64,000 nucleotides of DNA. Origin: an uncultured Streptomyces sp. (GTDB lineage Bacteria > Actinomycetota > Actinomycetes > Streptomycetales > Streptomycetaceae). Below, in pieces: positions 1-64,000 of the stretch. The stretch's first letter is position 1. Every line of letters begins with the position of its first letter. The translations under genes and the position numbers were made by a program. The notes under the pieces were generated by a model. The model was not told the origin of the DNA. It saw only the letters and a list, made by a program, of their open reading frames with translations, and made no database searches. Location of the stretch: assembly GCA_965653385.1 (NCBI GenBank), contig CBFGZZ010000002.1, positions 6,997-70,996 of the forward strand. Direction: 5' to 3'.

Positions 1-1406
<1,406 letters not shown>

Positions 1407-1469
1407 GGGCGCGGCCGCCCGGCAAAAAGGGCCCTCGCAGGCTTTCGCCTGTGAAGACCCTTCGCACCG

Positions 1470-1543
<74 letters not shown>

Positions 1544-1691
1544 GTGCCTGTCTGACCTGGGGTTTCCCCCGGCCGAACGTGCATGGAAACAATACCGCAC
1601 TCGGGTCGGTGGTCGCGCACTCGTTTATGCGTGGCCACCAGCTCGGGAACGGACCGAGGTCGCGCGACCACACCGGGTGGCCCCCCGGTGT

Positions 1692-2081
1692 TCACTCCCC
1701 CGTCGGCAGCCCCAACTCCGGATACGCGTCCAACAGCCTCGTGGGTGCCGCCTGCCGCCAGGAGTCGGCGAGGATGTCGCGCAGTTCGTCCTCGTCCTCC
1801 AGGGCGGCGAGCCGGGCTCTGACCCAGGCGAACTGCGCCTCGTGATCGGCGATCCAGAACTTGCCCGGCTCGGCCACGACCAGTTCGTCGCGCTCCTCCT
1901 TCGGGCAGCGCACGGCGATGGACGTCTCCTCCTCGGGCAGTGTGGCGAACATCTTGCCCGCGACCCGGAAGGTGGGCATGCTCCAGGCGATCTTCTCCGT
2001 CGTGTCCGGCAGAGACAGGGCGATACGGCGTACGTCTTCGGCATCCGGCATGACACGCACGGTAGCCGCCGGCACTGACAA
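1692..2081 (-). CDS. MmcQ/YjbR family DNA-binding protein
   Basis: 129-aa ORF. Size and the SLPDTTEK..W..PTFRVAGKMFA pattern fit the YjbR/MmcQ fold. An alternative ATG start lies at 2051. Confidence 0.6.
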   Translation of the reverse strand: MSVPAATVRVMPDAEDVRRIALSLPDTTEKIAWSMPTFRVAGKMFATLPEEETSIAVRCPKEERDELVVAEPGKFWIADHEAQFAWVRARLAALEDEDELRDILADSWRQAAPTRLLDAYPELGLPTGE

Positions 2082-2128
2082 TCACCTGGTGAGAGGGATT
2101 TCCGCGAACGGAACCCCGGCACGGGACC

Positions 2129-2614
2129 CTAGAAGCTGAATTCCATGAACGCCCCGAGTCCACGATCGGCCGCTTCCCCGAAGAACTCGACCAATTCCCC
2201 GTACGTGGCCTCGAGCCCGTCCAGCCGCCCGTCCGGATCGAACCTCCACATGTTGGGGTACACGTCCTCCTTCGCCATCCGCTCCGGATCGTAGTGGGAC
2301 GCCAGCCTTGCCCACGGGGTCGCCCGCAGTTCCCGTGCCACGCCGTCGATCTGCTCCGCGGTCCACCCGAACAGGGTGCCGTCGTCCAGGATCTGGAACC
2401 CGTCCATCACGAACTCCAGTGACAGCTCGGCCTCGTCGAACAGGAACTGGAGGCCGGCGAAGTCCCGGCCGGGGCCGCCGTAGAGGCGACCGGGTATCGG
2501 GTAGTGGTCCCCGGAGTACAGCTCAGAGTAGAACTCGTCGGCCCAACTCGGGTCCTGCTCCGCCCTGTCCAGCTCCTCCGTCGTCGCGCTGACGAACGAG
2601 ATACTCACGCCCAT
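2129..2614 (-). CDS. DUF1877 (YfbM-like) family protein
   Basis: The track ORF 2129..2623 opens on TTG. The in-frame ATG at 2614 is preceded by GGGAGA about 10 nt upstream. Acidic, Tyr/Phe-rich sequence resembles DUF1877. Confidence 0.5.
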   Translation of the reverse strand: MGVSISFVSATTEELDRAEQDPSWADEFYSELYSGDHYPIPGRLYGGPGRDFAGLQFLFDEAELSLEFVMDGFQILDDGTLFGWTAEQIDGVARELRATPWARLASHYDPERMAKEDVYPNMWRFDPDGRLDGLEATYGELVEFFGEAADRGLGAFMEFSF

Positions 2615-2750
2615 GGCAGGCAATCTCCCTTGATACGGGTGTCGTGTGGTCGATCAACGACGGCGAGTGTTCCAGGCGGCACTGACACCGCACTCACCTC
2701 ACCGCCCCGCGCCCCGCGCACCCCCGCACACCCCCGTCCGCCTCGGCGAG

Positions 2751-3263
2751 TCACACGTGCTTGTAGTAGATCGTCGTGGGCCGCAGAACTCCGTCCGGGG
2801 CGGCCGCGTAGTCGGGGATCACTCCGGCCCGGCTCCAGCCGGCCGAGCCGTACAGGCGCTCGGCGAGGCTGTCGGTCTCGGTGTCCAGGTGGAGGAGGGT
2901 GACCCCGGCGCCGCTCGCCGCCTCTTCCGCGGTCGTCAGGAGGGTACGGCCGAGGCCCTGCCCCCGCGCGTCCCGGTGCACCATCAGCTTGACCAGCTCG
3001 GCCCGGTGGCGGCTGTTGGGCTTGTCGGCGAACGCCAGACTGACCGTGCCGACGGTTCGCCCGTCCTCGGATGCCGCCCACACGGCCAGCCGGCCGGCGG
3101 CCACGGCGGCCGCGCGATCCTTCCACCAGGCCATGGCCGCCGTGCGGTCGAGGGGGCCGAGGAATCCGACGGAGGCCCCGTCCGTCACGGTGTCCACCAG
3201 CAGGTCGGCCAAGTCCTCGACCAGTTCCAGGAGTTGGGCCCCGTCCAGTCGCGTCACGATCAC
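2751..3263 (-). CDS. GNAT family N-acetyltransferase
   Basis: Acetyl-CoA motif A is present (HRDARGQGLGRTLL). The start was trimmed to the GTG at 3263, which overlaps the stop of the upstream regulator as GTGA (3260-3263). Confidence 0.8.
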   Translation of the reverse strand: MIVTRLDGAQLLELVEDLADLLVDTVTDGASVGFLGPLDRTAAMAWWKDRAAAVAAGRLAVWAASEDGRTVGTVSLAFADKPNSRHRAELVKLMVHRDARGQGLGRTLLTTAEEAASGAGVTLLHLDTETDSLAERLYGSAGWSRAGVIPDYAAAPDGVLRPTTIYYKHV

Positions 3264-3865
3264 GGCAGCACCACCGCCAGCACATACCGCACCGCCTCGG
3301 GACCGGCGCACCGGAACCGCGTGGCCCCCCACACCCGCATCCGCAGACAGTCCCCGGGGTCGAGATGGTGCTCAGTCTCCTGAACCGTCACGTCGAGGGC
3401 TCCTTCCAGCACCCAGATGTGCTGCTCCAGGCCCGGCACGGGCGGCCGGTCGTACGCGATGTCGGCGCCCGCGTCGAGCCGTCCCTCGACGAGTTCGGCG
3501 CGCAGCCCGGTGTGCGGCGGGGACACGGATCGGCGTACGAACCCGGAGGTGCGGTCCTCCCACACTGGCTGCTCGGCCGCCCGCACCAGCAGCGCCGGCT
3601 CGCCCTCGACCTCGCTGAGCAGCTGGGACATGGTCCGCCCGTACACATGGCACAGGCGGTTCAGCAGCGAGGCCGTGGGGCTGGTCTCGGCGCGCTCGGC
3701 GCGGGACAGGGTCGAGCGGCTGACGCCGCTGCGCTCGGCCAACTCGCCCAGGGACCAGCCGCGCTCGGCCCGCAACTCGGCCAGACGCGTGCCGAGTCGG
3801 GCGTCGACGGGGTCCAGGGTTTCGACTCCGTCCACATTTCCTTGTTTCCTATCCACCTGTCTCAC
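3260..3865 (-). CDS. XRE-family HTH regulator with C-terminal cupin domain
   Basis: N-terminal HTH_3 pattern (LGTRLAELRAERGWSLGELAERSGVSRSTLSRAER) followed by a beta-rich C-terminal half (HIWVLEGALDVTV..PGDCL) typical of cupin_2. Confidence 0.8.
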   Translation of the reverse strand: MRQVDRKQGNVDGVETLDPVDARLGTRLAELRAERGWSLGELAERSGVSRSTLSRAERAETSPTASLLNRLCHVYGRTMSQLLSEVEGEPALLVRAAEQPVWEDRTSGFVRRSVSPPHTGLRAELVEGRLDAGADIAYDRPPVPGLEQHIWVLEGALDVTVQETEHHLDPGDCLRMRVWGATRFRCAGPEAVRYVLAVVLP

Positions 3866-3911
3866 ATCCGGGAAGTTATCCCAGATATGAAACAGCGATG
3901 TTACGGGCCGC

Positions 3912-4814
3912 TCACTCCCCCGCCGCCGCCCCGAGCGCCGCGAGCACCGGCCGGATCAAGGGGTGCTCCTCGGCGCCTCGCCGTACGGCCGCGAACACCC
4001 GGCGCGTGGGCGCCACCCCGTCCACGGGACGTACGACAACCCCTGTGAGGTCCATGCCGCGCAGCGCCGAGCGCGGTACGAGTGCCACGCCCGCGTCGGC
4101 CGAGGCGAGGGCGACGACCGCGCGGAAGTCGTCCGAGGAGTGTTCGAGGCGGGGCTGGAAACCGGCGTTCTCGCAGGCCAGGACGACCACGTCATGGCAG
4201 GGATTGCCGGGGTACGGGCCGATCCAGGGGTCCTTGGCCAGCTCCGCGAGAGGGACCTCGGCGGTGTCGGCCAGCCGGTGGCTCACCGGGACGACCGCGT
4301 CGAAGGGCTCGGCGTACAGCGGTAGGTGCGCCAGGCGCGGGTCGTCGGCGGGCGGCGCCCCCCGGTACTCGACGGCCACCGCGATGTCGACCTGCCGGTC
4401 CAGCACCATCGGCAGGCTGGCGTCGCCCTCGGCGTCCTGGACACGGATGCGAATACCCGGGGACGTCCCGGCGAGGCGGGACACCGCCGGGGCCACGACC
4501 TGGGCGATACCGGTCGCGAACGAGGCGACGGTGACCGTGCCGGCCGCCCCCGAGTCGTACGCGGCGAGCTCCGCTTCCGCCCGCTCCAGCTGGGCGAGGA
4601 CGGCGTTGGTGTGATTGAGCAGGATCTCGCCGGCCGGGGTCAGCCGTACGCCTTTGGCGCCGCGCTCGACGAGGCGGTGGCCGGTCTCCTGCTCCAGGGC
4701 CGTCAGCTGCTGGGAGACCGCCGAGGGGGTCAGATACAGCGCGGCGGCAGCCGCCGTCACCGTGCGGTGGTCGGCCACCGCACGGAGGATGTGGAGCCGC
4801 CGCGCTTCGATCAT
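3912..4814 (-). CDS. LysR family transcriptional regulator
   Basis: N-terminus reads LHILRAVADHRTVTAAAAALYLTPSAVSQQLTALEQETGHRLVER, a classical LysR HTH. 300 aa. ATG start confirmed at 4814. Confidence 0.9.
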   Translation of the reverse strand: MIEARRLHILRAVADHRTVTAAAAALYLTPSAVSQQLTALEQETGHRLVERGAKGVRLTPAGEILLNHTNAVLAQLERAEAELAAYDSGAAGTVTVASFATGIAQVVAPAVSRLAGTSPGIRIRVQDAEGDASLPMVLDRQVDIAVAVEYRGAPPADDPRLAHLPLYAEPFDAVVPVSHRLADTAEVPLAELAKDPWIGPYPGNPCHDVVVLACENAGFQPRLEHSSDDFRAVVALASADAGVALVPRSALRGMDLTGVVVRPVDGVAPTRRVFAAVRRGAEEHPLIRPVLAALGAAAGE

Positions 4815-4851
4815 GAGATCGATTATCGCAAGGTCCGGAGCGGGCCGGACG

Positions 4852-6045
4852 TCAGCCTTCCAGTTCCGCCCGGGCCGCGACGAAGGCGTCCACCGCGCGG
4901 TTGACGTCGTCCGTCGAGTGCGCGGCGGACAGCTGGACGCGGATGCGGGCCTGGCCCTGCGGCACCACGGGGTAGGAGAAGCCGATCACGTACACACCAC
5001 GTTCCAGCAGCAGCTCCGCCATCCGGCCGGCGACAGCCGCGTCGCCGATCATCACGGGCGCGATGGCGTGCTCGCCGGGGAGGATGGCGAAGCCCTCCTC
5101 GTTCATCCGGCGACGGAACAGCGCCGTGTTCTCGGCCAGCCGGACGCGCAGGTCGTCCGCCGACTCCAGCAGGTCGAGGACCTTCAGTGAGGCCGCCGCG
5201 ATCACCGGGGCCAAGGTGTTGGAGAACAGGTACGGGCGGGAGCGCTGGCGCAGCAGGGCGACGATCTCGGCGCGGGCCGCCACATAGCCGCCGGACGCGC
5301 CACCTAGCGCCTTGCCGAGGGTGCCGGTGATGATGTCGACGCGGTCCATGACGCCGTGCAGCTCGGGCGTGCCGCGGCCGCCGGGGCCGACGAAGCCGAC
5401 GGCGTGCGAGTCGTCGACCATGACCATGGCGTCGTAGCGGTCGGCGAGGTCGCAGATCTCGGCCAGCGGCGCCACGTAGCCGTCCATGGAGAAGACGCCG
5501 TCAGTGACGATCAGGCGGCGGCGGGCGTCGGCGGCGTCCTTCAACTGCCGTTCCAGATCGGCCAGGTCGCGGTTGGCGTAGCGGAACCGGCGGGCCTTGG
5601 ACAGCCGGATGCCGTCGATGATCGACGCGTGGTTCAGGGCGTCGGAGATGACCGCGTCCTCCGGGCCGAGCAGCGTCTCGAAGACGCCGCCGTTGGCGTC
5701 GAAGCAGGAGGAGTACAGGATCGTGTCCTCCTGGCCGAGGAACGCGGAGAGCCGTGCCTCCAGTTCCTTGTGGACCTCCTGCGTGCCGCAGATGAAGCGG
5801 ACCGAGGCCATGCCGTAGCCCCAGCGGTCCAGCGCCTGGTGGGCGGCGGCGATCACCTCGGGGTGGTCGGCGAGGCCTAGGTAGTTGTTGGCGCAGAAGT
5901 TGAGGACCTCGCCGGGACGGCCGCCCGCGCTGACGTTGACGGTCGCGGACTGCGGGGTGTCGATGACCCGCTCGGGCTTGTGCAGACCGGCGGCGCGGAT
6001 CTCGTCGAGGGTGGCGCGCAGGTCGTCGCGCACGGAGTCGAACAT
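4852..6045 (-). CDS. kbl: Glycine C-acetyltransferase (2-amino-3-ketobutyrate CoA ligase)
   Basis: 397-aa PLP class-II aminotransferase fold ([18 protein letters not shown]). AGGAG lies 7 nt upstream of the ATG at 6045. It sits directly downstream of tdh. Confidence 0.9.
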
Positions 6046-6105
6046 CGGAAAGCTCCTAGAAAGGCAGATGACTTACGCGGGGGGGCAGGGGACGTGCGCG
6101 GTGAC

Positions 6106-7134
6106 TCAGACGGTCCAGTCGAGGATGACCTTGCCGCCACGCCCACTCGCCGCGTCGGCGAACGCCGCCTCGAAGTCGCGGTGGCCGTACCGGCCGGTGA
6201 TCACGGGGGCGAGATCGAGGCCGCCCTCCAGCAGTACGGACATCGCATACCAGGTCTCGAACATCTCCCGGCCGTAGATGCCCTTGATGGTGATCATCGA
6301 AGTGACGATCCGGGCCCAGTCGACCGGGAACTCCTGCGCCGGCAGGCCGAGCATGGCGATACGGCCGCCGTGCGTCATGTTGGCGATCATGTCGCGCATC
6401 GCCTCGGGACGGCCGGACATCTCCAGGCCGATGTCGAAGCCCTCGCGCAGGCCGAGTGTGCGCTGCCCGTCGCCGATGGTCGACTCGGAGACGTTCAGCG
6501 CCAGGCTCACGCCGATCTTGCGGGCAAGCTCCAGCCGTTCCTCGCTCACATCGGTGATCACGACGTTGCGGGCGCCCGCGTGCCGGGCCACGGCGGCCGC
6601 CATCAGGCCGATCGGACCGGCGCCGGTGATCAGGACGTCCTCGCCGACCAGCGGGAACGACAGCGCGGTGTGCACGGCGTTGCCGAACGGGTCGAAGATC
6701 GCGGCCACGTCGAGGTCGACGGGCACGCGGTGCACCCACACATTGGCGGCCGGCAGCGCGACGTACTCGGCGAAGGCGCCGTCCCGTCCGACCCCGAGGC
6801 CGACCGTGGCCCGGCACAGATGGCGGCGTCCGGCCAGGCAGTTGCGGCACTTGCCGCACACCAGATGGCCCTCGCCGCTGACCCGGTCGCCGACGGCGAT
6901 GTCACCGACGTCGCGTCCGACCTCGACGACCTCGCCCACGAACTCGTGCCCGAGCACGAGCGGGGTGCGGATCGCCTGCTGTGCCCAGCCGTCCCAGGCA
7001 TGGATGTGCAGATCGGTGCCGCAGATGCCGGTGCGCAGCACCTTGATCAGTACGTCACCGGGTCCGACGGCCGGGTCCGGCACGTCCGCGAGCCGGAGCC
7101 CGGGCTCCGCCTTCTCCTTGACCAGCGCCTTCAC
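6106..7134 (-). CDS. tdh: L-threonine 3-dehydrogenase
   Basis: Zn-ADH fold with the Tdh-typical N-terminus (V/M)[29 protein letters not shown]. Trimmed from track start 7269 to the GTG at 7134, giving 342 aa. Confidence 0.9.
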
Positions 7135-7289
7135 GGTACGGCTCCTGTGCGTGAGTCCCGACCGCGGGCATGCCGAAGGCGCCCGCGGCCGGGGAGGGGG
7201 GTGGAATCGCACCTGAATCTGCCGTACGGCGGCGCCCAGGTCCATCGAGGATTTCTTAAGCGGCGCCACAGCTTTCCTTCACGCCCTCG

Positions 7290-7865
7290 CTAAAGGGGCA
7301 GCCCGTCCGCCGCCCGTCGCTCCAGCCGCATCACCAGTTCCGCGGCGGACGCCTTGATGGTCTCCAGGCCGGCCCTCCCCCACGCCCGCGGCTCCGCGTC
7401 GACGACGCACACCGTGCCCAGCGCCATCCCCGTGGAGTCGATGAGCGGGGCACCCAGGTAGGAGCGGATGCCGAACTCGTCGACGATCGGGTTCCCGGCG
7501 AACCGCGGATAGTCACGGACGTCCTCCAGCACCAGCGCCTTGTGTCGGACGACCACATGGGGGCAGAACCCATGGTCGCGCTCCATATGGCGGCCCAGCA
7601 CCGGCTTGGTGTCGTCGCTCCGAGCGAGACTCACGGTCGGCCGCGCATGCAGACCGGCGAAGAACTGCCGGTTCTCGCCGATGAAGTTGACCATGGCGTA
7701 CGGCGCCCCGGTGAGTTCGGCGAGATGGTCCGCGAAGACGTCCAGGGCAGGATCGGGATGTTCCCCCAGACCCAGTTGGAACAGCCGCCGTGCGCGGGCG
7801 GGGGCCTCCTTGTCCTCGGGAGTGAGCAGCAGGCGAGCGACCGGGTGGGGTGGGCCGTGGCTCAT
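7290..7865 (-). CDS. GAF domain-containing protein
   Basis: 191 aa. The C-terminal two thirds (VLEDVRDYPRFAGNPIVDEFGIRSYLGAPLID..GTVCVVD) match the GAF pattern. ATG at 7865. Confidence 0.7.
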   Translation of the reverse strand: MSHGPPHPVARLLLTPEDKEAPARARRLFQLGLGEHPDPALDVFADHLAELTGAPYAMVNFIGENRQFFAGLHARPTVSLARSDDTKPVLGRHMERDHGFCPHVVVRHKALVLEDVRDYPRFAGNPIVDEFGIRSYLGAPLIDSTGMALGTVCVVDAEPRAWGRAGLETIKASAAELVMRLERRAADGLPL

Positions 7866-7925
7866 GGGCGGATTCCGTCGCTGTGGGCGTGGGTCATATG
7901 CGGCTCCGTGCTTTGTGTGCGGATG

Positions 7926-8525
7926 TCACATGTGGGCGCCGTGACTCGGTGCGGGTGCCGGCGCGTGGGCGATGAGGTGCCGGACCAGGGTCAGCAGGGT
8001 CTGGACACCGGAGCTGGAGATCCGGGCGTCGCAGCGGACGACCGGGATCTGCGGGTCGAGGTCGATCGCGGCTCGTACCTCCTCCGGGTCGTAGCGGTGG
8101 GAGCCGTCGAACTCGTTGATGGCGACGATGAAGCCGAGGCCTCGTTGCTCGAAGAAGTCGACGGCGGCGAAGCAGTCCTCCAGGCGCCGGGTGTCGGCGA
8201 GGATGACCGCGCCGAGCGCGCCCTCCGAGAGTTCGTCCCACATGAACCAGAACCGTTCCTGTCCGGGCGTGCCGAACAGGTACAGGACGTGTTCCGGGTC
8301 GAGGGTGATGCGGCCGAAGTCCATGGCCACCGTCGTCTCGACCTTGTTCTCGACACCTTCGAGGCTGTCGGTCGCGGCGCTGACCGTGGTGAGCAGTTCC
8401 TCCGTGCTGAGCGGCGCGATCTCGCTCACCGCGCCGACGAAGGTCGTCTTGCCTACCCCGAACCCACCTGCCACCAAGATCTTCAGTGCGGTGGGGAAGG
8501 GGTCAGAGCTGTCGTCGTAGTCCAT
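7926..8525 (-). CDS. cvnD: Conservon Ras-like GTPase CvnD (ATP/GTP-binding protein)
   Basis: P-loop KILVAGGFGVGKTTF and DTPGQ-like FGTPGQERF. 199 aa. It overlaps the upstream gene by 23 nt. Confidence 0.85.
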   Translation of the reverse strand: MDYDDSSDPFPTALKILVAGGFGVGKTTFVGAVSEIAPLSTEELLTTVSAATDSLEGVENKVETTVAMDFGRITLDPEHVLYLFGTPGQERFWFMWDELSEGALGAVILADTRRLEDCFAAVDFFEQRGLGFIVAINEFDGSHRYDPEEVRAAIDLDPQIPVVRCDARISSSGVQTLLTLVRHLIAHAPAPAPSHGAHM

Positions 8526-8874
8526 CGAGCACTGCCTCCAGAAGGGCCCGGTCAGTCGGGTTGTGGTGGAACTCGGGGGGCTTGGTGGTGAGCGCCCCGC
8601 AGTCGACGAGGTCCGACAGCAGCACCTTGGTGACCGCGGCCGGCAGCTTCAGGTGGGCGGCGACCTCGGCGACCGAGACGGGGGCGCGGCACAGGTCGAG
8701 TGCCTGCTCGTGCTCGGGGCCGAGGTAGCCGAGGGGGGTCGCCCCGGTGGCCATGACCTGCGACATCAGATCGAGCGCGATGGTGGGCCGGGTACGGCCG
8801 TTGCTGACCGTGAACGGGCGCACCAGCCGTCCGGCCGCGTCGTCGAGCCAGGGCCCGTCGCCGGCCGCCGTCAC
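8503..8874 (-). CDS. cvnC: Conservon DUF742 protein CvnC
   Basis: Contains LVRPFTVSNGRTRPT and a C-terminal wHTH-like segment (VAEVAAHLKLPAAVTKVLLSDLVD) typical of DUF742. The start is uncertain: GTG at 8874 (chosen) or TTG at 8880, which overlaps the cvnB stop. Confidence 0.75.
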   Translation of the reverse strand: MTAAGDGPWLDDAAGRLVRPFTVSNGRTRPTIALDLMSQVMATGATPLGYLGPEHEQALDLCRAPVSVAEVAAHLKLPAAVTKVLLSDLVDCGALTTKPPEFHHNPTDRALLEAVLDGLRRQL

Positions 8875-8876
8875 GT

Positions 8877-9311
8877 TCAAGGCCTCATCGCCGAGGGTTC
8901 GACGGAGTGCTGCCGGGGCGCGGTGACCAGGTACGGGCGGACGCTCTTGACCAGCATCGCCATCTCGTAGCCCAGCACCGCGGCGTCGGCCTCGCGGCCG
9001 GCCAGCACCGCGAGACATGTGCCGGAACCGGCGGTCGTGACGAAGAGCAGGGTCGAGTCGAGTTCGACGACGACCTGGCGCACGTCTCCGCCGTCGCCGA
9101 ACCGGACCCCCGCGCTGCGGCCCAGGGAGTACAGGCCGGAGGCCAGGGCGGCCATGTGGTCCGCGCTGTCGGGGTCGAGGCCGTGAACCGACTTCACAAG
9201 CCCGTCGCAGGAGAGGAGCACCGCACTGGTGGTGTGCGGGACACGCTGCACGAGGCCGCTCATCAGCCAGTCGAGATCGGAGACATGAGCGGTCGGCGCT
9301 TCGCTCGCCAT
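8877..9311 (-). CDS. cvnB: Conservon roadblock/LC7 protein CvnB
   Basis: Pattern DLDWLMSGLVQRVPHTTSAVLLSCDGLV is typical of Robl/LC7. The ATG at 9311 has AAGGAG about 10 nt upstream. An alternative ATG at 9425 overlaps the cvnA stop (ATGA) but would add a low-complexity T/P/S extension. Confidence 0.8.
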   Translation of the reverse strand: MASEAPTAHVSDLDWLMSGLVQRVPHTTSAVLLSCDGLVKSVHGLDPDSADHMAALASGLYSLGRSAGVRFGDGGDVRQVVVELDSTLLFVTTAGSGTCLAVLAGREADAAVLGYEMAMLVKSVRPYLVTAPRQHSVEPSAMRP

Positions 9312-9421
9312 GATGGATCGACTCCTTGAGGTACGAAGGTCAGCGGGAGCGCTGGGGGTGGGGGTGCGGGTGGGCGTGGGGGCGGACTTCCAGGCGGACG
9401 TCGAGCTGGTCACGGTCGTGG

Positions 9422-11860
9422 TCATCCGGCTGGTGCGCTCCCGTCGTGCCAGGGGGTGTGGTCGGGACCGGGTGTGGGGCCGGGGTGGGTGTCGGTGATG
9501 TGGGACGGGTCCATGGACGCCGGGCGCAGAGGTGTGGGCTGTGACTGCTGTGCGGGCTGCACCCGCCCCGCGTCGAGGCCCGTCGCCTCCAGGTGGATCG
9601 ACGCTGGGCGCATGAACTCCAGGCGGGTCGGGTCCGGGTGGCCGGGCTGGGGTGGCGAGGGGGCGTAGGCGGATGTGGTGCCTTGGGTACCGACGGTGTG
9701 TGCCGAGTCCATGTGGGCTGCATCCATGTGGCTCGCGCTCAGGTGGTCGGGCGCCGTGTGGTCGAACGCTGTGTGTCCCGACACCATGTGGCCTGACACT
9801 GTGTGGGAGGTCCCCACGTGGCCTGCACCCAGGTTCCTCGCGTCCATGTGCCCGCCGCCCATGCGCTCGGCATCCGTACGTCCGGCTTCCACACGTCCGC
9901 TCTCGACATGCCCGACCTCCACATGTCCGGCATCCATGTGGGCCGACTCCATGTGGGTCGGCTCCATGCGTGCCGACTCCATGTGTGCCGACTCCCCTTG
10001 CGCTGACTCCATGTGCTGCTGCGTCTCGGCGAGCCCGATCCCCCGCTGGAACGCGGCCATCAGCCCCGGGTCGTGCCCAGCGGGCTCGTCGGTCTCCGGA
10101 CGCGGCACGGGCGCGCTCCGCAGCTGGGGCACGATGTGTTCCTGAGCCCGGCGTCGGGGCAGTTGGGGCTTGCCCATGGTGCCGCGGACGGTTCCGGTGC
10201 GCGGGGTCGGCGGCTCGACGGTGTTCTCAGCGACGACCCGACGTTCGTCGGGCCTGATGCCGGGCACGGCCTCCGCCGGGTTGGCCCGCTCCTCACGAGC
10301 GCCGCGCACGGGCAGAGGTGCGGGCCCGTTGCCGTGCGCTCCGGACGGCGAACCCCAGCCACCGGACTGCGGCTGCGGCTGTTGCCGACGTGGCGCCCCC
10401 GCCGACGTCTCGACCACACCCCGCTGCCCGCTTTCGGGCGCGGCCGAAGCCGCGGGTGCGGCAGGGGCGGCGGATGCGGACGACGTGGGCCGCCGATGCT
10501 GCTGCGGACGCGTCTGCGACGTGGAGCGCGACGGTACGGACCCGCCGACACCCGGGCTCGCGCCCGCACCGGCACCGGCACCGGCCGCGGCACGACCAGC
10601 GGCCACCCCTGCCTGGTCCTGCGCCCGCGGCGCACCGCCACGCCGACCCTCCGGCTCCGCCCCCAACAACCCCTGCGGCACCACGAGTACGGCTTGGACA
10701 CCGCCGTAGATGTTGGTCTGGAGCCGCACATGGATGCCGTGTCGCTTGGCGAGCTGGGAGACGACGAACAGTCCGATGCGTCCGTCCGCCAGCAGGCTGG
10801 CCACGTTGACCTGATCGGGGTCGGCGAGCAGGGCGTTCATACGGTTCTGTTCGCCGACGGGCATGCCCAGCCCGCGGTCCTCGACCTCGACGGCGAGCCC
10901 CGAGGTCACGAGGTTGGCCCGGAGCAGCACCTGGGTGTGCGGTGCGGAGAACACCGTGGCGTTCTCGACCAGTTCGGCCAGCAGGTGGATGACGTCGGCG
11001 ACGGCGTGTCCGCGCAGGGTTCCGTCGATGGGAGGCACGAGCTTGACCCGCGAGTACTGCTCGACCTCCGCGATGGCCGAGCGCAGCACCTCGGTCATGG
11101 AGACCGGGTTGCTCCACTGGCGGCGGGAGACGGCCCCGCCGAGCACGGCGAGGTTCTCGGCGTGGCGGCGGATACGGGTGGCGAGGTGGTCGACGTGGAA
11201 GAGGCCCTTGAGCAGGTCCGGGTCCTCGATCTCGTTCTCCAGCTCGTCGAGGATGGAGATCTCGCGGTGGACGAGCGACTGGAGGCGGCGGGCGAGGTTG
11301 ACGAAGACCTCGAGTTTCTGTTCGCTGCCCGCCTGGCTGGAGAGCTGTGCGGCCTGGACCACCGCGCTGACGGCGCCGTCGTGGGCGCGGGCCAGGTCGG
11401 ATGCGAGCAGTTCGAAGTCGTCGGCGCCCTCGGGCGGACCGCCGCGCGGCTTGCGCTTCGGCGGGACGTCGCCACGGCGCAGCGCCTCGACGAGGGTGCG
11501 CAGATCGGCCTCGCCGCGTGCGCTGTTGCGGCGCAGTGCGCCGATGCGTTCGCTCACGGATCTGGCGGTGCGGTTGGCGGCGACCGCTGCGATCAGGATG
11601 CCCGCCACGGTCACCGAGACCGCGCCGGCCAGCACACCCCACAGGGTGAGGCTCGGCCGTGCCCCGGTGGAGCGCACGACGAACAGCACGGCCGCGCAGG
11701 CGCTGAGGGTCACCGCGACGGGTGGCAGCACCGCCAGGCGCAGCAGTTGGGGCCGTATGTGGGTCTCGGGCAGCGCGGTTGCGGTGCGGGCGGCCGGGCG
11801 CCCGTGCCGCCCGCCCTCACGGCGGTCTGCGCGTGCGGCCGGGGCGCGGAGTTGAGACAT
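9422..11860 (-). CDS. cvnA: Conservon sensor histidine-kinase-like protein CvnA, with a long low-complexity C-terminal tail
   Basis: N-terminal TM segments, then a central region with an HATPase_c pattern (HLLAELVENATVFS...VEDRGLGM). The track ORF opens on TTG at 11983. I prefer the ATG at 11860, which has GAGGA 5 nt upstream. The C-terminal ~350 aa are Pro/Ala/His-rich. Confidence 0.8.
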   Translation of the reverse strand: MSQLRAPAARADRREGGRHGRPAARTATALPETHIRPQLLRLAVLPPVAVTLSACAAVLFVVRSTGARPSLTLWGVLAGAVSVTVAGILIAAVAANRTARSVSERIGALRRNSARGEADLRTLVEALRRGDVPPKRKPRGGPPEGADDFELLASDLARAHDGAVSAVVQAAQLSSQAGSEQKLEVFVNLARRLQSLVHREISILDELENEIEDPDLLKGLFHVDHLATRIRRHAENLAVLGGAVSRRQWSNPVSMTEVLRSAIAEVEQYSRVKLVPPIDGTLRGHAVADVIHLLAELVENATVFSAPHTQVLLRANLVTSGLAVEVEDRGLGMPVGEQNRMNALLADPDQVNVASLLADGRIGLFVVSQLAKRHGIHVRLQTNIYGGVQAVLVVPQGLLGAEPEGRRGGAPRAQDQAGVAAGRAAAGAGAGAGASPGVGGSVPSRSTSQTRPQQHRRPTSSASAAPAAPAASAAPESGQRGVVETSAGAPRRQQPQPQSGGWGSPSGAHGNGPAPLPVRGAREERANPAEAVPGIRPDERRVVAENTVEPPTPRTGTVRGTMGKPQLPRRRAQEHIVPQLRSAPVPRPETDEPAGHDPGLMAAFQRGIGLAETQQHMESAQGESAHMESARMEPTHMESAHMDAGHVEVGHVESGRVEAGRTDAERMGGGHMDARNLGAGHVGTSHTVSGHMVSGHTAFDHTAPDHLSASHMDAAHMDSAHTVGTQGTTSAYAPSPPQPGHPDPTRLEFMRPASIHLEATGLDAGRVQPAQQSQPTPLRPASMDPSHITDTHPGPTPGPDHTPWHDGSAPAG
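9700..10015 (-). repeat. In-frame degenerate 15-nt tandem repeat inside cvnA, encoding His/Met-rich pentapeptides
   Basis: Five clear 15-nt units lie at 9934-10008 (plus strand: catgtgggccgactc / catgtgggtcggctc / catgcgtgccgactc / catgtgtgccgactc / cccttgcgctgactc). More diverged copies continue down to about 9700. The translated stretch reads ...HMESAQGESAHMESARMEPTHMESAHMDAGHVEVGHVESG... Confidence 0.8.
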
Positions 11861-12364
11861 CAGGGTCCTCGTACTGGTCCGTCGGTCGGGGCCTTGGGAG
11901 TGCGCGCGGTCTGCGCGGCCCGGGGCATGCGCCATCGCGATGTCGGTCGACGGAGCCGACGAATTCGGCTCCGTGTCGCCCAACGGACACTGACAGTAGT
12001 CGCCTCCGCATCAAGTGCGGTGGGCAGTTGACAAAGTCCCGCAGGCAGCGTCCCGCTCTGGTATGAGGTCTCGTACGACAGACCGATAACCCGCTCCACC
12101 GTTCGCCCACAACGAGCAATCGAACGATCGGACCTGGTCAGAAGTGGTCACGAAGAGAAGTCGAGCATCGCGGCGCTTCAGCCGCCGCACGCCTGTCGGG
12201 CCCCTGACTTCCTCGTCCGCGGCAACCCTGGCCGAGACGATTCAGCACTGTGCGCGCCCCGCTCACCGACCCCGGTCATGTCACGGGCCGTATCCGCGCG
12301 CAAGGCTCCACGAGCGCCCCGAAGTGCTCCCACGCGCCCCGCGCGAACCACCCCGGAAGGTCGC

Positions 12365-12396
12365 TGGAAGAAAAGCGGGCGCCCGATAGGGCGCCC
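12365..12396 (-). terminator. Intrinsic terminator downstream of the MBL hydrolase gene
   Basis: The minus strand reads GGGCGCCC-TATC-GGGCGCCC followed by GCTTTTCTTCC, about 85 nt after the stop at 12480. A second 10-bp hairpin (GCGGGCCCCG/CGGGGCCCGC) lies at 12429..12463. Confidence 0.6.
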
Positions 12397-12479
12397 ATAC
12401 GAGTCCGGCACATGCCGCACACGCCACAGCGGGCCCCGCCGATCCGCGATCGACGGGGCCCGCAAAAGTCGCGGTCGCG

Positions 12480-13700
12480 CTACCCGACCGCCACGCTGTC
12501 AGGCCTGTCCGGGGTGTCCGGCGTGTCGGGTGTGTCGGGCGTGTCCGACGTCGGCGCGACCGGCGGCCAGGCCGGCCATCCCTCTGCGGGCTCCTCGGCA
12601 GCCGCACGCCACCACGGCGTCACGGGCGGCACCGAGGCGGGCTCGAAGGGCTCGCCGCAGACGGGCGCCGCCATGGTGACCCCGGCCTTGTGCGTGGCCC
12701 GCATGGTCCGCTCCGCCGGCTCGGCCCATGGATGCGTCGCCAGGTTGAAGGTGCCCCAGTGGATCGGCAGCATGACGCCCGCGGCCGGATCACCGCCCTG
12801 AAGGTCGAGGTGGGCCCGGACGGCCTCGTCCGGCGTCATGTGGATGTCGGGCCAGAAGTCCGAGTAGGCGCCGAGCTGGATCATCGTGGCGTCGAACGGG
12901 CCGTGTTCGGCGCCGATGTCCTTGAAGCCCTCGAAGTAGCCGGTGTCGCCGCTGTGGTAGATCCGGTGCTCGTCCGAGGCGACGACCCAGGACGCCCAGA
13001 GGGTGTGCTGGGTGTTGCGCAGGCCGCGGCCGCAGAAGTGGCGGGCCGGGGTGGCGGTCAGGGTGAGGCCGCCGATCTTCGTCGTCTCGTGCCAGTCCAG
13101 CTCGCGCAGCCGGTCGGCCGGCACGCCCCAGTGTTCGAGATGGGCGCCGACGCCGAGCGGTACGGCGAACAGCGTGTCCGTGCCGACCAGCGCCTTGATC
13201 GTGGGCAGGTCGAGGTGGTCGTAGTGGTCGTGCGAGATGACGACGACGTCGACCGGCCCGAGCGCGGCGAGGGGCAGCGGCACGGGGTGCAGCCGCTTGG
13301 GCCCGGCGAAGGGGAACGGCGAACAGCGCTCACCCCACACCGGGTCGAAGAGCACCCGGTGCCCGTCGATCTCGGCGAGGACGCTGGAATGCCCCATCCA
13401 GGTCAGGCGCAGTCCGCCGGCGGGCGGTTTGACCAGGTCGGCGTAGGTGGTGGGGTGGATCGGCACGGTGGACTTCGGAGCGCGGCGGGGCCGGGTGTCC
13501 CGGTCGAAGAAGACCTTGGCGAACTCCAGCATCGATCCGGACGGTCTGGTGCGCGCGACGCCGCCGGGGTTCTGGAAGACCCCGTCCCGGAAGTGCGGCG
13601 ATCTGCGGATGCGCGCCATGCGCTCACCGCTCGGGTCCACACCGAAGGCCTCGGGCCGCAGGGCACGCAGCCCGGAGCTCGGGAAACGGAAACCGGCCAC
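12480..13700 (-). CDS. MBL-fold metallo-hydrolase (NAPE-PLD-like)
   Basis: Metal motif VVISHDHYDHLD. 406 aa. The GTG start at 13700 has GGAGG 4 nt upstream. The C-terminus carries a (TPD)n repeat. Confidence 0.8.
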   Translation of the reverse strand: MAGFRFPSSGLRALRPEAFGVDPSGERMARIRRSPHFRDGVFQNPGGVARTRPSGSMLEFAKVFFDRDTRPRRAPKSTVPIHPTTYADLVKPPAGGLRLTWMGHSSVLAEIDGHRVLFDPVWGERCSPFPFAGPKRLHPVPLPLAALGPVDVVVISHDHYDHLDLPTIKALVGTDTLFAVPLGVGAHLEHWGVPADRLRELDWHETTKIGGLTLTATPARHFCGRGLRNTQHTLWASWVVASDEHRIYHSGDTGYFEGFKDIGAEHGPFDATMIQLGAYSDFWPDIHMTPDEAVRAHLDLQGGDPAAGVMLPIHWGTFNLATHPWAEPAERTMRATHKAGVTMAAPVCGEPFEPASVPPVTPWWRAAAEEPAEGWPAWPPVAPTSDTPDTPDTPDTPDRPDSVAVG

Positions 13701-13795
13701 GGTACCTCCAGGTGGAGTCGGTGAGAAAATCCATTATGGTCGGCCCCTCCGACAACCCCGTGCACCCCCTGATCCATTCCGCACCGCTCCGTACG

Positions 13796-13824
13796 TTGAC
13801 ATGTCCTCACCCGCCTCCGATACT
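13796..13824 (+). promoter_or_regulatory. Candidate sigma-70-type promoter (TTGACA, 17-nt spacer, GATACT)
   Basis: TTGACA at 13796-13801 and GATACT at 13819-13824 sit in the divergent intergenic region, about 80 nt upstream of the ATG at 13905. This is pattern matching only. Confidence 0.3.
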
Positions 13825-13904
13825 GACCCATCGTTCAGTAAGAGCGCGGCTCGCGGCTCCCCGCTCCCTCCCCGCGGCTCCCGCCCCTCCCCCGGAGACC
13901 CCCC

Positions 13905-15083
13905 ATGACCACCCCCCTGGTGTCGCTCACCTGGACCGACGACGTCACCGGGCGCCAGGGCTTCCTGGTCATCGACCGGCTGGTGCGCGGCGTGTCCAGC
14001 GGTGGGCTGCGCATGCGGCCGGGATGCACGTTGGACGAGGTCACCGGGCTGGCCCGCGGCATGAGTCTGAAGGAAGCGCTGCACTACGACCCCGCGGCCC
14101 GGTACGTCCCGCTGGGCGGCGCCAAGGGCGGCATCGACTGCGATCCCCGGGATCCGGAGGCGTACGGGCTCCTGGTGCGCTTTCTGCGGGCCGTGCGGCC
14201 GTACATCGAGAGCTTCTGGACCACGGGCGAGGACCTCGGGCTCACCCAGGACGTGGTCGACCGGGCGGCCGCCGAGGCGGGGCTCGTCTCGTCCGTGCAG
14301 GCCGTGTATCCGCTGCTGGACGACGAGGCCGAGGCGCGTCGGCGGCTCGCGGACGCGTTCGCGGTCGAGGTGGACGGCATCGGGCTGGACGAGCTGGTCG
14401 GCGGCTGCGGGGTCGCCGAGTCGGTGCTCACCGCGCTGGACCGGGCCGGGGTGCCCCGCTGGCGGACGCGTGTCGCCGTGCAGGGCCTCGGGACGATGGG
14501 CGGTGCCACGGCGCGCTTCCTGACGCGCGCGGGCCTCACGGTCGTGGCCGTCGCGGACATCAAGGGCACGGTCGCCAACCCGGCGGGGCTCGACGTCGAG
14601 AGCCTGCTGGCGGCACGGGACGCCTACGGCACGGTCGACCGCGCGGCGCTGCGCCGGGGCGACCGCGAACTGCCGGGTGAGGCCTGGCTGTCGGCCGAGG
14701 CCGAGGTGCTGGTCCCGGCCGCCGTCTCGTATGTGATCGACGCCGCGAACCAGGGGCGCGTCACCGCCCGCTGGATCGCCGAGGCGGCCAACATGCCCGT
14801 ACGGCCGGACGCGGAGGAGGCGCTGGCCGGGCGGGGCATCACGGTGCTGCCGGACGTCGTGGTCAACTCGGCCACGAACGCCTGGTGGTGGTGGACGCTG
14901 TTCGGCGACATCGGCCCGTCCGCGGAGGAGGCGTTCGCCCACACCCGGCGCTCGATGCGTGCCCTGACCGACCTCACGCTGGCCCGCGCGGAGGCCGACG
15001 GGACGACGCCCCGGGCGGCCGCGCACGCCATCGCGCAGGACCGGTTGCCGGTGATCGCCGAACGGTTCGGGCGGCACCGGTGA
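13905..15083 (+). CDS. Glu/Leu/Phe/Val dehydrogenase family protein
   Basis: Contains the GGAKGGIDCDP catalytic-Lys glycine-rich motif and a C-terminal Rossmann motif GLGTMGG. GGAGA lies 6 nt upstream of the ATG. Confidence 0.8.
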   Translation: MTTPLVSLTWTDDVTGRQGFLVIDRLVRGVSSGGLRMRPGCTLDEVTGLARGMSLKEALHYDPAARYVPLGGAKGGIDCDPRDPEAYGLLVRFLRAVRPYIESFWTTGEDLGLTQDVVDRAAAEAGLVSSVQAVYPLLDDEAEARRRLADAFAVEVDGIGLDELVGGCGVAESVLTALDRAGVPRWRTRVAVQGLGTMGGATARFLTRAGLTVVAVADIKGTVANPAGLDVESLLAARDAYGTVDRAALRRGDRELPGEAWLSAEAEVLVPAAVSYVIDAANQGRVTARWIAEAANMPVRPDAEEALAGRGITVLPDVVVNSATNAWWWWTLFGDIGPSAEEAFAHTRRSMRALTDLTLARAEADGTTPRAAAHAIAQDRLPVIAERFGRHR

Positions 15084-15152
15084 CGGCGGTCGAGGACGCG
15101 TGACCCCGCCTCAGCCCGGGAACGGCTCGTGACGAGGCTTTAGGGTGACCGG

Positions 15153-15773
15153 GTGGCGAGAGTGCGGTTGAGCGTGGCGGAGCGGCGTGAGGAGTTGCTG
15201 CGGGCCGCCGTCGAGCAGATAGAGGCGCGGGGCGTGGCGGCGGTCAGGATCGCCGACGTGGCCTCGTCGCTCGGGGTGAGCAACGCACTGGTGCTCTATC
15301 ACTTCGCCACGAAGGAGAAGCTGGTCGCCGCCGCGTTCACCCACGCGGCGGAGGGCGACCTGACCCGGCTGCGCAGGATCCTCGGCCGCCGTACGACGGC
15401 GCTACGACGGCTGCGGACGGCCGTGCGCTGGTACGCGCCGACCGGCCAGGCCAAGGGCTGGCGGCTGTGGATCGAGGGCTGGGCGGGGGCGTTGCGTGAG
15501 CCCGCGTTGCAGGAGGTCACGCGGGACCTCGACCGGCAGTGGAAGGGCGCCATCGCCGAGGTCATCGCGGAGGGCGTGGCAGCCGGCGAGTTCGTCTGCG
15601 CGGACCCCGCCGGCGCGGCCCTGCGGCTCACCGCCCTCCTCGACGGGCTCGCCGTACAGCTGACGTCGTACCGTGGCGCGGTGTCACGCGCGCGTGCCCA
15701 GGAGTGGGTGGACGAGGCGCTGGCCCGGGAACTGGGTCTGGAGCGGGAGGCGTTGACGGCGTCGGCGCGGTGA
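15153..15773 (+). CDS. TetR/AcrR family transcriptional regulator
   Basis: N-terminal HTH (RREELLRAAVEQIEARGVAAVRIADVASSLGVSNALVLYHF). The start is ambiguous: GTG at 15153 (chosen) or 15162. Confidence 0.85.
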   Translation: MARVRLSVAERREELLRAAVEQIEARGVAAVRIADVASSLGVSNALVLYHFATKEKLVAAAFTHAAEGDLTRLRRILGRRTTALRRLRTAVRWYAPTGQAKGWRLWIEGWAGALREPALQEVTRDLDRQWKGAIAEVIAEGVAAGEFVCADPAGAALRLTALLDGLAVQLTSYRGAVSRARAQEWVDEALARELGLEREALTASAR

Positions 15774-15873
15774 GGCCGCAGACCTCGCCAGGCGTTCGGT
15801 ACACCGCGGCCCCGACAGCCTTGTGGGCCGCGCCCCCGGACAGACACGGCCCACACCGAAGTGAAGCGGTGCT

Positions 15874-16692
15874 TCAAGCCACCGATTCGATCCGCATCTT
15901 GATGTCGTCCGGGGACAGCGCGCCCTTGGCCGTCACATGGTCCCCCGAGGACTCGCCGCGCAGGCGCCGCCCGATCCACGGCACCAGGTACTCGCGCGCC
16001 CAGTGGACGTCGTCCCGGCGGATCTCCAGGGTGCCGCGCGGCGGGAGCGGCGGCCAGGGCTGGTCCGGGTCGGCCGGGATGTCCAGGCCGAGTACCTGCC
16101 CCGCGCGCAGCGCCACGCGCGTGTGCCCCTCCGGAGACAGGTGGAGCCGGTCGTCGTCCCAGGCCCGGCGGTCCTGGACGGTCTTCAGGGACCACAGGTC
16201 GAGCACCGGGCAGCCGTACCGGTCGGCGACGGCCCGCACATGACCGTTGTAGGTGGCGATCTTGCCGCGCAGATGCTTCAGCACGGGCACGCCACGGGTG
16301 TCGAATCCGGTCGTCACCATGACGGTGCCTGCCACGGCGGCGAGCCGGGCGATGGCCCGCTCGAAGCGCTCGGCGACCTCGTCGGGGTCGGTTCCGGGTC
16401 GGATGATGTCGTTGCCGCCCGCACAGAACGAGACGAGGTCCGGGGCCAGTTCGACGGCCTTCGGGAGCTGGTCCTCGATGATCTGGTCGAGCAGTTTGCC
16501 GCGCACGGCGAGGTTCGTGTAGTTGAAGTCGCCCTCGGGGCGCCGGTCCGCGAGCAGGACCGCGAACCGGTCGGCCCAACCGACGAACGCCCCGTCGGGG
16601 CCGGGGTCGCCGACGCCCTCGGTGAAGCTGTCCCCCACCGCGACGTACGACCCGATCACTGATCTGCTGTCACTCTTCGAATCGTCTGCCAC
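15874..16692 (-). CDS. SGNH/GDSL hydrolase family protein
   Basis: Block I reads VAVGDSFTEG, with GGND and DxxH (DDRLHLSPEGH) blocks also present. GTG start. Confidence 0.85.
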   Translation of the reverse strand: MADDSKSDSRSVIGSYVAVGDSFTEGVGDPGPDGAFVGWADRFAVLLADRRPEGDFNYTNLAVRGKLLDQIIEDQLPKAVELAPDLVSFCAGGNDIIRPGTDPDEVAERFERAIARLAAVAGTVMVTTGFDTRGVPVLKHLRGKIATYNGHVRAVADRYGCPVLDLWSLKTVQDRRAWDDDRLHLSPEGHTRVALRAGQVLGLDIPADPDQPWPPLPPRGTLEIRRDDVHWAREYLVPWIGRRLRGESSGDHVTAKGALSPDDIKMRIESVA

Positions 16693-16804
16693 ATCGGCAC
16701 ATGATTCACCTTCGAATGTGACCTACGCGACCGTAGGCAAGGGTTGACGAGCGGTGAGATAAGCCACTTCCAAAGGGTTCACCAAACCTGGAATATCCGT
16801 CTGA

Positions 16805-17521
16805 TCAGGGGTGTTGTGGGCGCAGCCGCCATACCCGGAAGTCGCTGACGCGGAAGTGGCTCCAGACGGTCCGGAAGGCGAAGTGCCCACTGGTGTACGG
16901 CTCGTGGTCGGTGTGGTCGAAGACCAGCCGCCCGTTGTTCCACCACTGGACGGTCGAGCCGTCGGAGACGATACGGACCCGGTTCGGCTCGTTGGCCACC
17001 AGCAGCGGCTCCGTGTAGTCGAAGACCAGCGGACGGACTCCGGCCTCGCCGACGTAGCGGCGCAGTCGCGTCGTGGTGTTGTAGTTGGCGCCGTAACCGG
17101 AGTAGTACGTCTTGAGGTGGTCGTACTCGTCCAGCGCACCGGCCCGCGGCGTGGCGAAGAGGTCGTCCGGGGAGCGGACGTCGAGGGCGTTCCAGAAGTT
17201 GTTCAGGTCGGAGACACGGTCGTTGGGCCCGCCGGCCGAGACGGCGGTGGCCGTGTACCCGATGACGTACGGCCCTTCGAGCCGCTTCTTGAACCACACC
17301 GTCGCCCCGCTCGGCACGTCGATCTCCAGCACCCCGCGCGCGGCGCTGACGGTGCCGCCGTCCTGCAGCTCGGTCTCCCACTGGCCGAGGCCGTGGCAGA
17401 AGTCGTCCTGGGCGATCAGCCGGCGGCCGGGAGAGGCGGCACTCGCCGCGCCGACCGGGGCCAGCGCCCCGAGGGCGACGCCTGCGGCCAGGACTCCGAA
17501 TGCTCTGCGCGTGGTCGTCAC
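16805..17521 (-). CDS. Secreted (Tat signal) concanavalin-A-like lectin/glucanase-fold protein, DUF1961/DUF6250 (YesU-like)
   Basis: Trimmed to the GTG at 17521, which has AAGGAG 8 nt upstream. The N-terminus TTTRRAFGVLAAGVALGALAPVGAASA looks like a twin-arginine signal. The YYSGYGANYNTTTRLRRY block resembles YesU-type proteins; this family call is from memory. Confidence 0.5.
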   Translation of the reverse strand: MTTTRRAFGVLAAGVALGALAPVGAASAASPGRRLIAQDDFCHGLGQWETELQDGGTVSAARGVLEIDVPSGATVWFKKRLEGPYVIGYTATAVSAGGPNDRVSDLNNFWNALDVRSPDDLFATPRAGALDEYDHLKTYYSGYGANYNTTTRLRRYVGEAGVRPLVFDYTEPLLVANEPNRVRIVSDGSTVQWWNNGRLVFDHTDHEPYTSGHFAFRTVWSHFRVSDFRVWRLRPQHP

Positions 17522-17736
17522 GGGAAGGACTCCTTCGCTGTGTGAGGACGTGGAAGGCACCATGGAAAGCGCTTGCTCCAAGCGGTCGGAGATCACTCTC
17601 CCCCCATAGCCCCCGCCCTGTCGACACCCCGACCCGCCCAGACGCCCGCTTCAGGACACACCGAAGGCCGGACCCGGGGATCGGGGTCCGGCCTTCGGTC
17701 GCGTGTCAGGCAGGTGGTCTGCGCGAAGAACCGCCG

Positions 17737-18684
17737 TCAGCCGATGGCGACGCCCTTGGAGCGGAGGTAGGCGACCGGGTCGAGGTCCGAGCCGTAGTCC
17801 GGCGTGGTGCGGATCTCGAAGTGGAGGTGCGGGCCGGTCACGTTGCCGGTCGCGCCGGAGAGGCCTATCTGCTGGCCCGCAGTAACGGTCTGGCCGCTCG
17901 AGACCGAGAGCGAGGACAGGTGGGCGTACTGGGCGTAGTAGCCGTCGGCGAGCTGGATGACGACCTGGTTGCCGTACGCGCCGCCCCAGCCGGCCGAGAC
18001 GACGGTGCCCGCGCCGACCGCCTTCAGCGGGGTGCCGGTGGGGGCGACGAAGTCGACGCCGGTGTGGTAGCCGCTGGACCACATGCTGCCCGCCACCTTG
18101 TAGGCGGTGCCGACCGAGGCGCCGGAGACGGGGGCGGAGAAGCCGCTGGTCGGGCCGGCGTTCTCCGCGCTCTGGGTGGTCGTGGTCTTCTTCGCCGCGG
18201 AGGACTTCGAGGCGGTCGAGTCGGCGGAGGACTCGGAGGAGGAAGACGAGGGAGCGGAAGACGAGGGGGCGGACGACGACTTGGGGGCGCTCGTCGTCGC
18301 CTTCTTGCCGCCGAGGGAGAGCTTCAGGCCGGGGTGGATCAGCGACGGGTCGTCGCCGACGGCCTCGCGGTTGTCGGCGTAGAGCTTCTTCCAGCCACCG
18401 CTGACGTTCTGCTCGTCGGCGATCTTCGAGAGGTAATCGCCGACCTTCACCGAATAGGTCCGCAGGCCCGCCTTCTTGTCGGAGGCCTTCTTCTCGACGG
18501 CCTTCTTCCCGGCGACCGGAAGAGACTGAACGGCTTTTTCCGAAACGGACTGCGCGGGAGCGGCGTGGGCGCCGGTGGCACCGATGAGCGGGAGAGCGAG
18601 AGCGGCTCCACCGGTTCCGGCGACGGCGATGGAGCGGGTGAAGCGCTGGGACTTCGGGCGGCGGTGCTTACCCTTGGCGGGCAT
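17737..18684 (-). CDS. Secreted LysM domain / M23 family peptidoglycan endopeptidase
   Basis: Trimmed to the ATG at 18684 (GGAGAGGAA upstream). Domain order: signal peptide, LysM (YSVKVGDYLSKIADEQNV..LIHPGLKL), a Ser/Ala-rich linker, then M23 motifs (HTGVDF, GNVTGPHLHFE). Confidence 0.85.
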   Translation of the reverse strand: MPAKGKHRRPKSQRFTRSIAVAGTGGAALALPLIGATGAHAAPAQSVSEKAVQSLPVAGKKAVEKKASDKKAGLRTYSVKVGDYLSKIADEQNVSGGWKKLYADNREAVGDDPSLIHPGLKLSLGGKKATTSAPKSSSAPSSSAPSSSSSESSADSTASKSSAAKKTTTTQSAENAGPTSGFSAPVSGASVGTAYKVAGSMWSSGYHTGVDFVAPTGTPLKAVGAGTVVSAGWGGAYGNQVVIQLADGYYAQYAHLSSLSVSSGQTVTAGQQIGLSGATGNVTGPHLHFEIRTTPDYGSDLDPVAYLRSKGVAIG

Positions 18685-18699
18685 GGCGAATTCCTCTCC

Positions 18700-18850
18700 G
18701 GCGCCTGCGAGGTGAGCTGTCGGGTGCGGGCTGGAGATGCCCGGCCGCGTGGGGACGCGACTTGACCCCAAGCCTGTTCCGGAGACCGGAACAGGCGGTT
18801 GTACCTGTGGGTCCCCCGCTCCTGCCGTGCACGGGTGAGTTTGCGCGGGA
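18700..18850 (-). promoter_or_regulatory. c-di-AMP riboswitch (ydaO/yuaA class) in the 5' leader of the LysM-M23 peptidase gene
   Basis: The minus strand contains CGCGCAAACTC ... GGAGCGGGGGACCCA ... TTGGGGTCAAGTC ... CCCGCACCCGACAGCTCACCTCGCAGGCG. These match my memory of the conserved ydaO blocks (GAGCGGGGGACCCA, GGGGUGAAUCC, CCGxCAGCUAACCUCGUAAGCG). The element ends immediately before the SD GGAGAGGAA. Confidence 0.65.
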
Positions 18851-19154
18851 TCCGGTCGGCGGCAGGATTCGGCGTCCGTCCGGATTGGTGGCGAACGTAA
18901 GCGAGGAAGACGCAAGGGAACAAGTGAGGGGTTCCGTCCGAATGCGTTCCTGTTGATCCCTTGTGGGAAATACCCGTCACCCTGCGTGAATTATCGGGGC
19001 ATCGCCGGACTCAAAACCCCTTGAAAAGCACGTGAATTACATGGACATGACGGGCGACGCACGGTCACGAATATGACGCTCCTCACGTGACGCTGCTCCA
19101 CCTTCCTTCACTCCAGAGCGAGTTGGAATGAAGGCATCAATTCGGACAGAAACC

Positions 19155-21224
19155 CTAGATGCGACGCAGTCGGATAACCGTCGCATCGAGGTCGCCACGC
19201 AAGCCTGCGCGAAGTCCGTGATGTGCCAGTACGGCACCTCGGTGAATTTCGCCCGTTTCAAGGCATTCATACGACGCTGTCGGGTCGAGGGCGCGCAAGC
19301 GCAGCGCCGGGACGGGCTCGCCGAAGCTCTGCGCCTGGAGCCAGGCGAAAACAACCGTTTCGTCCCTGAGTGAGTACTGCACCGCGCTCAGCCCACCCCG
19401 CGGAACCCGCAGCCGATACAGGTCTCCGCGCTGCACCACCGGCCGGATCTCCTTGTAGAGGGTCACCCATTCCCGGGCCTCGGCGAGTTCCTCCTCGGTC
19501 CACCGGGTGAGGTCGCCGCCGACCCCGAGCACCCCGGCCATGGCGCTCACGAACCGGAAGCGCAGGGAGCTGGCGCGGTGGTTGAGCATGGCGTTCGGAC
19601 TGTCGGTGACCCAGGCGGCCATGGCCCGGGCCGGGTGGAGCTGGCTGAAGCCGTGCTGGATGGCGAGCCGGTCCAGGGGGTCGGTGTTGTCCGAGGTCCA
19701 CACCTGGTCCGTGCGGCTCAGCACACCGAGGTCGATCCGCCCGCCGCCGCCCGAGCAGGACTCGAAGGCGACACCGGGATGGGCCGCACGCAGCCGGTCC
19801 AGCAGGCCGTACAGGGCGCGCACATGGTCGACCCACAGGCGCTGCGGATATGGCTCGCCGGGCCAGCCGGCGTCGGTGAAGCAGCGGTTGAAGTCCCACT
19901 TCACATAGTCGATCGGGGCGCTGGAGAGGATCCCGTCGAGGCGCTCGAAGAGGTACTCCTGGACATCCTCGCGCGCGAGATTGAGTACGAGCTGATTGCG
20001 GAACTCCGTCCGCTTTCGTCCCGTTTGATACTGAGCCCACTCGGGATGGGCGCGATACAACTCGCTGTCCGGATTGACCATTTCTGGTTCGACCCAGATG
20101 CCGAACTGCATGCCGAGCGCGTGCACGTAGTCGGCGAGCGGCTTGAGACCGGACGGAAAGCGGTCGGGGTTGGGCGTCCAGTCGCCGAGGCCCGCGCGGT
20201 CGCTGGTACGCGTCCCGAACCAGCCGTCGTCGACGACGAAGAGCTCGACGCCGATGGCCGCGGCCCGCCGCGCGAGCAGACTCTGCTGTTCCTCGGAGAT
20301 GTCGAACTCCGTCGCTTCCCAGGAGTTGAACAGCACCGGCCGGTCCTGGTCGGCGTCAGGGATCACATACGCGCGCTGGTACGCGTGCCAGGTGCGGCTC
20401 GCCCCGCCGAAGCCGCCGTCGCTCCACAGACCGGCGAAGACTGGTGTGGTGAAGGACTCCCCCGGGGCCAGCCGCAGCAGGCCCGAGTCGTCGTGTCCGG
20501 CCCCGCCGGTGATCTGCACGCGCGCGTCGGGGAGTTGCGCGACGGCGATGCGCCAGGACCCGGACCAGCCGAGGGCGCAGCCGTAGACCTCGCCCCGCTC
20601 CTCGGTGGCGTCCGTGTCGAGGGCGACCCACGGCAGGTGCTGGTGCCCGGTGTGCCCGCGGCGGCTGCCGATGACCTTCTCACCGTAGGTGAGTGGAGCC
20701 CGCGCCAGCCGGGACTCGGCGCCCCAGCGGCCGTGCAGCTGCGACAGCCGCCAGTCCTCGCGGTCGGGCAGCGTCCAGGTGGCCGAGTCGGCGCGCAGCA
20801 GCTCCAGCGCGGGCCCCTGGTTGTCCAGGGTCACCCAGCGCTCCACGACGTCCCCGCGCATCCGGTAGTGCAGGGCGACGGTCAGCCCGTCGTCGCAGAA
20901 CCGCAACCGCAGCTCGTCCCCGTCGGTCTCGTACCGCTTGAAACGCCACTCGGTGCCGCGCCGCTCCTCGGTGCGCACGGACAGGGCAGGCCGGACGAAG
21001 CGGGGGCCGCCTTCGACCGGGTACTCCTCGCGCCCGTCGAGGGGGGACTCGAAGGGCCAGTACTCCGGCAGCGGCCGTACGGCGAGGGCCTCGGCGTCGG
21101 CGAGCGCGATCCGCGGCCCCCAGTGGAGGTGCAAGAGCTCGTCGGCGTCCGTGAGATGGACGGCGTAACTGCTGGTCGGCCCGGTCAGGAGCCACGTACG
21201 ACCGTTGTCGGAGATCTCCAGCAT
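19155..21224 (-). CDS. Alpha-galactosidase (GH36)
   Basis: Contains YVKWDFNR and ESCSGGGGRID blocks typical of GH36. Trimmed to the ATG at 21224 (GAGGG 4 nt upstream). Confidence 0.85.
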   Translation of the reverse strand: MLEISDNGRTWLLTGPTSSYAVHLTDADELLHLHWGPRIALADAEALAVRPLPEYWPFESPLDGREEYPVEGGPRFVRPALSVRTEERRGTEWRFKRYETDGDELRLRFCDDGLTVALHYRMRGDVVERWVTLDNQGPALELLRADSATWTLPDREDWRLSQLHGRWGAESRLARAPLTYGEKVIGSRRGHTGHQHLPWVALDTDATEERGEVYGCALGWSGSWRIAVAQLPDARVQITGGAGHDDSGLLRLAPGESFTTPVFAGLWSDGGFGGASRTWHAYQRAYVIPDADQDRPVLFNSWEATEFDISEEQQSLLARRAAAIGVELFVVDDGWFGTRTSDRAGLGDWTPNPDRFPSGLKPLADYVHALGMQFGIWVEPEMVNPDSELYRAHPEWAQYQTGRKRTEFRNQLVLNLAREDVQEYLFERLDGILSSAPIDYVKWDFNRCFTDAGWPGEPYPQRLWVDHVRALYGLLDRLRAAHPGVAFESCSGGGGRIDLGVLSRTDQVWTSDNTDPLDRLAIQHGFSQLHPARAMAAWVTDSPNAMLNHRASSLRFRFVSAMAGVLGVGGDLTRWTEEELAEAREWVTLYKEIRPVVQRGDLYRLRVPRGGLSAVQYSLRDETVVFAWLQAQSFGEPVPALRLRALDPTASYECLETGEIHRGAVLAHHGLRAGLRGDLDATVIRLRRI

Positions 21225-21404
21225 CAAGCCCTCACAGAGACGAACAGGTGCGATCAAGTACCAACATCATCAAGGTCCGCGTGCTTCTGAGGCAACGCCT
21301 GTGGACAACTCATTGCCCCAGGAAGCCATGTCGTATGGTCGAGAGCGCACCCCGTCGGCCGCATCGCCGAGCCGCGCCGCCGGGGCCGACTGGGAGGAGC
21401 CCCC

Positions 21405-22202
21405 GTGACGCAGCAGATCCCGTCGACCGAGCCCGAACTGGCCGGAGTTCGCAACTTCCGTGATGTGGGCGGACTGCCGACCGTGGACGGACGGCGGGTG
21501 CGGCACGGGGTCCTGTTCCGCAGCGGCCACCTCGCGCACGCGACCGACGACGACGCGACCTTCCTCGGCTCCCTCGGACTGCACACGATCTTCGACTTCC
21601 GCAACGCGGCCGACCAGAAGCTCGAAGGCGCCGACGTGGAGCTGCCCGGGGTGCGCAATGTGAACCTGCCGCTGTCCGACCCCGCGGACGGCGCGGAGTT
21701 CTGGAAGATGGTCCGCGACGGCGACATCGAACAACTGCGGGAGATCCTGGCGGACGGCAAGGGCGCGGACCGGATGATCGCCTCCTACCGCACGATCATG
21801 AAGGAGCGCACCACCGAGCACTCCCAGGTGTTGCACGCGCTCGCGGAGGACAGCGTCCCCGCGCTGATGCACTGCGCGGCCGGCAAGGACCGCGCGGGCC
21901 TGTCGATCGCCGTGACGCTGCTCGCCCTCGGCGTCGAGCGCGAGGCGATCATCGCCGACTACCTGGAGTCCAACGCCAAGCACCGCCGCTACAAGGTGCG
22001 CCGCAGCGGCAGCGACGCGTCGGCCTACTCGCCCGAGGTCATGGAGCTGCTCAGCCCCCTGTTCGACGCCCGGGCCGAGTATCTGGCGGCGGCCTTCGAG
22101 ACGATCGACGAGACCTGGGGCGGCGTCGACGCCTACCTGGAGCAGGGCCTGAGGATCACCCCTGAGCTCCGGGAGCGGCTGCGGGAGCGCCTGCTCGACT
22201 GA
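21405..22202 (+). CDS. Tyrosine-protein phosphatase (Y_phosphatase3-like)
   Basis: CX5R active-site loop HCAAGKDRAG. The GTG start has GGGAGGAG 5 nt upstream. Confidence 0.8.
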   Translation: MTQQIPSTEPELAGVRNFRDVGGLPTVDGRRVRHGVLFRSGHLAHATDDDATFLGSLGLHTIFDFRNAADQKLEGADVELPGVRNVNLPLSDPADGAEFWKMVRDGDIEQLREILADGKGADRMIASYRTIMKERTTEHSQVLHALAEDSVPALMHCAAGKDRAGLSIAVTLLALGVEREAIIADYLESNAKHRRYKVRRSGSDASAYSPEVMELLSPLFDARAEYLAAAFETIDETWGGVDAYLEQGLRITPELRERLRERLLD

Positions 22203-22223
22203 CGCCCGGCCAGGCGCCCGTGC

Positions 22224-22343
22224 CTACTGCGCTCCCACCTCGAACAGCAGGTAGATGAAGGCCGCGAAGACATGCCCCACCGCGATGTAGATGATGAGCC
22301 GCACCCACAGGGCGCGCGGGAACTTCTCCTCCAGGTTGCTCAT
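22224..22343 (-). CDS. 39-aa single-TM micro-protein (DUF6126-like small hydrophobic protein)
   Basis: Sequence MSNLEEKFPRALWVRLIIYIAVGHVFAAFIYLLFEVGAQ. Its ATG at 22343 overlaps the stop of the upstream regulator as ATGA. One clear hydrophobic helix. Confidence 0.6.
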   Translation of the reverse strand: MSNLEEKFPRALWVRLIIYIAVGHVFAAFIYLLFEVGAQ

Positions 22344-22981
22344 GGCATCTCTCCAGGGGTGGGGCCCAGGCACAGCGTGGCCGTGGGGCTCTGCAGCAGG
22401 GTGTGGACGAACAGGAGCTCGACCCCGCCCGGGTCCTGGGCGGCGATGCGGTGCGGGGTGAGCGAGTCGAAGTGCGCGCTGTCGCCGGGCGCGAGCCGGT
22501 GCGTGGTGTCCCCGAGGCGCAGCCGCAGCCTGCCGTCGAGTACGTAGAGCCACTCCTCCCCCGGATGCACCCGCACGATGTCGCCCTGCGAGCCGTACGG
22601 CACCTGGACCCGCAGGGCCTGCATCCCGCGCCCCGGCGCCCCCGCCTGCCGGTATGTCCAGCCGCCGGCCGCGGTCGGCTCCATGTCGGCCGAGCGCACC
22701 ACGGCGTCCCGGTCGGCGACCGTCTCGCCGAGCAGCTCGGAGACCGTCGTACCGTAGACACGCGCGAGCGCGAGCAGCATCGGCAGTGAGGGCTGGCGCT
22801 GCCCGGTCTCCAGACGGGAGAGATGCGCGGGTGACAGCCCGGCGGAGCGGGCGGCGGCCTCCAGGGTGAGGGAGGCACGGCGGCGCAGCGCGCGGAGCTG
22901 GGGCGCGACGGCGGGCAGGGCGTCGACCGGCCCCGTCCGCCGGGTCCCCGGCTCGCTTTCGGGAGAGCTCATGCTCTCCAT
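22340..22981 (-). CDS. XRE-family HTH regulator with cupin domain
   Basis: HTH (LRALRRRASLTLEAAARSAGLSPAHLSRLETGQRQP) followed by cupin strands (HPGEEWLYVLDGRLRLRLGD..PGDSAHF). Confidence 0.8.
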   Translation of the reverse strand: MESMSSPESEPGTRRTGPVDALPAVAPQLRALRRRASLTLEAAARSAGLSPAHLSRLETGQRQPSLPMLLALARVYGTTVSELLGETVADRDAVVRSADMEPTAAGGWTYRQAGAPGRGMQALRVQVPYGSQGDIVRVHPGEEWLYVLDGRLRLRLGDTTHRLAPGDSAHFDSLTPHRIAAQDPGGVELLFVHTLLQSPTATLCLGPTPGEMP

Positions 22982-23059
22982 TCAGCCCCAGCCTTGCCTC
23001 TGCGGCAAATTTCTTGCCTCAGAGGCAAAAGAACATGCGCTCGCCGTCTCGGACCGTGT

Positions 23060-24445
23060 CTAACGGTTGGCGACCGCCTGCTTGATCAGCGTCTTCCCGA
23101 AGTCCCACATCAGCCCGCCGCCACTGTGCGCGTCGTCCATCACATCGGTGAAGGCGTCCACGAACCGGTCCACCTCCCGCTCACCGATGATCAGCGGCGG
23201 GATCAGCTTGATCACCTCAAGGTGGTCGCCGGAGACCTGGGTGAGGATCCGGTGCCGGCGCAGCAGCGGGACGACGACCATCTGCGCGAACAGGCCCCTG
23301 CGCGCGGCCTGGAGCATGGCCCAGCGGCTGCGCAGCTTCAGCGAGTCGGGCCGGCCGAACTCGATGCCGACCATGAGCCCTCGCCCGCGCACGTCGGCGA
23401 GCAGCTCGTACTTGTCGGTCAGCGCCGCGAGCCGGGACCTGAGCAGTTCGCCCGTCGCCCGCGCGTTCGCGACGATCTGCTCGTTCTCCATGACGGACAG
23501 CACGGCGAGCCCGGCCGCCATGGCCTGCGCATTGGACCCGAAGCTCGCCGAGTGGACCAGCACGCGGTCCATGGACGAGTAGACCTTCTTGAAGATCCAG
23601 TCCTTGCCGAGCGTGGCGCCCACCGGTACATAGCCGCCGGAGAGCGCCTTGGCCACACACACCAGGTCCGGCTCGACTCCGTCCTCGTGCTGGTAGGCGT
23701 AGAAGTCGCCGGTACGGCCGAGCCCGGTCTGCACCTCGTCGGCGATGAGCAGCGCCTTGTGCTGGTGCAGCAGCTCCTGGGCGGCCCGCAGATAGCCGGG
23801 CGGGGGCTCGTGCACGCCCTTGCCCTGGATCGGCTCGACGATCAGGGCGGCCACGTCGCCCTTCTTCAACTCCCGTGCCAGGGCGTCGAGGTCGCCGAGC
23901 GGTACGGCCGTGTCGGGCAGCAGCGGGGCGAAGCCGTCCCGGAAGCCGGACTCGCCGTTGACGGACAGGGAGCCGGTGGTCAGCCCGTGGAAGGCGTGAT
24001 CGCAGTACAGCACCCGCGGCTTGCCGGTGACGAACCTGGCGAACTTCAGCGCGGTCTCCACCGCCTCCGTGCCGCTGTTGCCGAAAAAGACCCGGTCCAG
24101 GTGCGGGCTGTGCGCGAGCAGCTTCTCGGCCAGCAGGCCGGGCAGCGGCTGGCAGTCGAAGCGGGTGAGGTCGGCGAGCTGTGCGTCGAGGACGTCGTGC
24201 AGCGCCTTGCGGACGACGGGGTGATGACGGCCGAGGCCCATCACCCCGAACCCGGCGAGCATGTCCAGGTAGTCGTCGCCGTCCGCGTCCCAGAAGTAGG
24301 CGCCCTCGGCCCGCTCGTAGACCTTGTCGAAGCCGATGGTGTGCAGCATGCGCGGGAGCTGGTGGTTCAGGTACCTGCCGTGCAGCTCGTAGCGCTCGGC
24401 CCCGCGCTCGGCCAGGAGTCTGCCGAGGTCGAACTCCGTGGTCAT
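23060..24445 (-). CDS. Class-III PLP aminotransferase (hopanoid-cluster HpnO-like ornithine/acetylornithine-type aminotransferase)
   Basis: 461 aa with [20 protein letters not shown] and a KALSGG (PLP-Lys) pattern. Its ATG overlaps the dxs stop (ATGA at 24442-24445). Confidence 0.85.
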
Positions 24446-26400
24446 TCGGCTTTCTCCTTGACTGGCACGACGCTACGGCCGTCCTCGCCGCCGTCGGCCT
24501 GCTCGGTGCCGGGCGGGCTGCCCTCGGCGTCCTTGAGGGCGAGGCTCGCGCTGATCCGCCCGGCGACCTCGACGGGCGTGAGCCCGATGTCGGCGAGGAC
24601 CTCGCCGCGCTTGGCGTGCGCGAGGAACTGCTCCGGGATGCCGAACCGCCGTACGGGCACGTCGACATCGGCGTCGCCCAGCGCCAGCGCCACCGCGGCG
24701 CCCACACCGGACGAGCGGCTGTTGTCCTCGACGACGGCCACCAGCCGGTGCTGTGCGGCGAGGGGCGCGAGCGCGGGGTCGACGGGTTTCACCCAGCGCG
24801 GGTCGACGACGGTGCAGTTGATGCCGCGCGCGTGGAGCAGTTCGGCGGCCTGGAGGCACACCGGCGCCATCACGCCCACGGCGACCAGCAGCACCTCCGG
24901 CTCGCCGGCGTCCCGGTGCAGCACGTCGAGGCCGCCCACCCGGTCGACGGCCGGGATCGACGGGCCGACGGACTCCTTCGGGAACCGTACGAGGGTCGGC
25001 GCGTCGTCCACCGCCACGGCCTCCCGCAGCTGCGCCCGCAGCTGGTCGGCGTCGCGCGGCGCGGCGATCCGCAGCCCCGGTACGACCTGGAGGATCGACA
25101 TGTCCCACATGCCGTTGTGGGAAGCCCCGTCGGCGCCCGTGACGCCGGCTCGGTCGAGCACGAACGTCACCCCGCAGCGGTGCAGTGCGACGTCCATCAG
25201 CAGCTGGTCGAAGGCCCGGTTGAGGAAGGTGGCGTAGACGGCGACGACCGGGTGCAGCCCGCCCGTCGCGAGCCCCGCCGCCGACACGGCCGCGTGCTGC
25301 TCGGCGATCCCCACGTCCCACACCCGGTCCGGGAACCGCTCAGCGAACTTGCCGAGCCCGACCGGGTGCAGCATGGCCGCCGTGATCGCCACGACATCGT
25401 CCCGCTCCTCCCCGATTCGCACGATCTCCTCGCCGAACACCGACGTCCAGGACGGCCCGCCGGACGGCGCGAGCGGCTCGCAGGTCAGCGGGTCCATCAC
25501 GCCGACGGTGTGGAAGTGGTCCTCCTCGTGGGCCAGGGCGGGTTCGTAGCCGCGCCCCTTCTCCGTGAGGCAGTGGATCAGCACCGGCCCGTGGAACCGC
25601 TTGGCCCGGCGCAGCGCCGACTCGACGGCCCCGATGTCATGGCCGTCGATGGGGCCGACGTACTTCAGGCCCAGGTCCTCGAACATGCCCTGCGGTGCGA
25701 AGGCGTCCTTGAAGCCCTTCTTCGCGCCGTGCAGCGACTCGTAGATCGTGCTGCCGACGAGCGGCGTCCGCAGCAGTACGTCCTTGCCCCAGGCCAGGAC
25801 CTTCTCGTAACTGTCGGTCGTGCGCAGGGTCGCGAGGTGGTTGGCGAGCCCTCCGATGGTCGGGGCGTAAGAGCGTTCGTTGTCGTTGACGACGACGATC
25901 AGCGGACGGTCCTTGGCGGCCGCGATGTTGTTCAGCGCCTCCCAGGCCATGCCGCCGGTCAGCGCGCCGTCGCCGATCACCGCGACGACATGGCCCTTCT
26001 CCCCCTGCACCTCGCGGGCCTTGGCGAGGCCGTCGGCCCAGCCGAGCGCGGTGGAGGCGTGGCTGTTCTCGACGACGTCGTGCTCGGACTCCTCGCGCGA
26101 GGGGTAGCCGGACAGGCCGCCCTTGCCGCGCAGCTTGGAGAAGTCCTGCCGTCCCGTCAGAAGCTTGTGTACGTAGCTCTGGTGACCGGTGTCCCAGACG
26201 ATGCGGTCGACCGGCGACTCGAAGACCCGGTGGAGCGCGATGGAGAGTTCCACCACCCCCAGATTGGGCCCGAGATGTCCGCCGGTCCTGGCGACCGCGT
26301 GCACCAGGAACTCCCTGATCTCATGGGACAGATCACCGAGTTCCGTCTCGGACAGCGCCTTCAGGTCACGTGGTCCCCGGATGCTCTCCAGAATCGTCAC
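24442..26400 (-). CDS. dxs: 1-deoxy-D-xylulose-5-phosphate synthase
   Basis: N-terminus [20 protein letters not shown], and the TPP motif [16 protein letters not shown]. 652 aa. GTG start. Confidence 0.95.
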
Positions 26401-26431
26401 GCTCGGGCCCCCTCTCGGTCCGTGCCTTGCT

Positions 26432-27607
26432 TCAACTCACCGTCACGGCCGGTTTCCCCGTGACGGCGGGGGCGCCCGATGCGGCCCCGTCCTGCTCCAT
26501 CTGCTCGGCGATCTTCATCGCCTCTTCGATCAGGGTCTCGACGATCTTGGACTCGGGGACGGTCTTGATGACCTCGCCCTTCACGAAGATCTGGCCCTTG
26601 CCGTTGCCGGAGGCGACCCCCAGGTCCGCCTCCCGCGCCTCGCCGGGGCCGTTGACCACACAGCCCATGACGGCTACCCGCAACGGCACTTCCATGCCTT
26701 CCAGGCCGACTGTGACCTCGTCGGCCAGCTTGTACACGTCGACCTGAGCGCGCCCGCACGACGGACAGGAGACGATCTCCAGGCGCCGCTGCCTGAGGCC
26801 CAGCGACTCCAGGATCTGGATGCCGACCTTGACCTCCTCGGCGGGCGGAGCGCTCAGGGAGACCCTGATGGTGTCGCCGATGCCCTGGGAGAGGAGGGCG
26901 CCGAAGGCGACGGCCGACTTGATCGTGCCCTGGAAGGCCGGGCCCGCCTCGGTCACGCCGAGGTGGAGCGGGTAGTCGCACTGGGCGGCCAGCTGCTTGT
27001 ACGCCTCGATCATGATCACCGGGTCGTTGTGCTTGACCGAGATCTTGATGTCCCGGAAGTCGTGCTCCTCGAAGAGCGACGCCTCCCACAGGGCCGACTC
27101 GACCAGAGCCTCCGGGGTCGCCTTGCCGTACTTCTGGAGCAGGCGCCGGTCCAGGGAGCCGGCGTTCACGCCGATGCGGATCGGGGTGCCGTGGTCCTTG
27201 GCGGCCCGCGCGATCTCCTTGACCTTGTCGTCGAACTGCTTGATGTTGCCGGGGTTCACACGGACCGCCGCGCAGCCCGCCTCGATCGCCGCGAACACGT
27301 ACTTCGGCTGGAAGTGGATGTCCGCGATCACCGGGATCTGCGACTTGCGGGCGATCGTCGACAAGGCGTCGGCGTCGTCCTGCGTCGGGCAGGCCACGCG
27401 CACGATCTGGCAGCCGGACGCGGTGAGCTCGGCGATCTGCTGGAGAGTCGCGCCGATGTCGGACGTACGGGTGGTCGTCATCGACTGGACCGACACCGGG
27501 GCCCCACCCCCGACCGCCACCGGCCCGACCTGGATCTGCCGCGACAGGCGCCGCTCGGCGATCGGGCGGGCCGGCACCTCGGGGACGCCCAAGGAGATGG
27601 CGGTCAT
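26432..27607 (-). CDS. ispG: 4-hydroxy-3-methylbut-2-en-1-yl diphosphate synthase
   Basis: Contains [16 protein letters not shown], and SCPSCGR plus GCVVNGPGE Fe-S cysteines. 391 aa. Confidence 0.95.
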
Positions 27608-27611
27608 GGCG

Positions 27612-28634
27612 TCACTCCCGGTTTCCGGAGACCGTCTCGCGCATGGCGCGCAGCGACTCCTTCAGGGAGCCCATGGTGGCGAGGACGGCGGTCGGCTCGT
27701 AGCCGCAGTGCGCCATGCAGTTGGCGCAGCGCGGGTCCTTGCCGCGGCCGTACTTGTCCCAGTCGGTGTCCTCGATCAGCTCCCGGTACGTCGGGACGTA
27801 CCCGTCGCTCATCAGATAGCAGGGGCGCTGCCAGCCGAAGAGCGAGTAGTTCGGGATCGCCCAGGCCGTGCACGGGAAGTCGACCTTGCCCTCGAGGAAG
27901 TCGAGGAACAGCGGCGAGTGATTCAGCCGCCACTTCCTGCGGTTGCCGCCCGCGAAGGCCTTCTTGAACAGCTCGCGGGTCTGCTCGACGCCGAGGAAGT
28001 GCTCCTGGTCGGGCGCCTTCTCGTAGGCGTAGGCGGGCGAGATCATCATCTCGTCGACCTTGAGGTCGTCGTTGAGGAAGTTGAGCACCTCGACGATGGT
28101 CTGCGGGGTGTCGGTGTTGAAGAAGGTCGAGTTGGTGGTGACCCGGAAGCCGCGCCGTTTGGCCTCCTTGATCGCCTCCACGGCCTCGTCGAACACGCCT
28201 TCCTTCGCCACCGACTCGTCGTGCCGCTCGCGCAGGCCGTCGATGTGCACGGCGAAGGCGAAGTAGGGCGAGGGCGTGAACTTGTCCATCTTCTTGCGCA
28301 GCAGCATGGCGTTGGTGCACAGGAAGACGTACTTCCGCCTGGCCACCAGCTGGCGCACGATCTCGTCGATCTGCGGGTGCATCAGCGGTTCGCCGCCGGC
28401 GATGGACACCATGGGCGCACCGGATTCGAGCACGGCCCCCACGGCCTGGGCCACCGGCATGCGCTGCTTCAGGACTCCGGCCGGATGCTGGATCTTGCCG
28501 CAGCCCTCGCACTTGAGGTTGCAGGCGAAAAGCGGTTCCAGCTCGACGATCAGCGGGAACTTGTCACGCCTGCGAAGCTTCTGTTCGGCCAAGTAAGTAG
28601 CGACCTTGATGGACTGACGCAGCGGCATGGCCAT
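27612..28634 (-). CDS. hpnH: Adenosyl-hopene transferase HpnH (radical SAM)
   Basis: CX3CX2C motif ([11 protein letters not shown]). Trimmed to the ATG at 28634, which has AGGAGG 8 nt upstream. Confidence 0.9.
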
Positions 28635-28639
28635 CTGGC

Positions 28640-29281
28640 TCACCTCCTGGGGAGCAGCGAAGAACGGTGCCATTCGTAGAATGCGGGTAGAACGACACGA
28701 AGGACGCGGAAAGCCGATATTCCACCGCGCAACGTGCCGATCCGGACGAGTTCATGTTCTGGAGCGTCCACGACCACCCGGACGGCCGCAACCGGGCGCT
28801 CGCCCGTGCGTACGGCGCTCAGGAGCGTGGCCGCCGACTCCATGTCGACCGCGATTGCGCCGGTCGCGAGCAGATCGGACCGCTCCTGACCTCGGATGAT
28901 GTGATCCGAGCCGGTGAGCGGTCCGGTGTGGACGGTGCGGCCGGGAGCGGCGCGCTTGAGTTCTTTGACGAGTAGGTCGGTTCCGACGCACGGAACGGTT
29001 CCCGCCGGATCCCGGGTCTCCTCGGCGACCACCAGATCACCGGGGTGCATCCCGGGGGCGAGCCCGGCGCAGAAACCCGTGGCGAGCACGGCGGCCCCAC
29101 TGAGGGCCGGGTCGGCCAGCATCCGGGTGACGGAGCGTTCCGCCGCCCGGGGTCCCATGCCCGTGCGGAGGACGGTGACCGGCCCGCCGGCCCCGCCGCG
29201 GTCACCGGCGCGCAGGGCGAGCTGCTCGATGCCGAGCGCGCAGGCGATCAGCAGCGGGGCCGGGGCGGGCTGTGGGCTCAT
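28640..29281 (-). CDS. hpnG: Hopanoid-associated phosphorylase/nucleosidase HpnG
   Basis: PNP_UDP_1-like (LIACALGIE..RTGMG..AVDMESAA). The track ORF runs on to 29815, but the ATG at 29281 shares one base with the shc stop (TGATG). 213 aa. Confidence 0.85.
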   Translation of the reverse strand: MSPQPAPAPLLIACALGIEQLALRAGDRGGAGGPVTVLRTGMGPRAAERSVTRMLADPALSGAAVLATGFCAGLAPGMHPGDLVVAEETRDPAGTVPCVGTDLLVKELKRAAPGRTVHTGPLTGSDHIIRGQERSDLLATGAIAVDMESAATLLSAVRTGERPVAAVRVVVDAPEHELVRIGTLRGGISAFRVLRVVLPAFYEWHRSSLLPRR

Positions 29282-31311
29282 CAGCTTCCCTTGGCCTCGG
29301 TGAGAGCCGCCTCGTCGAGAGCCGCCCCGGCCTTGTCGGCGAAGGGCTCTCCGTGGACGTACCGGCCGAGTGCGGTGAGCGGGAAGACCTGACGGTAGAG
29401 GTGGTAGTTGATCGAGAAGTCCCACGGGAAGCCGGTTCCGGTGAAGTGCGGCTCGTCCCAGGAGCCGTCCTCGCGCTGGGTGGCCGCGAGCCACTCGATG
29501 CCGCGCTCGACGGCCTTGGAGTCCTTCTCCCCCGCGGCCAGCAGCGCCATCAGCGCCCATGCGGTCTGCGAGGCGGTGGAGGCGCCCTTGCCGCTCCACT
29601 CCTTGACGTACTTGTAGGAGCGCAGGTCCTCCCCCCAGCCGCCGTCGTCGTTCTGGACGGACTCCAGCCAGGCCACGGCGCGGCGGATCGCCGGGTGCGA
29701 GCCCGGGAAACCGGCCGCCACCAGGGCGGGTACGACGGATCCGGTGCCGTAGACGTAGTTGACGCCCCAGCGTCCGAACCACGAGCCGTCCGGCTCCTGC
29801 TCGGCGAGCAGCCACTGGATGCCGCGCCGGGTGCGCGGGTCGTGGGCGAGGCCCTCGACCGCGAGCATCTCGACGACGTGCGCGGTGACGTCGGCCGACG
29901 GCGGGTCGATGACCTCGCCGAAGTCGCAGAACGGCAGCCGGTTGGGGAACGGGCTGGTGTTGTCGACGTCGAAGGCGCCCCAGGCCCCGTTCTTCGACTG
30001 CATCCCGAGGTTCCAGCGGACCCCGCGCCCGATGGCCTTCTCGACGCGCTCCGGGTCATGGTGCTTGACGCGGCGCAGCGCGAGGACGACCTCGGCGGTG
30101 TCGTCGATGTCGGGGTAGTTGTCGTTGTGGAACTCGAAAGCCCAGCCGCCGGGCGGCAGTTGGGGCCGTTTGACCGCCCAGTCGCCGGGACGGACGATCT
30201 CCTCGCCGAGCATCCAGTCGGCGGCCTTGACGAGCTGCGGATGATCGGCGGGCACACCGGCGTCCACGAGTGCGATGGTCGCGAGGCAGGTGTCCCAGAC
30301 GGGCGACTGACACGCCTCGATCATTCGGGCCCCGTCCTCGCGCCAGACGGCGAAACGGTCCAGCGACGCCAACCCCTCGCGCATGACAGGGTGTTCGAGG
30401 TCGTAGCCGAGCAGGTGAAGCGCGATGATCGAGTACACCGCCGGTGGCTGGATGCCGCCCCAGCAGCCGTCGTTCTCCTGCCGCTCGATGATCCAGCGGG
30501 CGGCGCTGTGCATGGCGGCTCTGCGCAGCCTGCGCGGGGCGACCTTGCGCAGCTGGTGCAGCGCCTTGTCGAGCCGCTGGAAGGCGCCGTCCCAACTCGC
30601 CACCGGGGCAAGGGGCCTCGGCGGGTTGGGGTCGGCCGGGTCGGTGTGCAGTTCGTCGAGCGGGAAGGGCGCGGGCCGTACCGGGCGCTTCGCGGAGACG
30701 ATCGTCAGCGGGACGATGGTCTGCCGGGCCCAGCAGCCGAAGTCGTAGATGTTGAGCGGCACCCACTTGGGGAAGTAGATGAGCTCCGGCGGGAGTTCCG
30801 GCAGATCCTCCCACTTCCACCAGCCGAACAGGGCCAGCCAGATCCGGGTGAAGACCCGGGAGGCGGCGATCCCGCCCCGCTCACGGATCCACGCCGACGC
30901 CCTCGCCATGTGCGGTGCGTCCGGCGCGTCGCCGGCCAGCCGGAGGGCGACGTACGCCTCGACGGTGGCGGAGAGCTCGCCCGGACCGCCGTAGAAGGTG
31001 GCCCAGGCGCCGTCCTGGCGCTGCTCACCGCGGATGAAGAGCGCGGCGGCCCGGGTTGTCTTCTCGTCGCGGATCCCGAGGAACTGGCGGAGCAGCAGGT
31101 CCTCGGCATCCATGGTGACGTTCGTCTCGAGGTCGCCCTTCCACCAGCCCTGGGCGTCCTGGCGCGTCAGCAGAAAGTCGGTGGCGCGCCGGACCGCGCG
31201 CCGGGCGGCCTCGTGCACCCCGGCCGCCACGAGGGTCTCACTGTCGGTGTCGCTGGCCGCGGCTGCCCGGGGCGGGAGAGCCCCGGTGCTTCCGTCGGTC
31301 GTCGCTGTCAT
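29281..31311 (-). CDS. shc: Squalene-hopene cyclase
   Basis: Catalytic DIDDTAEV (DxDDTA) motif and multiple QW repeats (e.g. RQDAQGWW, QENDGCWGG, EQEPDGSWFGRWG). Trimmed to the ATG at 31311 (AAGGGGAAG upstream). 676 aa. Confidence 0.95.
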   Translation of the reverse strand: MTATTDGSTGALPPRAAAASDTDSETLVAAGVHEAARRAVRRATDFLLTRQDAQGWWKGDLETNVTMDAEDLLLRQFLGIRDEKTTRAAALFIRGEQRQDGAWATFYGGPGELSATVEAYVALRLAGDAPDAPHMARASAWIRERGGIAASRVFTRIWLALFGWWKWEDLPELPPELIYFPKWVPLNIYDFGCWARQTIVPLTIVSAKRPVRPAPFPLDELHTDPADPNPPRPLAPVASWDGAFQRLDKALHQLRKVAPRRLRRAAMHSAARWIIERQENDGCWGGIQPPAVYSIIALHLLGYDLEHPVMREGLASLDRFAVWREDGARMIEACQSPVWDTCLATIALVDAGVPADHPQLVKAADWMLGEEIVRPGDWAVKRPQLPPGGWAFEFHNDNYPDIDDTAEVVLALRRVKHHDPERVEKAIGRGVRWNLGMQSKNGAWGAFDVDNTSPFPNRLPFCDFGEVIDPPSADVTAHVVEMLAVEGLAHDPRTRRGIQWLLAEQEPDGSWFGRWGVNYVYGTGSVVPALVAAGFPGSHPAIRRAVAWLESVQNDDGGWGEDLRSYKYVKEWSGKGASTASQTAWALMALLAAGEKDSKAVERGIEWLAATQREDGSWDEPHFTGTGFPWDFSINYHLYRQVFPLTALGRYVHGEPFADKAGAALDEAALTEAKGS

Positions 31312-31362
31312 GGCTTCCCCTTCGTGCAGTGCTCTGTAGTGCGTCTGCTGTGGGTCCGCCGT

Positions 31363-31395
31363 CGGCCGGTGCGCTGGTTCCCGCCACACCGGCCG
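31363..31395 (-). terminator. GC hairpin between the polyprenyl synthase gene and shc (possible internal terminator or attenuator)
   Basis: CGGCCGGTG (31363-31371) pairs with CACCGGCCG (31387-31395) across a 15-nt loop. It lies in the only sizeable gap (141 nt) inside the hpn cluster. No U-tract follows. Confidence 0.25.
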
Positions 31396-31452
31396 GCGAC
31401 TACGCGAGGGCTATTCGACCGATACTGATCATCTCTTTTCGCCCGTTGGTGC

Positions 31453-32589
31453 TCATCTCTTCCGTACGACGACGAAGTCGGCGAGCGCAGTGAACCGCGC
31501 CCGCACCCGGTCGGGCATGTCGACCGCGTCGAGCGCCTCGACGGCGACGGCGTGCTGACGACGTGCCTCGTCGGCGGTCCACTCACGGCCGCCCGCCTCC
31601 TCGATGAGGGCGGCGCGGGCCGCGAACTCCTCCTCGGAGAAGTTCTCGAAGTCGCTGCTCTTGGCGTCGGCTGCGAGCATCTCGCCGAGCCGCTCCGAGG
31701 CTGAGCCGCCCGCGGCGAGCGCGGCCACGACCGGCAGGGACTTCTTGCGCTGGCGCAGGTCGCTCCAGGTCTGCTTGCCGGTGGAGACCGGGTCGCCCCA
31801 GATGCCGAGCAGGTCGTCGACGGCCTGGAAGGCGAGGCCCAGGTGGTAGCCGTACTTCTCCAGGGTGTCGGCGGTACGGTCGTCGGCGCCGCCGAGCACC
31901 GCGCCGATGGAGCTGGCGCAGGCGAGCAGGGCGCCGGTCTTGTTGCCCTCCATCTCCAGGCACTCCTCGACGCTGACGCGGTCGCGGTGTTCGTAGGAGA
32001 TGTCCTGCGCCTGACCGTCGATCAGGGCGCGGGTGGCGGTGGTCAGGCGGCGGGTGGCGCGGCCGGCCTCGACGGTGCCGAGTTCCAGCAGGACCTCGTT
32101 GGCGAGGGCGAACAGGGCGTCGCCGACGAGGATGGCCTGGGCGGGGCCGTGCACCTTCCACACCGTGTCGCGGTGGCGGCGCTGTTCGTCGCCGTCCATC
32201 AGGTCGTCGTGGAGCAGGGAGAAGTTGTGGACCAGTTCGACGGCGACGGCGCCGGGGATGCCGACCTCGGGCGAGGCGCCGGTGACCTCGGCGGAGAGCA
32301 CCGCCAGGGCGGGGCGCACGGCCTTGCCGCCGTCGCCGGCCGTGGGCTTGCCGTCGGCGTCGATCCAGCCGAAGTGGTAGGCGGAAACGGTGTCCATGGG
32401 AGCGGCCAGGCGGTCGATCGCCGCCCGCAGTACCGGTGTGGCCAGGGTCCTCCCGCGCTCCAGGAGCGCGGCCACGTCCACCGCGGTCTCTCGAGCGGCC
32501 TTCTCGGCCGGGGGCACAGTGGGCACGGTCTCTCCTCTTGTTGCGGTACCGGGGGTGCGGGGGCCTGCCGCCGGGCGCTGGTTCAGCAT
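31453..32589 (-). CDS. Polyprenyl diphosphate synthase (FPP-synthase type) of the hopanoid cluster
   Basis: First Asp-rich motif LLHDDLMDGD and second FQAVDDLLG. The track ORF extends to 33216, but the ATG at 32589 shares one base with the hpnE stop (TGATG). Confidence 0.9.
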   Translation of the reverse strand: MLNQRPAAGPRTPGTATRGETVPTVPPAEKAARETAVDVAALLERGRTLATPVLRAAIDRLAAPMDTVSAYHFGWIDADGKPTAGDGGKAVRPALAVLSAEVTGASPEVGIPGAVAVELVHNFSLLHDDLMDGDEQRRHRDTVWKVHGPAQAILVGDALFALANEVLLELGTVEAGRATRRLTTATRALIDGQAQDISYEHRDRVSVEECLEMEGNKTGALLACASSIGAVLGGADDRTADTLEKYGYHLGLAFQAVDDLLGIWGDPVSTGKQTWSDLRQRKKSLPVVAALAAGGSASERLGEMLAADAKSSDFENFSEEEFAARAALIEEAGGREWTADEARRQHAVAVEALDAVDMPDRVRARFTALADFVVVRKR

Positions 32590-34019
32590 CACGCCGCCTC
32601 CTCGACGTCGAAAAGGTGACGGGGGCGGGGCCGGCCCAGGGCGCTCAGCGCGGCTTCGGCCGCACTCACGCCGCTGCGGACCGCACTCTCCATGGTCGCG
32701 GGCCACCCAGTGGCGGTCCACGCTCCGGCCAGACAGAGGCCGGGTGCCTTGGTGCGGGCGCCGGGCCGCAGCCGCCCGACGCCGGGGATGGGGGCGAACG
32801 TCGCGGTGCGCTCCCTGGTCACGAAGAAGTCCTTCACCCGCGCACCGCGCGCCGCGGGCAACAGCCGCTCCAGCTCCGGCAGATACCGCTCGCGCAGCGC
32901 GGCGACCGGCTCGTCGATCTCGTCCTGCGCGGCCGACTGGGACAGGGCGAGGTACTGCCCGTCCCTGAGCCCGGAGGCGTCGGTCCGGTCGAACACCCAC
33001 TGCACCGGGGTGCCGAGCGCCGCGAAGAACGGGCTGCTGAGCACCTTGCGGTCGTACACGACATGGACGTTGAGGATCGGCGCGGTGCCGATCTCCAGAA
33101 GTCGTTCCGGGGCGTCGAGGGCACCCTCGGGCAGCAGGTCGTACGCCTCGCGCTGGGCCACCGCGAGCACGACCGCGTCCGCGCGCAGTGTCTCGCCGGG
33201 AACCTGAACGATCCAACGCCCGTTCTCGTCAGTAGAGATGGAGGTGACGCGTGTACGGACCTCGGTGCGCACGCCCGCGGAGTCGAGCGCCTTGCGGGCC
33301 AGCCGGTCGTGCAGTTCGCCCAGCGGGACATGTGCCCATCCGATGTCGGCCGCGCCCGGGTCGGACAGCAGACCGGTCTTGAACACCATCGCGGCGAGCC
33401 CCAGTGAGGCGTCGCCCGCGACCGCGTTGAGGGTGGCGACCCCGACCAGGTCCCACAGGGCCTCGACGGCACGCGCCGACTGGCCGTGCGCGGTCAGCCA
33501 GCTGCCGAAGTCGGTTGCGTCCAGGCTCGGATCGGCGAGGTCGAGCCCCTTGAGCGCGAGCGCGGCACGCCCGACCTTCGCGCGATCGGCGAGCGACAGA
33601 TGCGGATATGTCGCCAGGCTCCGGCCCAGGTGCAGGGGTACGGGCAGCGCGTCGCGCCGCAGTCTGCCGAGCCGACGGCCCTCGGGCCGCGCCAGGTCGA
33701 CCACGGGTACGTCGAGACGGTCCTGAAGCGGTGCCAGCGCCGTTCCCTCGATGCGGTCGAGGAACCAGCGGTAGGCGGTGCAGCAGCGCAGATAGACGTG
33801 CTGTCCGTTGTCGACGGTCAGGTCGCCGCGCTGGAAGGAGAAGGCCAGACCACCGAGCCTCGGCCTGCCCTCGATCAGGGTGACGCGCACTCCGGCGTCG
33901 GCGAGTGCGAGCGCGGCGGTGATGCCGGCGAGCCCGCCGCCGACCACGACGGCGTCCTTCCCCGCACTGTCTCCCGGGATGTCCGCGAGCGACCCCTCGG
34001 GCCGCGTGCCGTCGGTCAT
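32589..34019 (-). CDS. hpnE: Hydroxysqualene dehydroxylase HpnE (FAD amine-oxidase/phytoene-desaturase fold)
   Basis: N-terminal FAD fold VVVGGGLAGITAALALADAG. 476 aa. GGGGAGGG lies 6 nt upstream of the ATG at 34019. Confidence 0.9.
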   Translation of the reverse strand: MTDGTRPEGSLADIPGDSAGKDAVVVGGGLAGITAALALADAGVRVTLIEGRPRLGGLAFSFQRGDLTVDNGQHVYLRCCTAYRWFLDRIEGTALAPLQDRLDVPVVDLARPEGRRLGRLRRDALPVPLHLGRSLATYPHLSLADRAKVGRAALALKGLDLADPSLDATDFGSWLTAHGQSARAVEALWDLVGVATLNAVAGDASLGLAAMVFKTGLLSDPGAADIGWAHVPLGELHDRLARKALDSAGVRTEVRTRVTSISTDENGRWIVQVPGETLRADAVVLAVAQREAYDLLPEGALDAPERLLEIGTAPILNVHVVYDRKVLSSPFFAALGTPVQWVFDRTDASGLRDGQYLALSQSAAQDEIDEPVAALRERYLPELERLLPAARGARVKDFFVTRERTATFAPIPGVGRLRPGARTKAPGLCLAGAWTATGWPATMESAVRSGVSAAEAALSALGRPRPRHLFDVEEAA

Positions 34020-34159
34020 CGTGCACCCTCCCCAGCGCGACCGCCGTCCCGGTACTTGAACGGTGCACGGCCGGTCGTCTCAGTCAGGGACGCGACCCGG
34101 CAGCGGAGGGTTGCCCGCCGCTTTTCGCCGGTGGCATCACCTTGGGCCGGAATGTCCAT
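34016..34159 (-). CDS. Candidate 47-aa micro-ORF bridging hpnD and hpnE
   Basis: Hand translation: MDIPAQGDATGEKRRATLRCRVASLTETTGRAPFKYRDGGRAGEGAR. Its ATG (34159) shares a base with the hpnD stop (TGATG) and its TGA overlaps the hpnE ATG (ATGA). GC3 is about 70 percent by my count, lower than its neighbours. It is too short for the ORF track. Confidence 0.4.
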   Translation of the reverse strand: MDIPAQGDATGEKRRATLRCRVASLTETTGRAPFKYRDGGRAGEGAR

Positions 34160-35121
34160 CAGGCGCGCCTCCTGATGGTACGGCTGACGGTTCGCCGGGT
34201 CACATGCCGGGCGTCCAGACCGGACAGACCGCGCACGGCGACGTACGCCTTCTCCCGCCCGGGCAGCGAGACCCGGCCGCGCAGCACGGCCTCGGGGTCG
34301 CGTTCGATGCGGTCGAGGAGGCGGAGGTAGATGCCGGCCATGGCGGCGACACAGGCGCCGCTGCGCCGGTCCAGCATGGGGAGCAGCCGGTAGCCCTCGG
34401 CGAAAAGGGCGCGGGCCCGACGCACTTCGAAGTGCACGAGGCCCGCGAAGTCGGAGCCCTCCGGTGGTGTCGGCCCGCTGAAGCCGGTGGAGCAGCCGAA
34501 CTTGGCGAGGTCGTCGGAGGGCAGATAGGTGCGCCCGCCCTCGGCGTCCTCGCGGACGTCCCGCAGGATGTTGGTGAGCTGGAGGGCCAGCCCGAGCGTG
34601 TCGGCGTACTCGGGTGCGCGCTCGGCCCCGCGCGCGCCGGGTTCCGTGCCGAACACGCCGAGCGAGAGCCGTCCGATGGCGCCCGCCACACAGCGGCAGT
34701 AGACCTTCAGGTCGTCCCAGGTCTCGTAGGTCTCGCCGCGTACGTCCATCAGGACGCCGTCGATGAGCTCGTCGAGGCCGCCGAGCGGGATCGGGAAGGT
34801 GTCGGCGGCGTGGGCGAGGGCCACGGCCACGGGGTCGGTGTCGTCCTCGTCGACCTCGCGGTCACGGATCCGGCTCAGCAGCTCCCGGGTGTCCTCGAGC
34901 CTGGCGATCTTGACGTCGCCGGCAAGGGCGCCGTCGCCGATGTCGTCGACGCGGCGCGAGAACGCGTACAGCGCCGACATCGCGCGGCGCTTGGCCGTGG
35001 GCAGCAGCCTGATGCCATAGGCGAAGTTACGGGCCTGCTGCCCCGTGACGGCCTCGCAGTAGCTGTAGGCGGCGAGTACCGGTGCGGACGCGTGTGGTGC
35101 AGACTCCACGGTCCGGATCAC
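34159..35121 (-). CDS. hpnD: Presqualene diphosphate synthase HpnD (squalene/phytoene synthase family)
   Basis: Contains YAFSRRVDDIGDG and LQLTNILRDVREDAEGGRTYLP. The GTG start overlaps the hpnC stop (GTGA at 35118-35121). Confidence 0.9.
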   Translation of the reverse strand: MIRTVESAPHASAPVLAAYSYCEAVTGQQARNFAYGIRLLPTAKRRAMSALYAFSRRVDDIGDGALAGDVKIARLEDTRELLSRIRDREVDEDDTDPVAVALAHAADTFPIPLGGLDELIDGVLMDVRGETYETWDDLKVYCRCVAGAIGRLSLGVFGTEPGARGAERAPEYADTLGLALQLTNILRDVREDAEGGRTYLPSDDLAKFGCSTGFSGPTPPEGSDFAGLVHFEVRRARALFAEGYRLLPMLDRRSGACVAAMAGIYLRLLDRIERDPEAVLRGRVSLPGREKAYVAVRGLSGLDARHVTRRTVSRTIRRRA

Positions 35122-36047
35122 CCCTCTCCTCGCAGAGTCACGCCCACCTCGCGCAGCAGCTGGAGCCTGCTGGCCTTCGGCGGGCCGGGAAGTACGTCGT
35201 ATTCGGCGGCGGAGATCGCACGGATCGCCGCCTTTCCCCCCGCCACGAATCCCGCGAGCAGCAGCTTCAGCCTGCCGTGGACGCTACCCACCAGGGAGGT
35301 GCCTTCATTCAGGAGGGTTTGAGCGCGTTCGGCTTCGTATGCAACCAGTGCGCGCACCGATGCGCCTGCTGTTTTTGCCGCTAGGTCGGTTTCCTGGACG
35401 TGAAAGTGCTTCATGTCCGCCGCGGGCAGATAGATCCGGTCACGGCCGAGGTCCTCGGCGACGTCCTGGAGGTGCTCGACGATCTGCAGGGCCGTGCAGA
35501 CCGCGTCGGAGCGGCGGATCCGCTCGGGCGTGGCGGTGCCGGTGACGGCGAGGACGAGCCTGCCGACGGGGTTGGCGGACAGTTCGCAGTAAGCAAGGAG
35601 ATCGTCGTAGGTCTCGTAGCGCGTGACGAGCTGGTCCTGGCGGTTGGCGGCGATCAGGCCGAGGAAGGGCTCGGGGGTCAGCGAGCGCCGGCGCACGGTG
35701 GGCTGGAGGCGGCGCAGCAGGGGGTGGCGCGGGGTGCCGTCGAAGACGCGGCGCAGATCGGCCTCGAAGGCGTCGAGGAGCACCAGGCGGTCGTCGGCCT
35801 CCGCGGGCGACACGCCGAGCAGCCGGGCGTCGGCGCCACCGGGGGCGAGATCGCCGTCGCCGATGTCGTCGACGAGGCGGGCGAAGCCGTATACGGCCAT
35901 GAGGTCGGTGCGCCAGGCCCTGGGCAGGAAGAAAGGCGCCACGGGGAAGTTCTCCGCGGCGGCCTTGTCGAGCGTGCCACGCTCGGGATCAGCTGTGCGC
36001 GCGCCGGTTCCCGTCACCGGGGGCTGCCCGGCGCGGGGACGGCACAT
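35118..36047 (-). CDS. hpnC: Squalene synthase HpnC (squalene/phytoene synthase family)
   Basis: Contains YGFARLVDDIGDGD and LQIVEHLQDVAEDLGRDRIYLP. It is the first gene of the hpnCDE run. ATG at 36047. Confidence 0.9.
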   Translation of the reverse strand: MCRPRAGQPPVTGTGARTADPERGTLDKAAAENFPVAPFFLPRAWRTDLMAVYGFARLVDDIGDGDLAPGGADARLLGVSPAEADDRLVLLDAFEADLRRVFDGTPRHPLLRRLQPTVRRRSLTPEPFLGLIAANRQDQLVTRYETYDDLLAYCELSANPVGRLVLAVTGTATPERIRRSDAVCTALQIVEHLQDVAEDLGRDRIYLPAADMKHFHVQETDLAAKTAGASVRALVAYEAERAQTLLNEGTSLVGSVHGRLKLLLAGFVAGGKAAIRAISAAEYDVLPGPPKASRLQLLREVGVTLRGEG

Positions 36048-36332
36048 GCTGCGTGGAGCTGGGGAGTTTCCGTAGCCATTGCCGTCACATCTCCCGTTCT
36101 ACACCGCAGACCCAATGCACACTATTTCGGACACGCCGCCCGGCGTCCGCGCCGCGGCCCTGCGCGGGGGTGCCGTTCGTTATCGCCCCACTTGCCGCGT
36201 TTCGGTACCGGTACAGCTTACGTTGTACAACGGGGCCGGGCCCGTGGGGGTGTCCTGCACATCACAACAACACACCGATTGGCGTCAAGGTTCCCGAGAC
36301 CAGCCGGAGTTGACGTTTCCTTTGCAGACGCG

Positions 36333-36363
36333 GGGCCCCGCCGGAGCAGTTCCGGCGGGGCCC
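36333..36363 (-). terminator. 13-bp GC hairpin terminating the ABC-exporter/polyol-phosphate operon
   Basis: GGGCCCCGCCGGA-gcagt-TCCGGCGGGGCCC, 40 nt downstream of the ATPase stop (36404). No U-tract follows, as is common in high-GC actinobacteria. Confidence 0.55.
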
Positions 36364-36403
36364 TGCGAAGCGTCCTGGGCCGCACGGCCCATGTCCGGGT
36401 GGA

Positions 36404-37186
36404 CTACTTGCCCGTGAACTTCTCGTACTCCTTGAGGACCTCGTCCGTCGGTCCGTCCATGCGCAGCTCGCCGCGTTCCAGCCACAGGACGCGGTTGCAG
36501 GTGTCGCGGATCGACTTGTTGTTGTGACTGACGAGGAACACCGTGCCGGCTTCCTTGCGCAGCTCACGGATGCGGTCCTCGGAGCGCTTCTGGAACTTGC
36601 GGTCGCCGGTGGCCAGCGCCTCGTCGATCATGAGGACGTCGTGGTCCTTGGCGGCGGCGATGGAGAAGCGCAGGCGGGCCGCCATGCCGGAGGAGTAGGT
36701 GCGCATGGGGAGGGTGATGAAGTCGCCCTTCTCGTTGATGCCGGAGAAGTCGACGATCTCCTGGTAGCGCTCCTTGATCTGCTCGCGGGACATGCCCATG
36801 GCGAGCCCGCCCAATATGACGTTCCGCTCGCCCGTGAGGTCGTTCATCAGGGCCGCGTTCACACCGAGCAGCGAGGGCTGGCCGTCGGTGTAGACCTTGC
36901 CCTTCTCCGCCGGGAGCAGGCCGGCGATGGCACGCAGCAGCGTGGACTTGCCGGAGCCGTTGGAGCCGATCAGGCCGATGGCCTCGCCCCGGTAGGCGAC
37001 GAAGGAGACACCCCGGACGGCGTGCACCTTGCGCACGCCCCGCTCCTCGCCGCGCTTGAGGATGCGGCTCAGGGCGGCGGTGGCGCTGCCCTTGCCGGTC
37101 TTGGCGCCGTTGACGCGGTAGACGATGTGCAGCTCGTCCGCGATGACGGTGGGGATGCGCTCCGCGTCCTGCTCGGGGTCAGCCAC
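36404..37186 (-). CDS. ABC transporter ATP-binding protein (TagH/KpsT-like polysaccharide/polyol-phosphate exporter)
   Basis: Walker A GSNGSGKST, signature YSSGMAARL, Walker B VLMIDEAL. The GTG start overlaps the permease stop by 8 nt. Confidence 0.9.
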   Translation of the reverse strand: MADPEQDAERIPTVIADELHIVYRVNGAKTGKGSATAALSRILKRGEERGVRKVHAVRGVSFVAYRGEAIGLIGSNGSGKSTLLRAIAGLLPAEKGKVYTDGQPSLLGVNAALMNDLTGERNVILGGLAMGMSREQIKERYQEIVDFSGINEKGDFITLPMRTYSSGMAARLRFSIAAAKDHDVLMIDEALATGDRKFQKRSEDRIRELRKEAGTVFLVSHNNKSIRDTCNRVLWLERGELRMDGPTDEVLKEYEKFTGK

Positions 37187-38114
37187 GGCCGTACCTCTCT
37201 TCCGCCTTCCAGAAGTAGACGAAGCCGGCTCCGCCCGCCAGCACCGCCCAGCCCAGCGCGAAGGCCCACACGTGCGCGGGCAGGAACGAGGAATCGTATC
37301 CGTCGATCATCGCGAAACGGACCAGGTCCATATAGATCGCCGCGGGGTTCCACTGCAGGACGTCGGTGATCCAGCCCGGCCAGTTCTTGTCCGCGAGCAT
37401 CGCCGGGATGCTGAACATCACGCCGGACGCGTACATCCAGGTACGCAGGAGGAACGGCATCAGCTGGGCCAGGTCGGGCGTCTTGCTGCCCATGCGGGCG
37501 AAGATCAGAGCGAGCCCCGAGTTGAAGACGAACTGCAGCGTCAGCGCGGGCACGACGAGCAGCCAGGACAGGTCGGGGAAGCTGCCGAAGGCCATCATGA
37601 TCACGACGAGCACGCCCATGGAGTAGAGCAGCTGCTGGAGCTGCTGGAGCGCGAACGACAGCGGCAGCGAGGCCCGGGGGAAGTGCAGTGCGCGTACCAG
37701 GCCCAGGTTGCCCGAGATGGCACGCACACCCGCGAGCACCGAGCTCTGGGTGAACGTGAAGACGAACACGCCGGTCACCAGGAACGGCACGTAGATGTCG
37801 CCCGGGATGCCCTCCCGGGCGCCCAGCAGCATGCCGAAGATGAAGAAGTACACGGCCGCGTTCAGCAGCGGGGTGGCCACCTGCCAGAGCTGGCCGAGCT
37901 TCGCCTGGCTGTACTGGGCGGTCAGCTTCGCCCGCGAGAACGCGAGGATGAAGTGCCGCCGGTCCCAGAGCTGGCGGACGTACTCGAACAGCGAGGGGCG
38001 GGCGCCGCTCACGGTCAGCCCGTGCTTGGCGGCCAGCTGGGCCGCCGTGAGTCCCTCGTCGGGCGACGGAGGCGCGCTCACCGCGACTCCGCCGTCGTGC
38101 GTTGTCTCACTCAC
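37179..38114 (-). CDS. ABC-2 type transporter permease (TagG-like)
   Basis: Six predicted TM helices and the ABC-2 pattern (FSRAKLTAQYSQAKLGQLWQVATPLL). GTG start. Confidence 0.85.
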   Translation of the reverse strand: MSETTHDGGVAVSAPPSPDEGLTAAQLAAKHGLTVSGARPSLFEYVRQLWDRRHFILAFSRAKLTAQYSQAKLGQLWQVATPLLNAAVYFFIFGMLLGAREGIPGDIYVPFLVTGVFVFTFTQSSVLAGVRAISGNLGLVRALHFPRASLPLSFALQQLQQLLYSMGVLVVIMMAFGSFPDLSWLLVVPALTLQFVFNSGLALIFARMGSKTPDLAQLMPFLLRTWMYASGVMFSIPAMLADKNWPGWITDVLQWNPAAIYMDLVRFAMIDGYDSSFLPAHVWAFALGWAVLAGGAGFVYFWKAEERYGRG

Positions 38115-38211
38115 CAGTGGAAACTTTCGTCTTCGAGATGCGCAGCCTGTGCGGGCTTGGCATGAACCTGGGGCCCGGATGGGGCCCGGGGGCTCTTCAG
38201 GACCGAGCTTG

Positions 38212-39084
38212 TCAGATGACGGGAGGTCGGCCCAGTCGAGTCAGCCGCCACACCGTACGCCACTTCATGGGCCGGCGGGGACCGCACGAGGTGGTCCACC
38301 CTTCCCGGAATCCGCCGAACCATGCCTTGAGGGCGGGGCGGGACGGGCGGCGGAGGAGGGTCAGCAGCATCCACACGCCCAGATAGACCGGGACGAGCGG
38401 GGCCGGAAGGTTTCGCCGGGCCAGCCAGACGCGGTTGCGGGCGACCATGCGGTGGTAGACCGCGTGCCGCGAGGGCGCGGTCGTCGGGTGGTACAGCACC
38501 ATGTCGGACCGGTAGTCGATCAGCCAGCCCGCGTCGAGGGCCCGCCATGCCAGGTCGGTTTCCTCATGGGCGTAGAAGAATGCGTCCGGCAGCCCGCCGA
38601 CTTCGGCGAAGACCTGGGTCCGGACGGCGTTGGCGCCACCCAGGAACGTGGTGACCCGCGAGGAACGCATCGGGTCGGAGGCCCGCAGCCGGGGCACATG
38701 GCGGCGCTGGGTGACTCCGGTCTCCGGGTCGGCGATGCGGAAGCTGACGATCCCGAGCTTCGGGTCGGCCTCGAAGGCCTCGCGGCACAGCTCGGCGGTG
38801 TCGTGGTGGGCGAGCAGGCCGTCGTCGTCGAGGAAGAGCAGGATGTCGACGTCACGACCGCTGGGCCCGAAGGCCTCGATGCCGACGTTACGGCCACCGG
38901 GGATGCCGAGGTTCTCGGGCAGTTCGATGGTGCGCACGCCCTCGGGGACGTCCGGCACCGGGGAGCCGTTGCCGACCACGACGACCTCGACGCGGTCGCC
39001 GTCCTGCTTGGCGACCGAGTCGAGGAGGGCACGCAGTTCGTCGGGGCGGTTGCCCATCGTGATGATGACCGCGCCGACCTTCAT
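38212..39084 (-). CDS. Glycosyltransferase family 2
   Basis: Contains MKVGAVIITMGNRPDEL...LPENLGIPGGRN...FLDDDG. The track ORF extends to 39624, but the ATG at 39084 lies 5 nt after the upstream stop. Confidence 0.85.
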   Translation of the reverse strand: MKVGAVIITMGNRPDELRALLDSVAKQDGDRVEVVVVGNGSPVPDVPEGVRTIELPENLGIPGGRNVGIEAFGPSGRDVDILLFLDDDGLLAHHDTAELCREAFEADPKLGIVSFRIADPETGVTQRRHVPRLRASDPMRSSRVTTFLGGANAVRTQVFAEVGGLPDAFFYAHEETDLAWRALDAGWLIDYRSDMVLYHPTTAPSRHAVYHRMVARNRVWLARRNLPAPLVPVYLGVWMLLTLLRRPSRPALKAWFGGFREGWTTSCGPRRPMKWRTVWRLTRLGRPPVI

Positions 39085-39089
39085 CCCGT

Positions 39090-39869
39090 TCACTTCAGCC
39101 TGCTGGAGGCGAGGATGGACACGAGGTGCAGCAGGGTCTGCAGCAGCGCGATGCCGGCGAGTACGGCGACGCCGAGCCGGGAGAAGAACAGGTCGCCGCG
39201 GGCCTGGTCGGCGATCGCGAGGACCACGATCAGCAGCGAGGCCTCGATGCCGAGGATCAGACGGTGGAACTTGAGCATGGCGGCGGCCCTGCGGGCCAGG
39301 GCCATGCCGGAGGAGCGCATCTCGGACGCCGCCTCCTGGACCGGGGGCTTGCCGGCCTGGTGGCGGGCGACGCCGACCAGGTCGGTCTCGGCCTTGATCA
39401 GGATCGCACCGAGCGCGGCCAGCGTGCCGAGGAAGGCCCACAACCAGTCGATACGGCCGCTGCCCCACAGGTCGGCGGCGCGCAGCCCGAAGCCGACGAG
39501 CACGGCGGCGTCGGTGAGATAGGCGCCGACGCGGTCGAGGTAGACGCCGTTCAGCGAGTACTGCTTCTTCCAGCGGGCGATCTCGCCGTCGACGCAGTCC
39601 AGCAGCAGATACATCTGGACGCACACCACGCCCAGCACGGCGCCCGGGATCCCCGGCACCAGAAGGGCCGGGGCCGCGAGCACACCGAAAACGGTCATCA
39701 GGTACGTGAGCTGGTTGGGCGTGACCCTGGTGTTCACCAGGTAGCGGTCGACCCGCAGGGACACCTCACGCATGTAGAGGCGTCCCATCCAGTGCTCACC
39801 GCTGCGCCGGTCCTTGACCCCTGCGGGGTGGACGACCGGACGGAGTTCAGCTACCGATGGCCTTGACAT
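39090..39869 (-). CDS. CDP-alcohol phosphatidyltransferase family membrane protein (variant signature)
   Basis: The motif DCVDGEIAR-x8-G-x3-D-x3-A has Ala in place of the last conserved Asp. Polytopic. The ATG at 39869 overlaps the upstream gene by 23 nt; an alternative start lies at 39788. Confidence 0.75.
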   Translation of the reverse strand: MSRPSVAELRPVVHPAGVKDRRSGEHWMGRLYMREVSLRVDRYLVNTRVTPNQLTYLMTVFGVLAAPALLVPGIPGAVLGVVCVQMYLLLDCVDGEIARWKKQYSLNGVYLDRVGAYLTDAAVLVGFGLRAADLWGSGRIDWLWAFLGTLAALGAILIKAETDLVGVARHQAGKPPVQEAASEMRSSGMALARRAAAMLKFHRLILGIEASLLIVVLAIADQARGDLFFSRLGVAVLAGIALLQTLLHLVSILASSRLK

Positions 39870-40908
39870 AGTCGGCGTAGATGTCCTTGATCTGGTCGGT
39901 TGTCAGGTCGAGGTGTTCGAGGATCGTGTAGCGGCCGGGCCGGGTCTGCGGAGCGAACTCCACCGCGCGGACGAACTCGTCGTCCGTGAAGCCGATCTCC
40001 CTGGGCAGTACCGGCAGCCCGTGCCGACGCAGCACCTCGGCCATGAAGGCCGACTCCTCGTGCGCCCCGCGCAGGTACATGGCGAAAGCCGCACCCAGTC
40101 CGCACTGCTCGCCGTGGGCGGCGGCACGCTTGGGGAACAGCAGGTCGAAGGCGTGGTTGATCTCGTGGCAGGCGCCGGAGGACGGACGGGAGTCGCCCGA
40201 CACCGACATGGCGATACCGCTGAGCACCAGCGCCTCGGCGAGCACCTGGAGGAAGCCGGTGTCCCCTATACCTCCGGGGTGCCGGAGCACCGCCTCACCG
40301 GCCTGGCGGGCGATGGCGGCGGCGAGGCCGTCGATCTTCTCGCCGTTGACGCGGTTGGCGAGCTCCCAGTCCGCGATCGCCGAGATATTGGAGATCGCGT
40401 CGCCGATGCCGGCCCGTACGAAGCGGGCCGGGGCCTCGTGGATGATGTCGAGGTCGATGACGACGGCGATCGGGTTCGGCACGCCGTACGAGCCGCGGCC
40501 CGCGTCGTTGTCGAGGGTGGCGACCGGCGAGCACAGGCCGTCGTGCGCGAGGTTCGTCGGTACGGCGACCAGGGGCAGGCCGACGCGTGCCGCGGCGAAC
40601 TTGGCGCAGTCGATGATCTTCCCGCCGCCGAGGCCGACGACGGCGTCGTAGTGGCCGGCCTTTATGTCACTGGCCAGCCGCACCGCGTCGTCGAGCGTGC
40701 CGCCGCCGACCTCGTACCAGCTGGCGCCGGGCAGCACGGGAGCGAGCCGCTCCCTCAGCCGGGCACCGGAACCGTTGCTGACCGCGACGGCCAGCTTGCC
40801 GGAGTGCGAGATGCGCTCGTCGGCGAGCACACCGCCCAGGTCGTCGAGGGCGCCCGCGCGGATGTCGACGACGACGGGCGAGGGGATCAGCCGGGTCAGT
40901 ACAGGCAT
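39847..40908 (-). CDS. Fe-ADH-superfamily enzyme, sn-glycerol-1-phosphate dehydrogenase-like (EgsA/AraM type)
   Basis: Contains GLGGGKIIDCAKF, VPTNLAHDGLCSP and SSGACHEINHAFD blocks. Trimmed to the ATG at 40908, a 13-nt overlap with the upstream gene. The family is confident; the G1P-specific call rests on motif memory. Confidence 0.6.
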   Translation of the reverse strand: MPVLTRLIPSPVVVDIRAGALDDLGGVLADERISHSGKLAVAVSNGSGARLRERLAPVLPGASWYEVGGGTLDDAVRLASDIKAGHYDAVVGLGGGKIIDCAKFAAARVGLPLVAVPTNLAHDGLCSPVATLDNDAGRGSYGVPNPIAVVIDLDIIHEAPARFVRAGIGDAISNISAIADWELANRVNGEKIDGLAAAIARQAGEAVLRHPGGIGDTGFLQVLAEALVLSGIAMSVSGDSRPSSGACHEINHAFDLLFPKRAAAHGEQCGLGAAFAMYLRGAHEESAFMAEVLRRHGLPVLPREIGFTDDEFVRAVEFAPQTRPGRYTILEHLDLTTDQIKDIYADYVKAIGS

Positions 40909-41648
40909 GCGATCTCCCGTCCGCGAGCGAGATCGTCGTGGTTGTCGATCTCCACCCACTTGACGTCGCCGATCGGCGCCACGTCGATGCGGAAGCCGCG
41001 GTCCACCAGCTCCTGGTAGCCGTGCTCGTAGAACTGCTGCGGGTCGGTCTCCCAGACCGCCTTCAGGGCGTCGGCCAGCTCGGGGGCGGCGTCTCCCTCG
41101 ATGAGGGTGACGCCGATGTACTCGCCGGTGGCCTCGGCGGGATCCATCAGCTTGGTGATCTTCGTCATGCCCTTCTCGGGGTCGACGACGACCTTCATCT
41201 CCTCGTCGGCCAGGCTCTTCACCGTGTCCAGCGCGAGGATGATCTTCTTGCCGTCGCCGCGGGCGGCGAGCAGCGTCTTCTCGACGGAGACCGGGTGCAC
41301 GGTGTCGCCGTTGGCGAGGATCACACCGTCCTTGAGGGCGTCACGGCCGCACCACAGGGAGTAGGCGTTGTTCCACTCCTCGGCCTTGTCGTTGTCGATG
41401 AGGGTGAGCTTCAGGCCGTACTTCGCCTCCAGCTCCTCCTTGCGCGCGTACACGGCTTCCTTGCGGTAGCCGACGATGATCGCGACCTCGGTCAGACCGA
41501 TCTCGGCGAAGTTCCCGAGGGTCAGATCGAGAACCGTGGGTTCCCCCTCTATACCCGCGGGCCCCACTGGCACCAGAGCCTTCGGAAGGCTGTCTGTGTA
41601 GGGGCGCAGACGCCGTCCGGCGCCGGCCGCCAGCACGAGGCCGATCAT
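40896..41648 (-). CDS. Nucleotidyltransferase (NTP_transferase; sugar/polyol-phosphate cytidylyl/nucleotidylyl-transferase)
   Basis: N-terminus MIGLVLAAGAGRRLRPYTDSLPKALVPV. 250 aa. Its ATG overlaps the upstream stop (ATGA at 41645-41648). Confidence 0.8.
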   Translation of the reverse strand: MIGLVLAAGAGRRLRPYTDSLPKALVPVGPAGIEGEPTVLDLTLGNFAEIGLTEVAIIVGYRKEAVYARKEELEAKYGLKLTLIDNDKAEEWNNAYSLWCGRDALKDGVILANGDTVHPVSVEKTLLAARGDGKKIILALDTVKSLADEEMKVVVDPEKGMTKITKLMDPAEATGEYIGVTLIEGDAAPELADALKAVWETDPQQFYEHGYQELVDRGFRIDVAPIGDVKWVEIDNHDDLARGREIACLY

Positions 41649-43453
41649 GCGGGTTCTCCTTCATCGTGTACGGCGGGCGCCCCGGAGGACACCCAGAAGC
41701 GGATGCTCTCGACGAGCACCACCAGGGCCACGGCCACGGCGATCACCGTGAACGCGACCGTGAACTGTGAGGCGGAGAGCACCGCGGCGAGGACGGTGAC
41801 GAGCAGCGTCCGTCCTTCGTGCCCCCCGATGGCGCGCACCAGCCAGGCCGGGGGCGCTCCGGCGTTGCCGCGGATGCGGTACACCGTGTCGTAGTGATGG
41901 TAGGCGACGGCCCCCACCAGCCCGAAAGCCGCAGGAAGGGCTCCGTTCACGTCCGCTTTGACCGCGAGGACGAGGACGGTGCCGTACTCGGCGGCGCGGA
42001 AGACCGGGGGGACCAGCCAGTCGAGGGCGCCCTTGAGGGGCAGGGCGACGGCGGCGGCCGAGGTGAGCACGTAGAGGACGGCTGCCGCGACCGGCAACGC
42101 GCTGCCGTACGGCTCCAGTGCCGCCGCGAGGACCAGCAGGGCCGCGCCGGGCAGGGCGACGAGGACGCGGGCGCCGAACGGCGGCTTGGCGGGCAGCTTG
42201 CGCAGCGCTCGTGCCAACGCCTCGGCGAGCGGCCCGCTGTCCGCCAGGTCCGCCAGCGCCTGCGCCGCCCGGTCCGTCCGCCGGGCCTTGCGGGTCAGCG
42301 AGCGCAGTACGCGGCCCGCCGTGGTGTACGTCGCGGCGAAGGCGCAGCCGATGAGCAGCGCGTAGAAGGTGATCCGAGGGGTGGTGACCGCCGTGAGCAC
42401 CGCGATCATCGCCCAGCGCTCGCCGATCGGCAGAACGATCATCCGGCGCACCCACACCGTCCAGCCGACGCTGTCGAGCTTGTCGGAGAGGGCCGCGGTG
42501 GGGCTGGTGTTGGCGGTGGCGTCGTGGTTGGCCTCGTTGAAGGAGAAGTCCACGACATGCCGGCAGGTCTGGAGGACCATCGCGCCGAGGGCGAGGGCCC
42601 AGACGTCGTCGCCGCCCCGGGCCGCGCCGAGGGCGAGGCCGGCGTAGTAGGCGTACTCCTTGGCCCGGTCGAAGGTGGCGTCCAGCCAGGCGCCGAGCGT
42701 GGAGTACTGCAGGGAGTAGCGGGCGAGCTGGCCGTCGGTGCAGTCCAGGACGAACGAGAAGATCAGCAGGAGCCCGGCCGCGACGAACCCGCCCCGGGTG
42801 CCGGTGGCCGCGCAGCCCGCCGCGATGAGCGCGGTGATCAGGGAGGCGGTGGTGACCTGGTTGGGGGTCAGGCCACGGCGGGCGCACCAGCGGGCGATGT
42901 AGCGGGAGTAGGGGCTGACGCAATAGGTCGTGAAGAAGCCGTCACGGGACTTCACGGCCGACTTCAGGCGTACGGCCTCGTCGTCGACGGTCAGGACGGC
43001 CTGCCGTGCCTCGTTGCGGGCCTGCGGGTCGGCCGGGACGGCGGCGACCAGGCTGCCGAGCTCGGGGCGGTGGACGTCGGTGCCCTCGTCGTCGAGCGCG
43101 GTGACGATGCGGTCGGCGAGGTTGTCGACCGCCACGGCCGTGCCGCCGCCCGCGGAGTTCTCGCGCGCCATCGCGCGGGTCAGGGCGTGGCGGCCGGCCG
43201 GCTGGGCCGTCACGGCGCCGGGGATCGCGGCGAGCGGGAAGCGGGGGTCGGTCAGGCCGAGGCGCAGCGCGTGCCGGTGGCCGACGAAGCGGGCGTCGAC
43301 GACGGCGACCCGCTGGTCGCCGGGTACCTGGGCGAGGAGCGTCTCGGCGTCGGCGGCGTCGGATGCGACCCGCACGTCATAGCCGAGGGACCGCAGATCG
43401 CCCTCGATCGACGATCCGGGGACCGGCTGACCGGTGAGGATGGCGGTCGACAA
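41645..43453 (-). CDS. Large CDP-alcohol phosphatidyltransferase-domain membrane protein (soluble N-domain + CDP-OH transferase + C-terminal polytopic DUF5941-like region)
   Basis: Canonical signature DCTDGQLAR-x8-G-x3-D-x3-D at about residues 237-262. About 170 N-terminal residues are non-hydrophobic, and a long hydrophobic C-terminal half follows. The apparent start is TTG at 43453. Confidence 0.75.
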   Translation of the reverse strand: MSTAILTGQPVPGSSIEGDLRSLGYDVRVASDAADAETLLAQVPGDQRVAVVDARFVGHRHALRLGLTDPRFPLAAIPGAVTAQPAGRHALTRAMARENSAGGGTAVAVDNLADRIVTALDDEGTDVHRPELGSLVAAVPADPQARNEARQAVLTVDDEAVRLKSAVKSRDGFFTTYCVSPYSRYIARWCARRGLTPNQVTTASLITALIAAGCAATGTRGGFVAAGLLLIFSFVLDCTDGQLARYSLQYSTLGAWLDATFDRAKEYAYYAGLALGAARGGDDVWALALGAMVLQTCRHVVDFSFNEANHDATANTSPTAALSDKLDSVGWTVWVRRMIVLPIGERWAMIAVLTAVTTPRITFYALLIGCAFAATYTTAGRVLRSLTRKARRTDRAAQALADLADSGPLAEALARALRKLPAKPPFGARVLVALPGAALLVLAAALEPYGSALPVAAAVLYVLTSAAAVALPLKGALDWLVPPVFRAAEYGTVLVLAVKADVNGALPAAFGLVGAVAYHHYDTVYRIRGNAGAPPAWLVRAIGGHEGRTLLVTVLAAVLSASQFTVAFTVIAVAVALVVLVESIRFWVSSGAPAVHDEGEPA

Positions 43454-43733
43454 CCGAACTCACTCCCTGGGGGCCGGCGTGTCCGCGCCGGTCATGTACG
43501 TGGGTGGCGGCGCCCGTTGGCGGTGGCGGCCGGGCGGCGTGTCGGCAGAGGCTATCGGATGGATGGAAGCCGACGTTCACCACCCGTTTGACGGAGCGAT
43601 CAACGCGGTTTGCCCAGCGCATTGCCGCGATCATCATCGGGGATCCGGGGCTCCGCCCACAAACTCGTACTGACAGACGGGACATCGGGGACATTGGTTC
43701 CACCGTCGGCACCCCGGCATAGGGTGGGCGACC

Positions 43734-44717
43734 ATGACATGGCTGATCACAGGCGGAGCCGGATACATCGGAGCACATGTGGCGCGGGCCATGACCGACG
43801 CCGGGGAGCGGGTCCTCGTACTGGACGACCTCTCGGCCGGGCGGCCCGCTCGGCTCCCCGCTCATGTTCCCCTCGTCGAGGGCTCGTCGCTCGACGGTGA
43901 CCTGCTGAAGCGGGTGTTCGCCGAGCACACGGTGACCGGTGTGGTGCATCTCGCGGCGCGCAAGCAGGTCGGCGAGTCCGTGGCGGAGCCGACGCGCTAC
44001 TACCGGGAGAACGTGGGCGGTCTGGCCACGCTCCTGGAAGCGGTCGCCGAGGCGGGGATCAAGCGGTTCCTGTTCTCGTCGTCCGCCGCGGTCTACGGCA
44101 ACCCGGATGTGGATCTCATCACGGAGGACACCCCGTGCGCGCCGGTGAACCCGTACGGCGAGACCAAGCTCGCCGGGGAGTGGCTGGTGCGGGCGGCGGG
44201 CCAGGCATACGGGATCTCCACCGTCTGCCTGCGCTACTTCAACGTCGCGGGCGCCGCCTCGCCCGAGCTGGCCGACACCGGCGTCTTCAACATCGTCCCC
44301 ATGGTCTTCGACCGGCTGACCCGCGACGAGGCCCCGCGGATCTTCGGCGACGACTATCCGACGCCGGACGGCACCTGCGTGCGTGACTACATCCATGTCG
44401 CCGACCTCGCCGAGGCGCACCTGGCGGCGGCCCGGCGGTTGACGGCACCCGACGCGAGCGGCGATCTGACCGTCAACATCGGCCGCGGCGAGGGCGTCTC
44501 CGTACGCGAGCTGATCACCGTCATCGGCGAGGTCACCGGCGACGCGCGCCCCGCCGTCGTCGAGGCCCGGCGCCCCGGCGACGCCCCGCGCGCGGTCGCC
44601 TCGGCCGCACTCGCCGCCGGGAAGCTCGGCTGGACGGCCCGGCGCGGGGTACGCGAGATGGTCGAGTCGGCATGGCAGGGGTGGCTGCTGCACCACGGCG
44701 GCCGGCCGGGCAACTGA
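43734..44717 (+). CDS. galE: UDP-glucose 4-epimerase
   Basis: Contains WLITGGAGYIGAH, YGETK (YxxxK) and VCLRYFNVAG. 327 aa. Confidence 0.9.
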   Translation: MTWLITGGAGYIGAHVARAMTDAGERVLVLDDLSAGRPARLPAHVPLVEGSSLDGDLLKRVFAEHTVTGVVHLAARKQVGESVAEPTRYYRENVGGLATLLEAVAEAGIKRFLFSSSAAVYGNPDVDLITEDTPCAPVNPYGETKLAGEWLVRAAGQAYGISTVCLRYFNVAGAASPELADTGVFNIVPMVFDRLTRDEAPRIFGDDYPTPDGTCVRDYIHVADLAEAHLAAARRLTAPDASGDLTVNIGRGEGVSVRELITVIGEVTGDARPAVVEARRPGDAPRAVASAALAAGKLGWTARRGVREMVESAWQGWLLHHGGRPGN

Positions 44718-44727
44718 TCATGCAGGG

Positions 44728-44760
44728 CCCTGACCTGCGGCTCGTTTCCGCAGGTCAGGG
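44728..44760 (+). terminator. Perfect 13-bp hairpin downstream of galE
   Basis: CCCTGACCTGCGG-ctcgttt-CCGCAGGTCAGGG begins 11 nt after the galE stop. Confidence 0.6.
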
Positions 44761-44872
44761 CACATGACAACGGTGTTCAGTGCCGCGTTGCCCGATACCC
44801 CCCGCCCGTAGTTCACTGTGATCCCGGACGGACATTGCGATCGTCGGACAGATCACGGAAGGGCGGCTTCCC

Positions 44873-45808
44873 ATGGGGGCTGGGCACGATCACGGGCACG
44901 GGCACGGGCCGACCAGCGGTACGGCCGCTGCCGCCTACCGCGGGAGACTGCGGGTGGCGCTGGCGATCACGCTCGGCGTCATGGTGGTCCAGATCGTCGG
45001 CGGTGTGGCCGCGGACTCGCTCGCCCTGGTCGCGGACGCCGCGCACATGGCGACGGACGCGGTCGGTCTGGGCATGGCCCTGCTCGCCATCCACTTCGCG
45101 AACCTCCCGCCGAGCACGACCCGCACCTTCGGCTACGCCCGCGCCGAGATCCTCGCCGCCCTCGCCAACTGCCTGCTCCTGCTCGGCGTCGGCGGCTATG
45201 TCCTGTACGAGGCGATCCAGCGGTTCTTCACGCCCGCCGACACCGAGGGCGGCCTGATGATCGTGTTCGGTGCGATCGGTCTGGTCGCGAACATGATCTC
45301 GCTGACGCTGCTGATGCGCGGCCAGAAGGAGAGCCTGAACGTGCGCGGGGCGTTCCTGGAGGTGGCCGCGGACACGCTGGGCTCGCTCACGGTGCTGGTC
45401 TCGGCGGCGGTGATCCTGGCCACCAGCTGGCAGGCCGCCGACCCGATCGCCTCGCTGGTGATCGGCGTGATGATCGTGCCGCGCACCCTCAAGCTGCTGC
45501 GCGAGACCCTCGACGTACTGCTGGAGTCGGCCCCCAAGGACGTCGACATGAACGAGGTGCGGGCCCACATACTCGCCCTGGACGGCGTCGAGGACGTCCA
45601 CGATCTGCACGCCTGGACGATCACCTCCGGCATGCCCGTGCTGTCCGCCCATGTGGTGGTGCGCTCCGACGTCCTGAACGCGATCGGCCACGAGAAGATG
45701 CTGCACGAGCTCCAGGGGTGCCTCGGTGACCACTTCGACGTGGAGCACTGCACCTTCCAGCTGGAGCCGGTCGGACACGCGGAGCACGAGGCCCGGCTCT
45801 GCCACTGA
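44873..45808 (+). CDS. Cation diffusion facilitator family transporter (CzcD/ZitB-like)
   Basis: His-rich N-terminus MGAGHDHGHGHG, TM helices carrying HxxxD pairs (ADAAHMATDAV), and a C-terminal cytoplasmic domain. Confidence 0.9.
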   Translation: MGAGHDHGHGHGPTSGTAAAAYRGRLRVALAITLGVMVVQIVGGVAADSLALVADAAHMATDAVGLGMALLAIHFANLPPSTTRTFGYARAEILAALANCLLLLGVGGYVLYEAIQRFFTPADTEGGLMIVFGAIGLVANMISLTLLMRGQKESLNVRGAFLEVAADTLGSLTVLVSAAVILATSWQAADPIASLVIGVMIVPRTLKLLRETLDVLLESAPKDVDMNEVRAHILALDGVEDVHDLHAWTITSGMPVLSAHVVVRSDVLNAIGHEKMLHELQGCLGDHFDVEHCTFQLEPVGHAEHEARLCH

Positions 45809-45995
45809 AACAACCGTACGGTCCGACAAGACGTCAGTACGGACGGAATGCAGCGATCCGGTGGTCGGTCGCGTCCTCATGCCCACAGCGCCGCTTCGAG
45901 CGGTTCCGTACCCGCCGCGCCGGGCACGATCAACTGCCGGGAGTGTCGGATTCGTACGGCACACTTGGGGCGCAAGACCGAGGCGAAGGATGGGT

Positions 45996-46589
45996 ATGCC
46001 GATCACACCTGCCACCACGACGCACCGTGCGTCGAACGGCACCGCGGACGCGATTTTGCTGGAACTGGTCGACGAGAACGGTGTGACGATCGGCACCGCG
46101 GAGAAGCTCGCCGCCCATCAGCCTCCCGGTCAGCTGCACCGCGCCTTCTCCGTGTTCCTCTTCGACGAGCACGGCCGGCTGCTCCTCCAGCAGCGGGCGC
46201 TGGGCAAGTACCACTCCCCCGGCGTCTGGTCCAACACCTGCTGCGGCCACCCCTACCCCGGTGAGGCGCCCTTCGCGGCCGCGGCCCGCCGGACGTACGA
46301 GGAGCTCGGCGTCTCCCCGTCCCTGCTCGCCGAGGCGGGCACGGTCCGCTACAACCACCCGGACCCGGACTCGGGCCTGGTGGAGCAGGAGTACAACCAC
46401 CTCTTCGTCGGCCTGGTGCAGTCGCCGCTGCGGCCGGACCCCGAGGAGGTCGGCGACACGGCCTTCGTGACGCCCGCCGAGCTGGCGGAGCGCCACGCGA
46501 AGGACACCTTCTCGTCCTGGTTCATGACCGTCCTCGACGCGGCCCGCCCCGCGGTCAGGGAGCTGACGGGCCCGTCGGCCGGCTGGTGA
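45996..46589 (+). CDS. idi: Isopentenyl-diphosphate delta-isomerase (type 1, Nudix)
   Basis: Contains HRAFSVFLFD..LLLQQRA..K..PGVWSNTCCGHP and EYNH. I chose the ATG at 45996 (GAAGGA 5 nt upstream) over the ATG at 45990 and the track start at 45726. Confidence 0.9.
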   Translation: MPITPATTTHRASNGTADAILLELVDENGVTIGTAEKLAAHQPPGQLHRAFSVFLFDEHGRLLLQQRALGKYHSPGVWSNTCCGHPYPGEAPFAAAARRTYEELGVSPSLLAEAGTVRYNHPDPDSGLVEQEYNHLFVGLVQSPLRPDPEEVGDTAFVTPAELAERHAKDTFSSWFMTVLDAARPAVRELTGPSAGW

Positions 46590-46640
46590 CGAGGACCGCG
46601 GGGGCCTGGGGGGTGTTTCGAAAGTCCCGCACAGCACCCC

Positions 46641-47186
46641 CTAGGGCACACGCACGGGTTTGAGCGGGACGGCGGCCCAGATCACCTTGCCGCCGCTCGC
46701 CGTGTGCTCGACGTCGCACACGCCGCCCGCCTCCCGCGTGACCTCGCGGACCAGGAGCAGCCCGCGGCCGCCGGTCCGGCCGTGGTCGGCCTCCAGGGCG
46801 GTCGGACGGTAGGGGTGGTTGTCCTCCACCGAGACCCGTAGCCACTCGGCGCCGACAGCGACCTCCACGGCGAGCGTCGGCGACAGCAGCGCCGCGTGCC
46901 GGACGGCGTTCGTGACCAGTTCCGACACGATCAGCAGCACTCCCTGCACCAGATCGTCCGGTACCGGCACTCCCTGGCGGTACAGCAGGTCCCGCACGGC
47001 GTGCCGGGCCTGCGGGACCGAGGCGTCGACGGCTGGGGCGGTGAACCGCCAGACGCCCTCGTACGGCAGTGGATGCGGCGGCCGCTGGACGAGCGACTCG
47101 TCCGCGCCACCTCCTGGGCGTGGGCCGGACCCGCGCCCGTGGTTCTCCATCGTCCGGTCGCCACCCTCGCGCTCGATTGTCACCAC
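46641..47186 (-). CDS. ATP-binding protein (RsbW/SpoIIAB-like anti-sigma-factor kinase fold, HATPase_c_2)
   Basis: Contains LLIVSELVTNAVRHA and GGRGLLLV motifs. The start is either GTG at 47186 (chosen) or ATG at 47150. Confidence 0.7.
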   Translation of the reverse strand: MVTIEREGGDRTMENHGRGSGPRPGGGADESLVQRPPHPLPYEGVWRFTAPAVDASVPQARHAVRDLLYRQGVPVPDDLVQGVLLIVSELVTNAVRHAALLSPTLAVEVAVGAEWLRVSVEDNHPYRPTALEADHGRTGGRGLLLVREVTREAGGVCDVEHTASGGKVIWAAVPLKPVRVP

Positions 47187-47324
47187 ACGTAGAGTGTTGG
47201 TAACGCGCAGGTCCAGACCGAAGAACTGAACACAAGTCAGCGGGTATCGAGCGTTTCTGACCGTTGGCGTATGACCCGGTCAGTTGTGGGACCGCTCCGG
47301 CGCCGCTTGTGCCGACTTCACGAA

Positions 47325-47960
47325 CTATTCGGGTTGTACGGGTTTGCCGCCACCGCCGTCCGGCCCGTCCCGACCGTCACTCTCGGTGATCAGCTGCTCG
47401 GAGACCATGCTGACGACCCGGCGTCCACCGTAGCCGGTCGCGATCAGGCCGAGTCCGTCGAAGAGGAGGACGAGGGAGAACAGCGTCCCGATGATGTACC
47501 GGCTGCTGGGCCAGGCACTCAGTACCAGGATGCCGAGGGACAGGTCGAAGGCGCCCTGCAACAGGGTCCAGCCCATCTGCGGACCGCGCACCACGAGGCT
47601 GCCGACCAGCCGGAACAGCCCGCCCGTGAGGAACAACAGGGCGGCGAACATGGCCAGCGCCTCGGCCGCCGCCTCCGGCCTGCGGATCACGACCGCGCCG
47701 GCCGCGATGTTCAGTGCCGCGACCACCACGCCCAGCCAGAAGAAGTTGGTGCCGCGCGCCTGGACCGCGTGCCCCAGACCGACGACCCCGCCGATCAGCA
47801 GCAGCCAGCCGAACAGCAGCATCGAGGTCAGCGTGGCGAACGCGGTGTAGAGCAGCCCGACCAGTCCGCCGACGACCAGCAGTACGCCGAGGACGCCGAG
47901 CCAGCTGAAGCCGCGCCGGAGCTTCGCCGCCTCGCCCGTGGGTTGGGTGGACCTCGTCAT
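47325..47960 (-). CDS. HdeD/DUF308 family membrane protein
   Basis: Repeated Gly-rich TM hairpins (WLGVLGVLLVVGGLVGL...). The ATG at 47960 has GGGAGG 5 nt upstream. Confidence 0.7.
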   Translation of the reverse strand: MTRSTQPTGEAAKLRRGFSWLGVLGVLLVVGGLVGLLYTAFATLTSMLLFGWLLLIGGVVGLGHAVQARGTNFFWLGVVVAALNIAAGAVVIRRPEAAAEALAMFAALLFLTGGLFRLVGSLVVRGPQMGWTLLQGAFDLSLGILVLSAWPSSRYIIGTLFSLVLLFDGLGLIATGYGGRRVVSMVSEQLITESDGRDGPDGGGGKPVQPE

Positions 47961-48073
47961 GAACGCCTCCCGGATCGGTCTGCTCCCGTGTACCCAGTTC
48001 CGCCCCTGGCTCGTCAACGATCACAGAGCCCTTCCTGACCGGCCGTTCGAGGTCGCCGGATAGCATCCGGCCC

Positions 48074-48829
48074 ATGGAGCCCCAGCTGTTGCACAGCGTC
48101 ACCGATTCGGTCGCCACCGTCGTGATCCACCATCCGGCCAAGCGCAACGCGATGACGGCCGCGATGTGGCGGGCGCTGCCGCCGCTGCTCGGCACGCTGG
48201 CCGCCGATCCGGCCGTACGGGCGCTGGTGCTGACCGGCGAGGGCGGGACGTTCTGCGCGGGCGCCGACATCTCCACGCTCCAGGGGTCGCCCCAGGAGGC
48301 GCAGGGGCTGGCCGTGGCGGCCGAGGAGGCGCTGGCCGCCTTCCCGAAGCCCACGCTGGCGGCGATCCGGGGGCACTGTGTGGGTGGCGGGTCCCAGCTG
48401 GCGGCGGCGTGCGATCTGCGGTTCGCCGAGGAGGGGGCGCGGTTCGGGGTGACGCCGGCCAAGCTCGGGATCGTCTATCCGGCCTCCTCCACCCGGCGGT
48501 TGGCGTCGCTGGTGGGGCCGTCCGCCACCAAGTACCTCCTCTTCTCGGGTGAGTTGATCGACGCGGGGCGCGCGTCGCGCACGGGCCTGGTGAACGAGGT
48601 GCTGCCCGAGGGCGAACTCGGCAAGCGCGTGGCGGAGTTCACCCGGATCCTGGTGTCGCGTTCCCAGCTGACGCAGGCCGCAGCGAAGGAGTTCGCGGAC
48701 GGTCGCACCGACCGCGACGAGCACTGGGCGCAGCAGGCACGCGGAAGCGGCGACACCGCGGAGGGCGTCGCCGCGTTCCTGGAGCGCAGGCAGCCGCACT
48801 TCACCTGGAACGTTCCTACGTCAGGCTGA
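48074..48829 (+). CDS. Enoyl-CoA hydratase/isomerase family protein
   Basis: Crotonase pattern NAMT..M...L, FCAGADIS, and G.CVGGG..LA.ACDLRFA. Confidence 0.85.
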   Translation: MEPQLLHSVTDSVATVVIHHPAKRNAMTAAMWRALPPLLGTLAADPAVRALVLTGEGGTFCAGADISTLQGSPQEAQGLAVAAEEALAAFPKPTLAAIRGHCVGGGSQLAAACDLRFAEEGARFGVTPAKLGIVYPASSTRRLASLVGPSATKYLLFSGELIDAGRASRTGLVNEVLPEGELGKRVAEFTRILVSRSQLTQAAAKEFADGRTDRDEHWAQQARGSGDTAEGVAAFLERRQPHFTWNVPTSG

Positions 48830-49451
48830 AGCGGCTGTTGGTGCGGAACTCCTCGACGAGGTGCGCGGGCGCCTTCTGCGGGGAGCCGGCGTCGTAGGGC
48901 GGCTGAGGGTCGTACTCGGTCAACAGCTGGACGGCCTGGGCGTGTTCGTCACCGGCGATCTTCCCGACCAGGGTCAGTCCCATGTCGATGCCGGAGGAGA
49001 CTCCGGCCGCGGTGATGTACTTGCCGTCCGGCACGACCCGCTCGCCCGTGGGCTCGGCGCCGTACTGCGGCAGGAAGTCGAGGGTGAGCCAGTGCGAGGT
49101 GGCACGGCGCCCCTCCAGGAGCCCTGCGGCCCCGAGGAGCAGCGAGCCGCTGCACACGGAGGTCGTCCAGGTGCTGGTGGCGTCGGCGGTCCTGAGCCAC
49201 TCCAGGAGGGCCTCGTTCTCGACCTCGGCGAAGGTTCCCGGCCCGCCCGGCACCACGATCACATCGGGGTGCGGCACGTCGGCGAGCGCCTTGTCGGCCG
49301 TGAGGGCGAGGAATCCCGTGTCGGCGCGCACGGGCCCCGCCGTCCCGGCGACGAAGTCGACCCGGACGTCCGGGAGGCAGCTCAACGCCTCGTAGGGGCC
49401 CACGATGTCGAGGGCGGTGAAGCGGTCGTAGAGAACCATGGCGATCTGCAC
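48816..49451 (-). CDS. DJ-1/PfpI family protein
   Basis: Nucleophile-elbow SVCSGSLLLGAAGLL. I chose the GTG at 49451, which has AGGAAG 4 nt upstream. Confidence 0.8.
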   Translation of the reverse strand: MQIAMVLYDRFTALDIVGPYEALSCLPDVRVDFVAGTAGPVRADTGFLALTADKALADVPHPDVIVVPGGPGTFAEVENEALLEWLRTADATSTWTTSVCSGSLLLGAAGLLEGRRATSHWLTLDFLPQYGAEPTGERVVPDGKYITAAGVSSGIDMGLTLVGKIAGDEHAQAVQLLTEYDPQPPYDAGSPQKAPAHLVEEFRTNSRFSLT

Positions 49452-49473
49452 GGTGCTTCCTTTCGGCAGGGTC

Positions 49474-50433
49474 TCAGTGGGCGGGTGCGGGGTGGAACCG
49501 GCGGCGGTACTCGGCGGGGGCCGCCCCGAGGGCCTTGACGAAGGCGCGCCGCATCGCCTCCGGGGTGCCGTAGCCGCTGGCCCGGGAGATCTCCTCGACG
49601 CCGTCCGTGGTGTCCTCCAGCAGGCGGCGGGCATGTTCGAGACGGACCCGGTCCACGTACCGGCCGGGCGTCATGCCGGTCTCGGCCTGGAAGGCGCGGG
49701 CGAAGTGACGCGGGGAGAGGCTGGCGCGGGCCGCGAGCGCCTCGACGCTCAGATCGGTGTCGGGGTGCTCGGTGATCCAGCGCTGGACGTCGCGCAGGGG
49801 TTCGCGCCGGGCGGTCTGGGCGGCCAACTGGGCGCTGAACTGGGCCTGGTTACCGGGGCGGCGCAGGAACACCACCAGGTGTCGTGCGATGCCGAGGGCC
49901 ACATCCCGGCCCAGGTCCTCCTCGACCAGGGCGAGCGCCAGGTCGATGCCGGAGGTGACGCCGGCGGAGGTGGCCACATGCCCGTCACGCACGAAGATGG
50001 GGTCCGGGTCGACCTGCACCCCGGGGTGGTCCCGGGCGAGCTTGTCGCAGTACGCCCAGTGGGTCGTGGCACGGCGACCGTCCAGCAGACCCGCCCCCGC
50101 GAGCAGGATCGCGCCGGTGCAGACGGAGACCAGACGCTCGGCACGAGGGCCGTGCGCACGCAGCCAGTCGACCAGCTCGGGCCGAGGCCCGCGCGTGCCT
50201 TCGCCGCCCGGTACGAGGAGCGTGTGCGGGTCGGACACGTCGGCGAGGGATTCGTCCGGTACGACGGTCAGGCCGCTGGACGCGCGGACGGGGCCGCCGT
50301 CCAAGGAGGCCGTGCGGATGCGGTAGGTGCCCGGCCGGTGCTTCTCGGCCCCCGCGAAGACCTCCAGGGGGCCGGTGAGGTCGAGGCTCTGTACACCGTC
50401 GAAGAGAACGAAGAGAACGGTTCGCTGCGCCAT
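49474..50433 (-). CDS. GlxA-family (DJ-1/PfpI domain + AraC HTH) transcriptional regulator
   Basis: Contains SVCTGAILLAGAGLLDGRRATTHW plus a C-terminal AraC HTH (LSPRHFARAFQAETGMTPGRYV). The track ORF runs to 51480 but was trimmed to the ATG at 50433. 319 aa. Confidence 0.85.
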   Translation of the reverse strand: MAQRTVLFVLFDGVQSLDLTGPLEVFAGAEKHRPGTYRIRTASLDGGPVRASSGLTVVPDESLADVSDPHTLLVPGGEGTRGPRPELVDWLRAHGPRAERLVSVCTGAILLAGAGLLDGRRATTHWAYCDKLARDHPGVQVDPDPIFVRDGHVATSAGVTSGIDLALALVEEDLGRDVALGIARHLVVFLRRPGNQAQFSAQLAAQTARREPLRDVQRWITEHPDTDLSVEALAARASLSPRHFARAFQAETGMTPGRYVDRVRLEHARRLLEDTTDGVEEISRASGYGTPEAMRRAFVKALGAAPAEYRRRFHPAPAH

Positions 50434-50547
50434 GCCATCGATTCTTCGGGGCCGACGCCATGACCACAATGACGGGCTCCCCACCTTTCCTGCCATGAGC
50501 GCGCACGGACCCGGGGAACGTACCAAGCGGTTGGTAACCTCCCGCTC

Positions 50548-51417
50548 ATGACTACTGCCGCCCTGGAGCCGCGAGCCGGCCGCCGCTGCCACAACATGCT
50601 CAACTCCCTGCACTCGACGTCCTACTTCGCCCCCGAGCTGGGCAAGGAGCTGGGCGCCCTCGGGATCACGCACCCCAGGGCCGTCAACTTCGCGGTGCGG
50701 GCGGCCGCGCTGGGGCCGGTGGGGGCGGGGGCGGTGACGGCGGCGTTCTACAACTACAAGCACGACCTGGTGGCCCGGCATGTCCCCGCGGTCTGGGCGA
50801 TCGCCTCGCCCGAGGACGTCCTGGCGGCACGCGCGCGTGCGGTCGACGCCGCGCTGCGGCGGCTGCTGGGCGAGGACGCCGTGACGTCCCCGGAGATGAC
50901 GGAGGCCGCCGGGCTCGCACTGCGCGCGGCCGAGGCGTGTTCCCGCAGCGCGCGGCCGCTGTACTCCGCCCATGCGGATCTGCCGGTGCCCGAGGAGGCG
51001 CACCTGGCGTATTTCCACGCCACGACGCTGCTGCGCGAGCACCGGGGTGACGGGCATCTCGCCGTACTGATGTCGGCCGGGCTCGACGGGCTGGAGGCGG
51101 TCGTCACCCACACGGCGACCGGCAAGGGCATGACGCCGAAGTGGGTGTTCACCACGCGTGGCTGGGCCCAGGAGGACTGGGACGCGGCGTCCGACCGGCT
51201 GCGTGTGCGTGGCCTCCTGGACGAGGCGGGCGAGCTGACGTCGGAGGGGGTCGCGCTGCGGGAGCGGATCGAATCCGAGACGGACCGGCTCGACCGGGCG
51301 CCGTACGAGCACCTCGGGGCGGAGGGGGTCGGGCGGCTGACGGAACTCGGCGCCGGGTTCGCACGAGCGGCGGTGGCAGCGGGCGCCTTCCCCTCGGACC
51401 TCCTGGGCAGGGCCTGA
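50548..51417 (+). CDS. Conserved actinobacterial hypothetical protein (possibly the family RefSeq names SCO6745 family; recollection only)
   Basis: 289-aa ORF with coding-type codon bias. No catalytic motif recognised. Confidence 0.4.
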   Translation: MTTAALEPRAGRRCHNMLNSLHSTSYFAPELGKELGALGITHPRAVNFAVRAAALGPVGAGAVTAAFYNYKHDLVARHVPAVWAIASPEDVLAARARAVDAALRRLLGEDAVTSPEMTEAAGLALRAAEACSRSARPLYSAHADLPVPEEAHLAYFHATTLLREHRGDGHLAVLMSAGLDGLEAVVTHTATGKGMTPKWVFTTRGWAQEDWDAASDRLRVRGLLDEAGELTSEGVALRERIESETDRLDRAPYEHLGAEGVGRLTELGAGFARAAVAAGAFPSDLLGRA

Positions 51418-51532
51418 ACGGCCTCGTCCGCAAACTTCCTCAGAGGGGCCCCAGACGGGCTGAGACGTCAGCGACCGCATAGCCCGCCCATGTCGCGGTA
51501 CCCGGTCCTCAACCTGAGGAAGGAGTAGTCAC

Positions 51533-51664
51533 GTGTTCCGTGCCATCGCAGACGTGCTCCGGCAGATAGGCGGGGCCATCGCCACCGTCGTGACGTTGCC
51601 GTTCCGGGCTCTGGCCCGGCTCTTCGGAGGTGCATCGAGCAGTACACGCAGTCGTAGGGCTTGA
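51533..51664 (+). CDS. 43-aa micro-protein with LPFR motif
   Basis: Sequence (GTG)[51 protein letters not shown] sits exactly 7 nt upstream of the start. It is missed by the ORF track because it is under 60 aa. I recall a RefSeq family named 'LPFR motif small protein', not verified. Confidence 0.55.
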   Translation: MFRAIADVLRQIGGAIATVVTLPFRALARLFGGASSSTRSRRA

Positions 51665-51767
51665 TTCCGACCCGCCGCGACGGGCCGCGTCGCCGCCCTG
51701 ATCCCCGGTTGTCGGTGCCACCTGCCACAATTGCCGCGCAACCTCAGTGAGAAGGCGGGACGGGATC

Positions 51768-54140
51768 GTGACGACACCCCTCGTAGGGTCCATCGAAGGC
51801 AGGATCGCCGCGGAGCTCGGCGTACGAGAGCGGCAGGTGAAGGCTGCCGTGGAGCTGCTCGACGGCGGTTCGACGGTGCCCTTCATCGCCCGCTACCGCA
51901 AGGAAGCGACCGAGATGCTCGACGACGCGCAGCTGCGCACGATCGAGGAGCGGCTGCGCTACCTGCGGGAGCTGGAGGAGCGGCGGACGGCGATCCTGGA
52001 GTCGGTGCGCGAGCAGGGCAAGCTCACCGACGAGCTGGAGGCCCAGATCCGCGGCGCCGAGACGAAGGCGCGGCTCGAGGACATCTATCTGCCGTACAAA
52101 CCCAAGCGCAGGACAAAGGCACAGATCGCCCGCGAGGCAGGACTGGAGCCGCTCGCCGAGGGTCTGCTCGGCGACCCGACCGTCGAGCCCCTCGCCGCCG
52201 CCGCGGCCTTCGTCGACGCCGACAAGGGCGTGGCCGACCCGCAGGCCGCACTGGACGGCGCCCGGGCGATCCTCACGGAGCGGTTCTCGGAGGACGCCGA
52301 CCTGATCGGCGAGCTGCGTGAGCGCATGTGGGTGCGCGGCCGGCTGGTCGCGAAGGTGCGGGAGGGCAAGGAGGAGGCGGGCGCGAAGTTCGCCGACTAC
52401 TTCGACTTCGCCGAGCCGTTCACCGAACTCCCCTCGCACCGCGTCCTGGCGATGCTCCGCGGCGAGAAGGAGGAGGTCCTCGACCTCGTCCTGGAGCCGG
52501 AGGAGCCGACGGAGGGACCTTCGTCGTACGAGGGGATCGTCGCCGGGAAGTTCGGGATCGCCGACCGCGGCCGTGCCGCAGACAAGTGGCTGAAGGACAC
52601 CGTCCGCTGGGCCTGGCGCACCCGCATCCTCGTCCACCTCGGCATCGACCTGCGCCTGCGCCTGCGCACGGCCGCCGAGGACGAGGCCGTGGGCGTGTTC
52701 GCGGCGAACCTACGCGATCTGCTGCTCGCCGCCCCGGCCGGCACACGCGCGACGCTGGGCCTGGACCCCGGCTTCCGTACGGGCGTCAAGGTCGCCGTGG
52801 TCGACGCGACCGGCAAGGTGGTGGCCACCGACGTCATCCACCCGCACGTCCCGGCCAACAGGTGGGACGAGGCCATCGCCAAGCTGGCCCGCCTGTCGAA
52901 GGAGCACGCGGTCGACCTGATCGCGATCGGCAACGGCACGGCGTCCCGTGAGACCGACAAGCTCGCCGGTGAACTCATCTCCAAGCACCCGGAGTTGAAG
53001 CTCACCAAGGTGATGGTGTCCGAGGCGGGCGCCTCCGTGTACTCGGCCTCGGCCTTCGCCTCGCAGGAACTGCCCGACATGGACGTGTCGCTGCGCGGCG
53101 CGGTGTCCATCGCGCGCCGCCTCCAGGACCCGCTGGCCGAGCTGGTGAAGATCGACCCGAAGTCGATCGGCGTCGGCCAGTACCAGCACGACCTGTCCGA
53201 GGTGAAGCTGTCGCGCTCGCTGGACGCGGTGGTCGAGGACTGTGTGAACGGCGTCGGTGTGGACGTCAACACCGCCTCAGCCCCCCTGCTCGCGCGGGTC
53301 TCCGGCATCACCTCCGGCCTCGCCGAGAACATCGTGTCCCACCGGGACGCCAACGGCCCGTTCACCTCCCGCTCGCAGCTGAAGAACGTGGCGCGGCTCG
53401 GCCCGAAGGCGTACGAGCAGTGCGCGGGCTTCCTGCGGATCCGCGGCGGCGACGACCCGTTGGACGCGTCCAGCGTGCACCCCGAGGCCTACCCCGTCGT
53501 CCGGCGCATGGTGAAGACGTCCGGTCAGGAGGTGGCCGCGCTCATCGGCAACACGGGCGTGCTGCGGTCGCTGAAGGCGAACGACTTCGTGGACGAGACG
53601 TTCGGTCTGCCGACCGTGACCGACATCCTCAAGGAGCTGGAGAAGCCCGGGCGCGACCCGCGTCCCGCCTTCAAGACGGCCACCTTCAAGGAGGGCGTCG
53701 AGAAGATCTCGGACCTGGTGTCCGGGATGGTCCTGGAGGGCGTTGTGACGAACGTGGCCGCCTTCGGGGCGTTCATCGACGTCGGTGTCCACCAGGACGG
53801 TCTGGCGCACGTCTCCGCGCTGTCCAAGACGTTCGTCAAGGATCCGCGGGACGTGGTCAAGCCCGGTGACATCGTCAAGGTGAAGGTCCTCGACGTCGAC
53901 ATTCCGCGCAAGCGGATCTCCCTCACGCTGCGGCTCGACGACGAGGCGTCGGCGCAGGGCCAGCAGGGCGGGGGCGGCGGCGAACGCCGACAGCGCGGCG
54001 GACGCCCGCCGCAGCAGCGCCAGGGGCGCGGCGGTGGCGGGGGCGGCGGCTCGCGTCAGGCGGCGCCTCCGGCGAACAGCGCCATGGCCGACGCGCTGCG
54101 CCGCGCGGGTCTGCTCGACCCCAAGAAGGGCAAGCGCTGA
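51768..54140 (+). CDS. tex: Tex family transcription accessory protein (YqgF/HHH/S1 domains)
   Basis: Contains [13 protein letters not shown], a RuvC-like [16 protein letters not shown], and a C-terminal S1 domain ([23 protein letters not shown]). The GTG at 51768 gives the typical N-terminus; the track start is 51747. Confidence 0.9.
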
Positions 54141-54208
54141 GACGACACACGGGCCCGGGCTCTTTGCAACGACAGGGGTCCGGGCCGGTCGGCCCGTAGG
54201 GTGATGCC

Positions 54209-54766
54209 ATGCCGATGTCGCGCGTCATCACCTGGGAAGTGTCGGAGAGCGCGGGCATCGGGACCGCCTGGGTCGACTTCGACGACGACACCCTGCGCGC
54301 GCGTGGCCGAGCGGTCGGCACGGTTCCGGAGCCGTACTGGCTCTCGTACGAACTCGACACGACCGAGGCCTTCGTGACGCGTCGGCTTGAGGTCACCGTC
54401 GAGTCCGCGGGCGGCGTACGCACGCTCGACCTGCGGCACGACGGGACGGGCCGGTGGACGGCGGACGGTGAGCACCTGCCCGAGGTCGACGGCGCCCGCG
54501 ACTGCGACCTGGGCCTGTGTCCGCTCACCAACACGATGCCCGTGCTGCGGCACGGTCTCCATCTGGCGCCCGGGGAACGGGAGTTCCTGATGGCCTGGGT
54601 GTCGGTGCCCGAGCTGGCCGTCCTTCCCGCCCGGCAGACCTACACCCACCTCGGGCGGCGTCGCGTCCGCTTCGTCTCAGACGACTTCCGCCGCGACATC
54701 ACGTTCGACGAGGACGGCTTCGTCGTCGACTACCCGGGGCTGGCGACGCGGCTCGGCGACTCCTGA
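54209..54766 (+). CDS. Putative glycolipid-binding domain protein
   Basis: 185 aa. The block DCDLGLCPLTNTMPVLRHGL and overall beta-rich pattern fit the family annotated as putative glycolipid-binding; this is from memory. Confidence 0.55.
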   Translation: MPMSRVITWEVSESAGIGTAWVDFDDDTLRARGRAVGTVPEPYWLSYELDTTEAFVTRRLEVTVESAGGVRTLDLRHDGTGRWTADGEHLPEVDGARDCDLGLCPLTNTMPVLRHGLHLAPGEREFLMAWVSVPELAVLPARQTYTHLGRRRVRFVSDDFRRDITFDEDGFVVDYPGLATRLGDS

Positions 54767-54790
54767 AGGGGTGACACCGACGCACTCGCC

Positions 54791-56431
54791 CTAGCGCTCG
54801 CTCACCTTGCCGTCGGCGACCTCCAGGCGGCGGGTGACGTGGACCGCGTCGAGCATGCGGCGGTCGTGGGTGACCAGGAGCAGCGTGCCCTCGTAGGCGT
54901 CCAGGGCCGATTCCAGCTGCTCGATGGCGGGCAGGTCGAGGTGGTTGGTGGGCTCGTCCAGGACGAGGAGGTTGACGCCCCTGCCCTGGAGGAGGGCCAG
55001 GGCGGCGCGGGTGCGTTCGCCCGGGGAGAGGGTGGCCGCCGAGCGCAGGACGTGGTCCGCCTTGAGGCCGAACTTGGCCAGGAGGGTGCGGACTTCCGCC
55101 GGTTCGGTGTCCGGGACCGCGGCGCAGAAGGCGTCCAGCAGGGACTCCTCGCCGTGGAAGAGCTTGCGGGCCTGGTCGACCTCGCCGATCAGGACGCCGG
55201 AGCCGACGTGCGCCTGCCCCGCGGTCAGCGGGACGCGGCCCAGCAGGGCGGCCAGCAGCGTCGACTTGCCCGCGCCGTTGGCGCCGGTGACCGCCACCCG
55301 GTCGGCCCAGTCGATCTGGAGGGACACCGGGCCCAGGGTGAAGTCGCCGCGTCGTACCTCGGCGTCCCGCAAGGTCGCGACCACCGCCCCCGAGCGGGGC
55401 GCCGACGCGATCTCCATGCGCAGTTCCCACTCCTTGCGCGGCTCCTCGACGACCTCCAGGCGCTCGATCATGCGCTGGGTCTGGCGGGCCTTCGCGGCCT
55501 GCTTCTCGCTGGCCTCGCTGCGGAACTTGCGGCCGATCTTGTCGTTGTCGTTGCCCGCCTTGCGCCGGGCGTTCTTGACGCCCTTGTCCATCCAGGCGCG
55601 CTGCGTCTGGGCCCGCTCCTGGAGGGCGGTCTTCTTGTCGGCGTACTCCTCGTAGTCGTCGCGGGCGTGCCGGCGGGCCACCTCACGTTCCTCCAGGTAG
55701 GCCTCGTAGCCGCCGCCGTAGAGGTTGATCTGCCGCTGGGCGAGGTCGAGTTCGAGGACCTTGGTGACGGTGCGGGTGAGGAACTCGCGGTCGTGGCTGA
55801 CGACCACGGTCCCGGCGCGCAGGCCGCCGACGAAGCGTTCGAGGCGCTCCAGGCCGTCGAGGTCGAGGTCGTTCGTCGGCTCGTCGAGGAGGAAGACGTC
55901 GTAGCGCGACAGCAGCAGCGAGGCCAGCCCCGCGCGAGCCGCCTGGCCGCCCGACAGGGACGTCATCGGCTGGTCCAGGTCCACCGACAGCCCCAGTGAG
56001 TCGGCGACCTCCTCGGCCCGCTCGTCGAGGTCGGCGCCGCCCAGGTCCAGCCAGCGCTCCAGGCTCGTCGCGTACGCGTCGTCCGCACCCGGTGCCCCGT
56101 CGACGAGGGCCTGGGTCGCCTCGTCCATCACCCGCTGGGCCTCGGCGACCCCGGTACGGCGGGCCAGGAACGCCCGCACGGTCTCGCCGGGACGCCGCTC
56201 GGGCTCCTGCGGGAGGTGACCGACGGTCGCGGTCGGCGGGGACAGCCGCAGCTCGCCCTCCTCCGGCACGAGCAGCCCGGCGAGCAGACGCAGCAGCGTG
56301 GACTTGCCCGCACCGTTGGCCCCGACCAGCCCGATCACGTCTCCGGGCGCCACGACGAGGTCGAGCCCACTGAACAGGGAACGGTCACCGTGTCCGGCGG
56401 CGAGATTCTTGACGACGAGGGTTGCGGTCAC
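54791..56431 (-). CDS. ABC-F family ATPase (two ABC cassettes, no TM domain)
   Basis: Two Walker A motifs (GANGAGKSTLLRLL, GANGAGKSTLLAAL), two signature motifs (LSGGQ, LSPGE), and a charged inter-domain linker. I chose the GTG at 56431; the alternative is 56461. Confidence 0.85.
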   Translation of the reverse strand: MTATLVVKNLAAGHGDRSLFSGLDLVVAPGDVIGLVGANGAGKSTLLRLLAGLLVPEEGELRLSPPTATVGHLPQEPERRPGETVRAFLARRTGVAEAQRVMDEATQALVDGAPGADDAYATSLERWLDLGGADLDERAEEVADSLGLSVDLDQPMTSLSGGQAARAGLASLLLSRYDVFLLDEPTNDLDLDGLERLERFVGGLRAGTVVVSHDREFLTRTVTKVLELDLAQRQINLYGGGYEAYLEEREVARRHARDDYEEYADKKTALQERAQTQRAWMDKGVKNARRKAGNDNDKIGRKFRSEASEKQAAKARQTQRMIERLEVVEEPRKEWELRMEIASAPRSGAVVATLRDAEVRRGDFTLGPVSLQIDWADRVAVTGANGAGKSTLLAALLGRVPLTAGQAHVGSGVLIGEVDQARKLFHGEESLLDAFCAAVPDTEPAEVRTLLAKFGLKADHVLRSAATLSPGERTRAALALLQGRGVNLLVLDEPTNHLDLPAIEQLESALDAYEGTLLLVTHDRRMLDAVHVTRRLEVADGKVSER

Positions 56432-56567
56432 AGGGAGCGATCCTAATAGCCGAGCCGCCACACACTCGCCGCGTTTTTCCGGCGCGTAAGTACGCCGGGG
56501 CCGGCAAGGCCCTCAAAGGGGCGCGGGGCTCTATCGATATGCACATCGCGGCGCCCCCGACGGCGTA

Positions 56568-57590
56568 CTACCTCGCCATCGCCTCCACCAGCACACTCCC
56601 CGACGTCCGAGCCACCACGAACGACTCCCCCTTCACCGCCTTCGCATCCAGCGCGATCCGATGCCGCCCCGCCTCCAGCACCCCGTCGAACACCTCATGC
56701 GCATGAGTCCGGTACAGCCGGTCCACGCGATACGCGGTGAGGCGCACCCGGCACGGCGAGGTGACCTCGATGCCCGCCTCCCCGTCGGCGGCCACCAGCC
56801 GGGTCAGTCGGCGCTGTTCGGCCGGACTTCGGTCCAGGGCGTGTTCGATCTGCGCGACCAGCAACGGCACGATCGGCGCGAGGCCGTCCACGTACGCCAC
56901 CTCGGCCCCGGCGTCCGTGAAGGCACGGCGCACGCCGGCGCGCTGCTCCACCCCGATCCCCCGGCCGAAGGCCACGGCGCCGTAGGTGCGCAGTTCGTCG
57001 GCGGCGACGCCGCTCACGTCGTGGGTGATCTCGGCGCCGATGCCGATGGTGCGCAGGGCGGCGGCGAGCTTGGCCAGGAGGGCGACGCGGGCGCCGATGA
57101 GGAGTACGCGGCGGCGTGGCGCCCCGGCGTCGCGGTCGAGGAGGGAGCCGAGCGCGGCGCGGTACTCGGTGGCGCGGAACCGGAAGGGGCCGATGCCGTG
57201 GTAGCCGTTGAGCTCCAGGTCGGCGTGTTCGTCGGTCTGCCAGGCGAAGTCCCGCCAGATGTAGTCGTCGCCGTCCTTGTCGATCAGCGCGGTGACGGCG
57301 CCGCAGGCGAGGTCCTCGCAGTCGGGGCAGCCGTAGATGACGTACCGGCCGCCCGGAAGAGGGGCTTCCGCCTCCAGGAGCAGGCTGCGGACCTGGGCGG
57401 TGAAGATGGCGGGCGGGACGTCGGAGGCGAGCGGGGAGACGGCGTCGAGGTCGGAGAGCTGGAACAGCAGCGGGCGTCCGTCGACGATGAAGTCCACGAA
57501 GTCCCGGTGCACCTGGTAGTCACCGTTGGCGAGGACGCCACCGGCACGCATCGCCGGTGCCAGGCCGAAGGTCGCGTACTCGGCAGACAT
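56568..57590 (-). CDS. Hypothetical protein (N-domain with CxxCx4C, C-terminal Rossmann/flavodoxin-like half)
   Basis: Trimmed to the ATG at 57590. Contains YGCPDCEDLACG, then VLLIGARVALLAKLAAALRTIGIG. No family recognised. Confidence 0.4.
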   Translation of the reverse strand: MSAEYATFGLAPAMRAGGVLANGDYQVHRDFVDFIVDGRPLLFQLSDLDAVSPLASDVPPAIFTAQVRSLLLEAEAPLPGGRYVIYGCPDCEDLACGAVTALIDKDGDDYIWRDFAWQTDEHADLELNGYHGIGPFRFRATEYRAALGSLLDRDAGAPRRRVLLIGARVALLAKLAAALRTIGIGAEITHDVSGVAADELRTYGAVAFGRGIGVEQRAGVRRAFTDAGAEVAYVDGLAPIVPLLVAQIEHALDRSPAEQRRLTRLVAADGEAGIEVTSPCRVRLTAYRVDRLYRTHAHEVFDGVLEAGRHRIALDAKAVKGESFVVARTSGSVLVEAMAR

Positions 57591-57699
57591 GCTGTGAGTA
57601 TCCCCAGGAAGGGACCTATATGAGCGCGGCATGACATATTCCGCTAATCGCCCCGGCTCCACCTCCCCGGTTGCCGGGGGCGCGTTGATGGCCCCGGGG

Positions 57700-57731
57700 G
57701 CGCAGGAGGCCGCACCGCTCGCCTCCTCCGC
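57700..57731 (-). terminator. Imperfect GC hairpin just downstream of the BCCT transporter stop
   Basis: GCGCAGGAGGC-cgcaccgctc-GCCTCCTCCGC with one mismatch, 16 nt after the stop at 57747. Confidence 0.3.
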
Positions 57732-57746
57732 CCCCACGTGCCCCGC

Positions 57747-59450
57747 TCAGCCGTGGTCGTGGCCCAGCGGGTCGCCCTCCGTCTCGGTGCCGGGTCCCGG
57801 GCCGACCCTGATCTCGAAGTCGCCGTCGTACCTCTTGTGGCCCTCGATCACGGCGAGTTCCACGGCCTCCGAACCCATCTCGTTGCGCACGATGACCGGG
57901 TCGCGGCGCAGGTCGCGCATGAGGGCGACGCACATGCCGATCATCACGAGGACGAACGGCGCCGCGGCCAGGATCGTGAGGTTCTGCAGGCCGGTGAGCG
58001 CGTCGCCCTGACCGCTGCCGACGAGCAGCATGATGGCGGCGACGGCTCCGGTCACCACACCCCAGAACACGACGACGAAGCGTCCGGGTTCCAGGGCTCC
58101 CTTCTGGGAGAGGGTGCCCATCACGATGGAGGCGGCATCGGCTCCGGAGACGAAGAAGATCCCGACGAGGATCATCACGAGCAGGCTGGTGACGGTGGCG
58201 ATGGGGAACTCCTGCAGGACGCCGAAGAGTTGGCCCTCGGGGGTGTCCTCGCCGCCGAGCCCGCCGCCCTCCTTCAGCTTCATCGCCGTACCGCCGAAGA
58301 CCGCGAACCAGACGAGGCTGACGGTGCTGGGCACGAGGATGACGCCACCGACGAACTGCCGGATCGTACGGCCCCGGCTGATCCGGGCGATGAACATGCC
58401 CACGAAGGGCGTCCAGGAGATCCACCAGGCCCAGTAGAAGACGGTCCAGCTGCCGAGCCAGTCCGCGACGCCCTCGCCGCCGCTGGCCTCGGTGCGGCCG
58501 GCGAGCTGGGGCAGGTCGCCGAGATAGGCGAAGATCGACGTGGGCAGCAGGTCGAGCACGATGATCGTGGGGCCCGCGATGAACACGAAGAGCGCGAGGA
58601 TCAGGGCGAGCACCATGTTGGTGTTGGACAGCCACTGGATGCCCCGCTCGATGCCGGAGATGGCGGAGGCCACGAAGGCCAGGGTCAGTACGGCGATGAT
58701 CGCGACGAGCAGGCCGGTGCTCACGTCGTCCATCCAGTCCAGCTCCTGGAAGCCGGAGCCGATCTGGAGGGCGCCCAGGCCCAGGGAGGCGGCGGAGCCG
58801 AAGACGGTGGCGATGATCGCGAGGATGTCGATCACCCGGCCGCCGGCGCCGTTGGCGTGCTTCTCCCCGATCAGCGGGGTGAAGACCGCGCTGATGGTCT
58901 GGCGCCGGCGCTTGCGGAAGGTGCTGTAGGCGATGCCGAGCCCGACGACCGCGTAGATCGCCCACGGGTGCAGCGTCCAGTGGAAGAGGGTGGTGGCCAT
59001 CGCCGTCTCCATGCGTTCGCCGGAGCCTGCGGGGTCCGTGCCCGGGGGCGGGGTCGTGTAGTGCGAGAGCGGTTCGCTGACGCCGTAGAACATCAGGCCG
59101 ATGCCCATACCGGCGCTGAACATCATCGCGACCCACGAGACGGTCTTGAACTCGGGTTCCTCGCCCTCGGCACCGAGGTGGATGCGGCCGTAGCGACTGA
59201 TCGCGAGCCAGAGCGCGAAGACCACGAAGCACGAGGCGGCGAGCATGAACGCCCAGCCGCCGTTGTGGATCAGGCCGTTCAGCATCTTCGTGGACACGCT
59301 CTCCAGCGAGTCCGTGGCAGCCCAGCCCCAGATCACGAAGGCCACGGTGATGACGGCGGTGACGCCGAACACCACTCGGTCCGTGCTGGGGTGACCGGAA
59401 ACGTCCGACGGACCTTCCCGGCCACCTCTCTTCTTCAGATCCTCAGTCAT
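57747..59450 (-). CDS. BCCT family betaine/carnitine/choline transporter
   Basis: Polytopic, with the Trp-rich BCCT signature (WTVFYWAWWISWTPFVGMFIARISRGRT). The ATG at 59450 has GGGGAAGG 6 nt upstream. Confidence 0.9.
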   Translation of the reverse strand: MTEDLKKRGGREGPSDVSGHPSTDRVVFGVTAVITVAFVIWGWAATDSLESVSTKMLNGLIHNGGWAFMLAASCFVVFALWLAISRYGRIHLGAEGEEPEFKTVSWVAMMFSAGMGIGLMFYGVSEPLSHYTTPPPGTDPAGSGERMETAMATTLFHWTLHPWAIYAVVGLGIAYSTFRKRRRQTISAVFTPLIGEKHANGAGGRVIDILAIIATVFGSAASLGLGALQIGSGFQELDWMDDVSTGLLVAIIAVLTLAFVASAISGIERGIQWLSNTNMVLALILALFVFIAGPTIIVLDLLPTSIFAYLGDLPQLAGRTEASGGEGVADWLGSWTVFYWAWWISWTPFVGMFIARISRGRTIRQFVGGVILVPSTVSLVWFAVFGGTAMKLKEGGGLGGEDTPEGQLFGVLQEFPIATVTSLLVMILVGIFFVSGADAASIVMGTLSQKGALEPGRFVVVFWGVVTGAVAAIMLLVGSGQGDALTGLQNLTILAAAPFVLVMIGMCVALMRDLRRDPVIVRNEMGSEAVELAVIEGHKRYDGDFEIRVGPGPGTETEGDPLGHDHG

Positions 59451-59529
59451 CTGCGGCACCTTCCCCGGTGAACGGTGGATACGCCGGTTCCACGTCGTCT
59501 CCCAGGACCTACCACAGATCCCGTCGATC

Positions 59530-60843
59530 TCAGCCGCTTGTGCAGTCGGTGTCGGGTTGACCGGCCGTGATGCGGTACGGGGCGCGCTCGTCGAGGAGCA
59601 GCGGGACGAGGTTGCGCAGGGACTGGCGGAGCGGGACCAGGGCGCCCGTGGAGGTCGTCTCGGACCTCACTCCGTGCAGCGCCAGTTCGTCCTTGACCTG
59701 CCGGTACTGGTCAGTGGTGAGCCGGTAGCCGCAGGGCGGGTCCTGGATCACCTCGGCGGGTTCCGGCTGGTCGTTGTCGGCGCCGCCGACGTAGACGGGC
59801 CCGGAGTCGGCGAGGCCCGCGAGACGGGCGGCGCCGGTGGCCGCCTCGACCTGCCGGCGACGGACCTCGGTGAAGTCGAACAGGCCGTCCAGCGCGGCCA
59901 GCTGAGAGCTCACCCGGCGCCGGTTGTTGAGCGACTCGTCGGCCTTCTCCTCCTCGGTCAGGGGGTCGACGCGACTCTCGATGAGCAGGCCCACGGAGTG
60001 TTTGATGCCGGACATGTTCCGCAGAATGCGTTCCTGTCCGTCACCGGCGACCTGCTTGATCGGTTCGCCCGTCACGGGGTCGGTCCAGATGCCGTACGTG
60101 CCCGTCGAGTAGCCGGCGTCGGTCGCGGCGGGGCGTACATACCCCTGGGACAGGGTCCGCGCCTCGTCGTGGACGTGCGCGTCCGTGTTGAGGTTGCGCG
60201 GCCACAGGTCGAACAGGTCCTTGTCGTAGTACTGCGGTGTGGCGCCGTACTCGTGGAGGTCGTAGATCACGTCGGGGCGCTGGTCGCGGACGACCGCCGC
60301 CATGGCGCGGCCCTCGGCGGTCCGCAGCGCGAGGTGGTCGCGGTTGATGTCCACGCCGTCGCTGTTGCCCCGGGTGTCGGCGGCCCGGCCGTCGGGGTTG
60401 GCGGTGGGCACGACCAGCAGGGTGGTGCGCTCCAGGAAGCGCCGGGTCTGCCGGTCCTTCGCGTACGCCAGGTCGCGGACGGTGGACAGACAGGCCTCGC
60501 GACCGGAGGGTTCGTCGCCGTGCTGGCTGCACACCAGCAGCACCTTGTTCGGGGCGTGGCGCGAGCCGATCCGGACCAGTTGGAGCGGGCGGTCCTGCTT
60601 CGTCGTACCGATGCGGCTGACGGAGACCCGGTCGCTGGCCCTGTCGACGGCCCTGAGGAGGCTCTGCTCCTCCGGCTGACTGGTCCAGCGGGCGCCGTTC
60701 GACTGCTCGAAGCCGGTGCGGGGCGGGGAGTCGGCGGCCTGGGCGGGGACCGCCACGAGGGACGCGGCGAGGGCCCCGGCGGCGACGGTCAGGGTGCGGG
60801 TTCGGGTACGGGTAGGAGTGCGGGTCGCTGGAGTGCGGGTCAC
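59530..60843 (-). CDS. Secreted M14 family zinc carboxypeptidase
   Basis: Signal peptide ([19 protein letters not shown]) and HxxE zinc site (SQHGDEPSG). The GTG start overlaps the upstream stop (GTGA at 60840-60843). Confidence 0.8.
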
Positions 60844-62813
60844 TGGCCTCCCTCCGGGATGCGGTGGGCGGTGCGCGGCGGGGCGACGCCGTCCAGGGGC
60901 GTGGCCTCGGGGGCCGCGGCGACGGATCCCGCCGTGGCGCGGGCGAAGGCGTGGGCGCCGCCGACCAGCGGGACGCGGGCCTTCGTACGGGAGAGGTCGA
61001 CGGTGAGGGTCGGCTTGGTCGACGGCGGGTCGATCAGGTCCTTGTCGGTGCCCGCGACGATCAGGGCGAGACGGTGGCCGGCCGGGACGACGTGGTCGGT
61101 GGACGCCAGGTCGAGGGTGATCGTGTACGCCTTGCCCGGAGTGAGGGGCCGGCCCTTGTGGTCCGAGGCGTGGTTGCCGAGGTCGGCCCAGCCGCGGCTG
61201 ACGACCGTGTAGTCGACGTCGGCGGTCTTGGCCTCGGTCTCCTTGAAGCAGGCGCTGTCGCCGGTCGTGCTCACGCCCCAGCAGGTGCGGTCGGTGAGCG
61301 TGCTGATGCCCTCGCCGCTGGCCGCGTAGTCGCGGATGGTGTCGGGGCCGAGGTCGACGAGGACGGCGGAGAGGTGGGCCGTCGAGGTGGTCGGGGTCGC
61401 GGTGACGGTGACCTCGGAGGAGCCGGACAGGCGCAGGTCACGGGTGAGCGGTTTGGTGACGAAGCCCGCCTTGTCGGGGGTGGACCGGTCGATGTGCGCG
61501 GCCCAGTCCGTCTCGCCGTGCTGCGGGTCGTCGGTGAACGTCTCGGTGCCCTTGCCCTGACGCAGGCCCAGGGTGCCGACACCGGCCTGGCTGCCCTTGG
61601 CGGGGCGCAGCGTGGTCGTGTCGGTACCGCGCGGCGGCCAGACCTTGGAGGTGACCCACTGGTCGGGGTGGCGTTCGATGTCGGCCATCGGCTCACGGTC
61701 GATGCCGTTGTCGTAGCCGAGGAGTTCGTGGTCGAACCAGCGGTGCAGGGTCTCGACCCACTCGGCGCGGCGGAAGTCGAAGGGGTCGACATGGCCGGTC
61801 TGGGAGAGCCAGATCTTGCGCTCGACGCCGTTCTTCGCGAGGGCGTCCCACCACTGGCCGACGTGCTTCATCCGCACGTTGAGGTCCTGCATGCCATGGA
61901 TCAGGAAGACGCTGGCCCGGACCTTGCGGGCGTCCTTCACGTAGTCGCGCTCGGTCCACAGGGGCGTCCAGTCGCCGGTGCGCGGGGCCCCGTCGACGAG
62001 CTTCTGCTGGACGGCTGCGCACTTGGCTCGGGCGTCGGGGCTGTCGACGTAGTCGGACAGCGCGTCGGGGCCGGAGTCGTACAGCGGGGCGCCCTGCTGG
62101 AAGTAGTAGTCGTACCAGGAGGAGATGGCGCTGATCGGGACGATGGTCTTCAGGCCCTCGACACCGGTGGCGGCGACGCCGTTGGCGATGGTGCCGTCCC
62201 AGCTCTTGCCGATCATTCCGGTGCGGCCGTTCGTCCACGTCGCGGCGGCCTTGGTGGTGCCGGTGCGGGTCGTGTACGCCTTGGCGCGGCCGTTCAGCCA
62301 GTCGACGACGGCCTTCGCGGAGAGGATGTCGGAGCGGCCGCCGACGTCCACGCAGCCGTCGGAGCGGTTGGTGCCGGCGAGGTCGACGCCGACGAAGGCG
62401 TAGCCGCGGGGCACGAAGTAGTTGTCGTAGAACAGCGGCATCTGTACGACGTCGCCGTTCGCGTCGTACGTCTTCTTCTGGCTCTCGTTGCCGCGCCCGC
62501 AGCAGGAGTAGTAGGGGCTGGCGTCCATGACGACGGGCACCCTGCGGCCCTGCGCGGCCGCCTCGCGGGGCCGGACGATGTCGACGGCGACGCGGTCGCG
62601 TCGGCCGTCGCGGTCGAGATCGAGCCCGGTGTCCACCCATACGGCCTCGCGGATGGCGTTCTCGTACGAGTAGACGGGCCTGCTCTCCCGTGGCGCGGCG
62701 GCCTGCGCCGCGGCGGGGGCGAGGAATGTGGCCAGCAGGGCGGCTGTGGCCGCCGCCGCGAGCTGTCTGAAGATCGTGAGGCGCATGCGTTTCGGCATGC
62801 GCGGACGGTACAT
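60840..62813 (-). CDS. Secreted Xaa-Pro dipeptidyl-peptidase (S15, PepX-like)
   Basis: Signal peptide [21 protein letters not shown] and nucleophile motif [10 protein letters not shown]. The track ORF extends to 63107. Candidate ATG starts lie at 62813, 62798 and 62786. Confidence 0.8.
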
Positions 62814-63006
62814 CGGTGAACTCCTGTGCAGAAGAGGGCGGCTGACGGCGTATGAGGTCCCGTGTGGCTGATAAACGCCCCTGGGAGGGGTCGGACCATT
62901 GCGGCCGAATGGCGATCGTGTGACAGCGGTGGTCATGGACACACCGGAGCCACAGGTACTGAATAGGCTCCGGACAGACTTCGGGCCCCTACGACTTGGA
63001 GCTTTC

Positions 63007-64000
63007 GTGCACCGCAGAATCAAGGCGCCGGGCGCGCTCGCAGCCGCCTCTCTGATGCTGGCGATCCCGGCGTCGGCCGCGAGTTCCACCCCCGGCGCTC
63101 CGGGCATCGGCGACCCCTACTACCCGGCCTACGGCAATGGCGGATACGACGTCTCGCACTACGACCTCCGGCTGAAGTACCAGCCGGCCACGGACGAGTT
63201 GCAGGGGACGGCGACGCTGCTGGCACGGACCACGCAGGATCTGTCCCGGTTCAACCTGGACTTCCTGCTGGACGTCAGCGAGGTGCGGGTCAATGGCGCG
63301 AAGGCGTCGTTCTCCACGTCCGGCGAGCACGAGCTGGAGATCACGCCGGCGAAGCCGCTGGCCAAGGGCACGGACGTCACGGTGGTCGTGCGCTACCGGG
63401 GTGTGCCGTCGTCGAAGAAGGCGTACGGCTACACCAGCTGGCACCGCACCCCGGACGGCGGGGTCGGAGCGAACGAGCCCGAGGCCGCCTGGTGGTGGTT
63501 CCCCAGCAACGACCACCCGCTGGACAAGGCGACGTACGACGTCTCGGTGCAGGTCCCGGACGGCACGCAGGCCATCTCCAACGGCACGCTGCGGTCGACG
63601 AGTTCACGGCTGGGCTGGACCCGCTACAACTGGCGCTCCGACAAGCCTCAGGCGACGTATCTGGCCACGCTCGCCGTCGGCAGGTTCGACGTGACCACGG
63701 GGACCAGCGAGAGCGGCATTCCGGTCATCAACGCCTACAGCAAGGACCTGGGCGACAAGACCGGTGCGGCGAAGGCGAGCATCGAGCGGACCGGGGAGAT
63801 CGCCGACTGGCTCTCCGAGTACTTCGGGCCGTACCCCTACAACGCGCTCGGCGGATACGTCCCGAACACCGACACCGGTTACGCGCTGGAGACGCAGACC
63901 CGCCCGTTCTACAGCCCGGCGAACTTCGCCAACGGGTCGAACACCTCCGTCGTCGTCCATGAGCTGGCCCACCAGTGGTACGGCAACCTGGTGTCCGTCA
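63007..64000 (+). CDS. Secreted M1 family metallopeptidase (aminopeptidase N-like), 3' end cut by window edge
   Basis: Hand-translated open frame from the GTG at 63007. Signal peptide ALAAASLMLAIPASA, then GDPYYPAYGNGGYDV, and the zinc motif HELAHQWYGN at 63958. It is not in the ORF track because no stop falls inside the window. Confidence 0.85.
   Translation, partial: MHRRIKAPGALAAASLMLAIPASAASSTPGAPGIGDPYYPAYGNGGYDVSHYDLRLKYQPATDELQGTATLLARTTQDLSRFNLDFLLDVSEVRVNGAKASFSTSGEHELEITPAKPLAKGTDVTVVVRYRGVPSSKKAYGYTSWHRTPDGGVGANEPEAAWWWFPSNDHPLDKATYDVSVQVPDGTQAISNGTLRSTSSRLGWTRYNWRSDKPQATYLATLAVGRFDVTTGTSESGIPVINAYSKDLGDKTGAAKASIERTGEIADWLSEYFGPYPYNALGGYVPNTDTGYALETQTRPFYSPANFANGSNTSVVVHELAHQWYGNLVSV

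Follow-up and report, generated by a model that had tools for sequence, protein, structure and literature searches.

Small phosphodiesters and surface glycopolymers are built from activated alcohol phosphates in several described systems. In the IPCT/DIPPS system of Archaeoglobus and the Thermococcales, CTP activates a small alcohol phosphate and a membrane CDP-alcohol phosphotransferase (CDP-AP) makes the phosphodiester with release of CMP. The CDP-AP AF2299 of Archaeoglobus fulgidus has an N-terminal cytoplasmic domain and was crystallised with CDP-glycerol, which occupies a donor pocket that is small and hydrophilic (PMC4634129); it offers no basis for transferring a function to relatives. 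In the wall teichoic acid (WTA) pathway of Bacillus and Staphylococcus (TagD/TagB/TagF/TagGH and LCP ligases), a CDP-polyol donor is used for assembly on a lipid carrier in the cytoplasm, followed by ABC-2 export. LtaS, which makes lipoteichoic acid (LTA) in Firmicutes, acts extracellularly on glycerophosphate from phosphatidylglycerol; LTA has been reported in Streptomyces, Thermobifida and Agromyces, and clear LtaS orthologues are absent from Actinobacteria (PMC3196553). AraM, of the AraM/PcrB route to heptaprenylglyceryl phosphate in Bacillus subtilis, is a bacterial member of the glycerol-1-phosphate (G1P) dehydrogenase (G1PDH) family. Enzymes of the LicC/CpgD type (COG1213), a class known for activating small phospho-compounds, act on phosphocholine or phosphoglycerate ahead of its transfer onto a glycan or lipid of the cell surface (PMC12275187). 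Here, a seven-gene Streptomyces operon was analysed and compared with these systems.

Organization of the operon and its surroundings

An ORF check of the window (the whole analysed stretch of 64,000 nt) confirmed seven minus-strand ORFs between 36404 and 43453. The features are:

41645..43453, minus strand: gene A, 602 aa, CDP-AP with DUF5941 module (Pfam PF01066 and PF19365, E 7e-95)
40896..41648, minus strand: gene B, 250 aa, LicC/IPCT-type nucleotidyltransferase (Pfam NTP_transferase)
39847..40908, minus strand: gene C, 353 aa, G1P-dehydrogenase-like enzyme (Fe-ADH_2)
39090..39869, minus strand: gene D, 259 aa, variant CDP-AP (Pfam PF01066)
38212..39084, minus strand: gene E, 290 aa, GT2 glycosyltransferase, C-terminal segment hydrophobic (Pfam Glycos_transf_2)
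38115..38211, minus strand: E/F intergenic gap, 97 nt, the sole sizeable gap in the run
37179..38114, minus strand: gene F, 311 aa, TagG/Wzm-type ABC-2 permease (Pfam ABC2_membrane)
36404..37186, minus strand: gene G, 260 aa, TagH/Wzt-type ABC ATPase (NCBIfam, ABC_tran)
36333..36363, minus strand: GC hairpin with 13-bp stem and 5-nt loop, 40 nt past the stop of G
43734..44717, plus strand: galE, UDP-glucose 4-epimerase (TIGR01179, 320 bits, above the cut-off)

The first-pass annotation had described all seven genes as packed by stop/start overlaps. The five junctions that it listed were reproduced by script: a 4-nt ATGA overlap of A and B (41645-41648), overlaps of 13 nt for B and C (40896-40908), 23 nt for C and D (39847-39869) and 8 nt for F and G (37179-37186), and a 5-nt gap between D and E (39085-39089). 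The sixth junction, missing from that list, is the 97-nt E/F gap (also checked by script), and the run is thus not uniformly overlapped. Orthologue annotation agrees on the lengths of the dehydrogenase (353 aa) and of the first gene (602 aa). The hairpin said to close the run, GGGCCCCGCCGGA-ACUGC-UCCGGCGGGGCCC, has a folding energy of -40.1 kcal/mol (z = -4.9 versus shuffles); it has no U-tract and is likely a transcript-end structure.

HpnC/HpnD/HpnE and a polyprenyl synthase lie downstream of the operon, while the other side holds the divergent galE, a CDF transporter and idi. The setting between hopanoid cluster and idi thus stands for the window, but only in Streptomyces does the operon adjoin hopanoid genes, and other genera show no counterpart. 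The divergent galE is a possible supplier of sugar nucleotides; in the neighbourhood comparison its position beside the cassette was not conserved in other genera. Within the window, the Streptomyces locus carries neither an LCP ligase nor a priming transferase nor a CDP-ribitol gene.

Enzyme families encoded by the operon

The Pfam search of the operon returned CDP-OH_P_transf with DUF5941, NTP_transferase, Fe-ADH_2, CDP-OH_P_transf, Glycos_transf_2, ABC2_membrane and ABC_tran, in agreement with every earlier domain call, and no TagF-type domain. In gene A, a cytoplasmic N-terminal part with little conservation (about residues 1-170) is followed by a canonical CDP-AP domain (about residues 171-390, motif DCTDGQLARYSLQYSTLGAWLDATFD) and by DUF5941 (residues 394-602). 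The signature DxxDGxxARx8GxxxDxxxD is perfect in this 602-aa protein, as had been claimed, and AF2299 (its best solved relative, E 4e-8) and IPCT/DIPPS were its top PDB matches. Its orthologues of 595-615 aa are named 'DUF5941 domain-containing protein'. In Streptosporangiaceae DUF5941 is a stand-alone gene and the CDP-AP a separate one, so the Streptomyces fusion ties both functionally. For the DUF5941 structure model (pLDDT 80.5) the only credible structural neighbours were CDP-APs, with weak similarity (Foldseek E 0.2-0.6, TM about 0.5, hhalign probability <1%). DUF5941 probably represents a second six-helix bundle of CDP-AP-like but degenerate form, which may act as dimer partner or acceptor-binding half of A.

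Gene D had been taken for a second CDP-alcohol transferase. Its family assignment holds, with AF2299 as best solved relative (E 4e-13), but its signature DCVDGEIARWKKQYSLNGVYLDRVGA ends in Ala and not in the catalytic fourth Asp, at which a D-to-N change abolishes PIP synthase activity (PMC4634129). Sixty related loci carry His at the final motif position and 17 carry Ala, and the Ala variant was seen solely in loci that also have an A-type enzyme. In Streptomyces, D probably works as a partner or accessory subunit, and orthologues with His may be active on their own. AF2299 differs from D in its full eight-residue signature and from A in the absence of a DUF5941 module.

The nucleotidyltransferase B has LicC (CTP:phosphocholine cytidylyltransferase, 1jyk, E 4e-12) as top PDB match and matches the IPCT half of NF041135 over its full length; it is presumed to be a CTP:glycerol-1-phosphate cytidylyltransferase.

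Gene C scored 250 bits (E 4e-74) on the G1PDH model NF002022, below the NCBI equivalog cut-off of 413, compared with 94 bits for glycerol dehydrogenase, 69 bits for glycolaldehyde reductase and 26 bits for DHQS. The G1PDH score is 2.7 times that of the next family, and the alignment runs end to end (residues 16-343 to positions 16-343 of 350). Among solved structures, archaeal G1PDHs match best (4rgq, E 3e-43) and are nearer than 9h4x (8e-25), whose 414-aa chain bears just the label 'G1PDH' and may be an AraM-type enzyme. GxGD, SRPxSGxxH and HGEQCG blocks are common to C and archaeal G1PDHs; across its close clade (Actinopolymorpha, Nocardiopsis, Streptosporangiales) the metal-ligand and SRPxSGxxH blocks do not vary, and the M. 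jannaschii enzyme has them too. The proposal of a G1PDH-like rather than classical dehydrogenase is upheld by the model scores and the 4rgq match and weakened by the score below the cut-off. Published G1PDH trees already include Streptomyces orthologues of C (PMC6431249, PMC5059525).

The GT2 call for gene E stands, with weak matches to MftF, EpsD, GlfT1 and the PglI-type undecaprenyl-PP-glycan glucosyltransferase 9jma. The TagG/TagH-like exporter was recovered by Pfam and NCBIfam, F scoring 61 bits on galactan-export Wzm and 32 bits on KpsM, and G 187 bits on TagH and 159 bits on galactan Wzt, both below their cut-offs.

Conservation of the cassette and comparison with described systems

The core order of CDP-AP/DUF5941, nucleotidyltransferase, G1PDH-like enzyme, variant CDP-AP and GT2 is colinear across 80 Streptosporangiales/Frankiaceae genome loci, to which all following counts refer. 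B lies directly upstream of C in 80/80, D is colinear with B-C in 78 and E follows D in 76; DUF5941 is present in 76, with an A-type CDP-AP upstream in most. The flanks contain an LCP ligase in 69 loci and an IspD(+SDR) Bcs1-like gene of the CDP-ribitol synthase type in 74. F-G homologues (TagGH-like) stand directly 3′ of the cassette in the metagenomic loci L087, L093, L094 and L109 and precede it in Nocardiopsis. The earlier view that TagF/TarL-type polymerases are missing holds for the operon and for L163, the single locus scanned in full, where no TagF-type polymerase was found. On distant low-GC contigs, the triad of NTP-transferase, G1PDH-like enzyme and CDP-AP recurs in Wzy/Wzx polysaccharide clusters, within a Wzy/initiating-transferase cluster in L085 and adjoining a Wzx-like flippase in L097.

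The suggested likeness to IPCT/DIPPS chemistry is apt, since A and D find their closest relatives in the soluble-CDP-alcohol branch, with AF2299 and IPCT/DIPPS: both match the DIPPS half of NF041135 and have 4mnd among their top PDB matches. In contrast to that system, the operon enzymes are separate genes and not a fusion, the supplier enzyme is G1PDH-like and not an inositol-phosphate synthase, and scores on NF041135 were 40-54 bits against an equivalog cut-off of 580 bits. Since the cassette is coupled to a GT2 and an ABC-2 exporter, and elsewhere to an LCP ligase, its product is probably a glycoconjugate destined for export rather than a solute of the cytoplasm.

With the WTA pathway the operon shares a TagGH-like exporter and, in Streptosporangiales, an LCP ligase and CDP-ribitol synthase adjoining the cassette; it would also share the CDP-polyol donor and assembly on a lipid carrier inside the cell. 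It differs in having neither a TagD-type (COG0615) cytidylyltransferase nor TagB/TagF (Glyphos_transf); phosphodiester formation would fall to integral-membrane CDP-APs, and glycerophosphate would derive from dihydroxyacetone phosphate by way of G1P, opposite in configuration to the sn-3 glycerophosphate unit of WTA. A membrane-anchored sn-glycerol-1-phosphate polymer, as in LtaS-dependent LTA, is a possible product, but its donor would be an intracellular nucleotide-activated precursor. Unlike AraM/PcrB, the operon lacks PcrB/GGGPS and pairs its G1PDH-like enzyme with a cytidylyltransferase and CDP-APs. The LicC/CpgD systems activate a different compound, and their transferases LicD and CpgA are not CDP-APs.

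Proposed pathway and alternative explanations

With a probability of roughly 55%, the operon produces, via an IPCT/DIPPS-type route, a teichoic-acid-like glycoconjugate of the envelope that contains glycerophosphate, and exports it. The gene order, the family matches, the conservation of the cassette and its neighbouring genes are shown directly and speak for this reading, as does the CDP-AP-like fold predicted for DUF5941. C would reduce dihydroxyacetone phosphate to sn-glycerol-1-phosphate, which B would convert with CTP to CDP-glycerol. At the cytoplasmic membrane face the CDP-APs, with A as the catalytically complete enzyme, would attach glycerophosphate to a hydroxyl group on a lipid-linked acceptor with release of CMP. 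E would then add a sugar from a UDP-sugar, and F/G would carry the lipid-linked product outward. The substrates, step order, anchor and degree of polymerisation (chain or single glycerophosphate) are inferred, and the identity and chirality of CDP-glycerol are deduced only from the adjacency of the genes. No characterised homologue of the operon was found in the literature searched, in line with the earlier statement that no product is known.

A possible though less probable alternative is that the genes decorate a glycan made elsewhere by adding glycerophosphate groups one at a time, or else a unit for linkage or capping, and that no poly(glycerophosphate) chain is formed. The embedding of the triad in ordinary repeat-unit polysaccharide clusters in L085 and L097 fits this, as do the absence of an extra chain-length or cap-recognition domain from G (Pfam) and the single transfers catalysed by known CDP-APs (PMC4634129). 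Actinobacterial loci, however, hold two or three CDP-AP-like modules and no other candidate for a polyol-phosphate polymerase, and poly(glycerophosphate) LTA without LtaS is reported for Streptomyces and relatives (PMC3196553).

It is improbable that G1P and CDP-glycerol lead to a (glyco)phospholipid head group, for example by reaction of CDP-glycerol with diacylglycerol or a glycolipid, or to archaeal-type lipids. CDP-APs are classically phospholipid enzymes, and phosphatidylglycerol carries its head-group glycerol in sn-1 linkage. Lipid-acceptor CDP-APs moreover have extra C-terminal helices, as does A (PMC4634129), and archaeal-like lipids in Streptomyces were suggested by Coleman et al., such lipids being speculation in phylogenomic papers. 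Against this, genes for GGGPS/PcrB and DGGGPS are absent from the operon and all 80 flanks examined, A and D resemble the soluble-donor branch, and nearby LCP ligase, glycosyltransferase, O-acyltransferase and polymer-type ABC-2 exporter genes point to a glycopolymer.

Also doubtful is the explanation that C makes another polyol or hydroxy-acid phosphate, or that inositol-1-phosphate or ribitol-5-phosphate is activated, the unit then not being glycerophosphate. The score of C below the equivalog cut-off, the CDP-ribitol-type synthase of Streptosporangiales loci and the precedent of a halophile protein annotated as G1PDH that turned out to be a glycolaldehyde reductase (PMC9700705) agree with it, but the end-to-end alignment, the lead over the next family and the clade-invariant blocks shared with M. 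jannaschii G1PDH argue for G1P. An exported soluble solute of the diglycerol-phosphate or glycerophospho-inositol type of Archaeoglobus or Aquifex is highly improbable, because GT2, ABC-2 polymer-type exporter, LCP ligase and Wzy/Wzx contexts are unexpected for a cytoplasmic osmolyte, even though the closest solved relatives AF2299 and IPCT/DIPPS come from compatible-solute producers.

Several findings count against the glycerophosphate-containing glycoconjugate: the score of C below its cut-off together with the halophile precedent, the missing catalytic Asp of D, the lack of LCP ligase, priming transferase and CDP-ribitol genes in the window, and the weakness of the likeness between DUF5941 and CDP-APs. 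Moreover, the major wall polymers reported for S. coelicolor are Kdn-teichulosonic acid and polydiglycosylphosphate, neither of which includes glycerol phosphate (PMC11481543), and the product there would have to be a minor or membrane-anchored component. If the proposed pathway is true, membrane enzymes of the phospholipid/inositol-phosphate family would replace the usual teichoic-acid polymerases in a conserved Streptomyces operon.

Organization and surroundings of the operon

All seven open reading frames that the first-pass annotation had placed on the minus strand between 36404 and 43453 are present, and a Pfam search bore out the domain call for each of their products. The genes and the hairpin that closes the run are as follows:

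41645-43453 (-): A, 602-aa CDP-alcohol phosphotransferase (CDP-AP) with a DUF5941 domain
40896-41648 (-): B, nucleotidyltransferase
39847-40908 (-): C, 353-aa enzyme resembling sn-glycerol-1-phosphate (G1P) dehydrogenase (G1PDH)
39090-39869 (-): D, 259-aa variant CDP-AP
38212-39084 (-): E, GT2 glycosyltransferase
37179-38114 (-): F, ABC-2 permease
36404-37186 (-): G, ABC ATPase
36333-36363: terminal hairpin

The start codons chosen fit the annotated lengths of orthologues for C (353 aa) and A (602 aa). The orthologues of A in S. caeruleatus and S. muensis are 97% identical, and the Streptomyces of the window (approximately 70% G+C) is close to both. Recomputation of the junctions by script returned the figures noted before, namely an ATGA overlap at 41645-41648, overlaps of 13 nt (40896-40908), 23 nt (39847-39869) and 8 nt (37179-37186), and a 5-nt gap (39085-39089). 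The script check added one junction, a 97-nt gap at 38115-38211 between the GT2 and permease genes. This gap is the only long intergenic one of the operon; it abounds in GGGCCC/CCCGGG palindromes and may contain an internal promoter or processing site. The terminal hairpin was recovered as well, with a 13-bp GC stem, a folding energy of -40.1 kcal/mol and z = -4.9. A scan for sigma-70 promoters gave no match, which is uninformative in a high-GC actinomycete.

The neighbours are those described earlier, with HpnC, HpnD, HpnE and a polyprenyl synthase encoded downstream and a divergent galE followed by a CDF transporter gene and idi on the other side. Additional features of the surroundings were:

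31456-32499 (-): the polyprenyl synthase gene at the hopanoid cluster edge; top model family 2 encapsulin nanocompartment cargo protein polyprenyl transferase (401 bits, just below the cut-off of 450), the ordinary GGPP/FPP synthase model scoring lower
46641-47186 (-): small HATPase_c-type (anti-sigma-factor-like) gene just past idi, recognized from a Pfam-labelled regional copy (L081 6304-6813)
18689-18847 (-): c-di-AMP (ydaO/yuaA) riboswitch aptamer, 56.9 bits, exceeding the gathering score
1470-1543 (-): tRNA gene, Rfam 63.8 bits

In Streptomyces, ydaO/yuaA riboswitches usually lie upstream of cell-wall hydrolase genes.

Component proteins of the operon

Two CDP-APs had been called in the operon, and the call stands in full for A, which carries the complete eight-residue class I signature D1xxD2GxxAR...GxxxD3xxxD4 (as DCTDGQLARYSLQYSTLGAWLDATFD) with the fourth, catalytic Asp (D4) kept in 52 A-type homologues. 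For D it stands in part: the protein is homologous to the CDP-AP domain of A (hhalign 99.6%) and is non-canonical, with Ala at D4. Replacement of this Asp by Asn abolishes the activity of PIP synthase (PMC4634129). At this position D-type genes have Ala in 17 loci besides the window, and His in 60. A canonical A-type enzyme accompanies the Ala form in 17/17 cases, and wherever no A-type enzyme was detected, D has His at D4; given the few independent lineages among the loci, this correlation goes as far as a suggestion. The closest PDB matches of both A and D were AF2299 and IPCT/DIPPS (CTP:inositol-1-phosphate cytidylyltransferase/CDP-inositol:inositol-1-phosphate transferase), and by these matches both proteins appear to belong to the CDP-AP branch that takes soluble CDP-alcohols. 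AF2299 was crystallised with CDP-glycerol bound in a donor pocket that is small and hydrophilic (PMC4634129). In some actinobacterial-type cassettes from metagenomes (L110, L120, L121, L124, L125 and L149), a third CDP-AP subtype (DCADGQLARxTGQxSxAGARVDxLxD, with canonical fourth Asp) stands in for the D-type gene, approximately 300 nt 3' of the gene for the G1PDH-like enzyme.

The DUF5941 part of A (PF19365) was matched at 317 bits (E 7e-95) over model positions 1-208 of 208, and by gene content it is a module that can be separated: Streptosporangiaceae have it as a protein of its own (approximately 207 aa), whose gene lies between those for the A-type CDP-AP and B, and in Nocardiopsis it is present and the A-type CDP-AP is not. 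The structure of the window's DUF5941 was predicted with confidence from a mixed alignment (pLDDT 80.5, pTM 0.79), and the credible structural neighbours of the model were exclusively CDP-APs (AF2299, RsPIPS, MtPgsA1 and DIPPS), at probabilities of 0.57-0.97, TM scores of 0.43-0.52 and approximately 180-205 aligned columns with weak E-values (0.2-1), every other match having a probability below 0.15. Profile-profile comparison, run to see whether DUF5941 is a duplicated CDP-AP domain recognizable by sequence, gave nothing (hhalign probability <1%). Because of the weak E-values and this null comparison, DUF5941 is described only tentatively as a degenerate CDP-AP-like six-helix bundle. Such a reading agrees with the fact that CDP-APs are dimeric and that their lipid-acceptor types have additional C-terminal helices (PMC4634129). 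DUF5941 keeps a polar patch, HHYD..YR.R together with DW..PP..R..EY, that is invariant and makes a mere spacer unlikely. An AlphaFold2 model of the whole 602-aa protein, built from an alignment of 41 Streptomyces sequences, reached a pLDDT of 45 and was not used.

The fold of C is Fe-ADH_2/DHQS-like (PF13685, E 4e-27). The earlier view that C is closer to G1PDH than to its relatives is borne out by the contrast of NCBIfam scores, with an end-to-end match to the G1PDH model NF002022 at 250 bits (E 4e-74, below the curated equivalog cut-off of 413 bits) versus 94 bits for glycerol dehydrogenase (GldA), 69 for halophile glycolaldehyde reductase and 26 for DHQS, and by the closest solved structures, which are archaeal G1PDHs (4rgq, E 3e-43). 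Its placement rests on this contrast of scores, on published trees and on a clustering of 117 representatives by average linkage. The GIGD, SRPSSGACH and HGEQCG segments of C line up with the GxGD, SRPxSGxxH and HGEQCG blocks of the M. jannaschii enzyme, and the blocks are invariant across the actinobacterial clade of C. They contain the residues that we take to be the Asp/His/His metal ligands; roles of G1PDH active-site residues were not found in the reviews consulted. Orthologues are named 'iron-containing alcohol dehydrogenase family protein' by NCBI and G1PDH by JGI, and in one case an annotated G1PDH proved to be a glycolaldehyde reductase (PMC9700705). In view of this precedent and of the score below 413 bits, G1PDH activity of C is rated as likely and no more firmly.

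C is a Streptomyces core gene with 3492 matches, the best 120 of which are all from Streptomyces at approximately 90% identity. Streptomyces orthologues stand inside published G1PDH trees, and archaeal-like lipids were conjectured by the authors of these trees (PMC6431249, PMC5059525). When representatives at 50% identity are compared, the actinobacterial sequences form a compact clade that takes in Actinopolymorpha and Nocardiopsis, and Njordarchaeia and WOR-3 are among its closest labelled outgroups. Clustered at 90% identity, the Nocardiopsis protein (P0123) falls together with 256-aa CDP-alcohol phosphatidyltransferases, probably because some gene calls run the overlapping genes C and D into one.

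The top PDB match of B was LicC, a CTP:phosphocholine cytidylyltransferase (1jyk, E 4e-12), followed by 4jd0 and 6pd1, while NCBIfam returned a mixture of sugar-1-phosphate transferases and IPCT, each far under cut-off. E is an ordinary GT2 whose nearest solved relative works on an undecaprenyl-PP-linked glycan. G scored 187 bits for TagH (cut-off 320) and 159 bits for galactan Wzt, and F 61 bits for galactan Wzm; both are thus classed by score as TagGH/Wzm-Wzt-type exporter subunits with a substrate unassignable from scores.

Conservation and genomic company

The genome scan gave at least 80 related loci, and the 80 among the matches listed come from approximately 20 Streptosporangiales genera and one Frankiaceae MAG. 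In the gene-neighbourhood check the core cassette (A/DUF5941-B-C-D-E) was largely conserved in the 80 loci listed and the hopanoid neighbours were not: hpn genes lay within 10 kb in 0/80, and a functional tie between the operon and the hopanoid genes was rejected. In most of these loci B has an A-type CDP-AP gene on its upstream side.

Table. Occurrence of features in the 80 loci listed
B and C colinear: 80/80
D present: 78/80
E present: 76/80
DUF5941 present: 76/80
IspD(+SDR) gene: 74/80
Second GT2: 71/80
LCP glycopolymer ligase: 69/80

In Streptosporangium becharense (L163) the order is TagU-like LCP ligase, GT2, divergent IspD+SDR fusion, CDP-AP, DUF5941, nucleotidyltransferase, Fe-ADH_2 enzyme, variant CDP-AP and GT2, then GT4 and acyltransferase-3. 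The IspD-type cytidylyltransferase (L163 6722-8125, -) is often SDR-fused and divergent from the cassette, and in Streptosporangiales it adjoins the LCP ligase and second GT2 genes. The Bcs1-like IspD+SDR fusion is presumably a CDP-ribitol synthase, and the gene content of the Streptosporangiales genera suggests a mixed ribitol/glycerol phosphate polymer. TagGH-like genes lie directly 3' of the cassette in several metagenomic actinobacterial-type contigs (L087, L093, L094 and L109) and ahead of it in Nocardiopsis. Upstream of the Nocardiopsis cassette, a gene adjoining the IspD-like gene (L003 4463-5236, -) was judged by eye from its N-terminal sequence to resemble a glycerophosphodiester phosphodiesterase gene. 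Thermobifida, the best-documented actinomycete bearing lipoteichoic acid (LTA), is not among the 80 loci listed, which cannot count as absence.

The triad of nucleotidyltransferase, G1PDH-like enzyme and CDP-AP occurs again on low-GC contigs at 30-39% identity. In L085 it stands ahead of genes for a Wzy_C protein, a GT4/initiating sugar transferase, a GNAT, a DegT aminotransferase and an epimerase, and in L097, which may be archaeal since it carries DUF1616 genes, behind a Wzx-like flippase gene. Its recurrence in these glycan clusters points to a portable module of surface-glycan clusters. The G1PDH-linked CDP-AP of L097 (9960-10715, +) has Gly at D4, and that of L085 (9138-9872, +) retains Asp.

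Proposed pathway and its significance

By sequence, the most likely function of the operon is a pathway of IPCT/DIPPS logic feeding an exported glycoconjugate. The likeness to this system had been proposed earlier and holds for the working logic: B aligns over its full length to the half of the IPCT/DIPPS model that represents IPCT, and A and D are nearest to AF2299 and IPCT/DIPPS. The operon is not a member, however, with 40-54 bits on NF041135, the NCBIfam model of IPCT/DIPPS (cut-off 580); the two activities are fused there and encoded by separate genes here, and an inositol-phosphate synthase supplies that system where a G1PDH-like neighbour is found here. The wall teichoic acid pathway is alike in working too, but its TagD and TagF families are missing here. 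Neither a Glyphos_transf (TagB/TagF) domain nor a TagD-type cytidylyltransferase was detected in the seven products or in Pfam-labelled L163, which is consistent with the first-pass suggestion that CDP-APs stand in place of TagF/TarL-type polymerases.

In the proposed scheme, C would reduce DHAP to G1P, B would convert G1P and CTP to CDP-glycerol, and A with its DUF5941 partner would pass glycerophosphate on to an acceptor that is lipid-linked, releasing CMP. D would be accessory here and a catalyst where it bears His, E would glycosylate, and F/G would export the product. The family assignments and genomic associations are observed; we infer the identity of every substrate and of the acceptor, the chirality, and whether a polymer or a single addition is made.

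The LCP ligase, the presumed CDP-ribitol synthase and the polymer-type exporter, together with the lack of a TagF-type enzyme, argue for a teichoic-acid-like product anchored in wall or membrane. A major Streptomyces wall polymer is argued against by the reported wall polymers of S. coelicolor, which contain no glycerol phosphate (PMC11481543), and by the lack of an LCP ligase or priming gene within the window. LTA has been reported in several Streptomyces and relatives that lack LtaS, and the question of its synthesis there dates back to 2009 (PMC3196553). Speculatively, a minor or membrane-anchored product such as LTA would reconcile these points. We put at roughly one in five the probability that the cassette is the missing LtaS- and TagF-independent glycerophosphate teichoic/lipoteichoic acid route of actinomycetes, in which an archaeal-type G1PDH would give the sn-1 enantiomer, this would be activated to CDP-sn-glycerol-1-phosphate (the mirror image of the TagD product), and a lipid-anchored polymer would be made by a new polymerase class, a CDP-AP paired with the degenerate CDP-AP-like DUF5941 and a paralogue devoid of the catalytic Asp.

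The component families and the general CDP-alcohol logic are all known already, and G1PDH in Streptomyces and the synteny are in print; the gene combination, the apparent recruitment of an enzyme of G1PDH type, the paralogue that lacks the catalytic Asp and the DUF5941 module are unrecorded. The literature searched contained no experimentally characterised homologue of any operon member, in keeping with the earlier statement that no product is known, and gave only a 2026 survey of 929 genomes in which the CDP-AP, GT2 and nucleotidyltransferase neighbours are orphan proteins syntenic with crtB, tagG/H and araM (PMC13118837). The case is coherent and, though wholly built on sequence, bears on the open question of the actinomycete envelope, wall biogenesis in this group being still termed poorly known in 2024 (PMC11481543). 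The operon is part of the Streptomyces core genome and was counted among orphan proteins as late as 2026 (PMC13118837). If the proposed route is true, bacterial G1PDHs would gain a physiological role beyond the 'lipid divide' debate, DUF5941 would gain its first function, and the TagF and LtaS types would be joined by a third kind of enzyme that transfers polyol phosphate to glycans. It would also account for the portable three-gene module in polysaccharide clusters of unrelated phyla, and would offer a new envelope target and a glyco-engineering handle in antibiotic producers.
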